From Octopus vulgaris (Eukaryota), in NCBI GenBank assembly GCA_951406725.2, contig OX597820.1:112778001-112842000 (forward strand): a DNA stretch of 64,000 bases. Direction: 5' to 3'. Below, piece after piece: positions 1-64,000 of the stretch. How positions within the stretch are numbered: position 1 is the stretch's first letter; each line of letters starts with the position of its first letter. Below the pieces are notes generated by a model. It did not search any database, was not told where the DNA came from, and saw nothing but the letters and a program-made list of their open reading frames with translations. The position numbers were made by a program, and so were the translations under genes.

Positions 1-1429
1 TAACTCCAATGAAACAGACCTATGATTAAAGGCTTTTCAGATATGACTATACCTAACTTTTTTTTTTTCAAATACAGTGTACCTAGGATTGCATAACTGT
101 GTTATTCTATTTCTAAGATGTTAGGGAATAATTCAAGGACAATTTTGGTTGCTATCCTAAAAGAAGCACGTTAAGAAAGCAAAAACCCAAAGAAAAGTTT
201 GAGAAGACTAAGAAGATTATGAAGAAGAAAAAATAGAGAAAAAAACCTATAAAGAGAAAAAAGTTTTAAAAAAATCTACAACTAAAACAATATTAAAAAC
301 TAATCTGCATACTGCCTTAGCTGCTAGTCTATCCACCCACTCTGAAAAAATATCCATAAGCAGAAGATATATAGTAATATTTAGTAATTATAGATAACAT
401 TATTTGTAATAACTACCTATAATCTTCAAGGAAGTTCCATTTTCTGTTCTGCTCTTACTAAGTATTTCTGATTGCTATCTCACTATATTTTGGTTCCAAC
501 ACTGAAGTCCTAGCAGACTGGTCGTATTTCTTACGATGGTGCAAACACTATTGCTTCATCTTCTCTCATATTATTTATCCTTTGTGTCTGCTACTGATTA
601 TTGCCGAGGGAGTTTTCTTAATATGATGTTGGCCTAACAGCATTGTAGAAATCAAAGATAGATTGTGATGCACCAAGTACAAACTACAATAAATTAAATA
701 TAAACCATAAGCCAAAGAAAGGCCACTCATGTGTCAAAGATAGACACCCTTTCTTTTTACCTTGCTTGAAAACCTATTTGACAAATCTGAAGCTTTAACA
801 ATCTCAACATAATAGAAACTGTTATAAATGGTGGTTTTGTTGGTCAGTTTCTTGGGACACACTTTTACATTTGTGGAGAGAAAGAGTAAATATAAGAGGA
901 GCAGAAGAGAGAGAGAGAGAGAGAGAGAGAATTAATATAAGAGGTGCCAAATGGAAACACCTAACTAGACATGGTGGTATGCATGAGTAAAAGAATACTA
1001 TACATATGTACAATGTGAGAGAGGAAGAATCATAGTGATAGGCGAGGAGAAATAAAGGGGATTAAATGACTAAATATTTATAGGAGGAGTTATACAAATG
1101 AAAAATTTGTATAAATTATATTTTAAGCTTATAAATACTTTATTTTGAAAATCAAGTATTCATTCCATCATTTTGTATAAATTACAAGAAATATGATAAA
1201 AGTTAAATTATAAGGGTAACACCCTAATATTACTGATAATGATCATGAATATGTTTAATGATGACTGTTTCACTTTTAAGATCATTATCACATACTTAAA
1301 AAAAAATGATAAAAATATGTGCTTGAAATAAATGAATATATCTAAATATGATGTTCCAGGATATAATATGTGACGTAAGTATGAAACTAGAGATTAAATG
1401 TTGCAGACGAGATATTAGAAATGATGTTT

Positions 1430-1685
1430 TTCATTATAATCATTATGTTTGTAATAGTAACCTTTACTTTTTCATGTTTGCATGGGTCAAATGAAGTCTA
1501 TTGAAATAGATTTTTATCTGGTTGAATGCTCTTCCTGTCACCAGCCTTCTGTTTCCAAGTGAAGTAATGTTTTCCCATGATCAGACATGTTTTCAGAGAA
1601 TATTGGGAAGGAATGACACTGCTTGTATGAAAGTGACATTCATTTACAACTACCATGCTATGTCAAGACAACATGACACATACAT

Positions 1686-1690
<5 letters not shown>
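1430..1690 (-). mobile_element. Old dispersed repeat (SINE-like, RTE-type tail); related copies near 8180-8430, 49730-49870 and 58865-59130
   Basis: The block aatgacactgcttgtatga..gtga.a.tc.tttacaac recurs in several copies next to (CAT)n. Confidence 0.55.
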
Positions 1691-1742
<52 letters not shown>

Positions 1743-1950
1743 TCATACACACACACAAGTATAAATTAACCTCTCTAAATATTGTTCTTTAGTTCCTGAA
1801 GAACTGCTGATGAAGAAAAATATATTGTATTGAATTAACTGTTTAGGAATTAAATGTTTATTTATTCTCAAATTTATTTTTAAGTTCTTTATTTGAAGTG
1901 GCCAGACATAACTTCTTTGAACTTACCAAACAACACTTGAATATATATAT

Positions 1951-2417
1951 ATCATCATCATCATCATCGTTTAACATCTGCTTCCCATGCTAGCATGGGT
2001 TGGATGGTTCAACTGGGGTCTGGGAAGCCAGGAGGCTGCACCAGGCTCTAGTCTGATCTGGCAGTGTTTCTACAGCTGGATGCCCTTCCTAACGCCAACC
2101 ACTCCATGAGTGTAGTAGGTGCTTTTTACATGCCACTGGCACAGGTGCCAAGTGAGGCTGGCAATGGCCACGATCGGTTGGTGCTTTTTTACGTGCCACC
2201 AGCATGGAGGCCAGTTGAGGTGGCACTGGCAATGGCCACATTCGGATGGTTCTTTTACGTGCCACCAGCACTGGTATCACAACTACAATTTCCATTGATT
2301 TTTGATCGATTTCGATTTCACTTGCCTCAACAGGTCTTTGCAAGCAGAGTTTTGTGTCCCAAGAAGGAAAGGTATGCATAAGTGGACTGGCTACATCCCA
2401 GGTAAAGGCCACAGGTT
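1951..2417 (-). mobile_element. RTE-LINE 3'UTR fragment (family A)
   Basis: (ATC)n-gtttaacatctgcttcccatgctagcatggg end; reverse-complement homolog of 33560-34025. Confidence 0.85.
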
Positions 2418-3044
2418 GACAAACTTCATTTAGTTTCTAACAACCAAATTATTTACAAGGTGTGGTCAACTGGAGCTATGGTAGAAGACACTTACCAAAG
2501 ATGACATGCAGTGCCACTAAACCTAAAACCATATGTTTGGGAAGCAAACTTCTTAACCACACAACCACACTTATACCTATCCACACAACCACATTGTCTA
2601 TTCATGCTTATTAATATTTTAAATAAAAGGGAATTATTTTCTCTGTGTCAGGCAGTGGATCAGGATCTCAAAGAATTTACTACCATTCCATGATACATAA
2701 AAAAAACATATCACAGCTAAATAAATGTCCTGTCAAAAAATACCAAAACAAAATACTCTTTTGGACAAATATCTCAAGTGTCATGAAAAAAACCCCACCT
2801 ATGCGCTCTGTAAAGTGGTTGGCATTAAGAAGGGTTTGCAGCAGTTGAAACCATGCTAAAACAGGTAATGAGGTCTGACACCATTTTCTGGCTTGTTGGA
2901 TCCTGTTGAACTGCCCAATTCACACTAGCATAGAAGACAGACGGTGAATAATTTTATTGTTGTTGATGATGGTGATGAACAAATCAGAAAATTCAGATCA
3001 TAACATAGATTATTAAAGGTAGTCTTTTTAATGCTGGCCATTAT

Positions 3045-3265
3045 TAAGGCAGTAAGTAAGCTGGAAGAATCGTTAGCATGCCAGACAAAATGCTTAGCAG
3101 CATTTCATCTGCCTTTATGTTCTGAGTTCAAATTACACTGAGGTCAACTTTAGCTTTCATCCTTTTGAGGTCAATAAAATAAGTACAAGTTGAGCACTGG
3201 GGTCAATGTAATTGACCTAGCCCTCCCTCCAAATTGCTGGCCTTGTGCCAAAACATGAAACCAAT
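3045..3265 (+). mobile_element. tRNA-derived SINE (family B)
   Basis: gttcaaatt B-box-like motif plus the ctttcatccttt..ggtcaataaaataagtac..g central domain shared with about 12 copies in the window. Confidence 0.8.
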
Positions 3266-3943
3266 ACTGGCTGTTGTTACCAACACAAAGCACTCAAGTG
3301 TGAAACAGAAAAATTACCAACTAAATGTTACATGTGGACCAGAGTTAGAATTTCTGATCTTTGAGACATTTGACCTACATAGCAATCATTCATCCAGATC
3401 CTATAACTCACTCTAAACCGTATATGCTTTCTTAGACTATCAAAGAACAACTAAAGTTCAAAATGAAGCATTAAAAAACTTAACCTCCACTTATTCATTC
3501 ATAATCTACCAGAGAAGGAAGTTGTAAGAATGCTAAACGGGCATTATTACTCTTCTTTTTCTTTCACCATCTCTCTCACCCCAGACATATCTTCTTTACC
3601 TTTTCTATCTTTTGCATCGTTTAGCCACCGAACTGTGGCAGCATCATGAAGGGTTTCGTCAAAAACCCTTTGAGGTACTTGCACTTATTCTGTCAGTCTG
3701 TTTTGCCTAACTGCTAAGTTATAGGGAGGTAAACAAACATGTCAAGCAGTGGAGAGGGGGGGGGCAAACAAAGATACACACACATATGTTTATGTATATA
3801 TGTGTGTGTGTATGTATACATACATATATATATATATAAAATATGAATTAGAGATAAAACCACTATTATGCAACTCAAACAGTGATAGACATAAACCAAT
3901 ACATAAATAACAAATAATATAAATATAATTAATATAATATATA

Positions 3944-3990
<47 letters not shown>

Positions 3991-4122
3991 GTCTATCACT
4001 GTTTGGGTTGCATAATAGTGGTTTTATCTCTAATTCATATTTTCTATTTTATATATTTATACTGTGAAATTTGATTCAATACTAAATTGAATTTTTCCCT
4101 GTTAGTTTGGAGTTATACTCCC

Positions 4123-4166
<44 letters not shown>

Positions 4167-4864
4167 CATACACACACACATGCACACAATCTGTCTCACA
4201 GAGATTCTGTCAATCTGTCAACTAAATTCACTCACAAGGTATGGGTTAGCTTGGCCACCCAAGTAGGACTGAACTCAAAACCACCGCATTGCAAAGCAAA
4301 TTTCTTAACCACACAGCCATGCCTGCACCTACATATAAACTATAAAACTTTAAAACCTTTTCCTGTGAAAATGGTGTATGAGATTATGTCACATGTACAA
4401 CTTTGATAATGTATCGCCACCACTGCTACTACCTCCACCAATACCACTCCTACTACTATCACAAACACCCCCACTATACAATTCTTCAAGAATTTTTCGT
4501 GATTCTGGTTTGTTTCCATTGTAGCTTTGAAGTTATTGGATGTATCCTGCAGATGAATACTGAAGTAGGTTTACTTCTTCATCAATTTAATGCTACACAA
4601 ACCAAATACAAGCAACCCTCATTATGACTCAGCATTTAATATGTTTCATAATCTAAAATTGGAATACAGTGAACAGTGTGTGCTCCACATCAAAAAAAAA
4701 AATAGAAGAACATTGATATTTCTTTGCTATACTGTTAAGCCTAAGATTTACCATTCCAAAGAATGTTTTTCTGTGAAAGAAATAAAATGCCACTAGTAAT
4801 GCTATCATTAATTTACTGTGCCTCACTCCAGACTGGTTTCGTATGGATGAGCCTGCCATACATT

Positions 4865-5067
4865 TTAACTCTTCTGTTACAATATTCTGTTGAAATACAC
4901 TGGCTTTGTTTCAGTTAATTTTGAAAATAATGAAGAATTCAAAGAAACAGCCTTGACATTTCTATGCTGGTGTTTGGAACATGACACATTTTGATGGAAG
5001 TTTTAATTTGAAAGTTTGGATCAAACAACCAAGTGCAAGCTCAGATGGGTGGATATGAAAAGAATAA
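4865..5067. mobile_element. Degenerate piggyBac-like (TTAA) MITE; related copies near 7455-7945 and 28458-29140
   Basis: Starts at TTAA; internal sequence ttaattttgaaaataatgaag...gctggtgtttggaac is shared with the 28458 copy. Confidence 0.6.
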
Positions 5068-5502
5068 GTTCTTGATTCTGAGTTAGTTTCTACTAAGACA
5101 TACAGATTAGTCTGCCACCCAGAACTGGAAGCATCCAAATTAGTCTTGTGGAACCCACTTCAGGTGATGTAAAAAGTGGAAAATGTCATTGCACTTATAT
5201 CGGTCAACCTGATTGCAGACACTGGCCCGGAATGTATCCAGGACCTTAAGGTAGTGATGTTGGACCGAGAAGTGTGGTGGGTGAACATTGTAGTGCCTGT
5301 TGCCCAGGTTGGAACCCAGACACAGTAAATAATAATTCTATAAGTAATGGTAGTAAATTCTTTGAGATTCTGATCCACTGCCTGATACAGAGGTAAAATT
5401 CTAAGAACTACCTTCTGTATATGGCCAGTCGCCATGATAGATCATTAGCCACTACACACATTTTTTTATCTCCTTGTTTCTCTCCTTGTTTTTTCTGTGC
5501 CC

Positions 5503-5538
5503 CTTTCTGTAGAAGAGCGTAGGCTCAAAACGTAAAAG
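5503..5538 (+). ncRNA. Minimal hammerhead-like motif, A6U core variant (G12 decayed)
   Basis: cttt-CTGTAGA-a-gagc(gtag)gctc-aAAA-cg-T-A-aaag, inside a roughly 190-bp repeat (5450-5635). Confidence 0.6.
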
Positions 5539-6124
5539 ACTTTTTCTATTCCTGAGCGTTATACTAATACATCTGTTTGCTTCGTACACCACCTGTCTTT
5601 GTCTTTTGTTTTTTCGTAAACTCCCTCCTGTATATTTATCTCCATAGAAAGAGAGAAAGAAAGGTAGGGAAGAGAGAGGGGAGAGGGGAACAATAGGCAA
5701 ACTACTCACCAAAATGGCCTTTATGGGAAAAAAAAATCTACTCATAAACACATCTCTTTAACTATAATGAAAATGCAGACTAAAATCTTGTAAAACGTTT
5801 GATTAAATATGCACATACACTTATAAAACCACATATATATACATAGAAAATAGGAGCAAGAATGTATTTGTTAAAAGGTAAACACAGTAACACACTTCCT
5901 CTCTTGTTCTTGTCTCCTCTCTCCCTCTCCTACTTTCTCCCTCTCTCTCTTCTTTATTGTCTTGCTCTTTCCCTATCTCTCTCTCTTCTTCCCCTTCTCT
6001 CTTCCTCTGTTTCTCTCCCTCTTTCTCCTCCCTTCTTTTCTTTTCTCCTCTCTCCTATCTCAATCTCTCTTCTTTCTCTTCCCATTCCTCTCTCACCTCT
6101 CTCTTTTCCTCCATCTCTCTCTAC

Positions 6125-6160
<36 letters not shown>

Positions 6161-6353
6161 CCCCTCTCTCTTCCTTTCTTTGTTTCTGCAACGAAAATCA
6201 AATGAAATGAAGCAGAGAAAAGTGGAAATTCCTTTATTGTCATGACAGAAATCTATCTATAAGGTGATAATCTGAAAATAAGCTAATCTCTCTGTATTTC
6301 TGTTGTAATCAATAATTAGCTATTGTCAGCTCATAGAGGTAAATCTGTGCCCA

Positions 6354-6388
<35 letters not shown>

Positions 6389-6540
6389 CTCTCTCTCTCA
6401 CTCTCACTCTCTCTTTGCAACACTGAAGCACACACAGTCATTAGCTTTCTGTGCTATTAAATTCAGGAGGTTTAACAGAGATGTGTTGGGCAGGTAACAG
6501 GCAAGTTGGTAGAAGCCGTTAGCGATACTCTGACAATGGG

Positions 6541-6930
6541 TGCTGCTGCTGCTGTTACTGTTGAGCGAACGGTCTTCGTCCCAGAGCTCGCAAGATGGGA
6601 GAAGTCCAAAACGTGGTCCTTTGCTATTCGTAAGACCTGCAGAAGAGAGAGCAAGTCAAGCTCCGACACCGAAAGCATCGACAGATGGATGAATCCACAT
6701 CCAGGCTCAGCGGTTGCGTAGGAAGTCGGGGACAAGAAACAGGAAGAAAGAGTGAGAGAAAGTTGGAGTGAAAGAGTACAACAGGGGCCGCCACCACCCC
6801 CTGCTGGAGCCTGGTGGAGCTTTAGGTGTTTTCGCTCAATAAACACACACAACGCCCGGTCTGGGAATCGAAACCGCGATCCTCCGACTGCGAGTCCATT
6901 GCCCTGACCATTGGGCCATTGCGCCTCCAC
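6541..6930 (-). mobile_element. tRNA-headed SINE (family D) with (CAG/CAA)n tail
   Basis: Head gtggaggcgcaatggccc with ggtttcgattccc B box; four similar copies in the window. Confidence 0.9.
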
Positions 6931-9259
6931 TACCGCTGCTGCTGCTGATGATGATGATGGCGATCATCATCATGAAGATGGTGATAATGATGAGGATGAT
7001 GGCAATAAGTAACTACAATCAACAATTTTCGTGCAAACCAATGTTAATTTACCAAAGATGTTGGCAACAGACAATATTTTGTTTTGTTTCGTTTTTTCCA
7101 GAGCTCTAGACTAGATATGTTAGGTTTTTGTCTGGTTTGGTCTGGTCTGCATAATTTGTCATCATAGTTAATTCTATGGCTGGAAGAGATGTTTAAGAAT
7201 AGCGTAGTGACAAACTTTTTTTTTAATGCAGCCATGTGGCTGTTCTTAAGGAACTAGGATCACAACCTGGTTTTGTACAGCAAGATTTGACAAGCAACTG
7301 TGATTATTTGTACAATGGCATTCCAAATCATGACTATATACCATTTGTGGATGAATTGAGATTTGTCTCTGAGTAGATGTTGAAGAAAATAGATAGCAGC
7401 AGAGATAGTTTGGGAACTGACGCTAATTGGGAAACGAAGTCTTTGAGAAGTTTAAATTTTAACTGTTTCAAATTTAAATTTCATTTGTTTCAAATATATT
7501 TGAAAATATGAAAAATTTAGGAAAACAACTTTTTCCTTACAAACAGCTGGTGTTTGGAACACAGATCAGCATAAAAATTCTGATAGAAAGTTTTAATTCA
7601 ACTCACTTTAAAACAATGAACCTTATGAAGGAGATGATAAAGGACCAAAATATGTAGTGCATTGCTGCACTCGAGAAGACCCAGCCATCACAACAGAATT
7701 GAGCTCCTAAAACCACGATTCCACATAAAAAGCACTCAGTACCCTCTGTAAAGTGGTTGGCATGCAGAAACCATGCCCAAAACAGACTATGGAATTTAGT
7801 GCAACCCCTGGCCTTTCCAGTTCCTGTTCAGCCATTCAGTACATGTTCGCATGGAAGACAGACAGTAAATGTTGATGAGGATGATGATGATTTTGTGCAG
7901 TAGACCCAATGGTGGTCTCAAGTGGGTTACTATCAAAAGGGTCAGAGAATACAGTATCCCATCACACCTTAGAGGTTAAACAATGGAGGCATTATTAGCA
8001 TTTAGTTATTTTGTCCAGAGATATATGGAGTAATTTCTTATAAGTAGAAATTAATACAGGTGAAAATTAAAACTAATGGCATTTATGGTTTAATCTGTAG
8101 AGATTTTCTTTTTCCTCTTCCTAAATCCATTTTAATACAATCCGAAAAAAAAAAGTTAAAGAAAAATGTAACAATGAAATCATCATGCTTGTTTTGACTC
8201 TGATTTTTTCAGGTTTGTTTGAATCAGATGCAATTCATTGTGGTAGATTAGATTTTCTATGGAAAGATGCCCTTGCTGTTGCTAACATTCACCTGTTTCT
8301 AAGCAAGGTGATATTTCCTCATGGCCAAACCGGTTTCACAGAATATGGAAATTGAATAACACTGCTTGTATAACAGTGAGACTCGTTTACAAAAACTTTG
8401 CAATGTCAAAACAGGGATACACACACACAAACACACACACACACACACACACACTGATGGGCTTTTTTTCAGTTTCTTTCTACTAAATCTACTCAAAAGG
8501 CTTTGGTTGACCCTGACCTATTGTAAGACACTTACCCAGGATGCCACTCAGCAGGATTAAATTTGAAAATTTGAAACTATGTGGCTGAAACTTCTTAACT
8601 ACACAATCATGTCTGCACCCTGTCTAAAATAGCTGAAAACAGCTTACATCTTAAACACACACAGACACACACACACACTTCACCGTCATCTAGCTGATAT
8701 CAAGAAGAGGTCAACAAACCTCTTCAGATATTCAGGTAAATATTGAACAGCTGCATAATTACTTAATCAGTGCATAGTAATACAAAAAAAAAGAAGAAAA
8801 ACTAAAAGCACAGTTAAAATTGTTAAAGTACATTAATCTCATTCTATTTAACATATGTCATTCTGTTCTTACAGGACACACATATAAAATAACACTTCTT
8901 AGACTTGGTGCTAGCCACCAAAATAAGAAGACAAAAGTGTAAAAATTAAGTAGGTGTGACATCTCATTCGCCACAGAAAGTTCCCTTCATTGTCTAAATA
9001 TCTTACACCATCATCATCATTTCTCTAATATCTGAAATTCTCAGAGAACACTCAGTGTCAGCTGATCAAGCTAATCAAGAATGCCACCGTTCTAGGATTA
9101 AATGTTAATATCATAATCTCAAGCTGTGCTGAAAAACTGTTATAATGTAATGCCATTTGAATTTCATGGATTATTTATGGTGGACCATTTAGTGCACTGT
9201 AGTATCACCAAGAAGATAGTTAACATCTCTTTGGGTATTTAATTTTTTCTTATATAAAA

Positions 9260-9613
9260 TCAGAATCAAAATCGTTCAAAAATCAATGGAAATTGTAGTT
9301 GTGATACCAGTGCCAGTGGCACGTAAAAGAACCATCTGAACATGACTGTTGCCAGCACCGCCCCGACTGGCCTCCATGCTGGTGGCATATAAAAAGCACC
9401 AACCAATCATGGCTGTTACCAGCTTCGCCTGGCACGTAAAAAGCACCCACCACTCTCATGGAGTGGTTGGCTTTAGGAAGGGCAACCAGCTGTAGAAACA
9501 CTGCCAGAATAGACTGGGCCTGGTGCAGCCTCCTAGCTTCCCAGATCCCAGTCGAACCGTCCAACCCATGCTAGCATGGAAAGCAGACGTTAAACAATGA
9601 TGATGATGATGAT
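9260..9613 (+). mobile_element. RTE-LINE 3'UTR fragment (family A)
   Basis: Ends cccatgctagcatggaaagcagacgttaaac(GAT)n. Confidence 0.85.
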
Positions 9614-9689
9614 GAACCATTATGTCTGCTTCTGTTTTAGGCATGTTTCAAAGTACTACATATATATATATATTCAAAATACTCTATCT

Positions 9690-9927
9690 TTTTTTTTACC
9701 CTTTTCCTTGTTTCATTCATTAGACTGTGGCCGTGTTAGGGCACCCCATTGAGGAATTTTAGTAGGATTAATTGAACCCAGTACCTATTTTCTTTAATAA
9801 GCTTGGTACTTATTCTATTGGTCTCTTTTGCTGAACAACTAAGTTATGAGGATGTAAACACACAGTGGTGGGGGACAAACAAAAACACACACAGATACAT
9901 ACATACATACATACATACATACATACA

Positions 9928-9959
<32 letters not shown>

Positions 9960-10085
9960 CAACAGGTACCTTTCAGTTTCTGTCTACCGAATCCACTCAC
10001 AAAGCTTTGGTTGGCTTAAAGCTATAGTAGAAGACACTTGCCCAAGGTGTCACACAGTTGGACTGAACCTAGAACCATGTGGTTG
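9690..10085 (-). mobile_element. tRNA-derived CORE-type SINE (family C)
   Basis: Homologous to the full-length copies at 53205 and 54105. Confidence 0.8.
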
Positions 10086-10769
10086 ACAAATATATATATT
10101 TAAATTATTCTAGCCCATTAAAAAATTATATCTACCTCTCTATTAATCAGTCTGTCTGTCTGTTTGTCTGACTGCATAAATACATACCCAACCTGATAAC
10201 TCAACCCTTCTATTTTCTTTCTTCCCCACAACCTCCATCCTGGATATTCCCACCCACTCTTTTATAATGTGAGTAACTATGCATCCCCTCTATAGTAAAA
10301 CACCTGTTCTGGCCTCTCCTTTTATACTTTAACCTTTCATTTCCAGGCATAAAGCCACCTCACCCCCCACTACTGCTAGCCCTGATTAGCTACAGGGTGA
10401 ACTCACTAGTTTTGGTGCAATTCGAAAGAAGAGAAAGCCCAAAAGCACGCAGTACACTGTGTAGTGTAGTTGGTGTTAGGAAGGGCATGTAGCCTTAGAA
10501 ACCACACCAGAGCAAGCAATGGAACATGTTGTGGTGCTCATACTGGTCAGATCCTTTCAAACTGTTTCAACCCAGGCCAGTATGGGAGAGGGACATTAAA
10601 AGATGATGATGATGATGATGAAAGATGATCATAGTATGCACACACACAGAGGCAATGAGCATCTACAAAACAGAACAGTTTGAGGATAGAAACCAGGTCT
10701 AAACACAATAGCTTATAGACATACTCTCAATGTAGTTCTATATAAATCTTTAATCATTTTTTTTTTATA

Positions 10770-11179
10770 CTTAAGACCATCAGAAATGTTAAGATATCAG
10801 CCTCTACCCACGTTGTCATGCTTTGATTAATAGGTTTATCTTAAATGGTTTATCTGGTATTTGTTGGGGGTAATCATCTAGGGATCATTTGAATGCCGTG
10901 AAGTCCCTTTCCCCCTTTATGTGTGTCTGGCACGATGTCGAAGAGAGCAGGGCCAATTGAGGTGAAATAGTTCTGTCATAGTGTTGTGATATGACAAACA
11001 TTTCTGTAGTGGACGGAAGGCACGGGAGCCAAGCCTCAGATGAATTTGAAAGATGGGCAATGTTGATGGAATATTTTCCACATCATACAGAAGTTACAGA
11101 GCTCACAGCAGCGGTGAAGGGAGCAAAGCCTGAGCTTTTTGAGTCGATCCCAATAGTCAAGGCTTGTCATGTCATCCTC
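10770..11179 (-). mobile_element. CR1-clade LINE ORF2 C-terminal fragment (decayed)
   Basis: Minus strand encodes LDYWDRLKKLRLCSLHR..., YFTSIGPALFDIVP and LDDYPQQIPDKP, typical of CR1 ORF2 ends. Confidence 0.75.
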
Positions 11180-11567
11180 CGCAGACCTCCGCCAAGCAGT
11201 TCATTTTAAGATAGATACATGAGTAAAATTACTAATAGAGAAACGAAAATAAACTTTGGAATCAGCAATGCCACCATAGGTTACGTGGAAACGATGAAGG
11301 CGTTTTCAAGGGAGATAATCAAAGAACATAACTTTGTAATACTTCATGTAAAGTAGATATAATAAATGAAAAATCCTTCAAGAATCCTTAAAAATTCCCA
11401 GATCACTACCAAAATTTCATCATCTGTTCCTTGTGTCATTACCAACTTTTCCTGCAAGTTTCATCAAATACCGTTTACAACGTTTTGAGTTATTTTGCAC
11501 ACAGACGGACAGACGGACAAATCAACGCCAATGGAAACATCACCTCCTTCCTTGGCGGAGATAATAA
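11180..11567 (-). mobile_element. Non-autonomous Helentron/DINE-1-like element
   Basis: Sub-terminal inverted repeats acctccgccaag (11185) and cttggcggagat (11551), a short palindrome beside one of them, and an internal (gacg/gaca)n microsatellite. Confidence 0.65.
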
Positions 11568-13089
11568 ATTAAGTACAGACGTCAATGTAAATTGATTATT
11601 CACCAGAGGGCAGTCTCATCTTCCTGTATGGCCACAGCTCGATGACTGTGACCAATAAAAGAATAAAAGAAAATGTTTATGATGAGTTGTACACACCCAC
11701 ACACACTCCCCTTTCTCTCCCCCTTCTCTCTCTCACACACATACACACACACACAAAGAAGTCTGGTTCTATTTTTGTATCACTTTGATATATATTTTTA
11801 TTGAAATGATGTGAACTTGCAAATTCATCTCGTTGGGTGGATCCGACAGTGGAAGCTGCTTGCAATATAATAAACAGAGAAAGAAACGAGAAGTCGTGAC
11901 TATACCAGATACAAGATGGAGTGGAGGAGTGACTATACACAATGCTGATAAACAACTCATCCCAGCAACAACACACAACAGTGATGGTGGTGATGATGAT
12001 GATGAATGATAGCGATCATGACCATAGTGATGAGATGATGGAAATGATGGTAATGATAGAAATATATATGTTAATTATACATGATATTTATATACTATGT
12101 GTGTAGTGAGTGTATATGTGAGTGTAGTAAATGTAAGTTTTTACTGTGGATTACATGCAACTTATCTGTGTTCATTAACCTAAAAATTTAAATCCTTCAT
12201 TTATCTCCTCCCTTTTTTTTTTAGAATAAATGATGGTGACAATGATGATGATGATGGTGATGATGATGATGACAACAATGATAATGAGGACAATGATGAT
12301 GACAATGATGATGATGACAATGATGATAATGTTAATGATGCTGATGACAGCACTGGCGCCACCAATGATGACAGTGACGCTGATGATGATGATGAGAAAA
12401 ATGGTGATGCTACTGTCATCAACCCTGACTCTACAGCTGGCTGTCCATTTCATAACATATCCATCACCTCACTTCCTGATTCTTCAACGATATCTCAGAC
12501 TCAATTATTTTATCATCATAATCTAAAATATATTTTGAAACCTCTTCTTGTGTAGTTTAGACTTAACCACTTACCATTTTAGTCTGCCATTCAAATATAA
12601 AGATGGTTTACCCATTGCATTGTAAAAATTATTAACTCACTTCAAGCATCTTATTACAATTCCATATATATTTACAAGTATATTTACTAATTAAGTTGTC
12701 AGAGTCTGTTCTTATTGATCTGAGCAGATTGAGAGGAGCATAGCTCAGAAAAATGTCCCCAATGACAGAATATGAAGACCTAAAATCTCAATGGCTGAAA
12801 TGGCAGGAGATGCCAAAATCAGAAGCAATTTCTATGAAAACATAGCTCAAGCAATGTGAATGCTGATGACAGGCAGTTGCCATTTTATTGCCTGGCCCTG
12901 CATGTCATATTTTGCATATGCTGTAGAGGATGTTTTTGAGACCACACAGTCCATGGTGGGGGTAATTTCCTGACAAGTTGGGATCCACCCTAATCAAAAC
13001 CGCACACTATCAGCATTTCTTCATTGATCACTGAACGGCAACTATAGAGTGGTTGTTGTAAGGTGAACAATATGGGTTAAAGAACTTTT

Positions 13090-13370
13090 TTGGTCATGAA
13101 TGACTATGGGAAAGTTCCCCTCCGAGGCACAAGTCTGGCAAGGTTGTTTTATGGAAGACCAGCAGTCACCCATGCATACCAGCCTCCCATCTTCATGCCA
13201 CCGGTGTTATCCAAGGGAAAGGTAAAGGCCAATACTGAGCGATCTGGAGCAATGTGCGATAAAGTGTCTTGCTCAAGAAGACAACACACAGCCAGGCCTA
13301 GGAATCAAACTCACAACCTCATGATTGTGAGCCTGATGCTCTAACCATTGAGCCATGTGCCTTCACAACG
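13090..13370 (-). mobile_element. tRNA-derived SINE (family E), without a 5S head
   Basis: Reverse-complement homolog of 21436-21776. Confidence 0.8.
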
Positions 13371-14641
13371 TGAACAATATGATGCAGAGAACCAAATAAT
13401 TCTAGTAGAGTAGTTGCTTGATGATGAACATTCTTACACAAGTGGTTGTTGTAGGGTGAACATTCTTACATAGTGAACTGAACAGCTATGTTATAGAGAA
13501 CTAGTGAATTAAATACTTGATTCAAAGTGAACAGAACAATTGTTTTAGTGAACCAAACAGTTAAATATTCCACTGATAAGTTAATGTCAATTCATAAACT
13601 GACATTAAATTTTCTGCCTTCTAATTTGATTTTCATATTCTACTTCTCCATAAATTTGCTGTGTGACATTGTAACTGCATCACGGTCAATCCATTGCCAC
13701 CACCAACACCACACCGACATTATTATCACTATAACTGCTACTTGTACCACAGTAATAGTAACAACAACAACAGCAGCAGCATCACCACCACTACCACCAC
13801 CACCACCCCTACCACCATTGCCACTGTTATTACAACAGTTCATTTCTCATATGTCTAAGAAGATTAGAAGTGATTAGGGCTAGCATATTTGGCTGACTTC
13901 TAAAGCTATTGCCTCACATTTAATTCTCCTTGCCTGCCTCTTCTCATTATCAAACCAATTTACTGATATCTATACTCTTACATACAACTGGTAAAAACTT
14001 CATCTGAAACCAACCAGTGTCAAACCTAAGAAGCTGAAAGCCATCTTGAATAAGCCTGCTCTCTCTTTCTCTCTCTCTCTCTCACACACACACACACTAT
14101 ATATATATATATACATACATATGACAATAGTGGATCCTGCAAACATAATAAATACACAGGTAATTAAAGAAATAGAAATGAATATCTATATATATGTATA
14201 TGTGTATATATATGTATATGTATATGTGTATATATGTGTGTATATATGTATATATATGTATATGTATATGTATGTATATATATATATATGTATATGTATA
14301 TTCTTTTTTTTTTTTTTTTTTTTTCTCGATTAGATTTATTATTATTATTACTAATATTGTTGTTATACATACATACAAGCATATGTAATGATAATAATGG
14401 GTGGATGTAAACACATGAATAAAATTAGAACAAAAGCAACAACAACAAAAACAAAATACAAATTACAAGAATGTATATAACCAGAAGATACAAATATTAC
14501 AGGCATCCCCCCACACACACACACTAGATAAACATAGACGCACATAGAGATATAAGCATGTGCAAATGAAGACATACAATAGAAATACAAAATGGCTGAC
14601 GGTTAGTAAGGAGAGACACAAGTAAGTGAGAAGAAAACAAA

Positions 14642-14686
14642 GGACCACTGATGCGGTCACAGGAGTGTGACGAAAGAACTTTGGCC
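14642..14686 (+). ncRNA. Minimal type-I hammerhead-like motif (A9C, degenerate)
   Basis: gg(a)cca-CTGATGC-g-gtcac(aggagt)gtgac-GAAA-gaac-T-T-tggcc. Confidence 0.65.
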
Positions 14687-14861
14687 GAAATAAGATTAAG
14701 ATTAATGTAAAAAATAAATATCACTGAAGCAAAATAACACCAAATATATAGTGCGTGTGTTTTTATTGGCTAAACTGGCAATATGACCATTCCAAAATAT
14801 AACAATATCTGTTTCAACACACGACTTCACATAAAAAATCTTGCACAACAAATATTTAAAC

Positions 14862-14917
<56 letters not shown>

Positions 14918-15008
14918 ATGCACTGTTTTCTCCAGAAAAATACAGCAGGCAAATTACAAAATTTAGGTTGCTTAACTCATTAGAATTTAAGTTTTCTAGC
15001 TTATAGTT

Positions 15009-15231
15009 TGATCATAGCTCCTAATGACTATAACCCCAAATGCTCATAACCCCTACTGATCATAATTCTCAATGGTTATAACCTCCAATGATCATAACTC
15101 TTAATGATCATAGCCCTTCATAATCATAACATCCTGATGATCATAACACTTGATAATCATAACCCTTAATGACCATAACCTTCGATGGTCATAACTTCTG
15201 ATAGTCATAGCCCCTGGTGATCTAATCCCTG
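15009..15231. repeat. Degenerate 16-bp minisatellite (tgatcataacccctaa)n, about 13-14 units
   Basis: Periodicity is directly visible. Confidence 0.85.
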
Positions 15232-16151
15232 TAAATTTATAACATCATATGACTGATAAGAATTTATATTAGGAGTTCAATCAATCAATGTCATCTTCAC
15301 ATTATCTCTCTTTCTCCCCCCCGCCCCTTCTGCTGCCATCCCTATTTTTCTCTTCAGTATTTAAAGTTAATTTTTGCAGTGCATGAAGGACTTTGTACGA
15401 CAAAATTGGGCTGAGTGGGAGAATGTATATGAAGAAGTTTTTAACATTCACCTTGAGTTTCAGATTAGAAATTCTCGGGTTTAAACCAGAAACTGGCCCA
15501 AAATCTTAGTATGTAGAAATGAATACCCTCTCAAACAGAGTTTTTATCCAGTAAAAGAAACATATTTTGGTAGCAGATTCCAAAACAAAATTGTTGACAC
15601 CAGACTTAACACAGGGCTTGAAGTTGGTGGCATACATGAAGGCAATTTCAGTTTTACATTTGTATGTTCCAGAAAGCCAGATTGTGATATTCTCAAAGAA
15701 GACTTGTAAAAGGTTTATATGGAATAGAAAATGGTGAGAAAGATAATGAACACATTTAATAAATGAGTGTTTGATTGGTTCTTGATATTGTATTGTCTAA
15801 TGTTAACTAAAATTTGAGAGAGACAAGAAATAACTAGACTAGTAACAGCAGTGATAAAAAGAAAACCAATAATTATTAGTCGTCATGGAAGTCTTCATTG
15901 ACAAATAGAGTGATGTATAAATCAAGATGGCATTTCTGACATGGAACAAGAGCCATAATGGAGAGACGCTGTGTTAGTTGTGTTAATAGAAGTTATCAAT
16001 AAAAAATTTTCTCTCTCTCCCCCTCTTTTTCACCTGCTCAATAAATGCTTCTAATATTAAACTGAGAAACACAGTAAAAGTTCTTAATTATGCCAACATG
16101 ATAATTATGTCAACATTATAATTTTATGATAATTATGTCACTCTCTTTTTA

Positions 16152-16905
16152 TAGATGCAGGCATGGCTGTAGGGTAAGAAGTATGCTTCCTGATCACATA
16201 GTTCTGGGTTCAGTCCCACAGTGTGACACCTTGGACAAGTATCTTCTACTGTAGCCTTGGGCTGACCGAAACCTTGTGTATGGATTTGGTGAAAGAAACT
16301 GAAAGAAGCTAGTCATATATATATGTGTGTGTGTGTGTATGTGTGTCTTTGTATTTGTGTTTGTTCCCCTACCTATTTCTTTATTAACCACAAAGGGCTA
16401 AACATAGAGGGGACAAACAAGGACAGACATAGGTATTAAGTCGATTATATCGACCCCAGTGCGTAACTGGTACTTAATTTATCGACCCTGAAAGGATGAA
16501 AGGCAAAGTCGACCTCGGTGGAATTTGAACTCACAACGTAACGGCAGCTGAAATACGGCTAAGCATTTCGCCCAACGTGCTAACGATTCTGCCACCTCGC
16601 TGCCTATATATATATATCTTTATTTCCTCGCCTTGTTTCTTTATGTGTTCCTTTCTGTGGAAGAGCAACCAGCTCGCCGCCTTCAATAAAAATTGTTCCC
16701 CTACCACCACTTGACAACCAGTGCTGGTGTGTTTGCATCCCACTAACTTAGCAATTTGGCAAATAGAATAGCACCAATAGAATAAGTGCTAGGTTTAAAG
16801 AATAAGTACTGGGGTTGATTCATTTGACTAAAAATTCAAGGCAGTGCCCCAGGATGGCTGCAGTCTAATGACTGAAAGGAGTAAAAAATAAAAGGTAAAA
16901 GATAA
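16152..16905 (+). mobile_element. Family C SINE interrupted by a family B SINE (16375-16603, minus) and a truncated HHR-element piece (16618-16666)
   Basis: The head gcaggcatggctgt and the tail gactgaaa..agtaaaa flank the nested inserts. Confidence 0.75.
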
Positions 16906-17439
16906 AAAATGTATTCCTTTTCTTTGCTAGTTTCAGCTTAAGAACTGTTATCATGCTGAGGTGCCACTGTATGATGAGTTTCTGTACAGATTCCATCTCT
17001 AATGACAAGATATTGGTTATCCCAAGTCTCCCAGTAGAAGGCACTTGTTGAAGGTGCTACTGAGAGGGATTATAACTGGAATCGCATGGTTCTGTGTAGT
17101 TGTGAAGTGAGCTCCTTAATCTCCTAGATATGCTATCAAATAGATATCACTAATTATAGTGCTTTGTCCTGTTTTGGAACCCTATATCCTTAACCTAGAC
17201 AAAATACACATTGAAGAAACTACTTCCTTCTCAGAGGTAACAAATGTGTCAAATGTACTGAGTCTTTACAACACAACAGATTATAATTATTTTATCACAG
17301 ACTATTACTTCCAACAACAGAAAGGGTTTTCCTAGCAATGAAAAATATATCTCCAGTAAACATGATTCTTTTTATCTGATGTCTTTAATCCTTTAGCATT
17401 CACATTATTCTGTCAAAAGTAATGCTTATTTATTCATAT

Positions 17440-17579
17440 TACGGAGATGTACTTGCATAGCAAGTGACCTGATCTGAGATCGTGTGCTGGAACGAAAACA
17501 GTTTCAGCATGGAAGGTGTTTATAAGCCATTTAAGAAACACACAAAAACCATTAGATTCACTTCAGCATTTAAATTTAA
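17440..17579 (-). mobile_element. Truncated second copy of the G3-C8 hammerhead element (3' part only)
   Basis: Reverse-complement homolog of about 48544-48682 (tacggagatgtacttgcatagcaagtga...). Confidence 0.85.
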
Positions 17580-18050
17580 GTGCCAGTGACACTTAAAAGG
17601 CACCATTCGAGTATGATCATTAGCAGCGTCGCCTTACTGGCACTTGTGCCCGTGCTAGTAGGGTGCCAAGAGCACCATCCGAGTGTGATCATTGCCAGAG
17701 CAGCCAACTGGCTTCTGTGCCAGTTGCATGCAAAAGGGCACCATTCGAGCATGATCGTTACCAATGTCACCTTACTGGCACCTGTGCTGGTGGCATGTGT
17801 AAAAGAATTCGAGCGAGGTCATTGCCAGTACTGCCTGACTGACCCCATGCCAGTGGCACATAAAAAGCACTCACTACACTCTCGGAGTGGTTGGCGTTAG
17901 GAAGGGCATCCAGCTGTAGAAATTCTGCCAGATCAAGATTGGAGCCTGGTACAGCCATCTGGTTTGCCAGCCCTCAATCAAAATCGTCCAACCCATGCTA
18001 GCATGGAAAGCGGACGTTAAACGATGATGATGGTGATGATGATGATGATG
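17580..18050 (+). mobile_element. RTE-LINE 3'UTR fragment (family A) with about 5 internal tandem units
   Basis: Repeated tgccagtggca..taaaa.gcacc units and a (GAT)n tail. Confidence 0.85.
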
Positions 18051-18899
18051 CAATAGCAAGACAAGGAAACACACCTAGGTGCATGCACACACACATACAC
18101 ATATGAGGGTTCCTTTTGTTTCCATGTAGCAAATCCATTCATAAGACTTTTTGGCTGGCCTAGAGCTATTGCAGAAGACACTTGCCCAATGTGAACACAA
18201 AAACCATGTGACAGGGACACTGACTTCTTAACCACCCAGCTATGTCTGCATGAATTGAAATTCTTAAATTCCGAAGACACATTTAGACTGAGGTTGACTT
18301 TAAAAAACATTCCTTCATAATGAATTACCTGAATCATTGAATCTATATTAATATTTTATGAGCTTTATATTTGGAAAGAAACCAAAAGTGCTGAGGGCAG
18401 ACCTGTCAGAATATGAGCTAAAATAAGAGACAGAAACAAACAAATAAAAAAATCCTCAAAAGCTGAAGATAATGGTAATGCTAACAATGATAAATAAATA
18501 AAGGAAAAGAAACTGTATTATTTTTCTAATTTGAATATAATCATTATCTATATTATCAATCATAATCTATTGGGAAATGACATAACATCAGAGAAAGTTA
18601 CACACCTTTTGCTCTTTGAATGTGTAGGTTATTGTGGCAGTGGGGTGGAGGGTATCTCATGAGCTTATGTTTAATCAAAATTACTTTTGATTAAAATATT
18701 TGAAGAATATTTAAAAAAATAAAGATCTGGACTATTGATGATGGTGGTGGTGATGGTGGTGATGATGATGGTGGCACTGGTAATGATGATGATGATAATG
18801 ATGTTGATGATGATGATGATGATGATGATGATGACGATGGTGTTGGTTGTTAACCGTCATGACACTGCATCTTTCAAAAGTTTTGTGCTTCTTGGAATT

Positions 18900-19015
18900 C
18901 ACAAACATTACTTGCCTTCCAATGATATAGTTCCAAGTTCAGTTCCACTGCATGGCAACTAGGGCAAGTGTACTCTACTATAACCTTAGGCTGAATCCTT
19001 GTGAATGGATTTGGA

Positions 19016-19050
<35 letters not shown>

Positions 19051-19310
19051 GCAAGATGTGTGTGTGTATGTGTCTTTGTGCCTATATTTGTCCTTACCAC
19101 CACCACCACCACCACCACCACAACTGCTTGACAACCAATATTTGTGTGTTTACATCCTGGTAACATAGCAGTTTGGCAAAAGGGGCTGATAGAATAAGTA
19201 CCAGGATTAAAAAGCAAAAACAAATAAGTGCTGGGACTGATTCATTTGACTAAAAATTCTTCAAGGCAGTGCCCCAGCATGGTCACAGACTAAAACAAGA
19301 AAAAGAGAAA
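18900..19310 (+). mobile_element. Family C SINE
   Basis: Homologous to the 53205 and 54105 copies. Confidence 0.75.
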
Positions 19311-19964
19311 AGATGAAGAGAAAAATGATGATGATGACGATGATGATGGTGAACTTCTTGAAAATATTTCTGAAACCAATAAAATATTCCTGCAATTTTA
19401 AATACACTCACTTTCCAAAAGGAAATAACTATTTTCCACCTTCCGCTATCTTATCCTACTTGATGACAGCTGTTGCACTCCCTCCTATGCAGCTTCTTTG
19501 CCAATGAATGAAGTTTGACAAGTTTTATAAGGAAACTTGTATAGCTTTTTCTTTTGTTTTTAGTGCAGGGGGGGATTTGCTTCAGTATTTATTTTATGGA
19601 ACATTCCGGGCATTTTTGCATTGTTTCCATATTCTGAGAGAAGAATTCAAGTTATTTAGAATGAACTGTAAGCAAATTAATTCTATACGCAAACAAGTTG
19701 GTAACAAACACCTACATTTCTCCACACTTTTCTCTTGTCATTCTCTCCCGCACCCCATCCTGAAACAAAGCAAACAGCCTTACTTGATGGAAACAACCAA
19801 AATATTGAATCTAAATGTTAAACAGCCAATTTGTCAAATTTAAGTGCCACCAACTCAAATATTAAGTTAACATCCATGCCATATCTTGCCAAACGTTAAT
19901 TTTAATCTTTGAGTCAATGAAGGAACCTCCTGGGTAGTCGTTTGATTAGCTAGAAATAGCAGCC

Positions 19965-20157
19965 ATCATCATCATCATCATCGTTTAATGCCCGTTTTCC
20001 ATGCTAGCACGGGCTGGACGGTTCGACCAGGGTCTGGGAAGCCAGAAGGCTGCACCAGGCTCCAGTCTGATCTAGCAGTGTTTCTACAGCTGGATGCCCT
20101 TCCTAATGCCAACCACTCCGAGAATGTAGTGGGTGCTTTTTACATGCCACCAGCACG
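19965..20157 (-). mobile_element. RTE-LINE 3' end (family A)
   Basis: (ATC)n-gtttaatgcccgttttccatgctagcac. Confidence 0.85.
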
Positions 20158-21304
20158 ATCTCCCTTAAATTATACCTGGCAATCTTAAAGAAAACTGAAG
20201 TATACACAATGAGATCTTGGGACATGTCTGAAGTGGAAAAAGAAACAACATGGTGTGGTCATGGTTGGAGCATTATAGTGTTGTCCCGGAGCTAAACAAT
20301 AGCTGCAGTAGTTAACATATATTTTCTATCTTAATGTAGATTCAACACTGCATTTGTCCTTATATTTTAATCTTTCAAGTCCGAAACCACTTCTGAATTA
20401 ATTTTTTCCTTTTACCATTTATTCCAACATAGATATTTGCCAACACCAATTCCTATTCTACTCAGGGTACATCATCCACCCACAATATATACACATTAGT
20501 AGAGTCATCTTTCCTGTATATATTTATATACCCTTTTGATACTCTGTTGCTTTCTTCACTTGCACTTAATTCCTCAATATTTTCCACAAAGAATATGTTC
20601 TCAAATAAAAAACCATATTCTTTGTGGAAAATAGCGATTTGACGTCTATATCTAGCATGTTGACCGTCCACTTTTAATTGTCAGTCCTTTAAATTTTGTA
20701 TATATATACACACACACACAAATATATATATATATATAATTTGCATCTGTTTGCTGCTTATGCTGACAAAAATATGCAATATGGTAGCTTTCCAAACATC
20801 TAATCCAGTGTCACCTCAAGTTTTTAAGTCCAAGGTTTGTACATCTAGTCTGGTGCATTGCTAATCAGAGATACCCCTTAATGTTGATTTCACCAGAACC
20901 TGCAAGGGCCATGACCACAGCCCTTCCTCCATACCAACCCAGTGATATCATCCACATCACTGTGAACCTTTTCTTTGTAAAAGTATAGTAAACACACACA
21001 CTGGCTTCTGTCCACCAAATCCACTCCCAAGGTCTGGGTTTGGCCTAGGGCTGTTGTAGAAATCATTATGGGAAGTGAACTACTCAACTACACAACCATA
21101 AATGCCAATATTAATATGGGATGTGGAGTGAGCCAGTATCTAGATGACAATTGTATTTACAGAATTTTTCTCCGTTTCAACTCCAGAAGCTCATCTCCTT
21201 ATTACATGCTGGTCTTATTAATCCTATTCAGTTTAATCTAGAAACAGTATTTTGGTTTCTATACTCTATCCTTTTTCTTCAAATGTAAGTTATGCACATA
21301 TCAT

Positions 21305-21422
21305 TTATATACCGTATCACGTTGAAAGCACCGGTTCTCGTCTGATCACCGAAGTTAAGCAACGTCGAGCCTAGTCAGTACTTAGATGGGTGACCGCATG
21401 GGAAACCTAGGTGCAGTAAGCA
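21305..21422 (+). pseudogene. 5S rRNA-derived sequence forming the head of a composite SINE
   Basis: atcacgttgaaagcaccggttctcgtctgatcaccgaagttaagcaacgtcgagcctagtcagtacttagatgggtgaccgcatgggaaacctaggtgcagtaagc is near full-length 5S with A/IE/C boxes; no oligo-T terminator follows. Confidence 0.92.
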
Positions 21423-21776
21423 TAGCACATTGTTGAAGGCGCATGGCTCAGTGGTTAGAGCGTCGAGCTTACGATCGTGAGGTTGTGAGCTCGAATCCCG
21501 GTCCGGGCTGCGTGTTGTGTTCTTGAGCAAAGCACTTTATTTCACGTTGCTCCAGTTCACTCAGCTGTAGAAATGAGTTGCGACGTCACAGGTGCCAAGC
21601 TGTATCAACCTTTGTCTTTCCCTTGGATAACACTGGTGGCATGGAGAGGGGAGGCTGGTATGCATGGGCGACTGCTGGTCTTCCATAAACAACCTTGCCC
21701 GGACTTGTGTCTAGGAGGGTAACTTTCTAGGTGCAATCCCATGGTCATTCATGACCGAAGGGGGTCTTTACCCTTA
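21305..21776 (+). mobile_element. Composite 5S rRNA + tRNA-derived SINE (family E)
   Basis: 5S is followed by a tRNA head (tggctcagtgg A box, gctcgaatccc B box). The whole unit is flanked by the 10-bp direct repeat cacatatcat (21295-21304 and 21777-21786). Confidence 0.85.
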
Positions 21777-21896
21777 CACATATCATATTGCATCAATTAC
21801 ACAATGGTAATTACTAACTATGTGCATGATTTCATGCCTTTCTTCTACGAATAAGAACAGAGATAATGATAGTTGGTGATGATGATGATGATGATA

Positions 21897-21930
<34 letters not shown>

Positions 21931-22829
21931 CGACGACGATGATGATGACAACGACAACGATGACAACATCAACGTTGTTGATGACGGTAACTACAATGAT
22001 ACTTTGCTGTTGTTTGCACATAAAAATTTAAGTTTTTCGCTTTAGTTATCAATGAGGATGAGTATGTTAGTGGTGGTTTTGGAGGTGCAAGCAGTGTCTG
22101 TTGGTGTCGGTGGCGGTAGGGATAGTAGTGGTGGTGGTGGTGGTGGTGGTAGAGGATAAACTGAACTAATTATGTGAAGTTAGGAACCCTGGAAGTGTAC
22201 AAGGGAATCAATCCACTTTAAAATGAACAATTCCACAATATTTTTTATCAGTTTAAAGTTTTATTGAAGAAGGATCAACTTGAAAGAGAACCAATTTCCT
22301 GAAGTTAATTGTTAATTTTGTGAACAAACAAGTAAAGCTAAAATGAAATTTAGCAAATCTGTAGGGACATCACATTAATTAAAAGTGCATATTTCATCAT
22401 TAACTTAAAAGTGGCACTGTTATTAGCAGCAGCTTTCAGGCCACATTCTGTGCTAATTAAATAATCAGAACAAATTTATTATCATTACATTCACTGTCAG
22501 TTCTTATTTTGGTTGGGTGGTGATAAGATTTCAGGGTGAATTGTGTTATGTATTTTAATTTGGTTATGGTGATGACCTCCAGTAAATAGGTGTGAGAAGC
22601 AAGCAGGGCCCTAGTGAATGGGTCAACATTCAACATGTTCCTGTTAGCAAAGGAATGCAGGTGGGAGAGAATACATGATGTTTGGCAGTAAAAGTAATCG
22701 TGGATTTGTGGAATGTCCTGATTGTCCCCAGCTCTATGTATCCTCCACACCACCCTATAAGGATGTTTCATTTTATTTCCTTTAACATCGTTGCTCTTCA
22801 TACCTGTACTTTTTTTTACTTAATTCTAT

Positions 22830-23045
22830 GTAACCCACACTGCTAATCCCAACTGTTAACTCCCACCATTACTCTCATTATAAACCCACTCTCTTAACCC
22901 TCACTGTTAATCTTCATTGTTAGCTCACAGTTAACCCAATACTGTTAAACCCCTACTGTTAACTTGCACCATTAACCGCCATTATAAACCCACACTTTTA
23001 ACCCTCACTGTTAACCCATCCATTATTAATCACAGTGTTGCCCTC
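22830..23045. repeat. Degenerate 13-bp minisatellite (taaccctcactgt)n
   Basis: Periodicity is directly visible. Confidence 0.75.
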
Positions 23046-24087
23046 CATCCCAGTTACTCTTTCTGCTTTTATGATTCATACTTGTAATGTCCCTTTGTTT
23101 CTTTCTGCCCATGTGGCAATGGTAGTGTTGAATTGGGTGATGGATTTCATCCGACATCCAAGAACTCACAACACAAAGAGCCAGATTAAATATAACATCA
23201 CAAGACATCTTGTCTGACTCCCTAACAATTCCTCCAATTCACAAACCCACCCCTGGACTGCTACTTTATTTTATTCCATTGACCCTGAAAGAATGAAAGT
23301 TAAAGTTGACCTTGGTAGGATTTGAACTCAGAATGCGGCAAACCAGAAGGCTATTTGTGTCTTATTGTATCAATATAGAGTATTAGAGTCTAAACACCAT
23401 TAACTGGGTTACTGTGCTATTATGTTTGCAAACAACTTATAGAGCTAAAGTAGAACTAGGGTAGAACTAGTGCTATGACAAAGACAAAAAAACTCCATTC
23501 TCAGTGAACCATCACTTTATTTGGATTTCCAATTAGGTCCATCATAATTCTATTGTTTATTTGTGAGATAGAGGTTGTAGCCTCTATGTCACATATAAAA
23601 TCATTCTTTATTCTCTTATTTTACAATGGCTTTTGTTCCTCTGAACTAGCTAATTGCATATTCCCTTCATATAGGCCCACAAATTTCTCATTTGCATAAT
23701 TCCTTCTGTAACTACTCTGTCATTACTATCTATTTTCTCCCTCCTTCCACCTTTATGATAATCTATGTGCATGTGTGTGTGTGTGTGTTGTGCTCCTTTA
23801 CTCATTGCCTATCATCAAGCCTAGTATGAGCACTAATCCTGCTCCCCTTATATCAACTTTCTCTATATCTCCTTCTTTTACTCTCTCTCCTCATCTTGCT
23901 ATACAGTGTAAAGCACAACTGGAGAAATTAAAGAACCAACCAACCAACAAACAAACATTTATAATGGTTATTATTATATACAGAGAAGCTTCATATTCTT
24001 TCCTAAAGAGATGTCCTATAAAACTGCTGTCTTTTGAGAAAAGAATGATAATCTCAGCAGCCCATTGTGGTCAATCAAAATAACCAT

Positions 24088-24640
24088 TATTATTATTATT
24101 GAGTGAGAGAGCAGTGGATGCCATCAAAGTGACACTGGGGTAAAATATACAAAGCCAAGTATACCCATTATGAGTACCCGTCTGATAAGGGTACACCAGG
24201 TACATACATTATAACCATATGTGCATGACATGGTGATTTAATATCAAGATAAACAGCACATGATCTTACAAGTAGGGATTGAATTTGAATTTTCTTCAGG
24301 TCAAGTAGCCCTTCCCACTCAAATGGTCCCTGAATAAGGGTTGCTTAAGGATGTTGAATGAAACACCCATGTTTCCAAAGGTGAATTATTCAAACCCCAA
24401 AGAATCCCTCTCAACACATAGCAATGATGCTCCCCAACTACTTCTGCTTGTGATCAGGGATGCACATATCATCAGCCACCAAGGGACATGCTTAACTGGT
24501 TATGGTCAAACAACTGACAAGCAAATCTGTTGTACTGAGCAGAAAATTTACTGTAGCCCATCTTTTATACCAAGACAAAACAATGTACATGATAACACTT
24601 CCAATCAGTTAAGATCAGAAGCCATGAGAGCCACTGCATG
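24088..24640 (-). mobile_element. Roughly 550-bp dispersed retroposon-like repeat (family F) with an (AAT)n tail
   Basis: Second copy at 60747-61290; both end ctctctcactc(aat)n on the minus strand. Confidence 0.75.
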
Positions 24641-24860
24641 GTAGGTGGTGAGCTGGCAGAATTGTTAGCGCACAGGACGAAATGCTTAGTGGTATTTTGC
24701 CTGTCACTACATTCTGAGTTCAAATTCCGCTGAAGTCAACTTTGCCCTTCATCCTTTCAGGGTTGATAAATTAAGTACCAGGGTAACACTGGGGTCAATG
24801 TAGTCAACTTGTCCCCTCTCACAAATTTCAGGCCTTGTGCCTGTAATAGAAAGGCTTATA
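24641..24860 (+). mobile_element. Family B SINE
   Basis: gagctggcagaattgttagc head and the central domain. Confidence 0.85.
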
Positions 24861-25608
24861 ATAATAATAATAATTATTATTATTATTAACTGGTATCATA
24901 TATTGCAGTGTTATATCTCATTTAATGTGTTTATCAACGAGCAACCAAATTGCATTTATCACTTTCACATTTCAACATACACAGAATAATTATGCAATAT
25001 TTTGATTATTATCATTTGAGTCCTAATTATTTTTAAGTATTAGCACCACCAGCTCTTCCACTACTACAACAGCTGCTTCTGCTGTGACACAGCTGCAACC
25101 ACTGCCACCACCATCACCATCACCATTGCTGTTATTATTAAATCTGACGTTATAGAGTGATAGACAAATGATATTTTCTCTCTTTGTATTGAATTACCTT
25201 CTGTCTGTCATCTCCTCTGTTTCATTGTTTCTAAAGCAAAAATGACTGAATATGAAATCATTGATGAAATCGTCAATGAGGATGGCAGCTATAATGACAC
25301 TGACGATGGTAACTTTGAGTGAAAAATAATGGTGACAATGACGACAGCACATTAGAAGAAAAATCAATTACAAAGTAACACGTGATGTTTTTGAGTCTGA
25401 ATTGCATTATCATCATCACCCACCATTGTCAACATTATCCATTTAATATTAAGTCCTGGTATGAGTTGAATAGTTCGATGGGATCTGAGTCACAGGACAG
25501 CATCAAGCACTGACATTAGCTTTAGCATGGTTTCTACAGCCGAATGCCTTTCCTACTGTTAACCAGTTTACAGTGCTTGATATTAGGTGCTTTTTCAGGT
25601 CTTCAGAG

Positions 25609-25983
25609 GTGGAGGCACAATGGCCCAGTGATTAGGGCAGCGAACTCGCAGTCGGAGGATTGCGGTTTTGATTCCCAGACCGGGCGTTGTGTGTGTTTAT
25701 TGAGCGAAAACACCTAAAGCTCCATGAGGCTCTGGCAGGGGGTGGTGGTGACCCCTGTTGTACTCTTTTGCACCACTCTTTCTTCCTGTTTCTTGTCCCC
25801 GACTTCCTACGCAACCACTAAGCCTGGATGCGCATTCATCCATCCGTCAATGCTCTCGGTGTCAAGGGTTGACCTGCTTTCTTTTCTGCGGGTCTTACGA
25901 ATAGCAAAGGACCATGTTTCGGACTTCTCCCAGAGGATGAAGACCGCTTCGTTCAACAAACAAACAAACAAACAAAACAAACC
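25609..25983 (+). mobile_element. Family D SINE
   Basis: gtggaggcacaatggccc head and (CAAA)n tail. Confidence 0.9.
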
Positions 25984-28457
25984 AGCATCAGTGAAGCCAC
26001 CAATTAACTTGCAAGACAAGGAAATAAAAGGAAAATACTTCTCGACTGAGTGGAGGTGTATATGAGAGACAAAGGAATTGGCTTTATACTACATGTTAAA
26101 AGGCTAAAGTATGACAGAGGGAAAAAACATAGATGTCCTATAGAGGAGATACATGGCAACCCAGTATTATACAAGGCTGAGTGTAGCTAGATAGAAGATA
26201 AATGTGATGGCTGTGAGGAGCCAGAATAAACTCTCAAAGTACAAGAAGGTGAATATAAGAGAGAATATAAATAGTGGATCAGAGATGGGGAGGAAAGGAT
26301 AGGTAATTTCATAAGGCTAAGAGAGAAGAGAGATATATGGTTGGAAGTGAGGGTAGAATATAGTGAGTGAAGAATAAAAATGGAGGAGTGGTTGATGGAA
26401 AATATTTAGCACGGAGAGAGATAGAAGAGGCACAGACAGGTGAGGACTGCAAGTCACAACCTGGAAACAGTTCAGAAAGTAGGAAGATGATTTGCAGTGT
26501 AAGAATGGGATGGAAGAGAACAGAGATGGAGGTTAGGAGTACATAAGGGTGATTATAATGAGGGAGGGCATCAATGGCAGATATGAGTGGGTACTGGGAA
26601 TAATAGCAGATATGAGAAGTGTTAAAGATGAGGTATGACATTACAGTGTTAACAACTAATCACATGTTATTTATTTCCATTGAGTAATATTAAAATTTCA
26701 TAGGAGTGAATCCACTCCTTCATTAAAGCCCACCCAAACTGGTTTATTTAATGTACAATGACAATCAATTCTTAGAGACATTCAAGAAGTATTTTTGGAT
26801 TTTCTTTTTGTATCTTCTTCAATTATTGTTATTATTATTTTGTAAAGATATTTATAAAAAAATAAATAATAAAAGAAGTGGTGGAAAGCTGAGAAGTGAA
26901 ATTTGTAAAAAAAACTGGTTTCTGAAGGACAAATTAGCTTAAGTTCAAGAAAAACTGAAAAGAAAAAAAACAAACTTAGAGAAAAATGTAAAAAAAAAAA
27001 AGACTTGATTGATTTAGAAAAAATAAGCGGAAAAGAAGGAAATGACAATGTCTTTTGTATAAAAAATGAAACAAAAATATTTAAGGGTTGGTTTAAAGTG
27101 AAGAAAATATTTTCGTTTCTTTTTGCTTTATATTTAATTTTTTTTTTTGTTTTTCATCAACTGTGACTTCAATATTTAGAATTAAATTTTTAAATGTTCA
27201 AAGACAGATTAATGTATGAAGTGTGAAGTAACTTGTCTTCAAGACACGTAATCAGTGTCTATGGGAAAAGTCGACAAGTCACAAGTCATAAGAGCAGTGA
27301 TTTATATATAATTTACTTGTTCAATGCATTCTTTGAAATGTTGTTATTGCATAACTCTGGACAGTTCAGTAAATCCAAGGTAGTTTTTTTCAAATAATTT
27401 TCACCTACTGCTCCTTTTCTTTCATGAACACTTTTTCAATGGCCCCTTGCTTACTATTCAACAGTCCCACGATTTTAAATATACATATGTGTAATATCTA
27501 GCCAGAGACCAGAGATATTTAGTTCCAGGTGCTCTTCTGATGTGGGCAACTACATACCACTGTATCACCCAACAGGAAGAGAAAAGCTGATGCATCACCT
27601 CTTAGACTTATCTACCCAACCTTTAGCACATGGCTTTGACTAAACTCAGGCACACATTCATTGTGCACCTTTTCTTCCTTTTCACTTCCCTACGTTCTGA
27701 CCTACCTCCAGGTTACCACTTGTCACCGTCATCATTTCTTCTTTCTGTGTCTTCTGTGTACAGTGCATGCATTCTAGCTTTCATTGCTGTCTTTCCTTAC
27801 TAGATTCATGTTAAACATTTTTCTGATGAGTTGTGTTGCATCTGTGTACAATAAACTCATTTTTGTTATTCTTAAAGCAGTGAGCTAGCACAATTGCTAC
27901 CACACCAGACAGAAGGCTTAGGAGCATTTCTTCAAGCTCAGTCCTTGAGGTTGACCTTGCCTTTCTTCCTTTTGGGGTTGATAAAATAAGTACCAGTTGA
28001 GCACTGGGGGTAATGTAATCAACTTCCCTTCACTTCAAAATTGATAGCCTTATATAATTGTTATTATTATTATTGTTATTGTTGTGATTGCAGCTAACAA
28101 GCACTTTATATACCTAAATTTTTTAAAAAGTTAATGTTTAAATAGGAGACAAAACCTAAAGTAATCTATATGAAAGCAGCAAATCCCCTCCCACTCTCCT
28201 TCAACTTCTCAGTCCCCCATAGAACATATAAAAGTTTTGACTGATCCTAATGTCAGTATCAACTATTTTGAGAAATATGGTCATAAGGTAATGGTAAATC
28301 TCATAATTCTTAACCATTGGGAACTACTGTAGAGATTCAGGGCTATTATTTCTTTGATGTCTTACTCAAAGTAGCAACATTAGTAAAGAAGTTATCCTTG
28401 AAACAGACACCTTGCCCGAATGCTTGCCACAGTGATACACAAGGGCCAGATGGGATA

Positions 28458-28663
28458 TTAACCCCTTTTGACACAAAACTGCTGATATCACACCTGGCTC
28501 AGCGATACGAACTGTTTTGAAATAGTCTTCTACCAAAATTTCATGTAAAGTTCCAAACACCAACATAATAACGATAGTTATTTCACTAAACTTCATTATT
28601 TTCAAAATTAACTGAAAAAAAACCCCATTATTTTTCAAAAGAAATATGGTGAAAAAGTGTTAA
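28458..28663. mobile_element. piggyBac-like MITE
   Basis: TTAA-cccc...aaaagtg-TTAA termini; further partial copies follow up to about 29140. Confidence 0.65.
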
Positions 28664-28862
28664 AAAGATCTGAATTAAAAAACTACCATAAAAATCTCAT
28701 GCTAATTTATGTCCCAAACATGAGTCTGGAAAATCTAGTTTTCTAAATTTTTCCTTATTTCCAAAATTAATTGAAACCTTCTCTCACGTTAATCTATGTT
28801 CCAAATGCCAGCTCAATGATGACAAAATTATTTTATTAGATTCATCATCATTATTAAATTAT

Positions 28863-29078
28863 GGCGGCAACTTGGCAGAAGTGTTAGCATGCTGGGCGCA
28901 ATGCTTTGAGGTATTTCGTCTGTCATTACGTTCTGAGTTCAAATTCCTGCGAGGTCGATTTTGCCTTTCATCCTTTCGGGGTCGATAAATTAAGTACCAG
29001 TTGCGCACTGGGCCGATCTAATCGACTGGCCCCCTCCCCCCAAATTTCGGGCCTTGTGCCTAGGGTAGAAAAGATTGT
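28863..29078 (+). mobile_element. Family B SINE
   Basis: Head plus central domain gcctttcatcctttcggggtcgataaattaagtaccag. Confidence 0.85.
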
Positions 29079-30017
29079 TACTAAAATTAACCGAAGCACA
29101 AAATGTGTATTATTTCAATAAAAATATGGTAACAAAATGGTTTATCCAGAAAATAGATTTAGTTTTGAGGTGCCAAGCTGAAATTGAAGCTGCTGCTTGC
29201 AGTTTTTAAGTTATTGCTACTTGTGGTTAACTCTTTTCAGTTACACAGGGTGTATCACTTTAGGGCTAAGTATCTTGGCTATGTAAAAAATGCAGAGTTG
29301 GTGGAGTTATCAGTAGCTTCGTCCAGCAATTTATATTGTCACATGATAAAACTAGTCAATCGAATATCTGGGTGTGATTCAGAGATTTCACACTCTGTAT
29401 GTTCTGTATGGTAGTATATTTGGTACCACAGTGACTTCCGCTATGTCGGATGCAGTGAAACGCATTCGGTATAAACTTAACACTTTTTTTTTACATTTCA
29501 TAAAATAAAGAATTACACACACATATAATAATCCTTTACATTACAACATGGCCAGATGAATGTGTGTGTGTGTGTGTGTGTGTGTAAAAGCACACATACA
29601 CATGGGTGTATGATGAGTGCGCAAGTTCATAAATATAACGGTCAAGTTGGTGGGAAAGAAAAGAGAAAGAGAAACATAGGTGTGGCTGTTAAAGGAAGGA
29701 AGTAAGAAGGATGAGGCATTAAAGAAGGGTACATGCTGCTTGAGAGAGAGAGACAGACAGAGAGAGTGAAAATGTGGGGGAGATAAATTAATGAGAATTA
29801 GACACACACCAGATGTAACCAACAGGACAGGGTAGACATGACAGACCATGTGATGTCATCAGAAAATCCAAGAAGTAAACTTGTTATTTTCAATGGCGTT
29901 ATGTTATGTTTTTAGAGTATTATTGTTATAGCATTACTTTGCTGTTCCCTTCATATTAAATCAGATTCTAGGTAGAAAGTTCTATGGCGTTCAGAGCCAG
30001 CACTGCAAATTACATCA

Positions 30018-30256
30018 TTTCTTATTTCTTTACTGCCCACAAGGGGCGAAACACAGAGGGGACAAACAAGGACAGACAAACGTATTAAGTCAATTATATC
30101 GACCCCAGTGCGCAACTGGTACTTATTTAGTCGACCCCGAAAGGAAGAAAGGCATAGTCGACCTCGGTGGAATTTGAACTCAGAACATAACTGCAGACAA
30201 AATACCACTAAGCATTTCACCCGGCGTGCAAACGTTTCTGCCAGCTGGCTGCCTAA
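30018..30256 (-). mobile_element. Family B SINE with 16-bp TSD
   Basis: actg(c/t)aaattacatca at 30002-30017 and 30257-30272. Confidence 0.9.
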
Positions 30257-30827
30257 ACTGTAAATTACATCAGACGTTTCGTATACAAATATGTCTACAC
30301 AAACAATGTGATCAAAGATAGAAAACTAGGAAATGGGTGTATATGAACTATTTACGTAGGTGTATTCGTACACAAAATGTCATAATGAACAGTGCTGGAT
30401 TTGAACTCAGAATGTAGACAACTGGAAGAAATAGTTCAAAGCATTTTGACTGATATTCTAACAAGTCTGCCAATATACCATCCAAGCTAGATATGATACA
30501 TGATGGTTGAGGGGCAATGGTGGGATTTTGGAGGGGTGATGGTGAGATTGTAGGTGAGTGGCAGCAGGGTGAATACATAAATTGAAGTGACCCCTTCCTC
30601 CCCACTCCAATTCAAATCTATTTATTTTATTGAACCTGGAGATGTAAGGCAAAAGTCAACCTCAGCAAAACTTAAATATATTGTAAAGAGGAATGAGACA
30701 AAACTAAACACTATAGAATTACCAGTCTTGTAATTTGACACTTGCATCACTGATCAGCAAGCAGACAAGTAAGTAGTAATTGTCAATGGCATTTTAGTAT
30801 CTTGGTACAGTAATGTTTAAAATTAAA

Positions 30828-30866
<39 letters not shown>

Positions 30867-30910
30867 TAAGCAAACAAATATAACCATATTACAATGAATT
30901 GAGAAGAGTT

Positions 30911-31296
30911 GGATCTTTTCGCTTTGACCGGCAGATTTTTAAAATAATTTCTTTGTAACTATACACTTTTAAACTTCATATACTGGTAGTGTGTTACATA
31001 AAACATCTTTTTCTCTTGGCTTTATTGAAAAAATTCTGTAGTTTGTAAGCTATTTGTTGTTTCATTTCTTGCATTTGGGCAGAAATTGTATTCACCTCAA
31101 TAGACGTCATTGATTGGTTGAAATTGCCGAAATGCAAGAAATTAAACAACAAATAGCTTACAAACTACAGAGTTTTCTCAAGAGAGCCAAGAGAAAAAGA
31201 TGTTTTATAAACACATTCTACCTGTATATGAAGCTTAAAAGGGTTTAGTTACAAAGAAATTATTTTAAAAATCTGCCGGTCAAAGCGAAAAGTTCT
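30911..31296. mobile_element. Foldback MITE with about 170-bp TIRs and an 8-bp TSD
   Basis: ggatcttttcgctttgaccggcag... and ...ctgccggtcaaagcgaaaagttct; gaagagtt is duplicated at 30903-30910 and 31297-31304. Confidence 0.9.
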
Positions 31297-31985
31297 GAAG
31301 AGTTTTATGAAGAAAATAAATAAAACAATAATAACAACAGCAGTAGTTTTGTTTCTCAATAAGTTATTTTTTGTTATTAGTTGTCCAGCTGGCAAAATAG
31401 CTGGGTCAAACAGAACATGTATTATGAAGTAGACAATGATTAGCAATGAACAAGACGTTCCCATGGAAAATTCTAGAGGTCTACAATGAGTGGGAAGCTT
31501 TCACTAATACCTACACACATACACACGCACGTATGCATGCACATACACACACGCGCGCACACACAAACACTGATAAATATATAGACAGACAGACAGACAC
31601 ACACACACGCACATACACACGCAAATAAATACATATATGCACAAAAACATATACACTCACCAACACATAAATATAAACACACATGCACGCATACACAAAC
31701 ATACATGCACCCTTGGATACCCTTCCTAACACCAACCACGTAACTGATTAGACTGAGTGGCTTTTATGTAGCACCAGCACCAGTGGGGTCTCCTTTAGCA
31801 TGGTTTTTACCACCGGATGCTCTTCTACTTTATAGAATGGACTGGATCTTTTATATGGCATCAATACCAGCAAGATCTGCTTTGGCATGATTTTTACAGC
31901 TGAATACCCATCCTAATGCCAACCATTTTACAGAGTGGACTGTGTATATGTGTGTGTTTGTATACATACATACATACATATATAT

Positions 31986-32104
<119 letters not shown>

Positions 32105-32118
32105 TACATATATGTGTG

Positions 32119-32160
<42 letters not shown>

Positions 32161-32162
<2 letters not shown>

Positions 32163-32287
32163 ATAAATAAAAAAATGTATGGTAAATAAACAGACGACGT
32201 AACGTATACTGAATGTAAAAACAAACCTATACATTCAGTATATGTTATGTCGTTTGTTTATTTACCATACATTTTTTTCATTTATTA
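32161..32287. repeat. 57-bp inverted repeat with a 12-nt loop, next to (TA)n
   Basis: Arms at 32161-32217 and 32230-32287. Confidence 0.9.
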
Positions 32288-32333
32288 AGTAATGGAACAC
32301 AACACACACCAAATTTATACATACATACATACA

Positions 32334-32418
<85 letters not shown>

Positions 32419-32479
32419 GTATATAAAAATAGAAATATTATTATTTCTAAATCTCTCAGAGACATTATTGGCAAATAGC

Positions 32480-32519
<40 letters not shown>

Positions 32520-32873
32520 TCATCATCATCATCATCATTTAGCGTCCGTTCTCCATGCTAGCATGGGTTGGACGGTTCAACTGGGGTCTGTGAAGCTAGA
32601 AGGCTTCATCAGGCCTAGTCAGATCTGGCAGTGTCTCCACGGCTGGATGCCCTTCCACGCTCACACACATATGTATATACATACACACACACACACTTAC
32701 ACACACACATACACACACACATATTGTCAGTAGACAAAAATCTGAAAAAGGAGCATGCTCTAAGTTATAGAACAGTATATTATATATAGTTAGATAAGGC
32801 TATTTTATGGGCTCACCCTGGGTTTCACGTCCATAAAGCACTTAGCTTCATGGTGTATCATCAGATCCCATAT

Positions 32874-32991
<118 letters not shown>

Positions 32992-33057
32992 TAAGATAAA
33001 ACTTATTTGAAGTGGATGCGTGGCGTTCGATCATATAATAAAATAATAAATAAAACA

Positions 33058-33348
33058 TATGCATATATACATACATATATGTACATACCTACATCTATAT
33101 GTATGTATACATGCATATATAGGTACAGGACACCAAAAAAACGTTGAACACAATAAGAAACGAAAACATAAAAACAAGACCATGGAAACGGACTTTGTTC
33201 AAACAACGAAAAAACAGAGTACAAGACATACAACAGAAGGAATATTCCCCTTCTTCAGCTGCCCCTGCTTTGTCTACTCCGTGTTTCGAATGCATGTATA
33301 TATACATATAGATGTAGGTATGTACATATATGTATGTATATATGCATA
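33058..33348. repeat. 59-bp inverted repeats around a 173-bp spacer (possible Penelope-like remnant)
   Basis: Arms at 33058-33116 and 33290-33348. Confidence 0.8.
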
Positions 33349-34025
33349 GCGAGAATGGATGAAGATAGTTGTGTGAAAAAGTGCCACACCCTGGCGGTTG
33401 AGGGAACCTGTGGAAGAGGTAGACCCAGGAAAACCTGGGACGAGGTGGTGAAGAATGACCTTCGAACTTTAGGCCTCACCGAGGAAATGAACAAAGACCG
33501 AGACCTTTGGAAGTATGCTGTGCATGAGAAGAACCGGCAGGACAAGTGAGACCATAACCCGTGGCCTCTACCTGGGACGTAGCCAGCTCACTTATGCATA
33601 CCTTTCCTTCTTGTGACACAAACCCAACTTGTGAAGACCTGTTGAGGCAAGTGAAAATCAAAATCGAAATGGTTCAATATCAATGGAAATTGTAGCTAAG
33701 ATACCAGTGCCGGTGGCACGTAAGAGAACCATCCGAACGTGGCCGTTGCCAGCACTGCCCCGACTGGCCTCCGTGCCGGTGGCACGTAAAAAGCACCATC
33801 CGATTGTGGCCGTTTGCCAGCCTCATCTGGCACTTGTGCAGGTGGCACGTAAAAAGCACCCACTACACTCTCGGAGTGGTTGGTGTTAGGAAGGGCATCC
33901 AGGTGTAGAAACACTGCCAGATCAGACTGGGCCTGGTGCAGCCTTCTGGCTTCCCAGACCCCAGTTGAACCGTCCAACCCATGCTAGCATGGAAAGCAGA
34001 CGTTAAACGATGATGATGATGATGA
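33349..34025 (+). mobile_element. 5'-truncated RTE-clade LINE: ORF C-terminus, 3'UTR and (GAT)n tail
   Basis: RMDEDSCVKK...GRGRPRKTWDEVVKNDL..LGL...DRDLWK is typical of RTE C-termini; this is the master type for family A. Confidence 0.9.
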
Positions 34026-34343
34026 TATATATATCAGGATTGAAGTGAATCAGGCACTTAAATGGTGAATATTGTGGTTCATGTATTCCAGTAATGAAAA
34101 TGTTTTTTTCTAACGATGTAATATTTCCATTAATCAATTAAAAGTTCATTGGACATAGCTGTAGTGAATCGACATTACCTGTACAGGTGCAGCTGGGTGC
34201 CACATGTCAGATGTTGAAATGACCGAAGAGCAACATGAAATGAAGTGCTTTGCTGAAGAGCACAATGCAGCGCCTGATCTGGGAATTGAACTCATGATCT
34301 TGCAGTCGTGAGTGCAGCACCCTAACCACTAAGCCATGTTTCC

Positions 34344-34378
<35 letters not shown>

Positions 34379-34703
34379 GCATGCACACATATATATATAT
34401 ATATACATGTGTCTCTGTGTATATATAATTATGTGTGCGTGTGTAACTACTTGCACTGCACAAGTGTAAATGTTTCTCTCTGTGTCTGTGTGTGTATATG
34501 TTGTCCTATATATGTGTGTGTGTGTCTCTATCAGTATTTGAAAACGAGATCAAAGTCCTCATGAAGAAGACAGCATCCATCCATCCATGCTGGCAAACGA
34601 CAACATAAGAACAGCAGCAATTGAAAGGCAATGACAAGAGTATTGAAAATTTCAATGCAGCTGGAAAAACATACAGAGTGCAGCAGCAGCAGCAGCAGCA
34701 GCA

Positions 34704-35100
34704 GTGGAGGTGCAATGACCCAGTGGTTAGGACAGCGGACTCGTGGTCGGAGGATCGCAGTTTCGATTTCCAGACCGGGCGTTGTGTGTGTTTATTGAGC
34801 GAAAGCACCTAAAGCTCCACGAGGCTCTGGCAGGGGGGGTGGGGTGGCGACCCCTGTTGTACTCTTTCGCTCCAACTTTCTCTCACTCTTTCTTCCTGTT
34901 TCTTGTCCCCGACTTCCTACACAACCGCTGAGCCTGGATGCGCATTCATCCATCCGTCGATGCTCTCGGTGTCGGGAGTTGACCTGCTTTCTCTTCTGCG
35001 GGCCTTACGAATAGCAAAGGACCACATTTCGGACTTCTCCCACTGGGACGAAGACCACTTCGCTCAACAAACAAACAAACAAACAAAGCAGCAGCAGCAA
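34704..35100 (+). mobile_element. Family D SINE inserted in (CAG)n
   Basis: tRNA head; (CAG)n on both sides. Confidence 0.9.
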
Positions 35101-35460
35101 ACAGGAAATAGAAAAAAATGGACAAAATCAGAAAACAAGAACAACAAATCTACATTCCAGAAATAATGGCTCCATGCCAGACTTTCGCTCAATGAAAACA
35201 GTAACACATGTACTGTAGTTTGGAGTGAAATCATAGTTGAATGAAATTTTAACACTGCTCTTTCTCCCCACCTCTCTCTCTCATTTTCACTCTGTCTTTG
35301 TCTCATTCTCTCTCTCTCTCTATCTCTTTCTCTTCCTCCCTTCTTCTCTCTCACTCTGTTTGCCTTTCTCTTGTTCTCTCTTCCTCCATCACTTTCACTC
35401 TGTTTCTCTGTCTCTTTCTTTGTCTCTCTCTTTCTGTTTCTCCCTCTCTCTCTCTCTCAG

Positions 35461-36570
<1,110 letters not shown>

Positions 36571-36716
36571 TATATATATATATATATATACATATATATA
36601 TAAATATATTCCAAAGTAAGCACATAAAAGTGAATTAAGGTGGCAAAAAATAGTACTCGAATGCTAGAGGTAGAGTAATATGCTTTATTAATAAAGCTGC
36701 AAAAACATCACAAAAA

Positions 36717-36754
36717 CTGTTACTCAGAGTTTCCCGTTCACATTCATCGGACAG
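36717..36754 (-). ncRNA. Hammerhead-like motif, U4C variant, in a partially palindromic element (about 36610-36817)
   Basis: Minus strand: ctgt-CCGATGA-atgtgaacgg-GAAA-ctctgag-T-A-acag (stem II weak); an internally deleted inverted copy starts at 36778. Confidence 0.6.
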
Positions 36755-36921
36755 ATTGGGTTGATTCTCAACCAAAACTGTCCTATGAACGGGGCAGTTT
36801 TATTAATAAAGTATATATAATATATATAGTTAATCCAAACATGAAAACACAAAGAGAAAACACAACAACATGAGGACGTGGAACAAGTATAGTGTTATTA
36901 AACGCTCAGGAAAGAAGGAGA

Positions 36922-36956
36922 ATTTAACGTTTCGAGCGGAGCTCTTCATCAGAAAC
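36922..36956 (-). ncRNA. Minimal type-I hammerhead ribozyme with canonical core (element about 36829-37040)
   Basis: Minus strand: gttt-CTGATGA-a-gagc(tcc)gctc-GAAA-cg-T-T-aaat; palindromic AACGTT stem III. Confidence 0.8.
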
Positions 36957-37318
36957 ATAGAAAAAGAAAAGATCCAAGGAAGGGAAGACGGAGGAAACAA
37001 AACGCCAACGGTACACATGCAGTCACATTTTGAATCACTTATATATATATAAAGAAAGAGAGAGAGAGAGATGGAGATAGAGAAAGACAGACAGAGACAG
37101 AGTTAACAACTTTCCCTGTATATCTTTGAGCTGCAGAAGAAAGATTACTGATCCAGTTTGTGTTGTGGTGGTCTACATTTACAGCTGTTGCTACACAGAC
37201 CACTCTTGAAAATAAACACTTTACATACGCCCTCTCTAAGCATCTTTCACATGCATGCATACATGGATATAAAAATTCTTACATACATATGCTTGTATGT
37301 ATGAGTATATATGTATGC

Positions 37319-37354
<36 letters not shown>

Positions 37355-37358
<4 letters not shown>

Positions 37359-37693
37359 CCAGAGCGGTTATCTGACCTCCATGCCAGTGGCACGTAAAAA
37401 ACATCATTCGAGCGTGATCGTTACCAATATCGCCTTACTGGCACCCGCGCCGGTGGCATGTGTAAAAGATTTGAGTGAGGCCATTGCCAGTTCCGCCTGA
37501 CTGGCCCCGTGCCGATGGCGCATAAAAGCACCCACTACACTCTCGGAGTGGTCGGCATTAGAAGGGGCCTCCAGCTGTAGAAACTCTGCCAGATCAAGAC
37601 TGGAGCCTGGTGCAGCCATCTGGTTCACCAGCCCTCAGTCATACGTCCAACCCATGCTAGCATGGAAAGCAGACGTTAAACGATGATGATGAA
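37355..37693 (+). mobile_element. RTE-LINE 3'UTR fragment (family A)
   Basis: Tandem units and a (GAT)n tail. Confidence 0.85.
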
Positions 37694-39038
37694 GATATAT
37701 ATATATTTATATATTTATTTATATATAGATTATATATAGATATATTACAGTGGTGTAAGCAGTTGCTATAGGAACTAAAAGATGGAGTAACCTTGCTATC
37801 AAACAGTGTCAATCTCAGCTATAAACTTTCCAGATTTGCAGCTGAATAAAGTAAAACTAGCACATGTAGCATGTGTGTGTGTGTATGTGTGTGCGCGTGC
37901 GCGTGCATGTGTGTGTGTGTATGTGTGTGTGTGTGCGCGTGCATGTGTGTGTGTGTATGTGTGTGCGCGTGCGCGTGCATGTGTGTGAGTAGATATGTGT
38001 GTATTCTGATATACACCCACATTAATACGTTCGATTGCAAGTACTTAAAAATCACATATACAGCATTCATGTATCCAAAGTTCATGGAAATGCATACACA
38101 AACACATATATTTGAAGTATTTATTCTGTGAACTAATCTGATAAATATCGTCAATACTCATAACACATAAGAATGCATATATATGTTTGTATAAGTGAAT
38201 ACATCATCCACAGATTCTGCTTCTACAATGGGTAGCTTCCAACATTAATTCCAGACAATTTTTCATTCACTTAATAATCCAGAATATATGTCTTTTAATT
38301 TAGTGTATATCTTTTTCTCTGTTAATTTGACTGGGCAGTAAGAAGTCTGATTCACAACCACATGGTTCTGGGCTCAATCTCACTGCATGGCACCTTGGGC
38401 AGGTGTCTTCTACAATAGATCCAAAGGCCACCAAAGCTTTGTGAGTGCATTTAGTAGGCAGTTTCTGTGTGTGTTTCCGTGTGTGTGTATCTATATATAT
38501 GGATGTTTGTATATATGTGTATACACATGTATGTATATGCATGCATATGTGTATATGTACATATATTTGTGCGTGTGTGTGTACATATGCATGTGCCTGA
38601 GTGTATGTGTATGTGTATGTGTGCATGTGTGTGTGTGTATGAGCATGAATATAGATGTATATCTATGTATGTGTGCATATATATGAATTTGTATATGTAA
38701 GTGTACATGAGCATATGTATCTCAAATCTTAAGAGCATATATTCAGGTACATACATATGTATATGTATAGACAAGATCATGCATGTGTATATACAGGTAT
38801 GAATATATGTAGATCGTTATAGAATAATGTATATGTACGTGTAAGTTTGTCAACTGAATGGATTTGGTAGGCAGAAACTGAAAGAAGACCTATATATATA
38901 TATGATACATTTGTGTGTCTGTGTTTGTCCCCCCACCCAACCATTGTGAATCCTGAAGGTCAGCCAATGGCAATTGCAAAACCGACCATGAAGAATGAAT
39001 TAGCAGCACAAAGATATAAGCTGGAACTCCCTTTAATA

Positions 39039-39459
39039 TCTATTTCTTTACTACCCACAAGGGGCTAAACACAGAGAGGACAAACAAGGACAGACACACG
39101 GATTTAGTAGATTATATCGACCTCAGTGCATAACTGGTACTTAATTTATCGACCCTGAAAGGATGAAAGGTAAAGTCGACCTCGGCGGAATTTGAACCCA
39201 GGAAGTAAGGACAGACGAAATACCTATTTCTTTACTACCCACAAGGGGTTAAACACAGAGAGGACAATCAAGGACAGACACACGGATTTAGTCGATTATA
39301 TCGACTTCAGTGCATAACTGGTACTTAATTTATCGACCCCGAAAGAATGAAAGGTAAAGTCAACCTCGGCGGAATTTGAACACAGAACATAACGGCAGAC
39401 GAAATACTGCTAAGCATTTCGCCTGGCATGCTAACGTTTCGGCCAGCTCGCTGCCTTAT
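39039..39459 (-). mobile_element. Family B SINE with a tandemly duplicated 3' part and a TSD
   Basis: A block of about 185 bp is repeated; ctccctttaata flanks both sides. Confidence 0.85.
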
Positions 39460-39660
39460 CTCCCTTTAATACCATCTATTGCAGAGCCACCCTAACACTC
39501 CATCTATATAATTAAAACTGATTCAACTGACTTTCAACCACAACACACAATTTTTGTTATACTGAGTGGATCCTACTACCACATATAGCCATGACAGACA
39601 GAATAGATGCAGCTGAAGTTGAAAATTTGAGTTTACAGAACACAGAAATAATACTCATAT

Positions 39661-39765
39661 ATCACCTGATGAAACTCAAGCTCTACTAGAATGCAGGAAA
39701 ATGGTTACATAACCAAATACCTGTGAATCTGGAGAACTATGTTGTTTGGAAACAATTGCGGAGAT
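39661..39765 (+). ncRNA. Degenerate hammerhead-like motif with long stem II
   Basis: atcac-CTGATGA-aac...gtttg-GAAA-caattg-cg-gagat; palindromic stem III, cleavage site decayed. Confidence 0.45.
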
Positions 39766-41469
39766 TAAAGAAAAATGTTCCTTTGTTATCCTAGTTGACT
39801 CCAACTTATTCAGTTATCCATTCACACACTACGGAAGCCCTAACGCAAACCTGGCAGTAGATATAATGCTACTGTTGGATGGCACTGGGTGAAATCTGAA
39901 GGTGGACAAGCTTTATACTGTACTCTACTACATTCTTAAAAGAATATAACCAGACTATAGAAATATATATATATATGTTCTTGTGTTACTATCTCCTTGC
40001 AAAGCAATTATTTCTAAAGACCAAATGCAAAGACATTTCATGAAAACTAGATATGCAAAATAAATGTTAGAGTTTTAAAAAATTAACAAGTAAAATTGTT
40101 TATCATCATCATCATCATCATCATCATCGTTTAACATCCGCTTTCCATGCTAGCATGGGTTGGACGATTTTGACTGAGGGCTGGCGAACCAGACGGCCGC
40201 TCCAGGCCCCAATCTTGATCTGATATATATATATCAATCTTGATATATAGATTTCATATTATAATTATAATTTGAAATCTATATATCCAGAACATCATAA
40301 CTGCATGTTTTAGGTTAAGATTTTCACTTTTTTTTTTGTTATAATAAAATCCCACATCTAAACAAGTTATATTTAAAATATGCTTGTGATCTTGACAAAA
40401 GAATTAACAAGACTGTTGCAAACTTCTTTGAAACAGAAATTAAAAGTCAGTTGGGATTGTATGTAAAAATTCTATATATCCAAACTATTTTAATAGATGC
40501 CAATAATTTATATATAGCTTTTTATAACATAATTAATATATAATTTTATGACATTTCTTTCCTTCGATTACAAGTTATTTAATTCAAAGCTAATTAAAAG
40601 TTTCTAATTTTATTTTCTGTAATTTTAATGTATGTTTACTACGTAGTTTATGATCATATTCCACTGAGGTTGACTTTACCTTTCAGCTTCTCAGGGTTGA
40701 TAAAATAAGTAGCAGTTAAATACTGAGATTGATGTAACCGACTTACCCACTCCCCAAAATTGCTGGCCTTGTGCCAAAATCTGAAACCAATATATAGTTT
40801 ATGAAATATTTTTTTATAATATAATTTTAATATTATATTATGATATTATCATATTAATATTATATTATGATATTATATTATGATATTATTATATTAATAT
40901 TACATTATGATAAAATTATTCCATAATATATAATTGCTAAAATATAATATTTCATAGTTTATGAAATATTATTTACTAGAATGTTGTCTGCTATACAAAA
41001 GGTAACTTTGGAAGTCTACATTTACCACCCAGGGTAATATTAGGAAATAAGGCATACACACAATAATATAACTTTTATCAAAAGGCTTTGTGCTTCGTAC
41101 AAAATGATGAAATGGATACTAATTTTAAAAAAAAATTTATTACCTTAAAATAAAAAAAATAAAACAAAACAATGACATGCATACACACACACACATACAC
41201 ATACATACATATATACATGTGTGTGTGTACGTATGTATATTGTCGTTTATATCCCTTGCTAAGTTACAGAGATGTAAACACACCAACACTGGTTATCAAG
41301 CAGTGGTTGGGGACAAACACAGGCATAAAGACACACACACATGTAGGTATATACATATATACAAGGGCGTCTTTCAGTTTCCATCTACAGCAACATTCGT
41401 CCTAAACCAGGACTGCCATGTTATGTTGGCAAATGGTCTTTACTCCAAAGTACTGAATATCTCTTGTTG

Positions 41470-41910
41470 TCATCATCATCATTATCATTATCATCGTTTA
41501 ACGTCCGCTTTCCATGCTAGCATGGGTTGGATGGTTCGACTGGGGTCTGGGAAGCCAGGAGGCTGCACCAGGCCCAGTCTGATCTACAGCTGGATGTCCT
41601 TCCTAACACCATCCACTCTGTGAGTGTAGTGGGTGCTTTTTACATGCCACTGGCCACGATCAGTTGGTGGTTTTTACGTGTCACCGACATGGAAGCCAGT
41701 CAAGGCGGTGCTGGCATCGGCCATGTACAGATGGTGCTTTTTACGTGCCACTGTCACAGGTGCCAGGGTAGGCTGGCAACAGCCATGTACAGATGGTGCG
41801 TTTTACATGCCACCGGCACGGAAGCCAGTCAAGGCAGCGCTGGCATCGGCCACATACGGATAGTGCTTTTGAGGTGCCACCAGCACAGGTGCCAGGGTAG
41901 GCTGACAACA
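41470..41910 (-). mobile_element. RTE-LINE 3'UTR fragment (family A) with an expanded tandem array
   Basis: Alternating tandem units and an (ATC)n end. Confidence 0.85.
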
Positions 41911-42059
41911 AACCGATAAAACTATTTCATGAGAAGTATATAAACCATAAGAAATCAGGTCAAGAGGTATGAGACTGAACTCTGGGACCATGAGGTTGGG
42001 AAGCAACACCTGTACCTATATACACACACACATATATATGAAATTGTTGTATACAGTAC

Positions 42060-43023
42060 TCAGGTGTGCGACAATCAAACAAGAAAAAATTATTAAAGCC
42101 ATCAGGTGTACTGATGGCGGATTTCAGGAAGCATGGAAGTTTTGAAGGATGTAGTGTCTTAACAGCTAAAGAATGATGCGGATAGTTTATTCCGTGCTTC
42201 AACAATTCTGGGCATGAAAAAATGTTTCCAAAAGTCATGGGTACTGTATTGTTATTTGATTTTGTGATCATGACCACAAGTGTTTGACATTTTAAATTGA
42301 AAAAGGTTCCCATGGTTGTCATTAGAAAGATGGTGGATAATCTTGTGGATGTCTACCCAAGTCAGTTGCCAGACATTTGAGCTTCAATGTGTCCGTGCCC
42401 ATGGAAGCCAGACGTTCAGAGTATGACAGCTGCCTGACCTTGGGTATTCATTTTGTTGTATGCTTCTGAACAGTTTCCAGGAGATTTATATGCTGAGCAA
42501 GATTGGGGTACCAGACTGATGATGCAAATTCTAAGCATGGAGGTACCATAGACTTATAAAATTTTAAATAGATAGCTAGAGAGTGGCTGACAAAGGTCTT
42601 ACTGAGTGACACCGTCAGCCTTCTTGACAATCTTAGAGATGTGGTTTGTCCAATGCAGATATTCCAATACCCATATCACAGTCACTAGAAGACTTCTTTA
42701 CATTGGTGTTGCTGAGGGAGTATGTAAAAGCTGGGTTTCCCTCCCAAAATGCCTGGTGATACACTTGTCCACAGCTAGCTTCAGATGCCAGTCAGACATC
42801 CATTGCTGCATTGTGTCCAGGTCTGATTGCAGGAAAGATCTATGTTCTTTTTATTTTGAACTACAGCTTGATGTCATCTGCAAACCTCAACACTGTAATA
42901 TTCCTCAAGTTGGCATCTATATCATTAATATCTGCGACAAACAGTAGGGGTCCAAGAACAGATCCTTGTGGCACACCACAAGTCATCTTGTAGGGGTGAA
43001 GAATGATGTCCTAGAACCATGAC
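42060..43023 (-). mobile_element. CR1-clade LINE reverse-transcriptase fragment (decayed)
   Basis: Minus strand encodes GVPQGSVLGPLLFVADIND...FADDIKL and FYKSMVPPCLEFASSVWYP...LLETVQK. Confidence 0.92.
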
Positions 43024-43849
43024 TATATATATATATATATATATATTTGTTTCTTTATTGCCCATAGCAGGCTAAACATAGAGGTGACAAACAAGGACAG
43101 ACAAAGGGATTATATATATGTATGCGTGTATGTATATATATTTTGCTACTAACTTTTTATAGCAAAACAACAGCATAATGTATTGTCATAGAAGCCAACT
43201 GATGCAGGAATAATTTCTGTTTTGTCCCAGAAGACTAAACAAAATCACAGTAGTCAGGTTTGAACACCCGAATAAATGATCTGCAAGATTGCACTTTGCC
43301 TTCACCTTGCCTTCTTTTAGATATTCATCATAAATCCTCAGCTTTATACACTGAAACTAACAGTGGTGAGTGTCTAGTTAAATGAATGCATCTGTTCTTG
43401 AGCTTGTAAAGGTAACTAAATATAATAAAAAAAACTAAAAAACACCCAAATATATGTATAATTCTCTATTAGTGCCAAAATTCCATTTCCTAACTAGTTA
43501 CAATGTCAGCATACACAGTTCCTAACAAGGACGTATTAGATTTCCATGAGAGACTTAATGTACTTGATTGCAATGTTGCACCGAGTTAAAGATTAATAAC
43601 AGGAAAAAAGTAAAAATATAAGCAAACTAAACAACGGCTAATGACAGAATGAAAATAAAAGAGGAGGAGGAGAGGGGGGAGAAGGAAGAGGAGGAAGAGA
43701 AGAAGATGAAAGATGGAGAGAAGATGAAGGTAGAGTAGGAAGAGAAGATGAAAAATGGAGAGAAGGAAGAGGAGGAGATGGAAGATGGAGAGAAGAAGAT
43801 GAAGGAAGAGCAAAGGAGGATGGAAAAAGAAGAATGAAGAATGAAGAGG

Positions 43850-43980
43850 AGGAGAATGATATAAAAGAAGAAGAGGTGGAGAAGAATAATGTAGAAGAAG
43901 AAGAGGTGGAGAAGAATAATGTAGAAGAAGAAGAGGTGGAGAAGAATGATGTAGAAGAAGAAGAGGTGGAGAAGAATGAA
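43850..43980. repeat. 30-bp purine-rich tandem repeat (about 4 units) in a low-complexity GA tract
   Basis: gaagaagaggtggagaagaataatgtagaa repeated. Confidence 0.9.
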
Positions 43981-44832
43981 TATGGAGGAAGAAGTGGGGG
44001 AGGAGGACAGGAAGAAAAAAGAAGAAAAAGAAGAAGAATGCAAAAAAGAAAAAAAACAAACAAACAAAAACCTCAGTCCTACAAATATGGTGCCAATTGA
44101 TAAGGAAAGTAATATCTATTGCTTTCAACTTTCAATTATGTGCTAACAGCAATGCTTAAGCAGCAAATAAAAATACCAAAATCTTTGCAGAATTGGTGCA
44201 AGAAATAAATAACAAAATGAATCTACATCTGGAAGACATTTATTTATTTAAAGACAAGATAAATATCTCAGCGTTTTCCCCCTTCGTTAAAGTAAATAAA
44301 AGAATGAATTACTTAAGTAGCAAATAAATAAAATAAATACAGTTTTTTTTTTGTTTTTTCTCTTTCAAATATGAAAGTAAATTTTTGTGAATAATTTGAT
44401 TAATAAACTATTTTTATATTTTATATGAACATCAATATTTTTAAATGTTTCATGAGTGTTTCCATCATGTAATGTTGTAATAATATATAAATGTATACAT
44501 GTATGTTAAACAAATATGTACACTTTTATATATTCACACACATCATCATTTCACATCTGTTTTTCCATGCTGGTATGGGTTGGACAGCCTGTGTGGATTG
44601 TTTTCAAGTATTCTGTTTTTTCTGGGAGTCCTTTTTTAAAGTAGAAGAAATAGCTAATGTTTTTTGGCTGCTATTTCTAAACTTCGGTATGTGATAAAGC
44701 AAATCTTTGCTGAACCCTAATTATCTAGTATTACTTAAGTTTACCATGAAATGGTCCTTTTTTCATGCCAAATTCTACTTGGTGAAATTATTGATTACTT
44801 CTTAATTAATTAATTTTACCCTTTGTTATTAT

Positions 44833-44876
<44 letters not shown>

Positions 44877-44938
44877 GAGTGTATTTTTACCTTTATCCAT
44901 CATTTTTTGCTAAAATGTCTTATTGACGAGTTTCGTTT

Positions 44939-45031
44939 TTTTACTTCCCTGAAGAGAAGATTGCATTGTTTTATACCATTTATTCTTTTGAATAAAATCA
45001 GTGAAATCTTCAAAACGTGTCGAAAGTAAAA
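44939..45031 (+). ncRNA. Type-I hammerhead ribozyme with canonical core, CpG-decayed (element about 44871-45063, inside (TA)n)
   Basis: ttttacttcc-CTGAAGA-gaagatt...aatcttc-aAAA-cgtg-T-C-gaaagtaaaa; 10-bp stem I with one mismatch and 7-bp stem II. Confidence 0.8.
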
Positions 45032-45060
45032 GTATTTGATTTATAACTGCGTTAAACTCC

Positions 45061-45124
<64 letters not shown>

Positions 45125-45134
45125 ACATATATAT

Positions 45135-45323
45135 ATTGGTTTCATTCATTTGACTGCAGCCATGCTGGAGCACTGCCTTTAGTCAAACAAAACAGACTTG
45201 TTATCTATAAGCCTGGTACTTATTCAATTGGACTCTTTTGCTGAACTGCTAGATTACTGGGATGTAAACACACCAGCATTGGCTGTCAAGCGATGGTAGG
45301 ATGGTGGGGAGGACAAACAAATA

Positions 45324-45368
<45 letters not shown>

Positions 45369-45525
45369 CAGGCTTCTTTCAGTTTCTGTCAACCAAATCC
45401 ACTCATAAGGCTTTGGTCAGCCTGAGGCAATAATAGAAGTCACCTTGCCCTAGGTATCATGCAGTGGGACTGAACCAGGAACAATGTGGTTGGGAAGCAA
45501 GCTTCTTACCACACAGCCATGCCTG
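45135..45525 (-). mobile_element. Family C SINE
   Basis: Homologous to the 53205 copy. Confidence 0.85.
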
Positions 45526-45559
45526 TATAGCATGACTGGAGAAACCAACCGACCTACCA

Positions 45560-45850
45560 ACAGCATATCAGTTGTTATTATGCAGAGATTTGCATAAATG
45601 TTTACATGTGAAAACGAATGTGAATAGTGTAATTGGAATATGTGGAAGATTAAAGTGGATGTGTTATGATGCTCTGAATGGTAGTAAAGCATTTAAGAGT
45701 AATGTCACTGGTAAGAAGTTCGTTATTAATAATGGATTATCTCTTAATTGTAGGTCAGTTAATGACATTTATTTAGTACAGTGTATAGAATGTGAGAATT
45801 TGGTACACAATATATGGGAATACAGGTATTACATCAACATAGGCAAATAT
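45560..45850 (+). pseudogene. Penelope-like (Neptune-type) ORF remnant: Cys-rich linker and GIY-YIG endonuclease N-terminus
   Basis: CGRLKWMC...FKSNVTGKKFVIN...NCRSVNDIYLVQCIEC, then in a shifted frame GTQYMG; fits the CxSxNVIYxxxCxxC...YVG pattern. Confidence 0.75.
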
Positions 45851-46013
45851 ATAAACTGGAGCAGGGTCTTTGTATCAATCTACCTACATATACATATATA
45901 GATATATATATCTATATAGATATATATAGTTGAAATTTATAGAGAAATAAAAGACGAAGACAAGTACATAAACAACAAACAGGTGTATTAGTTTGATGGG
46001 AAGGTTAGAAAGT

Positions 46014-46049
46014 CTTTTACGTTTCGAGCATATGCTCTTCAACAGAAAG
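46014..46049 (-). ncRNA. Minimal hammerhead-like motif, A6U variant (element about 45925-46110)
   Basis: Minus strand: cttt-CTGTTGA-a-gagc(atat)gctc-GAAA-cg-T-A-aaag; same family as 5503. Confidence 0.7.
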
Positions 46050-46344
46050 GAACATGAAGAAATAAACAGAGATACAATAAAGAAACTTTTGGAGTTAGCG
46101 GTCAATCCTTCTTTTTTTAATTTTATTCTTTTACTTGTTTCAGTCATTTGACTGCAGCCATGCTGGAGCACTGCTTTAAAGGGTTTTTCCAGTAGAACAA
46201 ATCAACCCTTAGACTTATTTCTTAGGCCTAGTACTTATTCTCTCAGTCCCTTTTGCCAAACTTCTAAGTCGTGGGGACGTAAACACACCAACACACCAAT
46301 TGTCAAGCAGTAATGTGGAAACAAACACAAACACAAGACACAGA

Positions 46345-47303
<959 letters not shown>

Positions 47304-48371
47304 CTCAAAATAAGCAACAAGAATAACTTCGGATCTTTGGTACGATCATTTCACAGAGAAGGTAGATATATAGACAAAGATGTGGATTTAAATTTTAAGA
47401 ACATTTAAGGTAGTGGAGTTTATCAACCCCAGTTGAACCATCCAACCCATGCGAGCTTGGAAAACGGACGTTAAACGATGATGATGATGATGATGATGAG
47501 AATGTGGTACTCCAGCATGGCCACAGCTTTGAGCTGAAACCAATAAAAGATAAAAGATATATATATATATATGCAGTATCTCACAGAATTATGTACACCC
47601 CTAAAAATTTTCAGTAAAATTGCAAAACGAAATTTATACTGTATAAAATATATTATACATGCTAACATTACAAAGCAATAAACATTTTCAAAGATATGAA
47701 TGAAATATTAAGTTTCAAACATCACAAAAATATGTACACCCTAAAGGAAATTTGCTATATTCAATACTTTATCTACTTTTTTAACTAAATTCAGATATTG
47801 TTGATAATTTCAATTCTAATGAATTATTTCTCTTGGCATTTTTGCACCAGTCATTGTTATTGCATCTGCAGGAATTCTGATTTTTGTACCATGGTGACAA
47901 TCTTCTTCACTGTGATTAAAATGGCACCAAAAGAAAAGAATTGTCTGAAGATTTGAAGAAAATTATTTTTAATTTGCACAAGAGTAGTTTAGGATACAAG
48001 TTAATTAGCAAACGAATACATATTAGCGTAAACACATTTGCTGAAGTAATTCAGAAGCACAAAGCTACTGGACGGCTGAGCAATGAACGTCATCTAGGTC
48101 ATGCTTCTGTCTTAACTGTGCATGATATTTGCCACATCCAATGTTATGGGATGGACAACAGGCATCGCACCACTTCATCTTTGGCCCAAGAAGCGTCTTC
48201 TGTTAGTGGAAAGAGTGTATCCACCCAAATAATTAGTTGAAGTTTGAACCAATGTGGTCTTCATGGATGCATTCCTCATAGGAAGCCTCTCCTCACTACC
48301 AGGCATAAAAATCTTTTACTGAAATCTATGTGAGTAAGGGGAAGGAGTTTTAGAATGAAATTCTTTTTTCT

Positions 48372-48681
48372 AAGCCATTTAAGAAACACACAAAAGCCGT
48401 TCGATTCACTTCAACATTTAAGTTTAATTTGTCAAAATATTTTCGTCGCTATAAGACCGCGACCTGTTCACTGACAAAAATCCGTGCTGCATTTGTCAGT
48501 GAACAGGTCGCGGTCTTATAGCGACGAAAATATTTTGACAAATTAAACTTAAATGTTGAAGTGAATCGAACGGCTTTTGTGTGTTTCTTAAATGGCTTAC
48601 AAACACCTTCCACGCTGCAATTGTTTTTGTTCCAGCACACGATCTCAGATCAAATCACTTGCTATGCAAGTACATCTCCGT
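48372..48681 (+). mobile_element. Small palindromic hammerhead-carrying retroelement inserted in the Tc1 transposase, 13-bp TSD
   Basis: Perfect 108-bp arms (48371-48478 and 48492-48599), 13-nt loop, unique tail of about 80 bp; aattcttttttct is duplicated at 48359-48371 and 48682-48694. Confidence 0.92.
48491..48543 (+). ncRNA. Minimal hammerhead motif with G3-C8 core swap (mirror copy on minus strand, 48428-48478)
   Basis: atttgtca-GTGAACA-g-gtcgc(ggtcttata)gcgac-GAAA-atat-T-T-tgacaaat. Confidence 0.8.
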
Positions 48682-49653
48682 AATTCTTTTTTCTGACGAG
48701 ACTAAAATCAACTTGTTTGGATCAGATGATATTAAACGAATATGGCGATGACCAGGTGAAGATAATAGCGCCAAATGTACTGTGCCTACCACGAAACACA
48801 GTGGCAGAAGTGTCATGCTTTGAAGATGCATGAGTACGGCTGGTGTGGGAGGACTCACCTTTATTGAGAGAACAATGGACTCAAGGCTTTATTGTGACAT
48901 CCTGCAGAAAGCAATGTTGGAAAGCATCAAAGGACAAGGAAGACATTCCATGATCCAACACAATAACGACCCTAAACACACTTCGAAGACGACAACTAAG
49001 TTTTTATCAGATAAAAAGTTAAAGGTATTGCCTTGGTCTACCATGTCACCTGATTTAAACCCAACTGAACATCTGTGGAGTGTTTTGAAAAGGAAGGTTG
49101 AGGAGAAAAAAACCCGCAATGTAACACAGTTGAAAGACATCATTCAGGATGTCAATGGAAGTTGATTTTATCAGTTATATGCTGAAATTTAGTCAACTCT
49201 ATGCCCAGAAGACTTAATGCAGTCATTGAAGACAAGGGCAGTCACACCTAATATTGAATATAGCAAATAATCCATTAGGGTGGACATATTTTTATATCAT
49301 TTGAAAATAAATATTTTGTTCATAGCTTTGAAAATGTCTATTGTTTTGTGTTCCAAATTTGTATAATGTTTGCATGTATAATATATCTTAGTATAAATTT
49401 TGTTTGATTTCCTTCGATAGTATCAGAGTAAGGGCAATTTTATTGAAATTCTTTAGGGGTTCACATATTTTTGTGAGATACTGTATATATATGAATTAAT
49501 ATAAACAGCTAGGTGCAATGTGATAGCATAAAGGAAAAATTCAATTGTCATTAAGTGTGACTAAGGATGCTGAAGCACCTACATTGCTAGAAATAAGAGT
49601 TAAAATACTCTTAAATCTGCACGAGGAGTGCAAATATATACACATATACTGAC

Positions 49654-49684
<31 letters not shown>

Positions 49685-49694
49685 TGTATGTATG

Positions 49695-49742
<48 letters not shown>

Positions 49743-50659
49743 ATCAACGTACCCCAATCCTTGCTTATAAGCATTGAAAGGTCATAGAAAATCTGCCTCA
49801 ACAAATTACATCTCACTCTTGCAAGCATGAAAATGTGAACCTTAAATGAGGATGATGATAGCAATGATGATGATGATGCTGATACAAAACATACATGTAT
49901 GTCTATTTCACACATGAGACACTATGTATGGGTATGCTACCATTTATTTTTTACTTGTTTTTTTGCCTCTTATCTGCCCAACTCCCTTTATTTTCAATTT
50001 TCTTTCTCTACATTAGTATGTGTGTGATTCCTAAAACTCCTATATTTTATACAAATGCAAGTATATACATATGACATATGCAGGTGTGTTGCAGCCATTA
50101 TAACTCAGCACACACGTTTATTGTTTCCATAAGGCAATATTCAGGAATTTGTGTTCTCTGAAGGAAATTAATTCTTAAAATTAACAAGAAACACATTCCT
50201 TTTTTTATCATTATTTTTCTTTGTGTTCTTGCTGGAACAAGATGGTGGTGCTGATGGTGGAATGGGGGAAGTGGCAGGGAAGAGAGAATAAAGAAGTGAT
50301 GCTGTAGGTTATGATGGGGGCAGTTGTGATGTGGTTGATGAGGTGATGGAACGGGTGTGATGATATTGTTGGAAAGATAAGAGGCAGAGTGATAGTGTCA
50401 AGGTAAAATGGTAAAATGTGATGGCACTATTATTAAGGTTGCTGTTGTTGTTGTCGTTTTAGTGGTGGTGGTAGTGGTGGTAGTGGTGATAGTGGGTGTT
50501 GTAAAACTTGAGCTGTAATTTCATGGTTATTTAATACATTAGAATCATAAGTGGAGTCTGTTTTCTTGACATAAAGCTGTAGAAATTCTCTCATGCATCT
50601 GTCTAATTATACAAGCATTTACACCTATATAATTAGACAAGATGCATGAGAGAACTTCT

Positions 50660-52455
<1,796 letters not shown>

Positions 52456-53204
52456 ATCTAATGTAAATAAAAACATGCATCATAAAATTTTCCTATTTAT
52501 ATACTAACAAATAGTAAAACAAAAGCTAAACATACGCAGACGTTAACGCATCAACAGACCAATTAGATGACCTACTCACAGGCAAATATGTATGCAAAAA
52601 TACAAATGCTTCTGCGCATTTACACATAAACATACTTAAATAAACCAATAAAATCACTTCCTTATTTAGAAGTAGGTGAAGAGTGAAGCATGAACTATCA
52701 ATATTTTCCGAATGATTAACCATGCCAGTATTATCTATCGAAGGAATATTTTCTGTTATTGATTTTCAAAAATTAGGGAACTGACAGCTGTAAGGTTTCT
52801 GTCTTTATTGAAGGCAAAATGAAATATAAAGAAAGTGAACTGAATCTGACTGGAAATTGAAACCGGCTCTTGAGATCATTGGCTGGAATGTCTCTCCAAT
52901 TACTGTTGAGCTGGGACTAAACAATAACAACAAAACTACTACTACTACTACTTCTACTATACAATTAAAACCTATCACCACATGTTATATCATTAAAACT
53001 ATCTCCACACCACTCTCGTATTATAGCCACTACCACTAAAGTAACCACTACATCTCTGCAGTTACTACCACAACACTACTACCACAACATCATAGTCCCC
53101 ACCACCCACCCATCCATGCCAATAGAGGCCATACGGCACTCACTGCTCTACAGCAATCCAGCACACCATTAAAACAATTCTCACACTACTCCAACCATCC
53201 ACAT

Positions 53205-53595
53205 ACTCTTTTACTCGCTTCAGTCATTTGACTGTGGCCATGCTGGAGCACCGCCTTTAGTCAAGCAAATCGACCCCAGGACTTATTCTTTGTAAGCCTA
53301 GTACTTATTCTATCTGTCTCTTTTGTCGAACCGCTAAGGTACGGGGACATAAACATACCAGCATTGGTTGTCAAACAATGCTAGGGGGACAAACACAGAC
53401 ACACAAATACACACACATATACATATATACGACGGGCTTCTTTCAGTTTCCGTCTACCAAATCCACTCACAAGACTTTGGTCGGCTCGAGGCCAAAGTAG
53501 AAGACATTTGCCCAAGATGTCACGCAGTGGGACTGAACCCGGAACCATTTGGTTAGTAAGCAAGCTACCTACCACACAGCCACTCCTACGCCTAC
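53205..53595 (-). mobile_element. Full-length tRNA-derived CORE-type SINE (family C)
   Basis: Head ggagtggctgtgtggt with gggttcagtccc B box, ttgggcaaatgtcttctact core-like block, (gtaaaaga)n tail. Confidence 0.9.
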
Positions 53596-53975
53596 ATCTC
53601 AAGAATCAAACACTAAAACACCTTCAACTACCTCTTACACTGCTATAGTCATTATTTATCTGTCCAGATGCTATATTAGAACACAAAGGAATGGTTGAGA
53701 GACTTTCTGAAAAGATAGAAGCAGAATTATAAATCATAAGCCCAAAGACAAGGCATCTAAGCACATCCCACCAATTAAAAAAAGAACAACTTTTACTCCC
53801 TTTAGCCACTGTCTTCTTCATCTGTTAATAAATTGCATGTAAGGCATAAAATATAAATATATATTGCTTTGTATGCATTAAGTAAGCAGTCTTTTTGATG
53901 ATGAATTCAATTCAAATACACTACAAGCTATACATCATCATCATCATCATCATCATCGTCATCATTATTATGATA

Positions 53976-54016
<41 letters not shown>

Positions 54017-54027
54017 GATTATTATTA

Positions 54028-54073
<46 letters not shown>

Positions 54074-54104
54074 GATTATTATTATTATTATTATTATTAT
54101 TACT

Positions 54105-54509
54105 CTTTACTCATACTCTTTTACTCTTTTACTTGTTTCAGTCATTTGACTGCGACCATGCTGGAGCACCGCCTTTAGTCGAGCAAATCGACGCTGGGAC
54201 TTATTCTTTGTAAGCCCAGTGCTTATTCTATCGGTCTCTTTTGCCGAACCGCTAAGTGATGGTGACGTAAACACACCAGCATCGGTTGTCAAGCAATGCT
54301 AGGGCAACAAACACAGACACACAAACACATACATATATATATACATATATACGACAGGCTTCTTTCAGTTTCCGTCTACCAAATCCACTCACAAGGCATT
54401 GGTCGGCCCGGGGCTATAGCAGAAGACACTCGCCCAAGATGCCACGCAGTGGGACTGAACCCGGCACCATGTGGTTGGTTAGCAAGCTACTTACCACACA
54501 GCCACTCCT

Positions 54510-54510
<1 letters not shown>
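54105..54510 (-). mobile_element. Full-length family C SINE in an (ATT)n tract
   Basis: Same features as the 53205 copy; CpG-rich and therefore probably young. Confidence 0.9.
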
Positions 54511-54542
<32 letters not shown>

Positions 54543-54786
54543 AAATTACTATTATTATTACGATTATTATTATTATTATCATCATCATCATTATTAAAGC
54601 TGGGCAAAATGCTTAGTGGCATTTCACCCAGCTGTACACACTGAGTTCAAATCCCATTGCAGTTGACTTTGCTTTTCATCCTCTCAAGACTGATAAATTT
54701 AGTACCAGTTGAGCACTGGGGTCAATATGCCCTCCGAAAACTTGCAGGTCTTGCACCAAAATTTGAAACTACTATTATTATTACTA

Positions 54787-54847
<61 letters not shown>

Positions 54848-56207
54848 CATTTGTAGCAGCAACTTTAATGCAATTGCAATCTGGTAAGTATGTCGCAGAG
54901 GAGACTTTTCTTTCCTCCATGGATTTGCAGCAACAACAACAATAACACCATCAACACCATCAGCATCAAGCACTTGAACATGCTAATACTATGCAGTGAA
55001 TTTAGTGCACATACATGTTGCAGACTAAGATTTCAGAAGCATTTAACACATATTTATCATAACAACAAAGTACACTCACAGACATGCACACACACCACCA
55101 CCACCACCGCCTCCACCACCGCCAACACCAACACCACTCCACACCATGTCACACACCACACAAACGTACAAACATACACAAAGTTGAATTTATGATTTAT
55201 GCCTATATTTGGTTGCATAAATGTTGAAAATTTGTCCATTTCTCTCTACCGAATCCTGTCACAAGGCTGTTATTGGCCTGAACTATAGTAGAAGACATTT
55301 ACCAAACGTACTATGCAGTAGGTATCACATGGTTTGAATATGAGGGCATATAGTTTGGAAAGCAAGTTTCTCGACTACATGGCTACTCCTGCCTCTATGA
55401 ATATGTACGGATATGTATGGTATATACACATATAAACACGTACACACACACACCACCCCTCATCCTCATCTTCATTATCTAAAGTTAGTTTTCCATGCTG
55501 GCATGGGTTGGACAGTTTGACAGGAGCTGGCCAGCCAGAGAGCTACCATGTCTGTTTGGCATGGGTTCTATAGTTGGATGTCCTTCCTAACACCAACCAG
55601 TTTACAGAGTGTGTTGGGTGCTTTCTATGTGGTGCAGGCATTAGTGCTTTTTACTTGACACTAGCATGAGAGCATTTTATATGGTGCCAGCATGAGTAAT
55701 TTTACATGGTAGCTGCATGAATGCTTACTATGTGGCACTAGCATGGGCGCTCTTTACATGGTGCCAGTGTACATTCACACTCACCATATACAATCAAACA
55801 TTACAGAATTATTCTTAAAAGTAAGTGCATGCAACATATCCATAAATATAGAGAAAAAACATGCAAAGACTCATTCACACATATATGCAAACATGCCCAG
55901 CAATTCTGAGGGAGGGGGTAAGTCAATTACATCGACCCTAGTGATCAAATGATACTTATTTTATGAACCTTGCAAAAGATAAAAGGCAAAGTTGACCTTG
56001 ATGAAATTTGAACTCAGAACATCAGGATAAAAGGAATATTGTCACTAAGCATTTTGCTCAGTGTGTTAACAATTCTGCCAGTTCCCTGCCTAATATATAT
56101 AAGCATATCACTAACATATATGTTCAGTGATATACATAAATATTATTTCTGTGTCCTGGTGGCTGATGATGCATGGACATGCACTGAGGCTGTGACATCT
56201 CCAGCAA

Positions 56208-56590
56208 GTGAAGGCGCAATGGTCCAGTTGTTAGGGCCTCGGACTCGCAGTCGGGGCATCGCGGTTTCAATTCCCAGACCGGGCTTTGTGCGTGTTTATT
56301 GAGTGAAAACACCTAAAGCTCCACCAGGCTCCAGCAGAGGTTAGTGGCGACCCCTGTTGTACTCTTTCGCCCCAACTTTCTCTCACTCTTTCTTCCTGCT
56401 TCTTGTCCCCGACTTCCTACGCAACCGCTGAGCCTGGATGCGGATTCATCCATCTGTTGATGCTCTCAGCGTTGGGGGTTGACCTGCTTTCTCTTCTGCG
56501 GGTCTAATGACTAGCAAAAGGACCACATTTCGGACTTCCCCCATCTTGCGAGCTCTGGGACGAAGACCGCTTCGCTCAACAGCAACAGCA
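56208..56590 (+). mobile_element. Family D SINE with 13-bp TSD
   Basis: acatctcc(a/g)gcaa at 56195-56207 and 56591-56603. Confidence 0.9.
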
Positions 56591-56603
56591 ACATCTCCGG
56601 CAA

Positions 56604-57375
56604 TACTTTAATGGTGATCAGGTGTGTTGCTGTTTGTTGGATGTGCTTTTCCACAGCTCATCTTTTTGACGGGGCAACAGTCCTGGATCAAATGTAGACT
56701 GAGGCAGAGTGCTTGCCACCTAGAGTGTCTCCAAATGCTCACAGCTCTTGGCTAGTCAAGCAATGCGGTGAGTGGAAGTTCCACCTAGGAGTTCTATAGG
56801 GGATTAGTGGAGGGCAAGAGTGACGATGTTCTCGGAGAGGTTCTGGGAACTGGGAGTGATCAACTGGCTGGTCTCTTCCGGAGGACTTTCGGGCCGGGGC
56901 CTATGGATAACTTTCAGAAATCCCTGGTCTGGCTACCAGGGCCTCTGCTGGTTCACAATAAGCTCTATAAGCATAGGTGTGCAGTCAGATGGGCTTGTCT
57001 GAGAGCATGCGGAGTGATGAAACCATTCTGGATGCTCTCGTACAGTGTCCACACATTACTGACTTGTGTGCCTTTGTGGAACAGTTATTGTCAGATGAAG
57101 GACGGATCTGGCTATCGTCCAAGCTCATCATGAAGATTTCCCCACCTCCTTCCTTTTGTTGGGAAGGACAGGCAGTTTTTCTTTGTCTGGTGGTTATGGC
57201 AAAATAGGCTGTGCGTTGGACGCGATTGAAAGGGTTGAAGATGAGTACCTTCCTCTTTGGCCAAGGCATCACTGATTTTTTCAGGTTCCACCTGAAAAGG
57301 AAAGTGAAGCTGCAGAGGGAGGTGCTGTCACTCAGCAAGTTTGTTGAAAGGTGGGTGAATGTGGCAAGAATGTTT
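56604..57375 (+). mobile_element. Tx1/L1-clade LINE ORF2 3' fragment (zf-RVT region), decayed
   Basis: FQKSLVWL...LLVHNKL; CLRAC / ETILDALVQCP zinc knuckle; FHLKRKVKLQREVLS..KFVERW. Confidence 0.75.
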
Positions 57376-57464
57376 ATTGTTTTGTGTTCCAAATTTGTAT
57401 AATGTTAGCATGTATATTTTATCCAGTATAAATTGCATATAATGTGGCAAGAATGATTTTAAAG

Positions 57465-57715
57465 TGTATGGCTTAGTAGTTTAGGTGTTGGACTTATGAT
57501 CGTAAGACTGTGGTTTTGATTCATGGCTGGGGCGACACATTGTGTTCTTGAGCAAAGCACTTCGTTTCATGTTGCTCCAGTTCACTCAGCTGGCAAAAAT
57601 GAGTGATCCTATAGGCAGACCAGTGTCCCATCCAGGTGGGGAATTTATATGCCATGCAACAGGGAAACCAGCTTTTATGAGTTAGTATGACTTGAGAAAG
57701 TAACTTTACCTTTAA
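57465..57715 (+). mobile_element. Diverged family E-related tRNA SINE
   Basis: tgtgttcttgagcaaagcactt..tttca.gttgctccagttcactcagctg is shared with 21515-21565. Confidence 0.75.
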
Positions 57716-58208
57716 CCTGTCAGGATTTTGGATATGTGTAAATTAGCCTGTTATGGGAGAAACTCCAAGCACAAACCCTTACTGCTTTGTAAGTGCCTTG
57801 GGAAAAGAAAAGGCTAGGAGCGTCAACCTTGACAGCAGATCAAGGAGTGAAGTCCCTCGGATGGTATGTTATTCTCTTTGACACTCTTCTGGCAACTCCA
57901 TGGTAGGTGGAGCCTCCAGCTCTGAAGGATATGGTCACTCCAATGTAAAACTTACAGCTTTCTGGTCACCACGGCTGTCTTAGCCCATTGAACCGCTGTG
58001 GTCAGACAGCCAAGTCTAAAGAATGGAATCAGATTGTGTGGACTGAGACTCATTTTAAAACTACTTTGTGCAGGCAGGGGGACAAAAAAAAAAGCTCTGC
58101 AGCACCAAAGATGTTTACATAACCGCTGGCAGGTGGGCTGCCCTGCCTTGTGATCTGCAGATATGCAGAAATAGCCATCATCAACTTATATACATAGATA
58201 TTTGTATA

Positions 58209-58262
<54 letters not shown>

Positions 58263-59652
58263 GTGAGAGAGAGAGAGAGAGAGAGAGGGAGGGAGAGAAG
58301 GTGAGAGAGAAAGAGAGAGAGAAATACACAAAAGTATACATATGTGCATAAAAAGCATGCATATACACTGTATAAAACACACAAATCATAAATACACAGA
58401 TATATACACATGCATATACATACTATATATATATGTGTGTGTGTGTGTGTATCATATGTGATTGTGTGTAATGAGTGTGTGTAAAACACACATATATATA
58501 TATGTACATACCTACCTGCATGTATACTAACACAAACACAAAAATAGACAAAACATGCCAATAAAATAAACAAAAAAAAACCCATAAACATCATGCACAG
58601 GAAAAAAAAGTAATAAAAAATATCACTGAAAAGAGTAAATTCCCCCACCCCACCCCACCCCCGCACACCTTTCTCAGAGTATAACAAAAATGCAAAGAGA
58701 AATACTCTCACACAAACCTTTATTAGACACAAAATATGTGTAACGGTTTATTTGTGAAAAAATGTTTGAAAGACTAAAATGTTTATTGGCTACTGGTTAG
58801 CTTGTAGTAAGACTGGTTCAACTAGTGAACAACCATTTTAGTGGTATATCAAGTTATATTAATTTCATCATTATCATCATCATCGTCATTGTTTTAATGA
58901 AAACTTTTCCATGCTGGCATGGGTGAGATGGACTTTATTGTTGCAAATTTTCTATGGTAAGATGCTCTTCCTTTCACTAACCCTCCCCTGTTTTCCAACT
59001 GACATTGTATTTCTCCATGACCTGACGTGTTTTAATGCAAGACTGAAAATGAATGACACTGCTTGTATGACAGTGAAACTCGTTTACAACAATCATGTGC
59101 TGACTAGACAAGGAGACACAAACACACACATACTCAACACACATTTGTATATAGATACACACACATACACACATGTATGCACAACACGCATGCAAATTAA
59201 TCAAGGTGTATATGTATATATATATGTGTGTGTGTGTGTGTACACACATATATATATATATATATATATACATGCATTTATACACACACACACACACCGT
59301 ATACACTCATATGCATAAATAACACATATAAGCATGTTCTAGAGAGATGCTTTAACAAAAGCTAACGCCTGATTCGCAGTGGTCTTCCAGGACACTGGAC
59401 ACCAACACAGAATTTCTGAGTGCCCTTGCTATTGCTAGATAGCTGTTGAACCTGCAGTAGATTCGCCCGTCCTTTTGACAGGTCTTGTTTTCAGTCCCAC
59501 TAGGTATCTAGCAACCCTCCTCACAAGGCAAACATAATGGGGTTGCCGGTTTAGTCGCCAATGAGCTGACCATGCAATAGGTTGCTTCTGCTCCTTTACA
59601 TTATCGGTTCAAGACCTTGCAAAGTCATATTTGCTGTGCACACTCCAGAGGT

Positions 59653-60045
59653 CATCATCATCATCGTTTAATGTCTGCTTTCCATGCTAGCATGGGTTGG
59701 ACAGTTTGACCGGGGTCTTGGAAGCTATGGAGGCTGCACCAGGTTCTAGTCTGATTTGGCAGTGTTTCTACAGCTGGATGCCCTTCCTAACGCCAACCAC
59801 TCCGTGAGTGTAGTCAGTGCTTTTTACGTGCCACCGGCACAGGGGCCAGAGGAGGCTGGCAAACAGCCATGATTGGTTGGTGCTTTTACGTGTTACCGAC
59901 ATGGATGCCAGTCAGGCGGTGCTGGCATCTGCTACGTTCAGATGGTGCTTTTTACATGTCACCGGCACGGGTGTCTTAACTACAATTTCCATTTGAATTT
60001 TTATTTTGATGTTAATGTACTTGACTCGATAGGTCTCCCCAAGAA
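59653..60045 (-). mobile_element. RTE-LINE 3'UTR fragment (family A)
   Basis: Homologous to 33620-34025. Confidence 0.85.
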
Positions 60046-60239
60046 CAGGTGATAAAATAAAATAGCAATTGATCACTGGTATTAATTTAATCGATCAATA
60101 CACACCCCTTCCTCAAATATGTGGTCTTGTGCCTCTGTCAGAAATTCAACAGTCATGTACCGCTGTCGATGTAATCGTTTAACACCCTTCCTTAAATTGC
60201 TGGCGCTGAGCCAAAATTTGAAATGATCATCATCATTAT

Positions 60240-60730
60240 TACATCCAGAACGTGTCTGGCTGTTGGCTGAATCCATTGTGGAGATCCCATCGCCTTCCTT
60301 TGGCCAGGAAGAATAGTTAGGTGCTTTATCTGGTGGCCTTAGCAAAAGAGGTTGTGTTATGGGCAAGATCGAAAGGGCTTTGAAAGACATCTTTCTTTGT
60401 GGCCAAGCCTTAGAAACTCTTTAAGTGAAAAGTGAAAATTAAAGAGTACAGAAGGAAGTACTGCCACTCACCAGATTTATTAAAAGGTGGATGAGAGAGG
60501 CGAACATGGCCTGTGTGAAAGGGTCAAAACTTGTCAATTGAAGAACGAGAAGAGGGAGAAGGCACTTGCTTTTGTGGTCAGATTGACCATGGTTATGTAG
60601 AGTTCCTGCAGCCCACACACAGAAGTCTTCATCTTTTGGGGAATTATTCATTGCCTGTGAATTATCATTATTGTTATTCTCCTTTTAACACACTCTTTCA
60701 TATGTTGTATCGTCCTCAATGCTTTTGAGA
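60240..60730 (+). mobile_element. Tx1-like LINE 3' end fragment
   Basis: Similar to 57100-57370 (FLCGQAL..., RWMREANM). Confidence 0.6.
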
Positions 60731-60745
60731 ACTCTTAAGAGAAAG

Positions 60746-60746
<1 letters not shown>

Positions 60747-60802
<56 letters not shown>

Positions 60803-61290
60803 CGAGTGAGAGAGCAGTGTATGCCATCAAAGTGATACTGGGGTACAAATATATGAAGCCCAATATACTTATCATGACTACCCGTCTAATAAGTGTACAC
60901 AGGTACATGCATAACAACCATATGTGCATGACATGATCATCTCATATCAGGATAAACAACACATGATTCTGGCAGGTGGGGCCCAGTTAGAATTTTCTTT
61001 GGGTCAAGTAGCCCATCCTGCTCAAATGGTCCTTGAATAAAGTTTGTTTAAGGATGATGAATGAAACACACATGTTTCCAGAGGTGAATTATTCAAACTC
61101 CAAAGAATCCCTCTCAATATATGGCTATGATGCTCCCCGAATACTTCTGCTCTTGATCAGAGATGCGCATATTGTCAGCCACCAAGAGACATACTCAACT
61201 GGTTAAGGTTAAGTAACTGACAAGCAAGTCTGTGGTATTGAGCAGAATATTAACTGTAACCCATCTTTTATACTGAGACAAAACATTATT
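60747..61290 (-). mobile_element. Family F repeat, second copy
   Basis: Homologous to 24088-24640. Confidence 0.8.
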
Positions 61291-61399
61291 ATTATTGTAA
61301 AGTCTTGTGGTTAATAAAGAAATAAATATAATAATAATAATAATAATGATAATAATAATAATAATAATAATAATCAGCATCATCATCATCATTATTATT

Positions 61400-61770
61400 A
61401 AGACAGCAAGCTGGCAGAAACGTTAGCACGTTAGATGAAATGCTTAGCGGCATTTTGTCCGTCGCTACGTTCTGAGTTCAAATTCCGCCGAGGTTGACTT
61501 TGCGTTTCATCCTTACGGGGTCGATAAATTAAGTACTAGGGAAACACTGGGGTCAATGTCATTGACTAGTCCCCTCCTCCCAAATTTTAGGTTATGTGCT
61601 TTTAGCAGAAAGGATTGTTATTACTTTTATTATACGGCCAAGGTCGACTTTGCCATTCATCCTTTTGGAGCCAATAAAATGAGTACAAGTTGAGTACTGA
61701 TTCAATGTTATCGACAAGCCTCCCTCCCTCCCCCACGAAAATTTCAGGCCTTGTGCCCGTAGTAGAAAGG
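61400..61770 (+). mobile_element. Family B SINE plus a partial second copy
   Basis: Head agctggcagaaacgttagcacg; the central domain occurs twice. Confidence 0.85.
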
Positions 61771-62178
61771 ATTATTATTATTATTAGTGATTGTAGTATT
61801 AGTAGTAGTACTAGTAGTAACCGCAGTAACCTCTTTTCTCTAAATCGGCCTTGGCCTATTTTCTCGCTGCACCGCAGCAGTGAAAAGAGGAAAAAAAAAA
61901 AAAAAAGCCCTGCTCCTCCTATCACCACTTAGAAGTAACAGCAGCAGCAGCAGCAGCGACGCTACTACAACCGCGATCCACTCCCGACTACTACTACTAC
62001 TAATAATAATAATAATAATAATAATCGCGATAATAATAATAATCAAACGGGGCTAGTATAGAAGTGGGCGTGGCAGTGGAGATATATGATGTCAGTGAAG
62101 GGGGACTTTGAGCTGTGTGCTTGTGTGTGTGTGTGTGAATAAATATTGTTGTCTGTGAAATGGTTTGTTAAGAAGAGC

Positions 62179-62583
62179 GGTGATGGTGATGGTGATGGTG
62201 GTGGTGGTGGTGGTGGTGATGGTGGTGGTGATGGTGGTGGTGATGGTGGTGGTGATGGTGGTGGTGATGGTGATGGTGATGGTGATGGTGATGGTGATGG
62301 TGGTGGTGGTGGTGGTGGTGATGGTGGTGGTGATGGTGGTGGTGATGGTGGTGGTGATGGTGATGGTGATGGTGATGGTGATGGTGATGGTGATGGTGAT
62401 GGTGATGGTGGTGGTGATGGTGATGGTGATGGTGATGGTGATGGTGGTGGTGATGGTGGTGGTGATGGTGATGGTGATGGTGATGGTGATGGTGATGGTG
62501 ATGGTGATGGTGATGGTGGTGGTGATGGTGGTGGTGATGGTGATGGTGATGGTGATGGTGATGGTGGTGGTGATGGTGACGGT
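62179..62583. repeat. Compound (GGT/GAT)n microsatellite
   Basis: Directly visible. Confidence 0.97.
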
Positions 62584-62722
62584 GTCTAGATTACGTCGTT
62601 GCTTTACGAAACCGGTCGCATTTTTTTTCTTTCTTTCCTCTTTAACACTTATTCAAAGTTTAACCTTCAATGAATGGCGCGCGCAAATATATACTGACAC
62701 ATACTCGCGCGCGCGGTCACGC

Positions 62723-62791
<69 letters not shown>

Positions 62792-63169
62792 TGTGTGTGT
62801 AACCAATATCTAACCAAGGAAGTTGAACGCGTTAATAGCAAATTATGAATGCACAGCATACTGTATATATATAGATTTAAAACTATTTAATGACATGGAA
62901 CGAGATTTTACCATGACTAATAGTAATGGTGTTGGTGATGGTGATGGTGGTGTTCGTGGTGAAGGTCCTGTAATTGTATCACATTTATATAAAAATAGTA
63001 ATAAAAGTGACGTCGAAGTTTCGGGTGGCTAAGCCATCCTCGGACGATGCAATGATGGCTTAACTGGCCGGAACTGCCAAGTTCCTGTCAATATTCTTCT
63101 TCTTAATACATGTGTGTGTGTGTGTATGTGGCAAATACGTCTTCCTCGATCAACACATAGATAAATATT

Positions 63170-63380
63170 AGTTTCAAATTCTGGCACAAGGCCAGCAAAT
63201 TTGGAAGAGGGGATAAGCTGACTGGTAATTACCAGTTCAACTGGTGCCTATTTTATCAACTTCGAAAGGAAGAAAGGCAAAGTCGACCTCGGTGGAATTT
63301 GAACTCAGAACGTTAAGACAGACGAAATGCCACTAAGTATTTTGCCCAGTATGCTTAAGTATTCTACCAGCCCGTTGCCT
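63170..63380 (-). mobile_element. Family B SINE
   Basis: Central domain and head on the minus strand. Confidence 0.8.
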
Positions 63381-63421
63381 AACATATAAATATACTTGTT
63401 TCAGTCATTAGACTGCGGCCA

Positions 63422-63535
63422 TAATGTGACCGCGTGTGTACCGTTGGCGATTTTTTTCCCTCCGTCTTCCCTTCTCTGGATCTTTCCTTTTCCTATTTTT
63501 CTGACGAAGATCTCTTTGTGTTTTCATGTTTGGAT

Positions 63536-63540
<5 letters not shown>
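63422..63540 (+). mobile_element. Internally deleted copy of the 36829-37040 hammerhead element
   Basis: Reverse-complement homolog of that element; keeps ttt-CTGACGA-aga (63501) but has lost stems II and III. Confidence 0.8.
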
Positions 63541-63565
<25 letters not shown>

Positions 63566-63573
<8 letters not shown>

Positions 63574-63837
63574 ATGTTACATTACTCGGTAGTCATAGAT
63601 AAAACTCTGAGTTTCAGATGCCAAGTGGAAATCCACAACACCATCTCTTCGGTTATCTGGCTATTTCTGGAAATAGCCAGATAACCGAAGAGATGGTGTT
63701 GTGGATTTCCACTTCGGCATCTGAAACTCAGAGTTTTATCTTGACTACCGAGTAATGTAACATATTGTATAGATAAATTTCCTCTATTTACATAATATTG
63801 AGGTCTCTTTCTTTCTTTTGTTATCTTACCGTTTTAT

Positions 63838-63840
<3 letters not shown>
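63566..63840 (+). mobile_element. Palindromic hammerhead-carrying element within (TA)n
   Basis: Near-perfect arms of about 102 bp (63566-63667 and 63670-63771), 2-nt loop, unique tail of about 70 bp. Confidence 0.88.
63679..63741 (+). ncRNA. Hammerhead-like motif, U4C variant (mirror copy on minus strand, about 63597-63658)
   Basis: agataa-CCGAAGA-gatg..gtgg(attt)ccac..catc-t-GAAA-ctcagag-T-T-ttatct. Confidence 0.75.
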
Positions 63841-63922
<82 letters not shown>

Positions 63923-64000
63923 TGTATGTATGTATGTATGTATGTATGTATGTATGTATGTATATACATAGACACACATACACACGAGAAGGACCAACAG

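What the first reader, a model, noticed from the sequence alone, without database searches (positions are those of the whole stretch)
21295..21786. 5S rRNA-tRNA composite SINE inserted as one unit
Seen: near full-length 5S, a linker of about 14 nt, then a complete tRNA-headed SINE, all bounded by one 10-bp direct repeat. The same tRNA SINE occurs without 5S at 13090-13370 and 57465. Established: 5S-derived SINEs and 5S-tRNA composites are rare compared with tRNA SINEs. Inference: either a dimeric SINE subfamily with both type 1 and type 2 Pol III promoters, or a one-off template-switch chimera.
Basis: partly seen in the sequence, partly recalled or inferred. Interest (0 to 1): 0.7.

Follow-up and report, generated by a model that had tools for sequence, protein, structure and literature searches.

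The report
Two-headed 5S–tRNA short mobile element
A whole copy of the small 5S ribosomal RNA is joined in front of a complete tRNA-type short jumping element in what is probably an octopus genome; the same join occurs in several copies in three related species, so it looks like a small family of two-promoter mobile elements rather than a one-time accident.

Summary
Observation confirmed. A near-complete 5S rRNA copy (21305-21421, Rfam 90.2 bits), a ~12-nt linker and a full-length tRNA-head/CORE SINE (21434-21774) lie inside one direct repeat (10 bp exact, probably 12 bp with one change). In organism E one contig appears to join both flanks exactly in register with the repeat: an empty site, so the whole 482 bp arrived as one unit. 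Yet E, C and B all hold other contigs that align across 5S, linker and SINE head, with recurrent variant letters and almost no length changes, at 19-210 times single-copy depth (upper bounds; 0.06-0.22% of free SINE-head depth). So the junction pre-dates this insertion and is multi-copy. Best reading (0.72): a low-copy dimeric 5S-tRNA-CORE SINE subfamily, transcribed from the 5S promoter, reading through (no T4 terminator) and mobilised by the SINE's 3' end. I could not tell whether the other copies are dispersed or tandem; transcription and the partner LINE are inferred. 5S-headed SINEs are known; keeping both complete promoters is the unusual part. An O. vulgaris repeat library lists four uncharacterised 'SINE/5S' families that may include it.

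The parts
21293..21304 (+). Left target-site duplication (exact 10-mer 21295-21304; 12 bp with one mismatch at 21294)
   Evidence: piece ends of the empty-site contig in run X13 fit the 12-bp register
21305..21421 (+). 5S rRNA-derived monomer, near full length, 5' strand of helix I altered; internal type 1 promoter region matches the Rfam consensus (box positions recalled: A ~21353-21367, IE ~21369-21374, C ~21377-21394)
   Evidence: Rfam RF00001 90.2 bits; differs from the bulk of 5S contigs at 21343, 21364, 21376, 21398, 21415 among the rows shown
21422..21433 (+). Linker without a T-run; same length in junction-spanning contigs of three organisms, with recurrent variant letters at 21422, 21424, 21425
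   Evidence: tables 3 and 4
21434..21513 (+). tRNA-like SINE head; box A 21444-21454, box B-like 21489-21498
   Evidence: family 5' end at 21434 (loose ends); recalled box patterns matched; D- and T-arm-like hairpins, z -2.6; no ARAGORN or Rfam tRNA hit
21514..21578 (+). CORE-like central domain
   Evidence: by-eye comparison with the CORE-SINE Lipo printed in the supplement of PMC5804259: about 51 of 65 columns; 59 of 65 with the sister copy at 57468
21579..21719 (+). Family-specific body of unknown origin
   Evidence: 101 of 112 with the 13075-13372 copy, absent from sister families
21720..21774 (+). 3' end with a stem-loop and short repeat-like tail; presumed LINE-recognition region
   Evidence: family 3' end at 21775; hairpin predicted but not significant, z -1.4; LINE origin inferred, no partner found in the window
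21775..21786 (+). Right target-site duplication (exact 10-mer 21777-21786)
13075..13372 (-). Free monomer of the same SINE family, no 5S, own 12-bp direct repeat (comparison copy)

Best explanation
The element is one retroposed copy of a low-copy dimeric SINE subfamily: a complete 5S rRNA monomer fused once, through a fixed ~12-nt linker, to the 5' end of an abundant tRNA-head/CORE SINE. Shown: anatomy, one duplication, multi-copy junction in three organisms. Read from table values rather than seen as a sequence: the empty site in organism E, which dates this copy after the split from E while the junction is older. Inferred: RNA polymerase III starts at the 5S +1 under the type 1 (A-IE-C) promoter, reads through because no T4 run occurs in the 470 nt, and the SINE 3' end recruits a partner LINE (probably RTE clade, recalled resemblance only) for target-primed reverse transcription. 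The internal A/B boxes would start just ahead of the tRNA head and give the ordinary monomer, which together with the weak activity of retroposed 5S promoters would keep the dimer rare. The first fusion arose by template switching or RNA ligation, or by a SINE landing just behind a terminator-less 5S copy; the data do not separate these.
For: Single TSD, no inner TSD. X13 (organism E): identical depth 48.3 on both flanks, one record over the ends, left piece ends 21292, right piece starts 21775, offset 482 = TSD offset. X2 (organism B): two flank records, the right one starting at 21754 inside the SINE tail, so the site is filled at least at its 3' end. Linker depth 920 (X13), 632-648 (X7), 7349-10832 (X2) = 19x, 111-114x, 143-210x single copy. 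Variant letters 21422G in 1/8/13 contigs, 21424C in 8/13/15, 21425T in 7/6/6 (X13/X7/X2); best pieces span at least 21389-21459, 21390-21454 and 21399-21449. Only one indel row in the linker (1 contig, X13) and table 4 was not cut. Depth of letters other than the listed majority ones at 5S positions 21376 and 21415 (21/319/250x and 13/135/381x) follows the junction depth, a hint of family-diagnostic letters. First T4+ run is at 22033. Precedent for 5S heads gained by SINEs: PMC4824008, PMC3272025.
Against: No second full copy with its own TSD was seen as sequence; no genome was available. Summed contig depth is not copy number and overcounts, so the 100-copy SINE threshold is not shown, and E may have under 20. 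The spanning pieces prove only ~35 nt of 5S, not full-length 5S heads. The 5' letters 21305-21307 are hardly covered by other contigs (excess about 125 depth-letters in X2), so this copy's 5' start is private. At 21376 the residual in X13 (0.35%) is no higher than background at 21398. Only 40 of 96 variant rows and 15 of 587 joints were shown; the empty-site joint itself was not among them. The raw-read run X22 laid 5 of 12.9 million reads where about 19,000-69,000 were expected and gave no direct copy count. No RNA run was laid. The RTE insertion signature is only half met at this site.
Confidence: 0.72

Rival explanations
1. The junction is multi-copy because it was amplified as DNA (a minor 5S rDNA repeat type or segmental duplication with a SINE right behind the 5S gene), and the window's copy is a rare retroposed read-through transcript of such a unit, not a member of a self-propagating dispersed family.
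For: Several variant classes have 4-7 copy-equivalents per contig in X7 and X2, as homogenised repeats would give; no second dispersed copy was seen.
Against: Other classes sit at 1.2-1.9 copy-equivalents per contig, as dispersed copies would; several variants coexist in each organism; the window's copy has a TSD and an apparent empty site.
Confidence: 0.17
2. One-off chimeric retrocopy: the reverse transcriptase switched from SINE RNA to cellular 5S rRNA (or the two RNAs were ligated) during this single insertion, as in U6/L1 and 5S/L1 chimeras.
For: One TSD around both parts; private 5' start; such chimeras are well documented (PMC13174262).
Against: Junction-spanning contigs at 19-210x single-copy depth with several letter variants, present also in organism E where this site appears empty.
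Confidence: 0.04
3. Recurrent independent chimeras: the partner reverse transcriptase often jumps from the SINE 5' end to the 5S 3' end, giving many look-alike junctions that never replicate as a unit.
For: This SINE family also forms other multi-copy 5' fusions (joints 21573>21434, 21473>21434, 21775>21434); 5S RNA is abundant.
Against: Fixed linker length and dominant shared letters (C at 21424 in 78%, 55%, 36% of depth) point to one origin; the linker is neither 5S nor the usual SINE start. Caveat: junctions with other linkers would be clipped and unseen.
Confidence: 0.05
4. Two independent insertions at the same spot, with a coincidental direct repeat.
For: A 6-nt match between the left repeat and the linker could be a relic of a second duplication.
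Against: The 6-mer is out of register and at chance level; 0 of 1094 control zones share a 10-mer; the empty allele lacks both parts; the linker recurs at other loci.
Confidence: 0.02

Closest known systems
5S-headed Deu-SINEs (AmnSINE1, SINE3 relatives; Nishihara et al. 2006, seen only as cited in PMC4824008 and PMC4758252 passages)
   Same: 5S sequence fused to the 5' end of a tRNA-derived head, attributed to template switching.
   Different: [quoted passage not shown]
HaSE3 of Helicoverpa armigera (PMC3272025 and PMC5786205, passages)
   Same: 5S-headed, low-copy sister of an abundant tRNA SINE, sharing its 3' part; RTE partner.
   Different: HaSE3 has the 5S head instead of the tRNA head and central domain; here it is added in front of them.
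Ante, scaphopod SINE (PMC5804259, section 5 and supplement)
   Same: Molluscan 5S-derived head followed by a CORE domain; its 5S stretch closely resembles the window's by eye.
   Different: Ante's 5S part stops about at box C and has no tRNA head; it adds a V domain.
Octopus CORE-SINEs OR1/OR2 (Ohshima and Okada 1994; named in PMC4824008, PMC4758252, PMC5804259 passages)
   Same: Probably the family or a relative of the right-hand monomer: tRNA head plus CORE in an octopus (lead only).
MEG-TR (fruit bats), 5S-Sauria (Anolis), Ped-1 (springhare), CoeSINE5 (listed in PMC10946416 and PMC5786205; structures of the first three recalled)
   Same: 5S-derived SINEs, some combined with tRNA-SINE parts or RTE tails.
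   Different: Vertebrate and independent; in MEG-TR the order is recalled as tRNA first. Not compared at sequence level.
'SINE/5S' class in the O. vulgaris repeat library (PMC13282606, supplementary table 1)
   Same: Four consensus families, 9.83 Mb, classed as 5S SINE in an octopus; this element may be among them.
   Different: No structure is described in the parts read; the seven 'recent' insertions average about 6 kb, unlike a 0.47-kb SINE. The Zenodo library could not be seen.

Membership tests
SINE family (SINEBase definition, PMC3531059) | Short (<1 kb) | tested here: met
   470 nt between the duplications
SINE family (SINEBase definition, PMC3531059) | Interspersed, not tandem | tested here: inconclusive
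   This copy is dispersed with TSD and apparent empty site; flanks of the other junction copies were not shown
SINE family (SINEBase definition, PMC3531059) | [quoted passage not shown] | tested here: inconclusive
   19x, 111-114x, 143-210x single-copy depth, upper bounds; raw reads unusable
SINE family (SINEBase definition, PMC3531059) | [quoted passage not shown] | tested here: inconclusive
   Shared linker; residual depth at 21376 and 21415 tracks junction depth in X7 and X2, background-level at 21376 in X13
SINE3 (5S rRNA-headed SINE) | 5' head derived from 5S rRNA with the A-IE-C promoter region | tested here: met
   Rfam RF00001 1-120, 90.2 bits; box positions recalled
SINE3 (5S rRNA-headed SINE) | Transcribed by Pol III from the 5S promoter | not testable with these tools
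   Inferred from the 5' start and lack of a T4 run; no raw RNA reads were offered
SINE3 (5S rRNA-headed SINE) | 3' end shared with a partner LINE | tested here: inconclusive
   No LINE 3' match in the window; no RT domain in 39 frames scanned; no genome held
Dimeric (complex) SINE | Two complete or almost complete small-RNA-derived units moving together | tested here: met
   One TSD, no inner TSD, apparent empty site, multi-copy junction
tRNA-derived SINE head | At least 60% identity to a tRNA over 60 nt; boxes A and B | tested here: inconclusive
   Boxes match recalled patterns and arms fold, but ARAGORN and Rfam find no tRNA; no direct tRNA alignment was possible
CORE-SINE | ~65-bp CORE domain after the head | tested here: met
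   About 51 of 65 columns by eye against Lipo as printed; not computed by a tool
OR1/OR2 octopus SINEs | Full-length match to the published consensus | not testable with these tools
   No OR1/OR2 sequence in the supplements searched
RTE-mobilised retroposon (signature of PMC6007223) | TSD starts with T about 10 nt downstream of a T stretch | tested here: inconclusive
   12-bp TSD starts with T, but the T5 run lies 17-21 nt upstream; one site cannot test a statistical signature
One-off chimeric retrogene (U6/L1, 5S/L1 type) | Junction unique to the locus | tested here: not met
   Junction multi-copy in 3 of 3 contig runs

The most novel reading that the evidence does not exclude
A young, dispersed octopus SINE family that keeps a whole 5S gene and a whole tRNA head in tandem, both promoters working: the intermediate long postulated for the birth of 5S-headed SINEs, caught before either head decays, active across at least one speciation, and sitting beside its tens of thousands of monomeric sisters, so that promoter competition and head replacement can be measured directly. 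The same SINE seems to capture other 5' partners too, suggesting a reverse transcriptase or RNA end unusually prone to fusion.
Probability: 0.4. Interest if true: 0.68.

Novelty: new variant of a known kind. Interest (0 to 1): 0.5.

Why it matters
5S-derived SINEs are rare (2.3% of SINEBase per PMC10946416) and the known ones have lost most of one head, so how a 5S head is gained and why such families stay small has been argued from decayed end states. A family with both internal promoters intact, a known monomeric parent, presence/absence polymorphism between close species and different abundance between them would let this be tested with copy trees and promoter mutants. It also supplies insertion markers for the host group. 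It is not a new class of element and no host function is implied.

Tried and rejected
Raw-read run X22 laid only 5 reads and was set aside as uninformative (mislabel or filtering; cause unknown). X7 is low-depth (5.7) and lacks the right flank, so it says nothing on the orthologous site. Junction-pattern scans found 1 viral and 33 metagenome loci; 0 of 34 resemble the element beyond the pattern (best a 17-nt match): chance hits. Rfam miRNA hits across the window are microsatellite artefacts below gathering scores. Whole-element folding is unremarkable (z -1.18), and the 5S part alone does not fold better than shuffles (z -0.04). No partner LINE in the window (39 selected frames of 230 were scanned). 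Supplements gave no OR1/OR2 sequence (one file each not searchable in 28 and 42). Eight paper searches showed no description of a 5S-tRNA dimeric SINE in a cephalopod; the library lacks most subscription papers, Repbase and Dfam. Earlier scan notes: nothing by place or sequence. The 6-nt left-repeat/linker match was considered as a second TSD and rejected.

Full report
What is in the window. Rfam matches 5S rRNA over model positions 1-120 at 21303-21422 (90.2 bits, E 4.6e-18). The match is clean except for the 5' strand of helix I. An exact 10-bp direct repeat lies at 21295-21304 and 21777-21786 and extends to 12 bp with one mismatch. Of 3000 random zone pairs at the same distance, 75 share a 10-mer, but 0 of the 1094 that are not low-complexity. 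There is no inner duplication around either part. Behind the 5S copy come about 12 nt of linker and a 341-nt SINE with box A at 21444, a box B-like motif at 21489 (recalled patterns), a CORE-like domain (about 51 of 65 columns by eye against Lipo in the supplement of PMC5804259), a body and a 3' end. ARAGORN and Rfam do not call the head a tRNA. The copy at 13075-13372 is the same family in all four modules; those at 57468 and 34338 share only head and CORE; none of 7 other copies has 5S upstream. No run of four T lies in the element; the first is at 22033.

Host. A Tc1 transposase fragment at 48824-49162 has an Octopus vulgaris protein as best of 26 hits (75% identity; the next named hits are fish at 53-55%), and the 5S stretch resembles that of the scaphopod SINE Ante by eye. 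An octopus is likely; this is not proven.

One insertion. No genome is held, so I laid 4 of 24 offered runs on 21100-21865. The tool's 'from_end' value behaves as the distance to the end of the aligned piece: it equals the distance to the stretch start at 21137, and in the SINE it never exceeds the distance to 21434 or 21775. In X13 (organism E) both flanks have the same depth, 48.3, only one record runs over the ends, the left piece ends at 21292 and the right piece starts at 21775. That is the register of the 12-bp duplication, so one contig appears to skip exactly 21293-21774: an empty site. The joint row itself was not among the 15 of 587 shown, so this is read from table values. In X2 (organism B) the flanks are two records (51.5 and 48.2) and the right one begins at 21754, inside the SINE tail, so the site is filled at least there. 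Flank differences shown are 10 plus an 11-bp gap for E and 3 for B in about 284 nt (lower bounds; 40 of 96 rows shown). The insertion therefore came after the split from E's lineage.

A family, not an accident. Depth on the linker (21422-21425) is 920 in X13, 632-648 in X7 and 7349-10832 in X2: 19, 111-114 and 143-210 times single-copy depth, and 0.064%, 0.096% and 0.22% of the SINE-head depth. Summed contig depth overcounts, so these are upper bounds. Variant letters recur: G at 21422 in 1, 8 and 13 contigs, C at 21424 in 8, 13 and 15, T at 21425 in 7, 6 and 6. The best pieces carrying them span at least 21389-21459 (X13), 21390-21454 (X7) and 21399-21449 (X2), that is from inside the 5S into the SINE head. 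Only one contig shows a length change in the linker at the 5% listing level. Because E lacks this insertion, its junction contigs come from other loci, so the junction is older than this copy. Residual depth at 5S positions 21376 and 21415, where the window differs from most 5S contigs, follows junction depth in X7 and X2 and may mark family-diagnostic letters; in X13 the 21376 residual is at background. Against: no second copy was seen whole; the pieces prove only about 35 nt of 5S; this copy's first letters are private; and the raw-read run X22 laid 5 reads where about 19,000-69,000 were expected, so there is no direct count. Whether the other copies are dispersed or tandem is open.

How it most likely works. 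Inferred from established Pol III biology: only a start at the 5S +1, under the type 1 promoter, can give an RNA with both parts; the A/B boxes would start near 21434 and give the monomer. Without a terminator the transcript runs through the SINE, whose 3' end recruits a partner LINE; target-primed reverse transcription makes the duplication. An RTE-clade partner is a recalled resemblance: no LINE match was found in the window, and the RTE site signature of PMC6007223 (abstract and first part of Results) is half met. Low copy number fits the view, quoted in PMC3272025 and PMC8010984 (passages), that retroposed 5S promoters are weak without upstream signals. The founding fusion may be a template switch, RNA ligation (PMC13174262, PMC7245038 passages) or DNA-level juxtaposition. 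The same SINE shows other multi-copy 5' fusions (joints 21573>21434, 21473>21434, 21775>21434).

Comparison with what is known. 5S-headed SINEs are known from fish, reptiles, mammals and insects (table in PMC10946416) and from one mollusc, Ante (PMC5804259 section 5 and supplement). In Deu-SINEs 5S was fused to a tRNA head that then lost its 3' part (PMC4758252, PMC4824008 passages); in HaSE3 and Ante it replaces the tRNA head. Here both are complete. It works like a SINE3 and a dimeric SINE; membership as a SINE family under SINEBase's rules (PMC3531059 passages) is open on copy number and dispersal. Eight searches showed no such element described in a cephalopod, but PMC13282606 (parts 1-2 of 3 and its supplement) lists four undescribed 'SINE/5S' consensus families in O. 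vulgaris, and I could not see them, nor Repbase, Dfam or the SINEBase supplement. PMC10886601, PMC13023118 and PMC13295347 (passages) added only background. An earlier scan note describes a similar fusion in an arthropod, judged a one-off; I did not test it.

Verdict. Real, inserted as one unit, and most likely a member of a small dimeric 5S-tRNA-CORE SINE subfamily (0.72). New variant of a known kind; interest 0.5.

Noticed in passing
window:21434-21775 (joints): The SINE forms other multi-copy head-to-tail fusions: 21573>21434 (depth 980 in X2), 21473>21434 (501), 21599>21434 (153) and 21775>21434 (2-3 contigs in each of three runs). Possibly further dimeric subfamilies.
   Followed up: no
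window:21308-21421: 5S-like contigs sum to about 6,000-10,000 times single-copy depth, with at least two 5S types that differ between organisms (positions 21342, 21343, 21364, 21376), and depth falls five- to sixfold between 21398 and 21415. Could be many 3'-clipped 5S copies or another 5S-headed repeat.
   Followed up: no
window:57468-57604 (+) and 34228-34338 (-): Sister SINE families that share head and CORE but have different bodies; their continuations match the common loose ends at 21567 and 21552.
   Followed up: partly
window:6547-6953 (-), 25609-25979, 34681-35090, 56198-56593: A second tRNA-headed SINE family, about 390 nt, 81-89% identical between copies, with short-repeat tails.
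   Followed up: no
window:47920-49162: Tc1/mariner remnant: Pfam HTH_SB and DDE_3 hits; best protein hit from Octopus vulgaris, 75%.
   Followed up: partly
window:63623-63714: Perfect inverted repeat with 45-bp arms and a 2-nt loop, seen in an Rfam alignment; MITE-like or a foldback.
   Followed up: no
window:24086-24582 and 60789-61285: Unclassified 500-bp repeat pair, 85% identical.
   Followed up: no
run X22: A raw WGS run with the same species label as the best holder laid only 5 of 12.9 million reads on a very abundant repeat: likely mislabelled or heavily filtered.
   Followed up: no

Follow-up and report, generated by a model that had tools for sequence, protein, structure and literature searches.

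Head-to-head ends of a Penelope-like element in Octopus vulgaris and the G3-C8 core pair of their hammerhead motifs

A decayed Tc1/mariner transposon of Octopus vulgaris is interrupted by a short palindrome, each arm of which carries a motif resembling a minimal hammerhead ribozyme, with the core pair G3-C8 in place of the consensus C3-G8. The locus lies in a 64-kb stretch of DNA that was analyzed as a whole (the window), and it raises the question of what kind of element inserts in this form, how its two arms were made, and whether the exchanged core pair reflects selection for a folded ribozyme, as a preliminary description of the DNA had proposed. The reading preferred here, held at a probability of about 0.7, is that the palindrome represents two short copies of the end of a Penelope-like element with an endonuclease (EN+ PLE), inserted head-to-head and likely produced by two target-primed events, and that the core swap likely keeps the hammerhead fold and is likely not needed for each jump.

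The insertion and its Penelope-like source

Comparison within the window sequence places the 310-bp insert between identical 13-mers at 48359-48371 and 48682-48694, and excision of the element with one target-site duplication (TSD) restores the frame NEILFSDETKINLFGSD of the decayed Tc1 transposase, as expected from the earlier claim of a 13-bp TSD splitting the ILFSDE motif. The Pfam domains HTH_SB and DDE_3 were matched on the flanks of the insertion; in contigs of public sequencing runs, other Tc1 copies run uninterrupted across the insertion site, and a loose end occurs at 48682. The arms at 48371-48478 and 48492-48599 are, as had been stated, perfectly complementary (108/108). The 13 nt at 48479-48491, previously taken as a spacer, are the reverse complement of the family 5′ leader and belong to the left arm, which therefore reaches 48491, making the right arm the slightly truncated one. 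The left arm, ending at unit position 108, is shorter than is typical for the family. The features are as follows.

47574..49483 (+): Tc1/mariner transposon, decayed and bounded by terminal inverted repeats, which serves only as the insertion target
48359..48371 (+): left TSD, 13 bp, within the ILFSD codons of the Tc1 transposase
48372..48491 (-): short inverted arm, comprising the 13-nt leader, hammerhead and pLTR (unit -12 to about 108)
48428..48478 (-): left-arm G3-C8 minimal type I hammerhead motif, from the hammerhead scan
48492..48681 (+): long arm, comprising the pLTR end and tail (unit 1-190)
48492..48542 (+): right-arm G3-C8 minimal type I hammerhead motif (G3 at 48499, C8 at 48504, extra G after A9)
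48592..48681 (+): opening 30 codons of the PLE RT-GIY-YIG ORF
48627..48681 (+): approximate "tail" (unit 136-190), confined to one arm
48682..48694 (+): right TSD
17438..17579 (-): older copy consisting of one arm (unit 52-190) and lacking the hammerhead
14117..14874 (+): 5′-truncated copy of a sister PLE family, with a hammerhead at 14642-14686

The first 5 nt of the right TSD match the next 5 nt of the element's ORF. The copy at 17438-17579, already noticed as a second, truncated one, was confirmed with 91% identity over 139 nt. A 5S rRNA copy (Rfam, 90 bits) at 21303-21422 on the forward strand stands isolated in the window.

A search of the 2.8-Gb genome with an 18-mer at the ORF start returned 12,541 exact matches (control 1), and a core pattern in which positions 3, 7 and 8 could vary returned 7,244 (control 0); the nearest copies of the window element are 99% identical, so that the young, dispersed family suggested earlier is supported. 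The autonomous partner whose existence had been raised was also found. None was present in the flanks of the 30 best short copies, and an abundant 781-aa PLE detected with a GIY-YIG profile was rejected, having no similarity to the unit; one longer copy led upstream, via variably 5′-truncated copies, to an RT and a GIY-YIG domain. The unit with its G3-C8 motif lies about 1 kb beyond the stop codon at each of the 10 loci retrieved for the closest RT class. Locus L166 holds a 1025-aa open frame with the motifs RYVDD and TDKSG and a C-terminal Pfam GIY-YIG domain (915-1005) with two Cys inside and two His after it (CCHH); Pfam RVT_1 gave no match on this frame, and the RT motifs were taken from the alignment. 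Locus L169 is a pLTR-ORF-pLTR tandem with an ORF interrupted by one stop and one frameshift; an ATG at unit position 101 opens this ORF, the last 90 nt of the unit are its codons 1-30, and the long arm of the window insertion is 94-95% identical to each end of the tandem. Because the unit reads on into an RT and GIY-YIG ORF in longer copies, the element is, judged from its sequence, the pLTR and tail of an EN+ PLE. The family has the single RT and GIY-YIG ORF, the tandem-derived pLTRs and the ORF start within the pLTR and tail that mark such elements, together with the inverted 5′-truncated copy, one-ended tail and variable TSD.

The family protein (about 1,100 aa, with a Cys linker) is tentatively called Nematis-like, by its motifs and a published description (PMC11167929). 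Its Cys linker is short, and it shares 23% identity with the long-linker 781-aa PLE resident in the same genome. The latter, abundant and young (L091-L100, e.g. L096:981-5800), combines its RT-GIY-YIG frame with an overlapping upstream frame of 479 aa and inserts in (TA)n; a hammerhead scan of its pLTR found none. A sister family with about 56% RT identity, a homologous ORF start and intact 1,312-aa frames encodes a protein almost identical to one named from Octopus vulgaris, and a metagenome scan for relatives found only 2. The sister-family stub at 14117-14874 (+) has C3-G8, C instead of the conserved A9, and U17. The sister-family ORF (L176:2262-6197) bears an asparagine-rich insert of about 200 aa in its N-terminal part, reminiscent of the N-rich inserts known from rotifer Penelopes (PMC3846280).

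Among 79 consecutive loci at the end of one chromosome, 47 are head-to-head, 31 single and 1 a partial direct repeat, with no tandem array of the unit. Once 5 duplicated insertions had been dropped from the 79-locus set, 40 of 43 head-to-head pairs combined an arm that stops at 183-190 with another that stops at 140 or less; among the 30 top matches, 4 duplicates were likewise left out. Arms terminate at either of two constant points, about 130-137 or 190, each just before AATT in the template. In the 60 head-to-head loci formed by the 79-locus set and the top matches, a direct repeat in non-TA sequence was found at 27 (12-14 bp in 17 of these), 23 lie within TA runs and 10 have no direct repeat; targets are AT-rich, with TSDs of 12-14 bp typical. 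PLE insertions are known as an inverted 5′-truncated copy with a one-sided tail (PMC8557442, PMC3846280). The head-to-head palindrome is thus the family norm and the published PLE pattern, an ordinary inverted-pLTR arrangement; both element and arrangement are of a known kind, and the palindrome itself is ordinary PLE biology.

Adineta Pen2a is similarly described with an inverted 5′ pLTR, a head-to-head junction and a tail on one arm (PMC3846280; scheme in PMC8557442), and its ORF begins within the pLTR and tail, which carry the opening codons, its TSD encloses the whole unit and its targets are AT-rich and (TA)n (PMC3846280). By comparison, the octopus arms measure just 110-205 nt in most copies and are piled at one 5′ end, the tail is about 55 nt against 30-40 in Pen2a, TSDs are mostly 12-14 bp, and copies number in the thousands.

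A 5.2-kb tandem duplication contains four copies (L002, L004-L006), and in three of these an additional partial arm lies inside the copy. Should the head-to-head share of the 79-locus sample, about 60%, apply throughout, the genome would hold thousands of near-perfect hairpins of 50-135 bp, which, when transcribed through, would be possible substrates for A-to-I editing or Dicer. An old arm (L278:582-722) has 6 A-to-G changes among 14 substitutions, the maximum in the sample; this excess could reflect a retrocopy of edited RNA, or chance.

The hammerhead motif and its core pair

On both strands, the motif reads stem I (7 bp)-GUGAACA-G-stem II (5 bp)-GAAA-AUAU-UU-stem I, and a minimal hammerhead scan with any Watson-Crick 3-8 pair and A9 recovered only these two motifs in the window, in agreement with the report of one hammerhead-homologous motif in each arm. 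The layout is that of a type I hammerhead, including U4, G5, A6, A9, G12, A13, A14, the A15.1-U16.1 pair, H17 and a stem III of 2 bp; the consensus C3 and G8 are absent, and a Watson-Crick 3-8 pair is retained. The predicted cut site of the right-arm motif follows U17 at 48535. Rfam hammerhead models gave no match at the gathering score or at E<=10. Metazoan PLE minimal type I hammerheads are described with the same extra base between positions 9 and 10.1, the same G10.1-C11.1 pair, a tiny palindromic stem III suiting dimers and a location in the pLTR, and the octopus motif departs from them in its G3-C8 pair and in a cleavage triplet ending in U (PMC4209133).

G3-C8 is present in 6,609 of the 7,244 core-pattern matches. 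The anticipated conservation of G3 and C8 in other copies was therefore seen, but it is uninformative on selection, since what the copies of a young transposon share reflects their common descent. In the sister family and older relatives, this frame carries C3-G8 (1,894 matches, against 18 for the reversed pattern), and a metagenome relative with 41% identity has a canonical core after its ORF, its stems assigned by eye. Because these homologous families keep C3-G8, G3-C8 is a genuine double swap relative to them, as the preliminary description had held, but a single event. Across 18 aligned sequences, the 3-8 pair is C-G in 15, G-C in 2 and mispaired in 1; pairing in stem II reaches 95.6%; positions 15.2 and 16.2 form G-C in 6, G-U in 6, A-U in 3 and other in 3; both-sided changes occur at pairs 3-8 and 15.2-16.2 and in inner stem I; and outer stem I is only 55% paired without bulges. 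These sequences are related, and most were chosen with a pattern in which the core and the ends of stem II are set, which makes the covariation partly circular; as read here, the alignment is evidence of homology and of a fold that has been kept, but does not amount to a series of independent events.

Folding calculations gave pairing probabilities of 0.9-1.0 for stems I and II in a single arm or in the 5′ 205 nt of a tandem copy. Within the palindrome these probabilities are 0.00 on both strands, and the predicted hairpin reaches -197 kcal/mol, against -15. The idea of two hammerheads acting as a working pair is not supported by these values, and the paired motifs are predicted to be a by-product of the arrangement, inert at this locus.

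Among natural core covariations, U3-A8 is on record (PMC4209133, PMC3088659), and G3-C8 is mentioned as an engineered variant (PMC3884650). An engineered C3G/G8C double mutant of a PLE hammerhead was described as partly active (PMC11167929), and PLE minimal hammerheads are described as cleaving weakly and as dimers (PMC4209133). No natural G3-C8 hammerhead was found in the part of the literature that was covered, and no cephalopod PLE ribozymes were found in literature listings; the natural G3-C8 variant is probably unreported so far. The swap likely keeps the hammerhead fold, and measurable cleavage of the G3-C8 RNA, as a dimer or with protein, is judged slightly more likely than not.

Arm ends and templates

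The 5′ starts of 117 arms fall at -21 to -7 in 50 cases, at -6 to +11 in 23 and farther upstream in 2, and the modal start is the A of AGATGCAGC. Genome-wide, the base preceding AGATGCAGC is G in 809 matches and A, C or T in 1,196; where it is not G, it is A in 8 of the first 100, corresponding to about 96 A of 1,196 in an AT-rich genome. In contexts extending farther upstream, this base is C or T in 34/34 and G in 0/34; in contexts stopping there, it is G in 18/31. An extra G at the 5′ junctions of full-length L1 insertions has been ascribed to the cap (PMC11702581). As the extra G marks capped L1 insertions, transcription likely starts, with a cap, at the shared 5′ stop of the octopus copies, which lies 15 nt upstream of stem I; for Penelope, an internal promoter in the pLTR has been described (PMC2377424). 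The sequence just upstream of the leader has a branch-point-like and an acceptor-like element and resembles a 3′ splice site. No splice joint was found in contigs of 15 public runs presumed to be RNA, which carry no end or strand information, and no common first exon was found in the short copies; splicing was discarded as the origin of the common 5′ end, since copies differ in the bases that precede the extra G.

A cluster of arm starts at 45-54 comprises 11 of the 117 arms against 3.6 expected (Poisson p=0.0014 against 0.36/nt, for BLAST-defined ends and a single interval chosen around the cut site), and a further cluster lies at 67-73. Only 1 start falls at the cut site itself, and the 45-54 cluster was not accepted as proof of cleavage, since it peaks at 50-52, at the 3′ foot of stem I; it fits an RT pause or AT-rich microhomology. 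Most cDNAs of the 117 arms extend through the predicted cut site.

In vitro, a PLE protein has been described to cut at ATT and extend both strands, to start internally at two sites, within the first codons of the ORF, and to use uncut RNA (PMC11167929). The Anolis Poseidon element PAc resembles the octopus family in its two internal RT start sites in the 5′ part of the ORF, its cleavage at ATT with extension of both strands and its hammerhead adjoining the start codon (PMC11167929). The octopus start sites lie at AATT matching the target, whereas those of PAc are described as non-homologous, and the G3-C8 swap is natural in the octopus but engineered in PAc (C3G/G8C, partly active) (PMC11167929). 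The octopus protein also differs from that of PAc in its Cys linker and length of about 1,100 aa.

The target-primed retrotransposition proposed earlier is supported, which leaves the origin of the inverted arm. In the rotifer Penelope model, this arm would arise by self-priming or fold-back on one template, and self-priming on an antisense template has been argued for (PMC3846280). The identity of the arms in the window and small palindromes at some junctions are in keeping with that model, and the shared loop class of the arms in 22 of 35 two-arm loci fits fold-back copying and two templates equally well; at one locus (L285), a rare stem I variant is common to both arms. The arms differ in loop class at 13/35 loci, and in 6 of the 35 loci with both loops, two loop-II haplotypes, separated by two substitutions and an indel, are joined. 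Since the mixed-haplotype loci L009, L010, L279 and L301 lie within unique-sequence TSDs, two RNAs primed at two nicks are favored over self-priming, although ectopic gene conversion could have mixed or homogenized arms. Self-priming also leaves aside that each arm has its own fixed 3′ end and that the sense 5′ end carries a cap-like G, and it is considered quite unlikely. Far less probable is a separate, non-autonomous, retrozyme-like element with two cooperating back-to-back hammerheads. Short copies, with their common 5′ end, are indeed far more numerous than long ones, and non-LTR retrozymes are likewise described as short, non-coding, PLE-derived units with type I hammerheads (bioRxiv 10.64898/2026.07.22.740005). 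Those units form tandem arrays, whereas the octopus copies are single or head-to-head, with only the one partial direct repeat among 79 loci, and are contiguous with the RT-EN ORF of an autonomous element in longer copies; with both motifs also predicted to be locked in a long hairpin, the retrozyme-like reading is largely refuted.

Selection on the core and the meaning of the copies

The motif may alternatively be a dead relic or a non-catalytic structure, such as an RT pause or a protein-binding hairpin, drift having fixed G3-C8 in a master copy that proved successful. This is thought rather unlikely, and the variant copies bear on it in both directions. A G8 pattern gave 248 genome matches, with G3 in 92 of the first 100; the resulting figure of about 228 mispaired G3-G8 copies compares with 20 expected from decay (range 7-44) at the C-to-G rate of other columns (6/1,965). 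Among 28 G3-G8 loci (30 G8 loci minus 2 with C3-G8), the oldest loop class accounts for 10, against 9/75 arms (p=0.01), and the youngest for 0, against 23/75 (p=0.0003). Partner arms of G3-G8 arms have C8 in 7/11 and G8 in 4/11. Given the older loop classes and the G8 partner arms, G3-G8 was probably present in source RNAs, though these sources could be back-mutations. In the sister family, C9 was found in 21/21 motifs from 10 long loci; its older relatives have A9 and C17, and both young families have U17. Because G3-G8 copies transposed and the active sister family lacks A9, an intact core seems dispensable for transposition; with U17 in both young families, cDNAs that mostly pass the cut site and hammerhead mutants described as without effect on PLE insertion in vitro (PMC11167929), this speaks for a relic. 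Against a relic stand the nine core positions kept (U4, G5, A6, A9, G12, A13, A14, A15.1 and U16.1), along with three stems, while the RT diverged to about 56%, the second change that restores an exact Watson-Crick pair, and the absence of G3-G8 from the youngest class. Of the earlier proposal, the kept fold is retained as likely, and selection for a folded ribozyme is not supported as stated, being weakened by the transposed G3-G8 copies and the A9-to-C change of the sister. A path from C3-G8 through G3-G8 to G3-C8 under weak selection is inferred, its order taken from subfamily age classes and not from a tree.

Under the preferred reading of two target-primed events, the element's protein would nick both target strands, and each 3′ end would prime cDNA synthesis, beginning at either internal start site of a sense RNA that is capped and uncut. 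The two cDNAs would proceed, through the uncut hammerhead, to the RNA 5′ end about 200 nt away and would then be joined head to head. The ribozyme would act only in single-arm or tandem source copies, weakly, and probably in dimeric form or aided by the element's protein. The swap would have passed through mispaired G3-G8 copies that could still transpose, with pairing restored later. The more ambitious combination of a natural, active G3-C8 hammerhead carried by thousands of copies, a G3-G8 intermediate preserved in older subfamilies and inverted repeats made from two capped, uncut sense RNAs that a dimeric enzyme primes at both nicks is put forward tentatively, at somewhat less than even chances.

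If true, the octopus family would provide a natural instance of a core swap otherwise found solely in engineered form, and its intermediate could still be read from genomic copies. Compensatory evolution in a catalytic core would then be open to stepwise assay with the natural C3-G8, G3-G8 and G3-C8 forms and the C9 sister. With thousands of short two-armed insertions, one genome can test the origin of inverted pLTRs, by self-priming or from two templates, and the same insertions make the bearing of the hammerhead on PLE transposition testable.

Follow-up and report, generated by a model that had tools for sequence, protein, structure and literature searches.

A tailed palindrome between two TA tracts

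The window, by which we mean the entire 64,000-nucleotide stretch of Octopus vulgaris DNA analysed here, is AT-rich and laden with microsatellites, TA runs of at least 12 nt accounting for 5.2% of it. Using blastn and alignment, we found that positions 63566-63666 are the reverse complement of positions 63671-63771, giving two head-to-head arms of 101 bp each around a 4-nt spacer, CTGG (63667-63670), in which a C and a G face each other around TG and which differs from the upstream sequence of the repeat family to which the arms belong. The arms are distinguished by two single-base indels and no substitutions; given that the right arm matches a contig from sequencing run X19 with no differences, both indels are assigned to the left arm. 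The direct arm (63671-63771, plus strand), which resembles a 5'-truncated pLTR segment, is followed by a 68-bp tail (63772-63839, plus strand) that is present on the right side only, has no ATG-led frame reading through to its end, and stops at the usual 3' end of the family, where TA comes next in other copies. The inverted arm (63566-63666, minus strand) is untailed. To the left lies a TA tract of 30 nt (63540-63569), the target microsatellite, whose last four bases overlap the end of the arm; to the right lies one of 44 nt (63840-63883), which continues into a (TATG)n repeat. No target duplication around 63566-63839 is readable inside these flanking TA runs. With such arms, a one-sided tail and TA runs on both sides, the locus bears out the hairpin-plus-tail architecture that the original prediction had assigned to 63566-63840. 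A blastn search found no second copy of the family within the window, and the upstream motif of the family was not found elsewhere in it.

The left TA run is also the 3' end of an internally deleted 3' stub of another hammerhead-bearing repeat family (63420-63540, plus strand; blastn and alignment), from which it follows that the palindrome was inserted in the TA tract of this older stub. The stub matches 37032-36939 at 86% and 36857-36828 at 100% (blastn), and its alignment with that copy (36828-37032) reveals an internal deletion of 85 nt. A minimal hammerhead motif is present in the 36952 copy of the host family.

A companion element with the same layout occupies positions 48372-48681. It has arms of approximately 107 bp, a 13-nt spacer, an 82-bp one-sided tail and a perfect target duplication of 13 bp, and it interrupts a Tc1-type transposase remnant, with Pfam matches to HTH_SB and DDE_3 on either side. 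Its hammerhead shows a natural G3-C8 swap and an 8-bp stem I. The two elements had been described as unrelated in sequence, and indeed blastn finds no match between them. The tail of the companion has an open frame from an ATG at approximately 48592 to its end. A second copy of the companion family, non-palindromic, 5'-truncated, 91.5% identical and ending at the same 3' point, is seen at 17438-17579 on the minus strand.

A hammerhead-like motif in each arm

Scanning both strands of the window with a strict descriptor (C3 core, stem I of at least 5 bp, stem II of at least 3 bp), we obtained exactly two motifs, one per arm. The plus-strand motif (63679-63741) is of type I, with a predicted cut after 63735; its mirror (63597-63658, minus strand) has a predicted cut after 63603. 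The plus-strand motif comprises a 6-bp stem I (AGATAA/TTATCT, 63679-84/63736-41), the core CCGAAGA (63685-63691) with C at core position 4 (U4C), a stem II region (63692-63721; GATG/CATC plus further pairs), an extra pyrimidine (T63722) followed by GAAA (63723-26), and a self-complementary stem III region, AAACTCAGAGTTT. The stems and the CCGAAGA core had been predicted correctly, but the extra T63722 before G12 had been missed.

The motif is present beyond chance: the strict descriptor matched none of 3000 dinucleotide shuffles of arm plus tail and none of 30 shuffles of the window, and a looser match was seen 3 times in 30 shuffles. The fold energy of the ribozyme alone was no better than that of shuffles (z -1.05). 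Rfam returned no hammerhead at 63668-63840 up to E=10, the three matches there being of other kinds, and across the whole window none appeared among the matches listed (150 of 180). The Rfam microRNA matches that overlie the palindrome are sub-threshold hairpin artefacts, and we rejected a microRNA identity. Compared with the canonical core C3 U4 G5 A6 N7 G8 A9, the motif has C in place of U4, and the canonical adjacency of stem II to G12 A13 A14 is interrupted by the inserted pyrimidine; the remaining consensus bases (G12 A13 A14, A15.1-U16.1 and H17) are all present. We therefore classify the motif, by its sequence, as a putative non-canonical hammerhead with two departures from the consensus.

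In the isolated motif, the computed pairing probabilities are 0.22-0.78 for stem I, 0.94-0.95 for stem II and 0.30-0.37 for stem III. For arm plus tail, the stem I value falls to 0.001 or less, and when the entire element is folded as one transcript all three stems drop to 0.000, against a hairpin of -179 kcal/mol. It follows that the two ribozymes cannot act as a pair in this copy. Since the ribozymes that the original prediction called "back-to-back" lie on opposite strands, a dimer within one transcript is also rejected. The stem III region has a self-duplex energy of -11 kcal/mol, as a head-to-tail dimer would need.

By eye, the core (63685-63690) is complementary to 63712-63717 in the stem II region. 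This pairing could give an alternative fold that hides the core, and a common family variant at 63713 would weaken it.

Copies of the family in public sequencing runs

Parts of the stretch were found in 20 runs from 11 studies with eight organism labels. We compared 63660-63845 with the contigs of four of the 24 listed runs (the DNA runs X1, X3 and X4, and X19, which may be RNA) and obtained at least 9468, at least 4291, 2060 and 1 matching contigs, respectively, where the X1 and X3 counts cover approximately 76% and 80% of those runs. Arm plus tail therefore belong to an abundant repeat. The centre of the palindrome, by contrast, is nearly uncovered: summed depth over 63660-66, relative to that over 63674-80, is 2.6e-4 (X1), 3.3e-4 (X3) and 8e-5 (X4), where the X4 value represents one contig touching one base and summed depth is no copy number. 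This contrast between centre and arm indicates that few copies, or this one alone, have the palindrome centre, and no contig piece among those listed spans it.

Among the contigs listed, loose ends continue upstream of 63671 in 18 contigs of X1, 12 of X3 and one of X19, and upstream of 63676 in 35 contigs of X3 and 28 of X4. These upstream ends are T-rich and non-palindromic, those before 63671 ending in TTTTC (X1, X3 and X19), and the upstream sequence available amounts to 30 letters of T-rich consensus. The single X19 contig (257 nt) equals 63671-63836 with no differences and continues for 91 nt upstream; it may share its source with the DNA analysed here. At the other end, loose ends behind 63835 are TA runs in 61 (X1), 37 (X3) and 32 (X4) of the listed contigs, and TA-joined 3' ends were seen in three runs of two organism labels. 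Two listed joints connect opposite strands, 63676/63782 (X1, X3 and X4) and 63679/63771 (X4), each with no overlapping letters; a further X4 joint, of a kind not stated, connects 63732 to 63671 with TTTC between. The upstream continuation, the TA 3' ends and the differing joints together imply that the family is longer than this copy, that its 3' end is fixed and that its inversion points vary. From sequence comparison, we also consider the family to be recently active.

These observations bear on two other explanations of the palindrome. A MITE or foldback DNA transposon that has long terminal inverted repeats and contains the ribozyme motif by accident would account for an element that is short, palindromic, non-coding, abundant and flanked by TA dinucleotides. 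We regard it as highly improbable and as largely refuted, given that the contig comparison revealed neither family-wide terminal inverted repeats nor a fixed internal structure. The inverted repeat does not include the tail, deep coverage of the arm contrasts with almost none at the centre, relatives extend further upstream and end in (TA)n, junctions differ and the hammerhead-like motif exceeds chance. A MITE with family-wide terminal inverted repeats and a decayed core, which the original prediction had named as the finding that would overturn it, did not materialise. The palindrome might also be a sequencing or assembly artefact, namely a fold-back chimera, as both differences between the arms are single-base indels in one arm, neither of them a listed family variant, and this centre is spanned by none of the listed contig pieces. 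We find this scarcely credible: the mirror ends after 101 bp and the flanks differ, the similarly built companion is bounded by a perfect 13-bp duplication, and joints between opposite strands of this family were found in separate, independent runs.

Outside these runs, a metagenome scan with a 17-nt pattern, which is too short, gave 119 loci, where the longest blastn match to arm plus tail was 30 nt; in view of such short matches, all 119 were set aside as chance. A pattern scan of viral contigs gave no matches to the family.

Variation of the hammerhead-like motif across copies

Between 63671 and 63698, C4 included, no variants at 1% or above are listed in three runs, a stretch in which under-calling near the match edge is possible. 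Between 63699 and 63741, variants at 4% or above fall on 4 of 13 unpaired positions and on 0 of 30 paired or core positions (p 0.006); at a threshold of 1%, the counts are 4 of 13 and 3 of 30 (p 0.11). Two of the three paired or core variants preserve pairing and the third is G12A at 1.1-1.5%. Avoidance of paired and core positions is only suggestive, because the variants have a common ancestry and the structure was itself derived from the sequence analysed here. The extra base before G12 is T in this copy and reads C in 28-35% of depth. A bulge at 63722 is thereby favoured over an A-U pair, and pairing of A9 with T63722 was rejected on the same ground.

Judging from these copies, U4C appears to be the standard form of this animal repeat family. 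Two decayed hammerhead-like motifs of other families on the minus strand (36600-36750 and 62990-63055) also have C at position 4 (at 36750 and 63043, respectively), so that U4C is not peculiar to the element at 63566-63840. The stem III region of the first of these decayed motifs resembles that of the element.

Probable assignment to Penelope-like elements

Endonuclease-bearing Penelope-like elements (PLEs) encode a telomerase-like reverse transcriptase with a GIY-YIG endonuclease; their full copies are partial tandems (pLTR-ORF-pLTR), and their target duplications vary in length. Both domains were sought in the window with Pfam, and neither was found among 150 of 328 candidate frames. At 45620-45853, a frame with spaced cysteines has no Pfam match, no homologue at E 0.01 among longer proteins and atlas matches at noise level; we take it to resemble the zinc-finger/GIY-YIG start of PLEs. 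Three short motifs were sought in File S1 of PMC8557442, and none was present.

The structure of the insertion is more informative. Three papers, by Craig et al. 2021 (PMC8557442), by Arkhipova et al. 2013 (PMC3846280) and PMC8969392, report that PLE insertions often carry an inverted 5'-truncated copy together with a one-sided tail of 30-40 bp, and that their microsatellite bias hides target duplications. The locus at 63566-63839 is similar to the insertions described in the first two of these papers in its head-to-head inverted 5'-truncated copy, its one-sided tail, its AT-rich microsatellite target with an unreadable duplication and its hammerhead near the 3' end; it differs in that only a pLTR stub is present and in that the tail measures 68 bp rather than 30-40 bp. 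The 82-bp tail of the companion is likewise about twice the published length. Copies of the family, moreover, derive from a longer unit, whose fixed 3' end they keep while lacking its 5' part, and the hammerhead-like motif, despite its variant core, has a short self-complementary helix III. By these five structural features, 63566-63839 would belong with endonuclease-bearing PLE insertions. We consider it very probable that the locus is a young, 5'-truncated insertion of the pLTR end, with its hammerhead, from an abundant PLE family whose targets are TA microsatellites, and that it is accompanied by an inverted copy of itself. Within PLEs, the Neptune clade, which is marked by a CX2-5CxxC linker before the endonuclease, would fit a TA target combined with a hammerhead. 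The proposal in the original prediction that two unrelated elements with a common layout share an integration mechanism is supported, but that layout is the PLE signature already published in PMC8557442 and PMC3846280.

The motif at 63679-63741 also invites comparison with known ribozymes. Like described PLE hammerheads, it is of type I, with a G10.1-C11.1 closing pair and a short helix III whose self-complementarity suits dimers; the described cases also include motifs on opposite strands separated by 100-700 bp. It differs in having C rather than U at position 4 and a full 6-bp stem I, and its extra base lies 3' of stem II, whereas in described PLE hammerheads the extra base lies between 9 and 10.1. 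Hammerhead dimers and variants of PLEs are reportedly treated by Lunse et al., where U4C may be described. In a literature search outside which most subscription papers fell, including Lunse et al. and the supplements of PMC4209133, we found no pairing of U4C with Penelope. A self-complementary stem III is typical of PLE hammerheads (PMC4209133). The same core change is found in a natural viroid hammerhead cited by Perreault et al. 2011 (PMC3088659), who report it as much less active in vitro but sufficient in vivo; here, by contrast, it is apparently the family standard in an animal repeat and is joined by a second departure.

A related explanation is that, instead of being a stub left by a coding PLE, the element is a non-autonomous hammerhead repeat without an ORF, comparable to animal retrozymes and making use of PLE proteins. 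No coding sequence is linked to the family, for which the upstream sequence in hand is a 30-letter T-rich consensus, and bioRxiv 10.64898/2026.07.22.740005 argues that retrozymes derive from PLE pLTRs. The animal non-LTR retrozymes of that preprint share with our element a non-coding sequence, a type I hammerhead and a proposed origin in PLE pLTRs, but their units are arranged head to tail in tandem, while those at 63566-63839 are head to head. The X4 joint from 63732 to 63671 could be head to tail. Given that there is no tandem at 63566-63839, that no joint among the six listed is of the kind that goes back, and that the family extends at least 91 nt upstream in the X19 contig, we think the retrozyme explanation unlikely.

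The locus is thus an ordinary, well-preserved example of a described retroelement footprint. Its main use lies in annotation, where palindromes of this kind can readily be taken for MITEs or microRNA hairpins. The doubly variant ribozyme (U4C plus an insertion before G12) would matter more if it were proven active.

Formation of the inverted arms

The arms begin 65 nt upstream of the first base after the predicted cut, which argues for an uncleaved template. A 5' end defined by cleavage was rejected for this reason. We also rejected a 5' end defined by a splice acceptor, the junctions at 63671, 63676 and 63679 not falling right after nearby AG pairs.

A precedent for copying uncleaved RNA comes from the anole. 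In that species, both strands of the target are cut and then extended by the PLE protein, which initiates reverse transcription at two internal positions of the RNA, one at each end of the tail, and uses uncleaved RNA (Frangieh et al. 2024, PMC11167929). Extending this scheme, we hypothesize that a PLE reverse transcriptase-endonuclease would have cut both strands of an AT-rich target, that reverse transcription would have started at two internal sites on the RNA, near 63771 for the untailed arm and near 63836-63839 for the tailed one, that both cDNAs would have run towards the RNA 5' end through the uncleaved ribozyme and stopped at 63671, and that the two would have been joined head to head. 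Trapped within the 101-bp hairpin, the ribozyme would simply be carried along here; any activity that it has in the parent element would require dimer formation or assistance from protein. The Poseidon element of Anolis carolinensis, PAc, resembles our locus in having two 3' ends a tail apart, an AT-rich target and a ribozyme left intact in the inserted copy (PMC11167929). It differs in that its ribozyme overlaps the start of an ORF, a feature without counterpart in the tail at 63772-63839, and the formation of inverted arms is not treated in that study. Within the PLE explanation, we give two joined cDNAs an about even chance of being the correct route, noting that its twin-cDNA step is an extrapolation from a single in vitro study on a different PLE clade.

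Alternatively, the mirror arm of the same PLE element may have arisen by fold-back, with a single cDNA halting a short way upstream of the ribozyme, folding back and serving as its own template. The two arms share their stop position and do not differ at any of the 13 listed family variants that fall within the arm; a tiny T-run/A-run inverted repeat is present in the family sequence where they stop, and the 13-nt spacer of the companion element could be a loop of this kind. The CTGG spacer, however, does not match the upstream sequence of the family, and the two other opposite-strand joints listed are unequal, with no overlapping letters. Nor does fold-back alone explain a copy that stops 68 nt short of the 3' end, which two starts of reverse transcription do (PMC11167929). 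We therefore see fold-back as a possible but less favoured route within the PLE explanation, and assign a small share of the likelihood to routes other than these two. Fold-back priming of cDNA near the ribozyme, the mechanism suggested in the original prediction, matches a self-priming hypothesis put forward in the Discussion section of PMC3846280; the present data do not single it out.

A more specific version of the two-cDNA route concerns the junction itself, which could mark the transcription start as well as the mode of priming. The base before A63671 is C in the family and G in both arms here, an observation from one junction, and the non-family G that starts both arms is possibly a copied RNA cap. 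The T-C-A context at A63671, which we presume to be initiator-like, is kept in both upstream variants seen. An extra 5' G from a copied cap has been reported for LINE-1-type reverse transcription (PMC4038843), and accounts of D. virilis Penelope in PMC2377424 and PMC6765202 place its transcription start inside its pLTR. We envisage that the PLE protein would bind its own capped RNA through the pLTR at the 5' end and prime two cDNAs from the two cut target strands at two internal start sites, that both would run off at the cap, each gaining a cap-templated C, seen as G63670 and its mirror at 63667, and that they would then be joined head to head. Two cDNAs running off one capped end would explain the equal arm ends without fold-back. 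Against this, a facing C and G are expected by chance about once in 16 cases and are seen at a single junction; the other long-arm ends are displaced downstream by 5 and 8 nt, and one joint reaches 4 nt further upstream. The comparison is also made with the upstream sequence of the family, from which the true parent of this copy may differ. On balance we hold the capped run-off to be doubtful. We found no prior proposal of it for PLE palindromes, and the term "twin priming" was absent from the five PLE papers listed in a search that left most subscription literature outside.

If the run-off proposal were true, short symmetric PLE palindromes would be complete run-off products rather than random truncations, their centres would map promoters, and the formation of inverted pLTRs would become testable from genome sequence alone. 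PMC8557442 describes the origin of inverted pLTRs as still unexplained, and for that reason the locus would matter more if centres across copies were to cluster at one base with a cap-like extra G.

Other repeats in the window

Several further repeats were observed. At 44870-45062, a TA-flanked stub holds a hammerhead-like motif with its core at 44949, a 7-bp stem II with a long loop, and A for G12. At 3820-4125, between TA runs, two inverted segments of approximately 60 bp are separated by an AT-rich spacer and extended on one side by approximately 75 bp; no hammerhead was found there. The symmetric 384-bp palindrome at 30912-31295, with 87% identity between its arms and no hammerhead found, is more like a foldback element or MITE and provides a useful contrast. 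Finally, Rfam identifies a dispersed 5S rRNA-like copy at 21303-21422, which scores 90 bits against a gathering score of 38.
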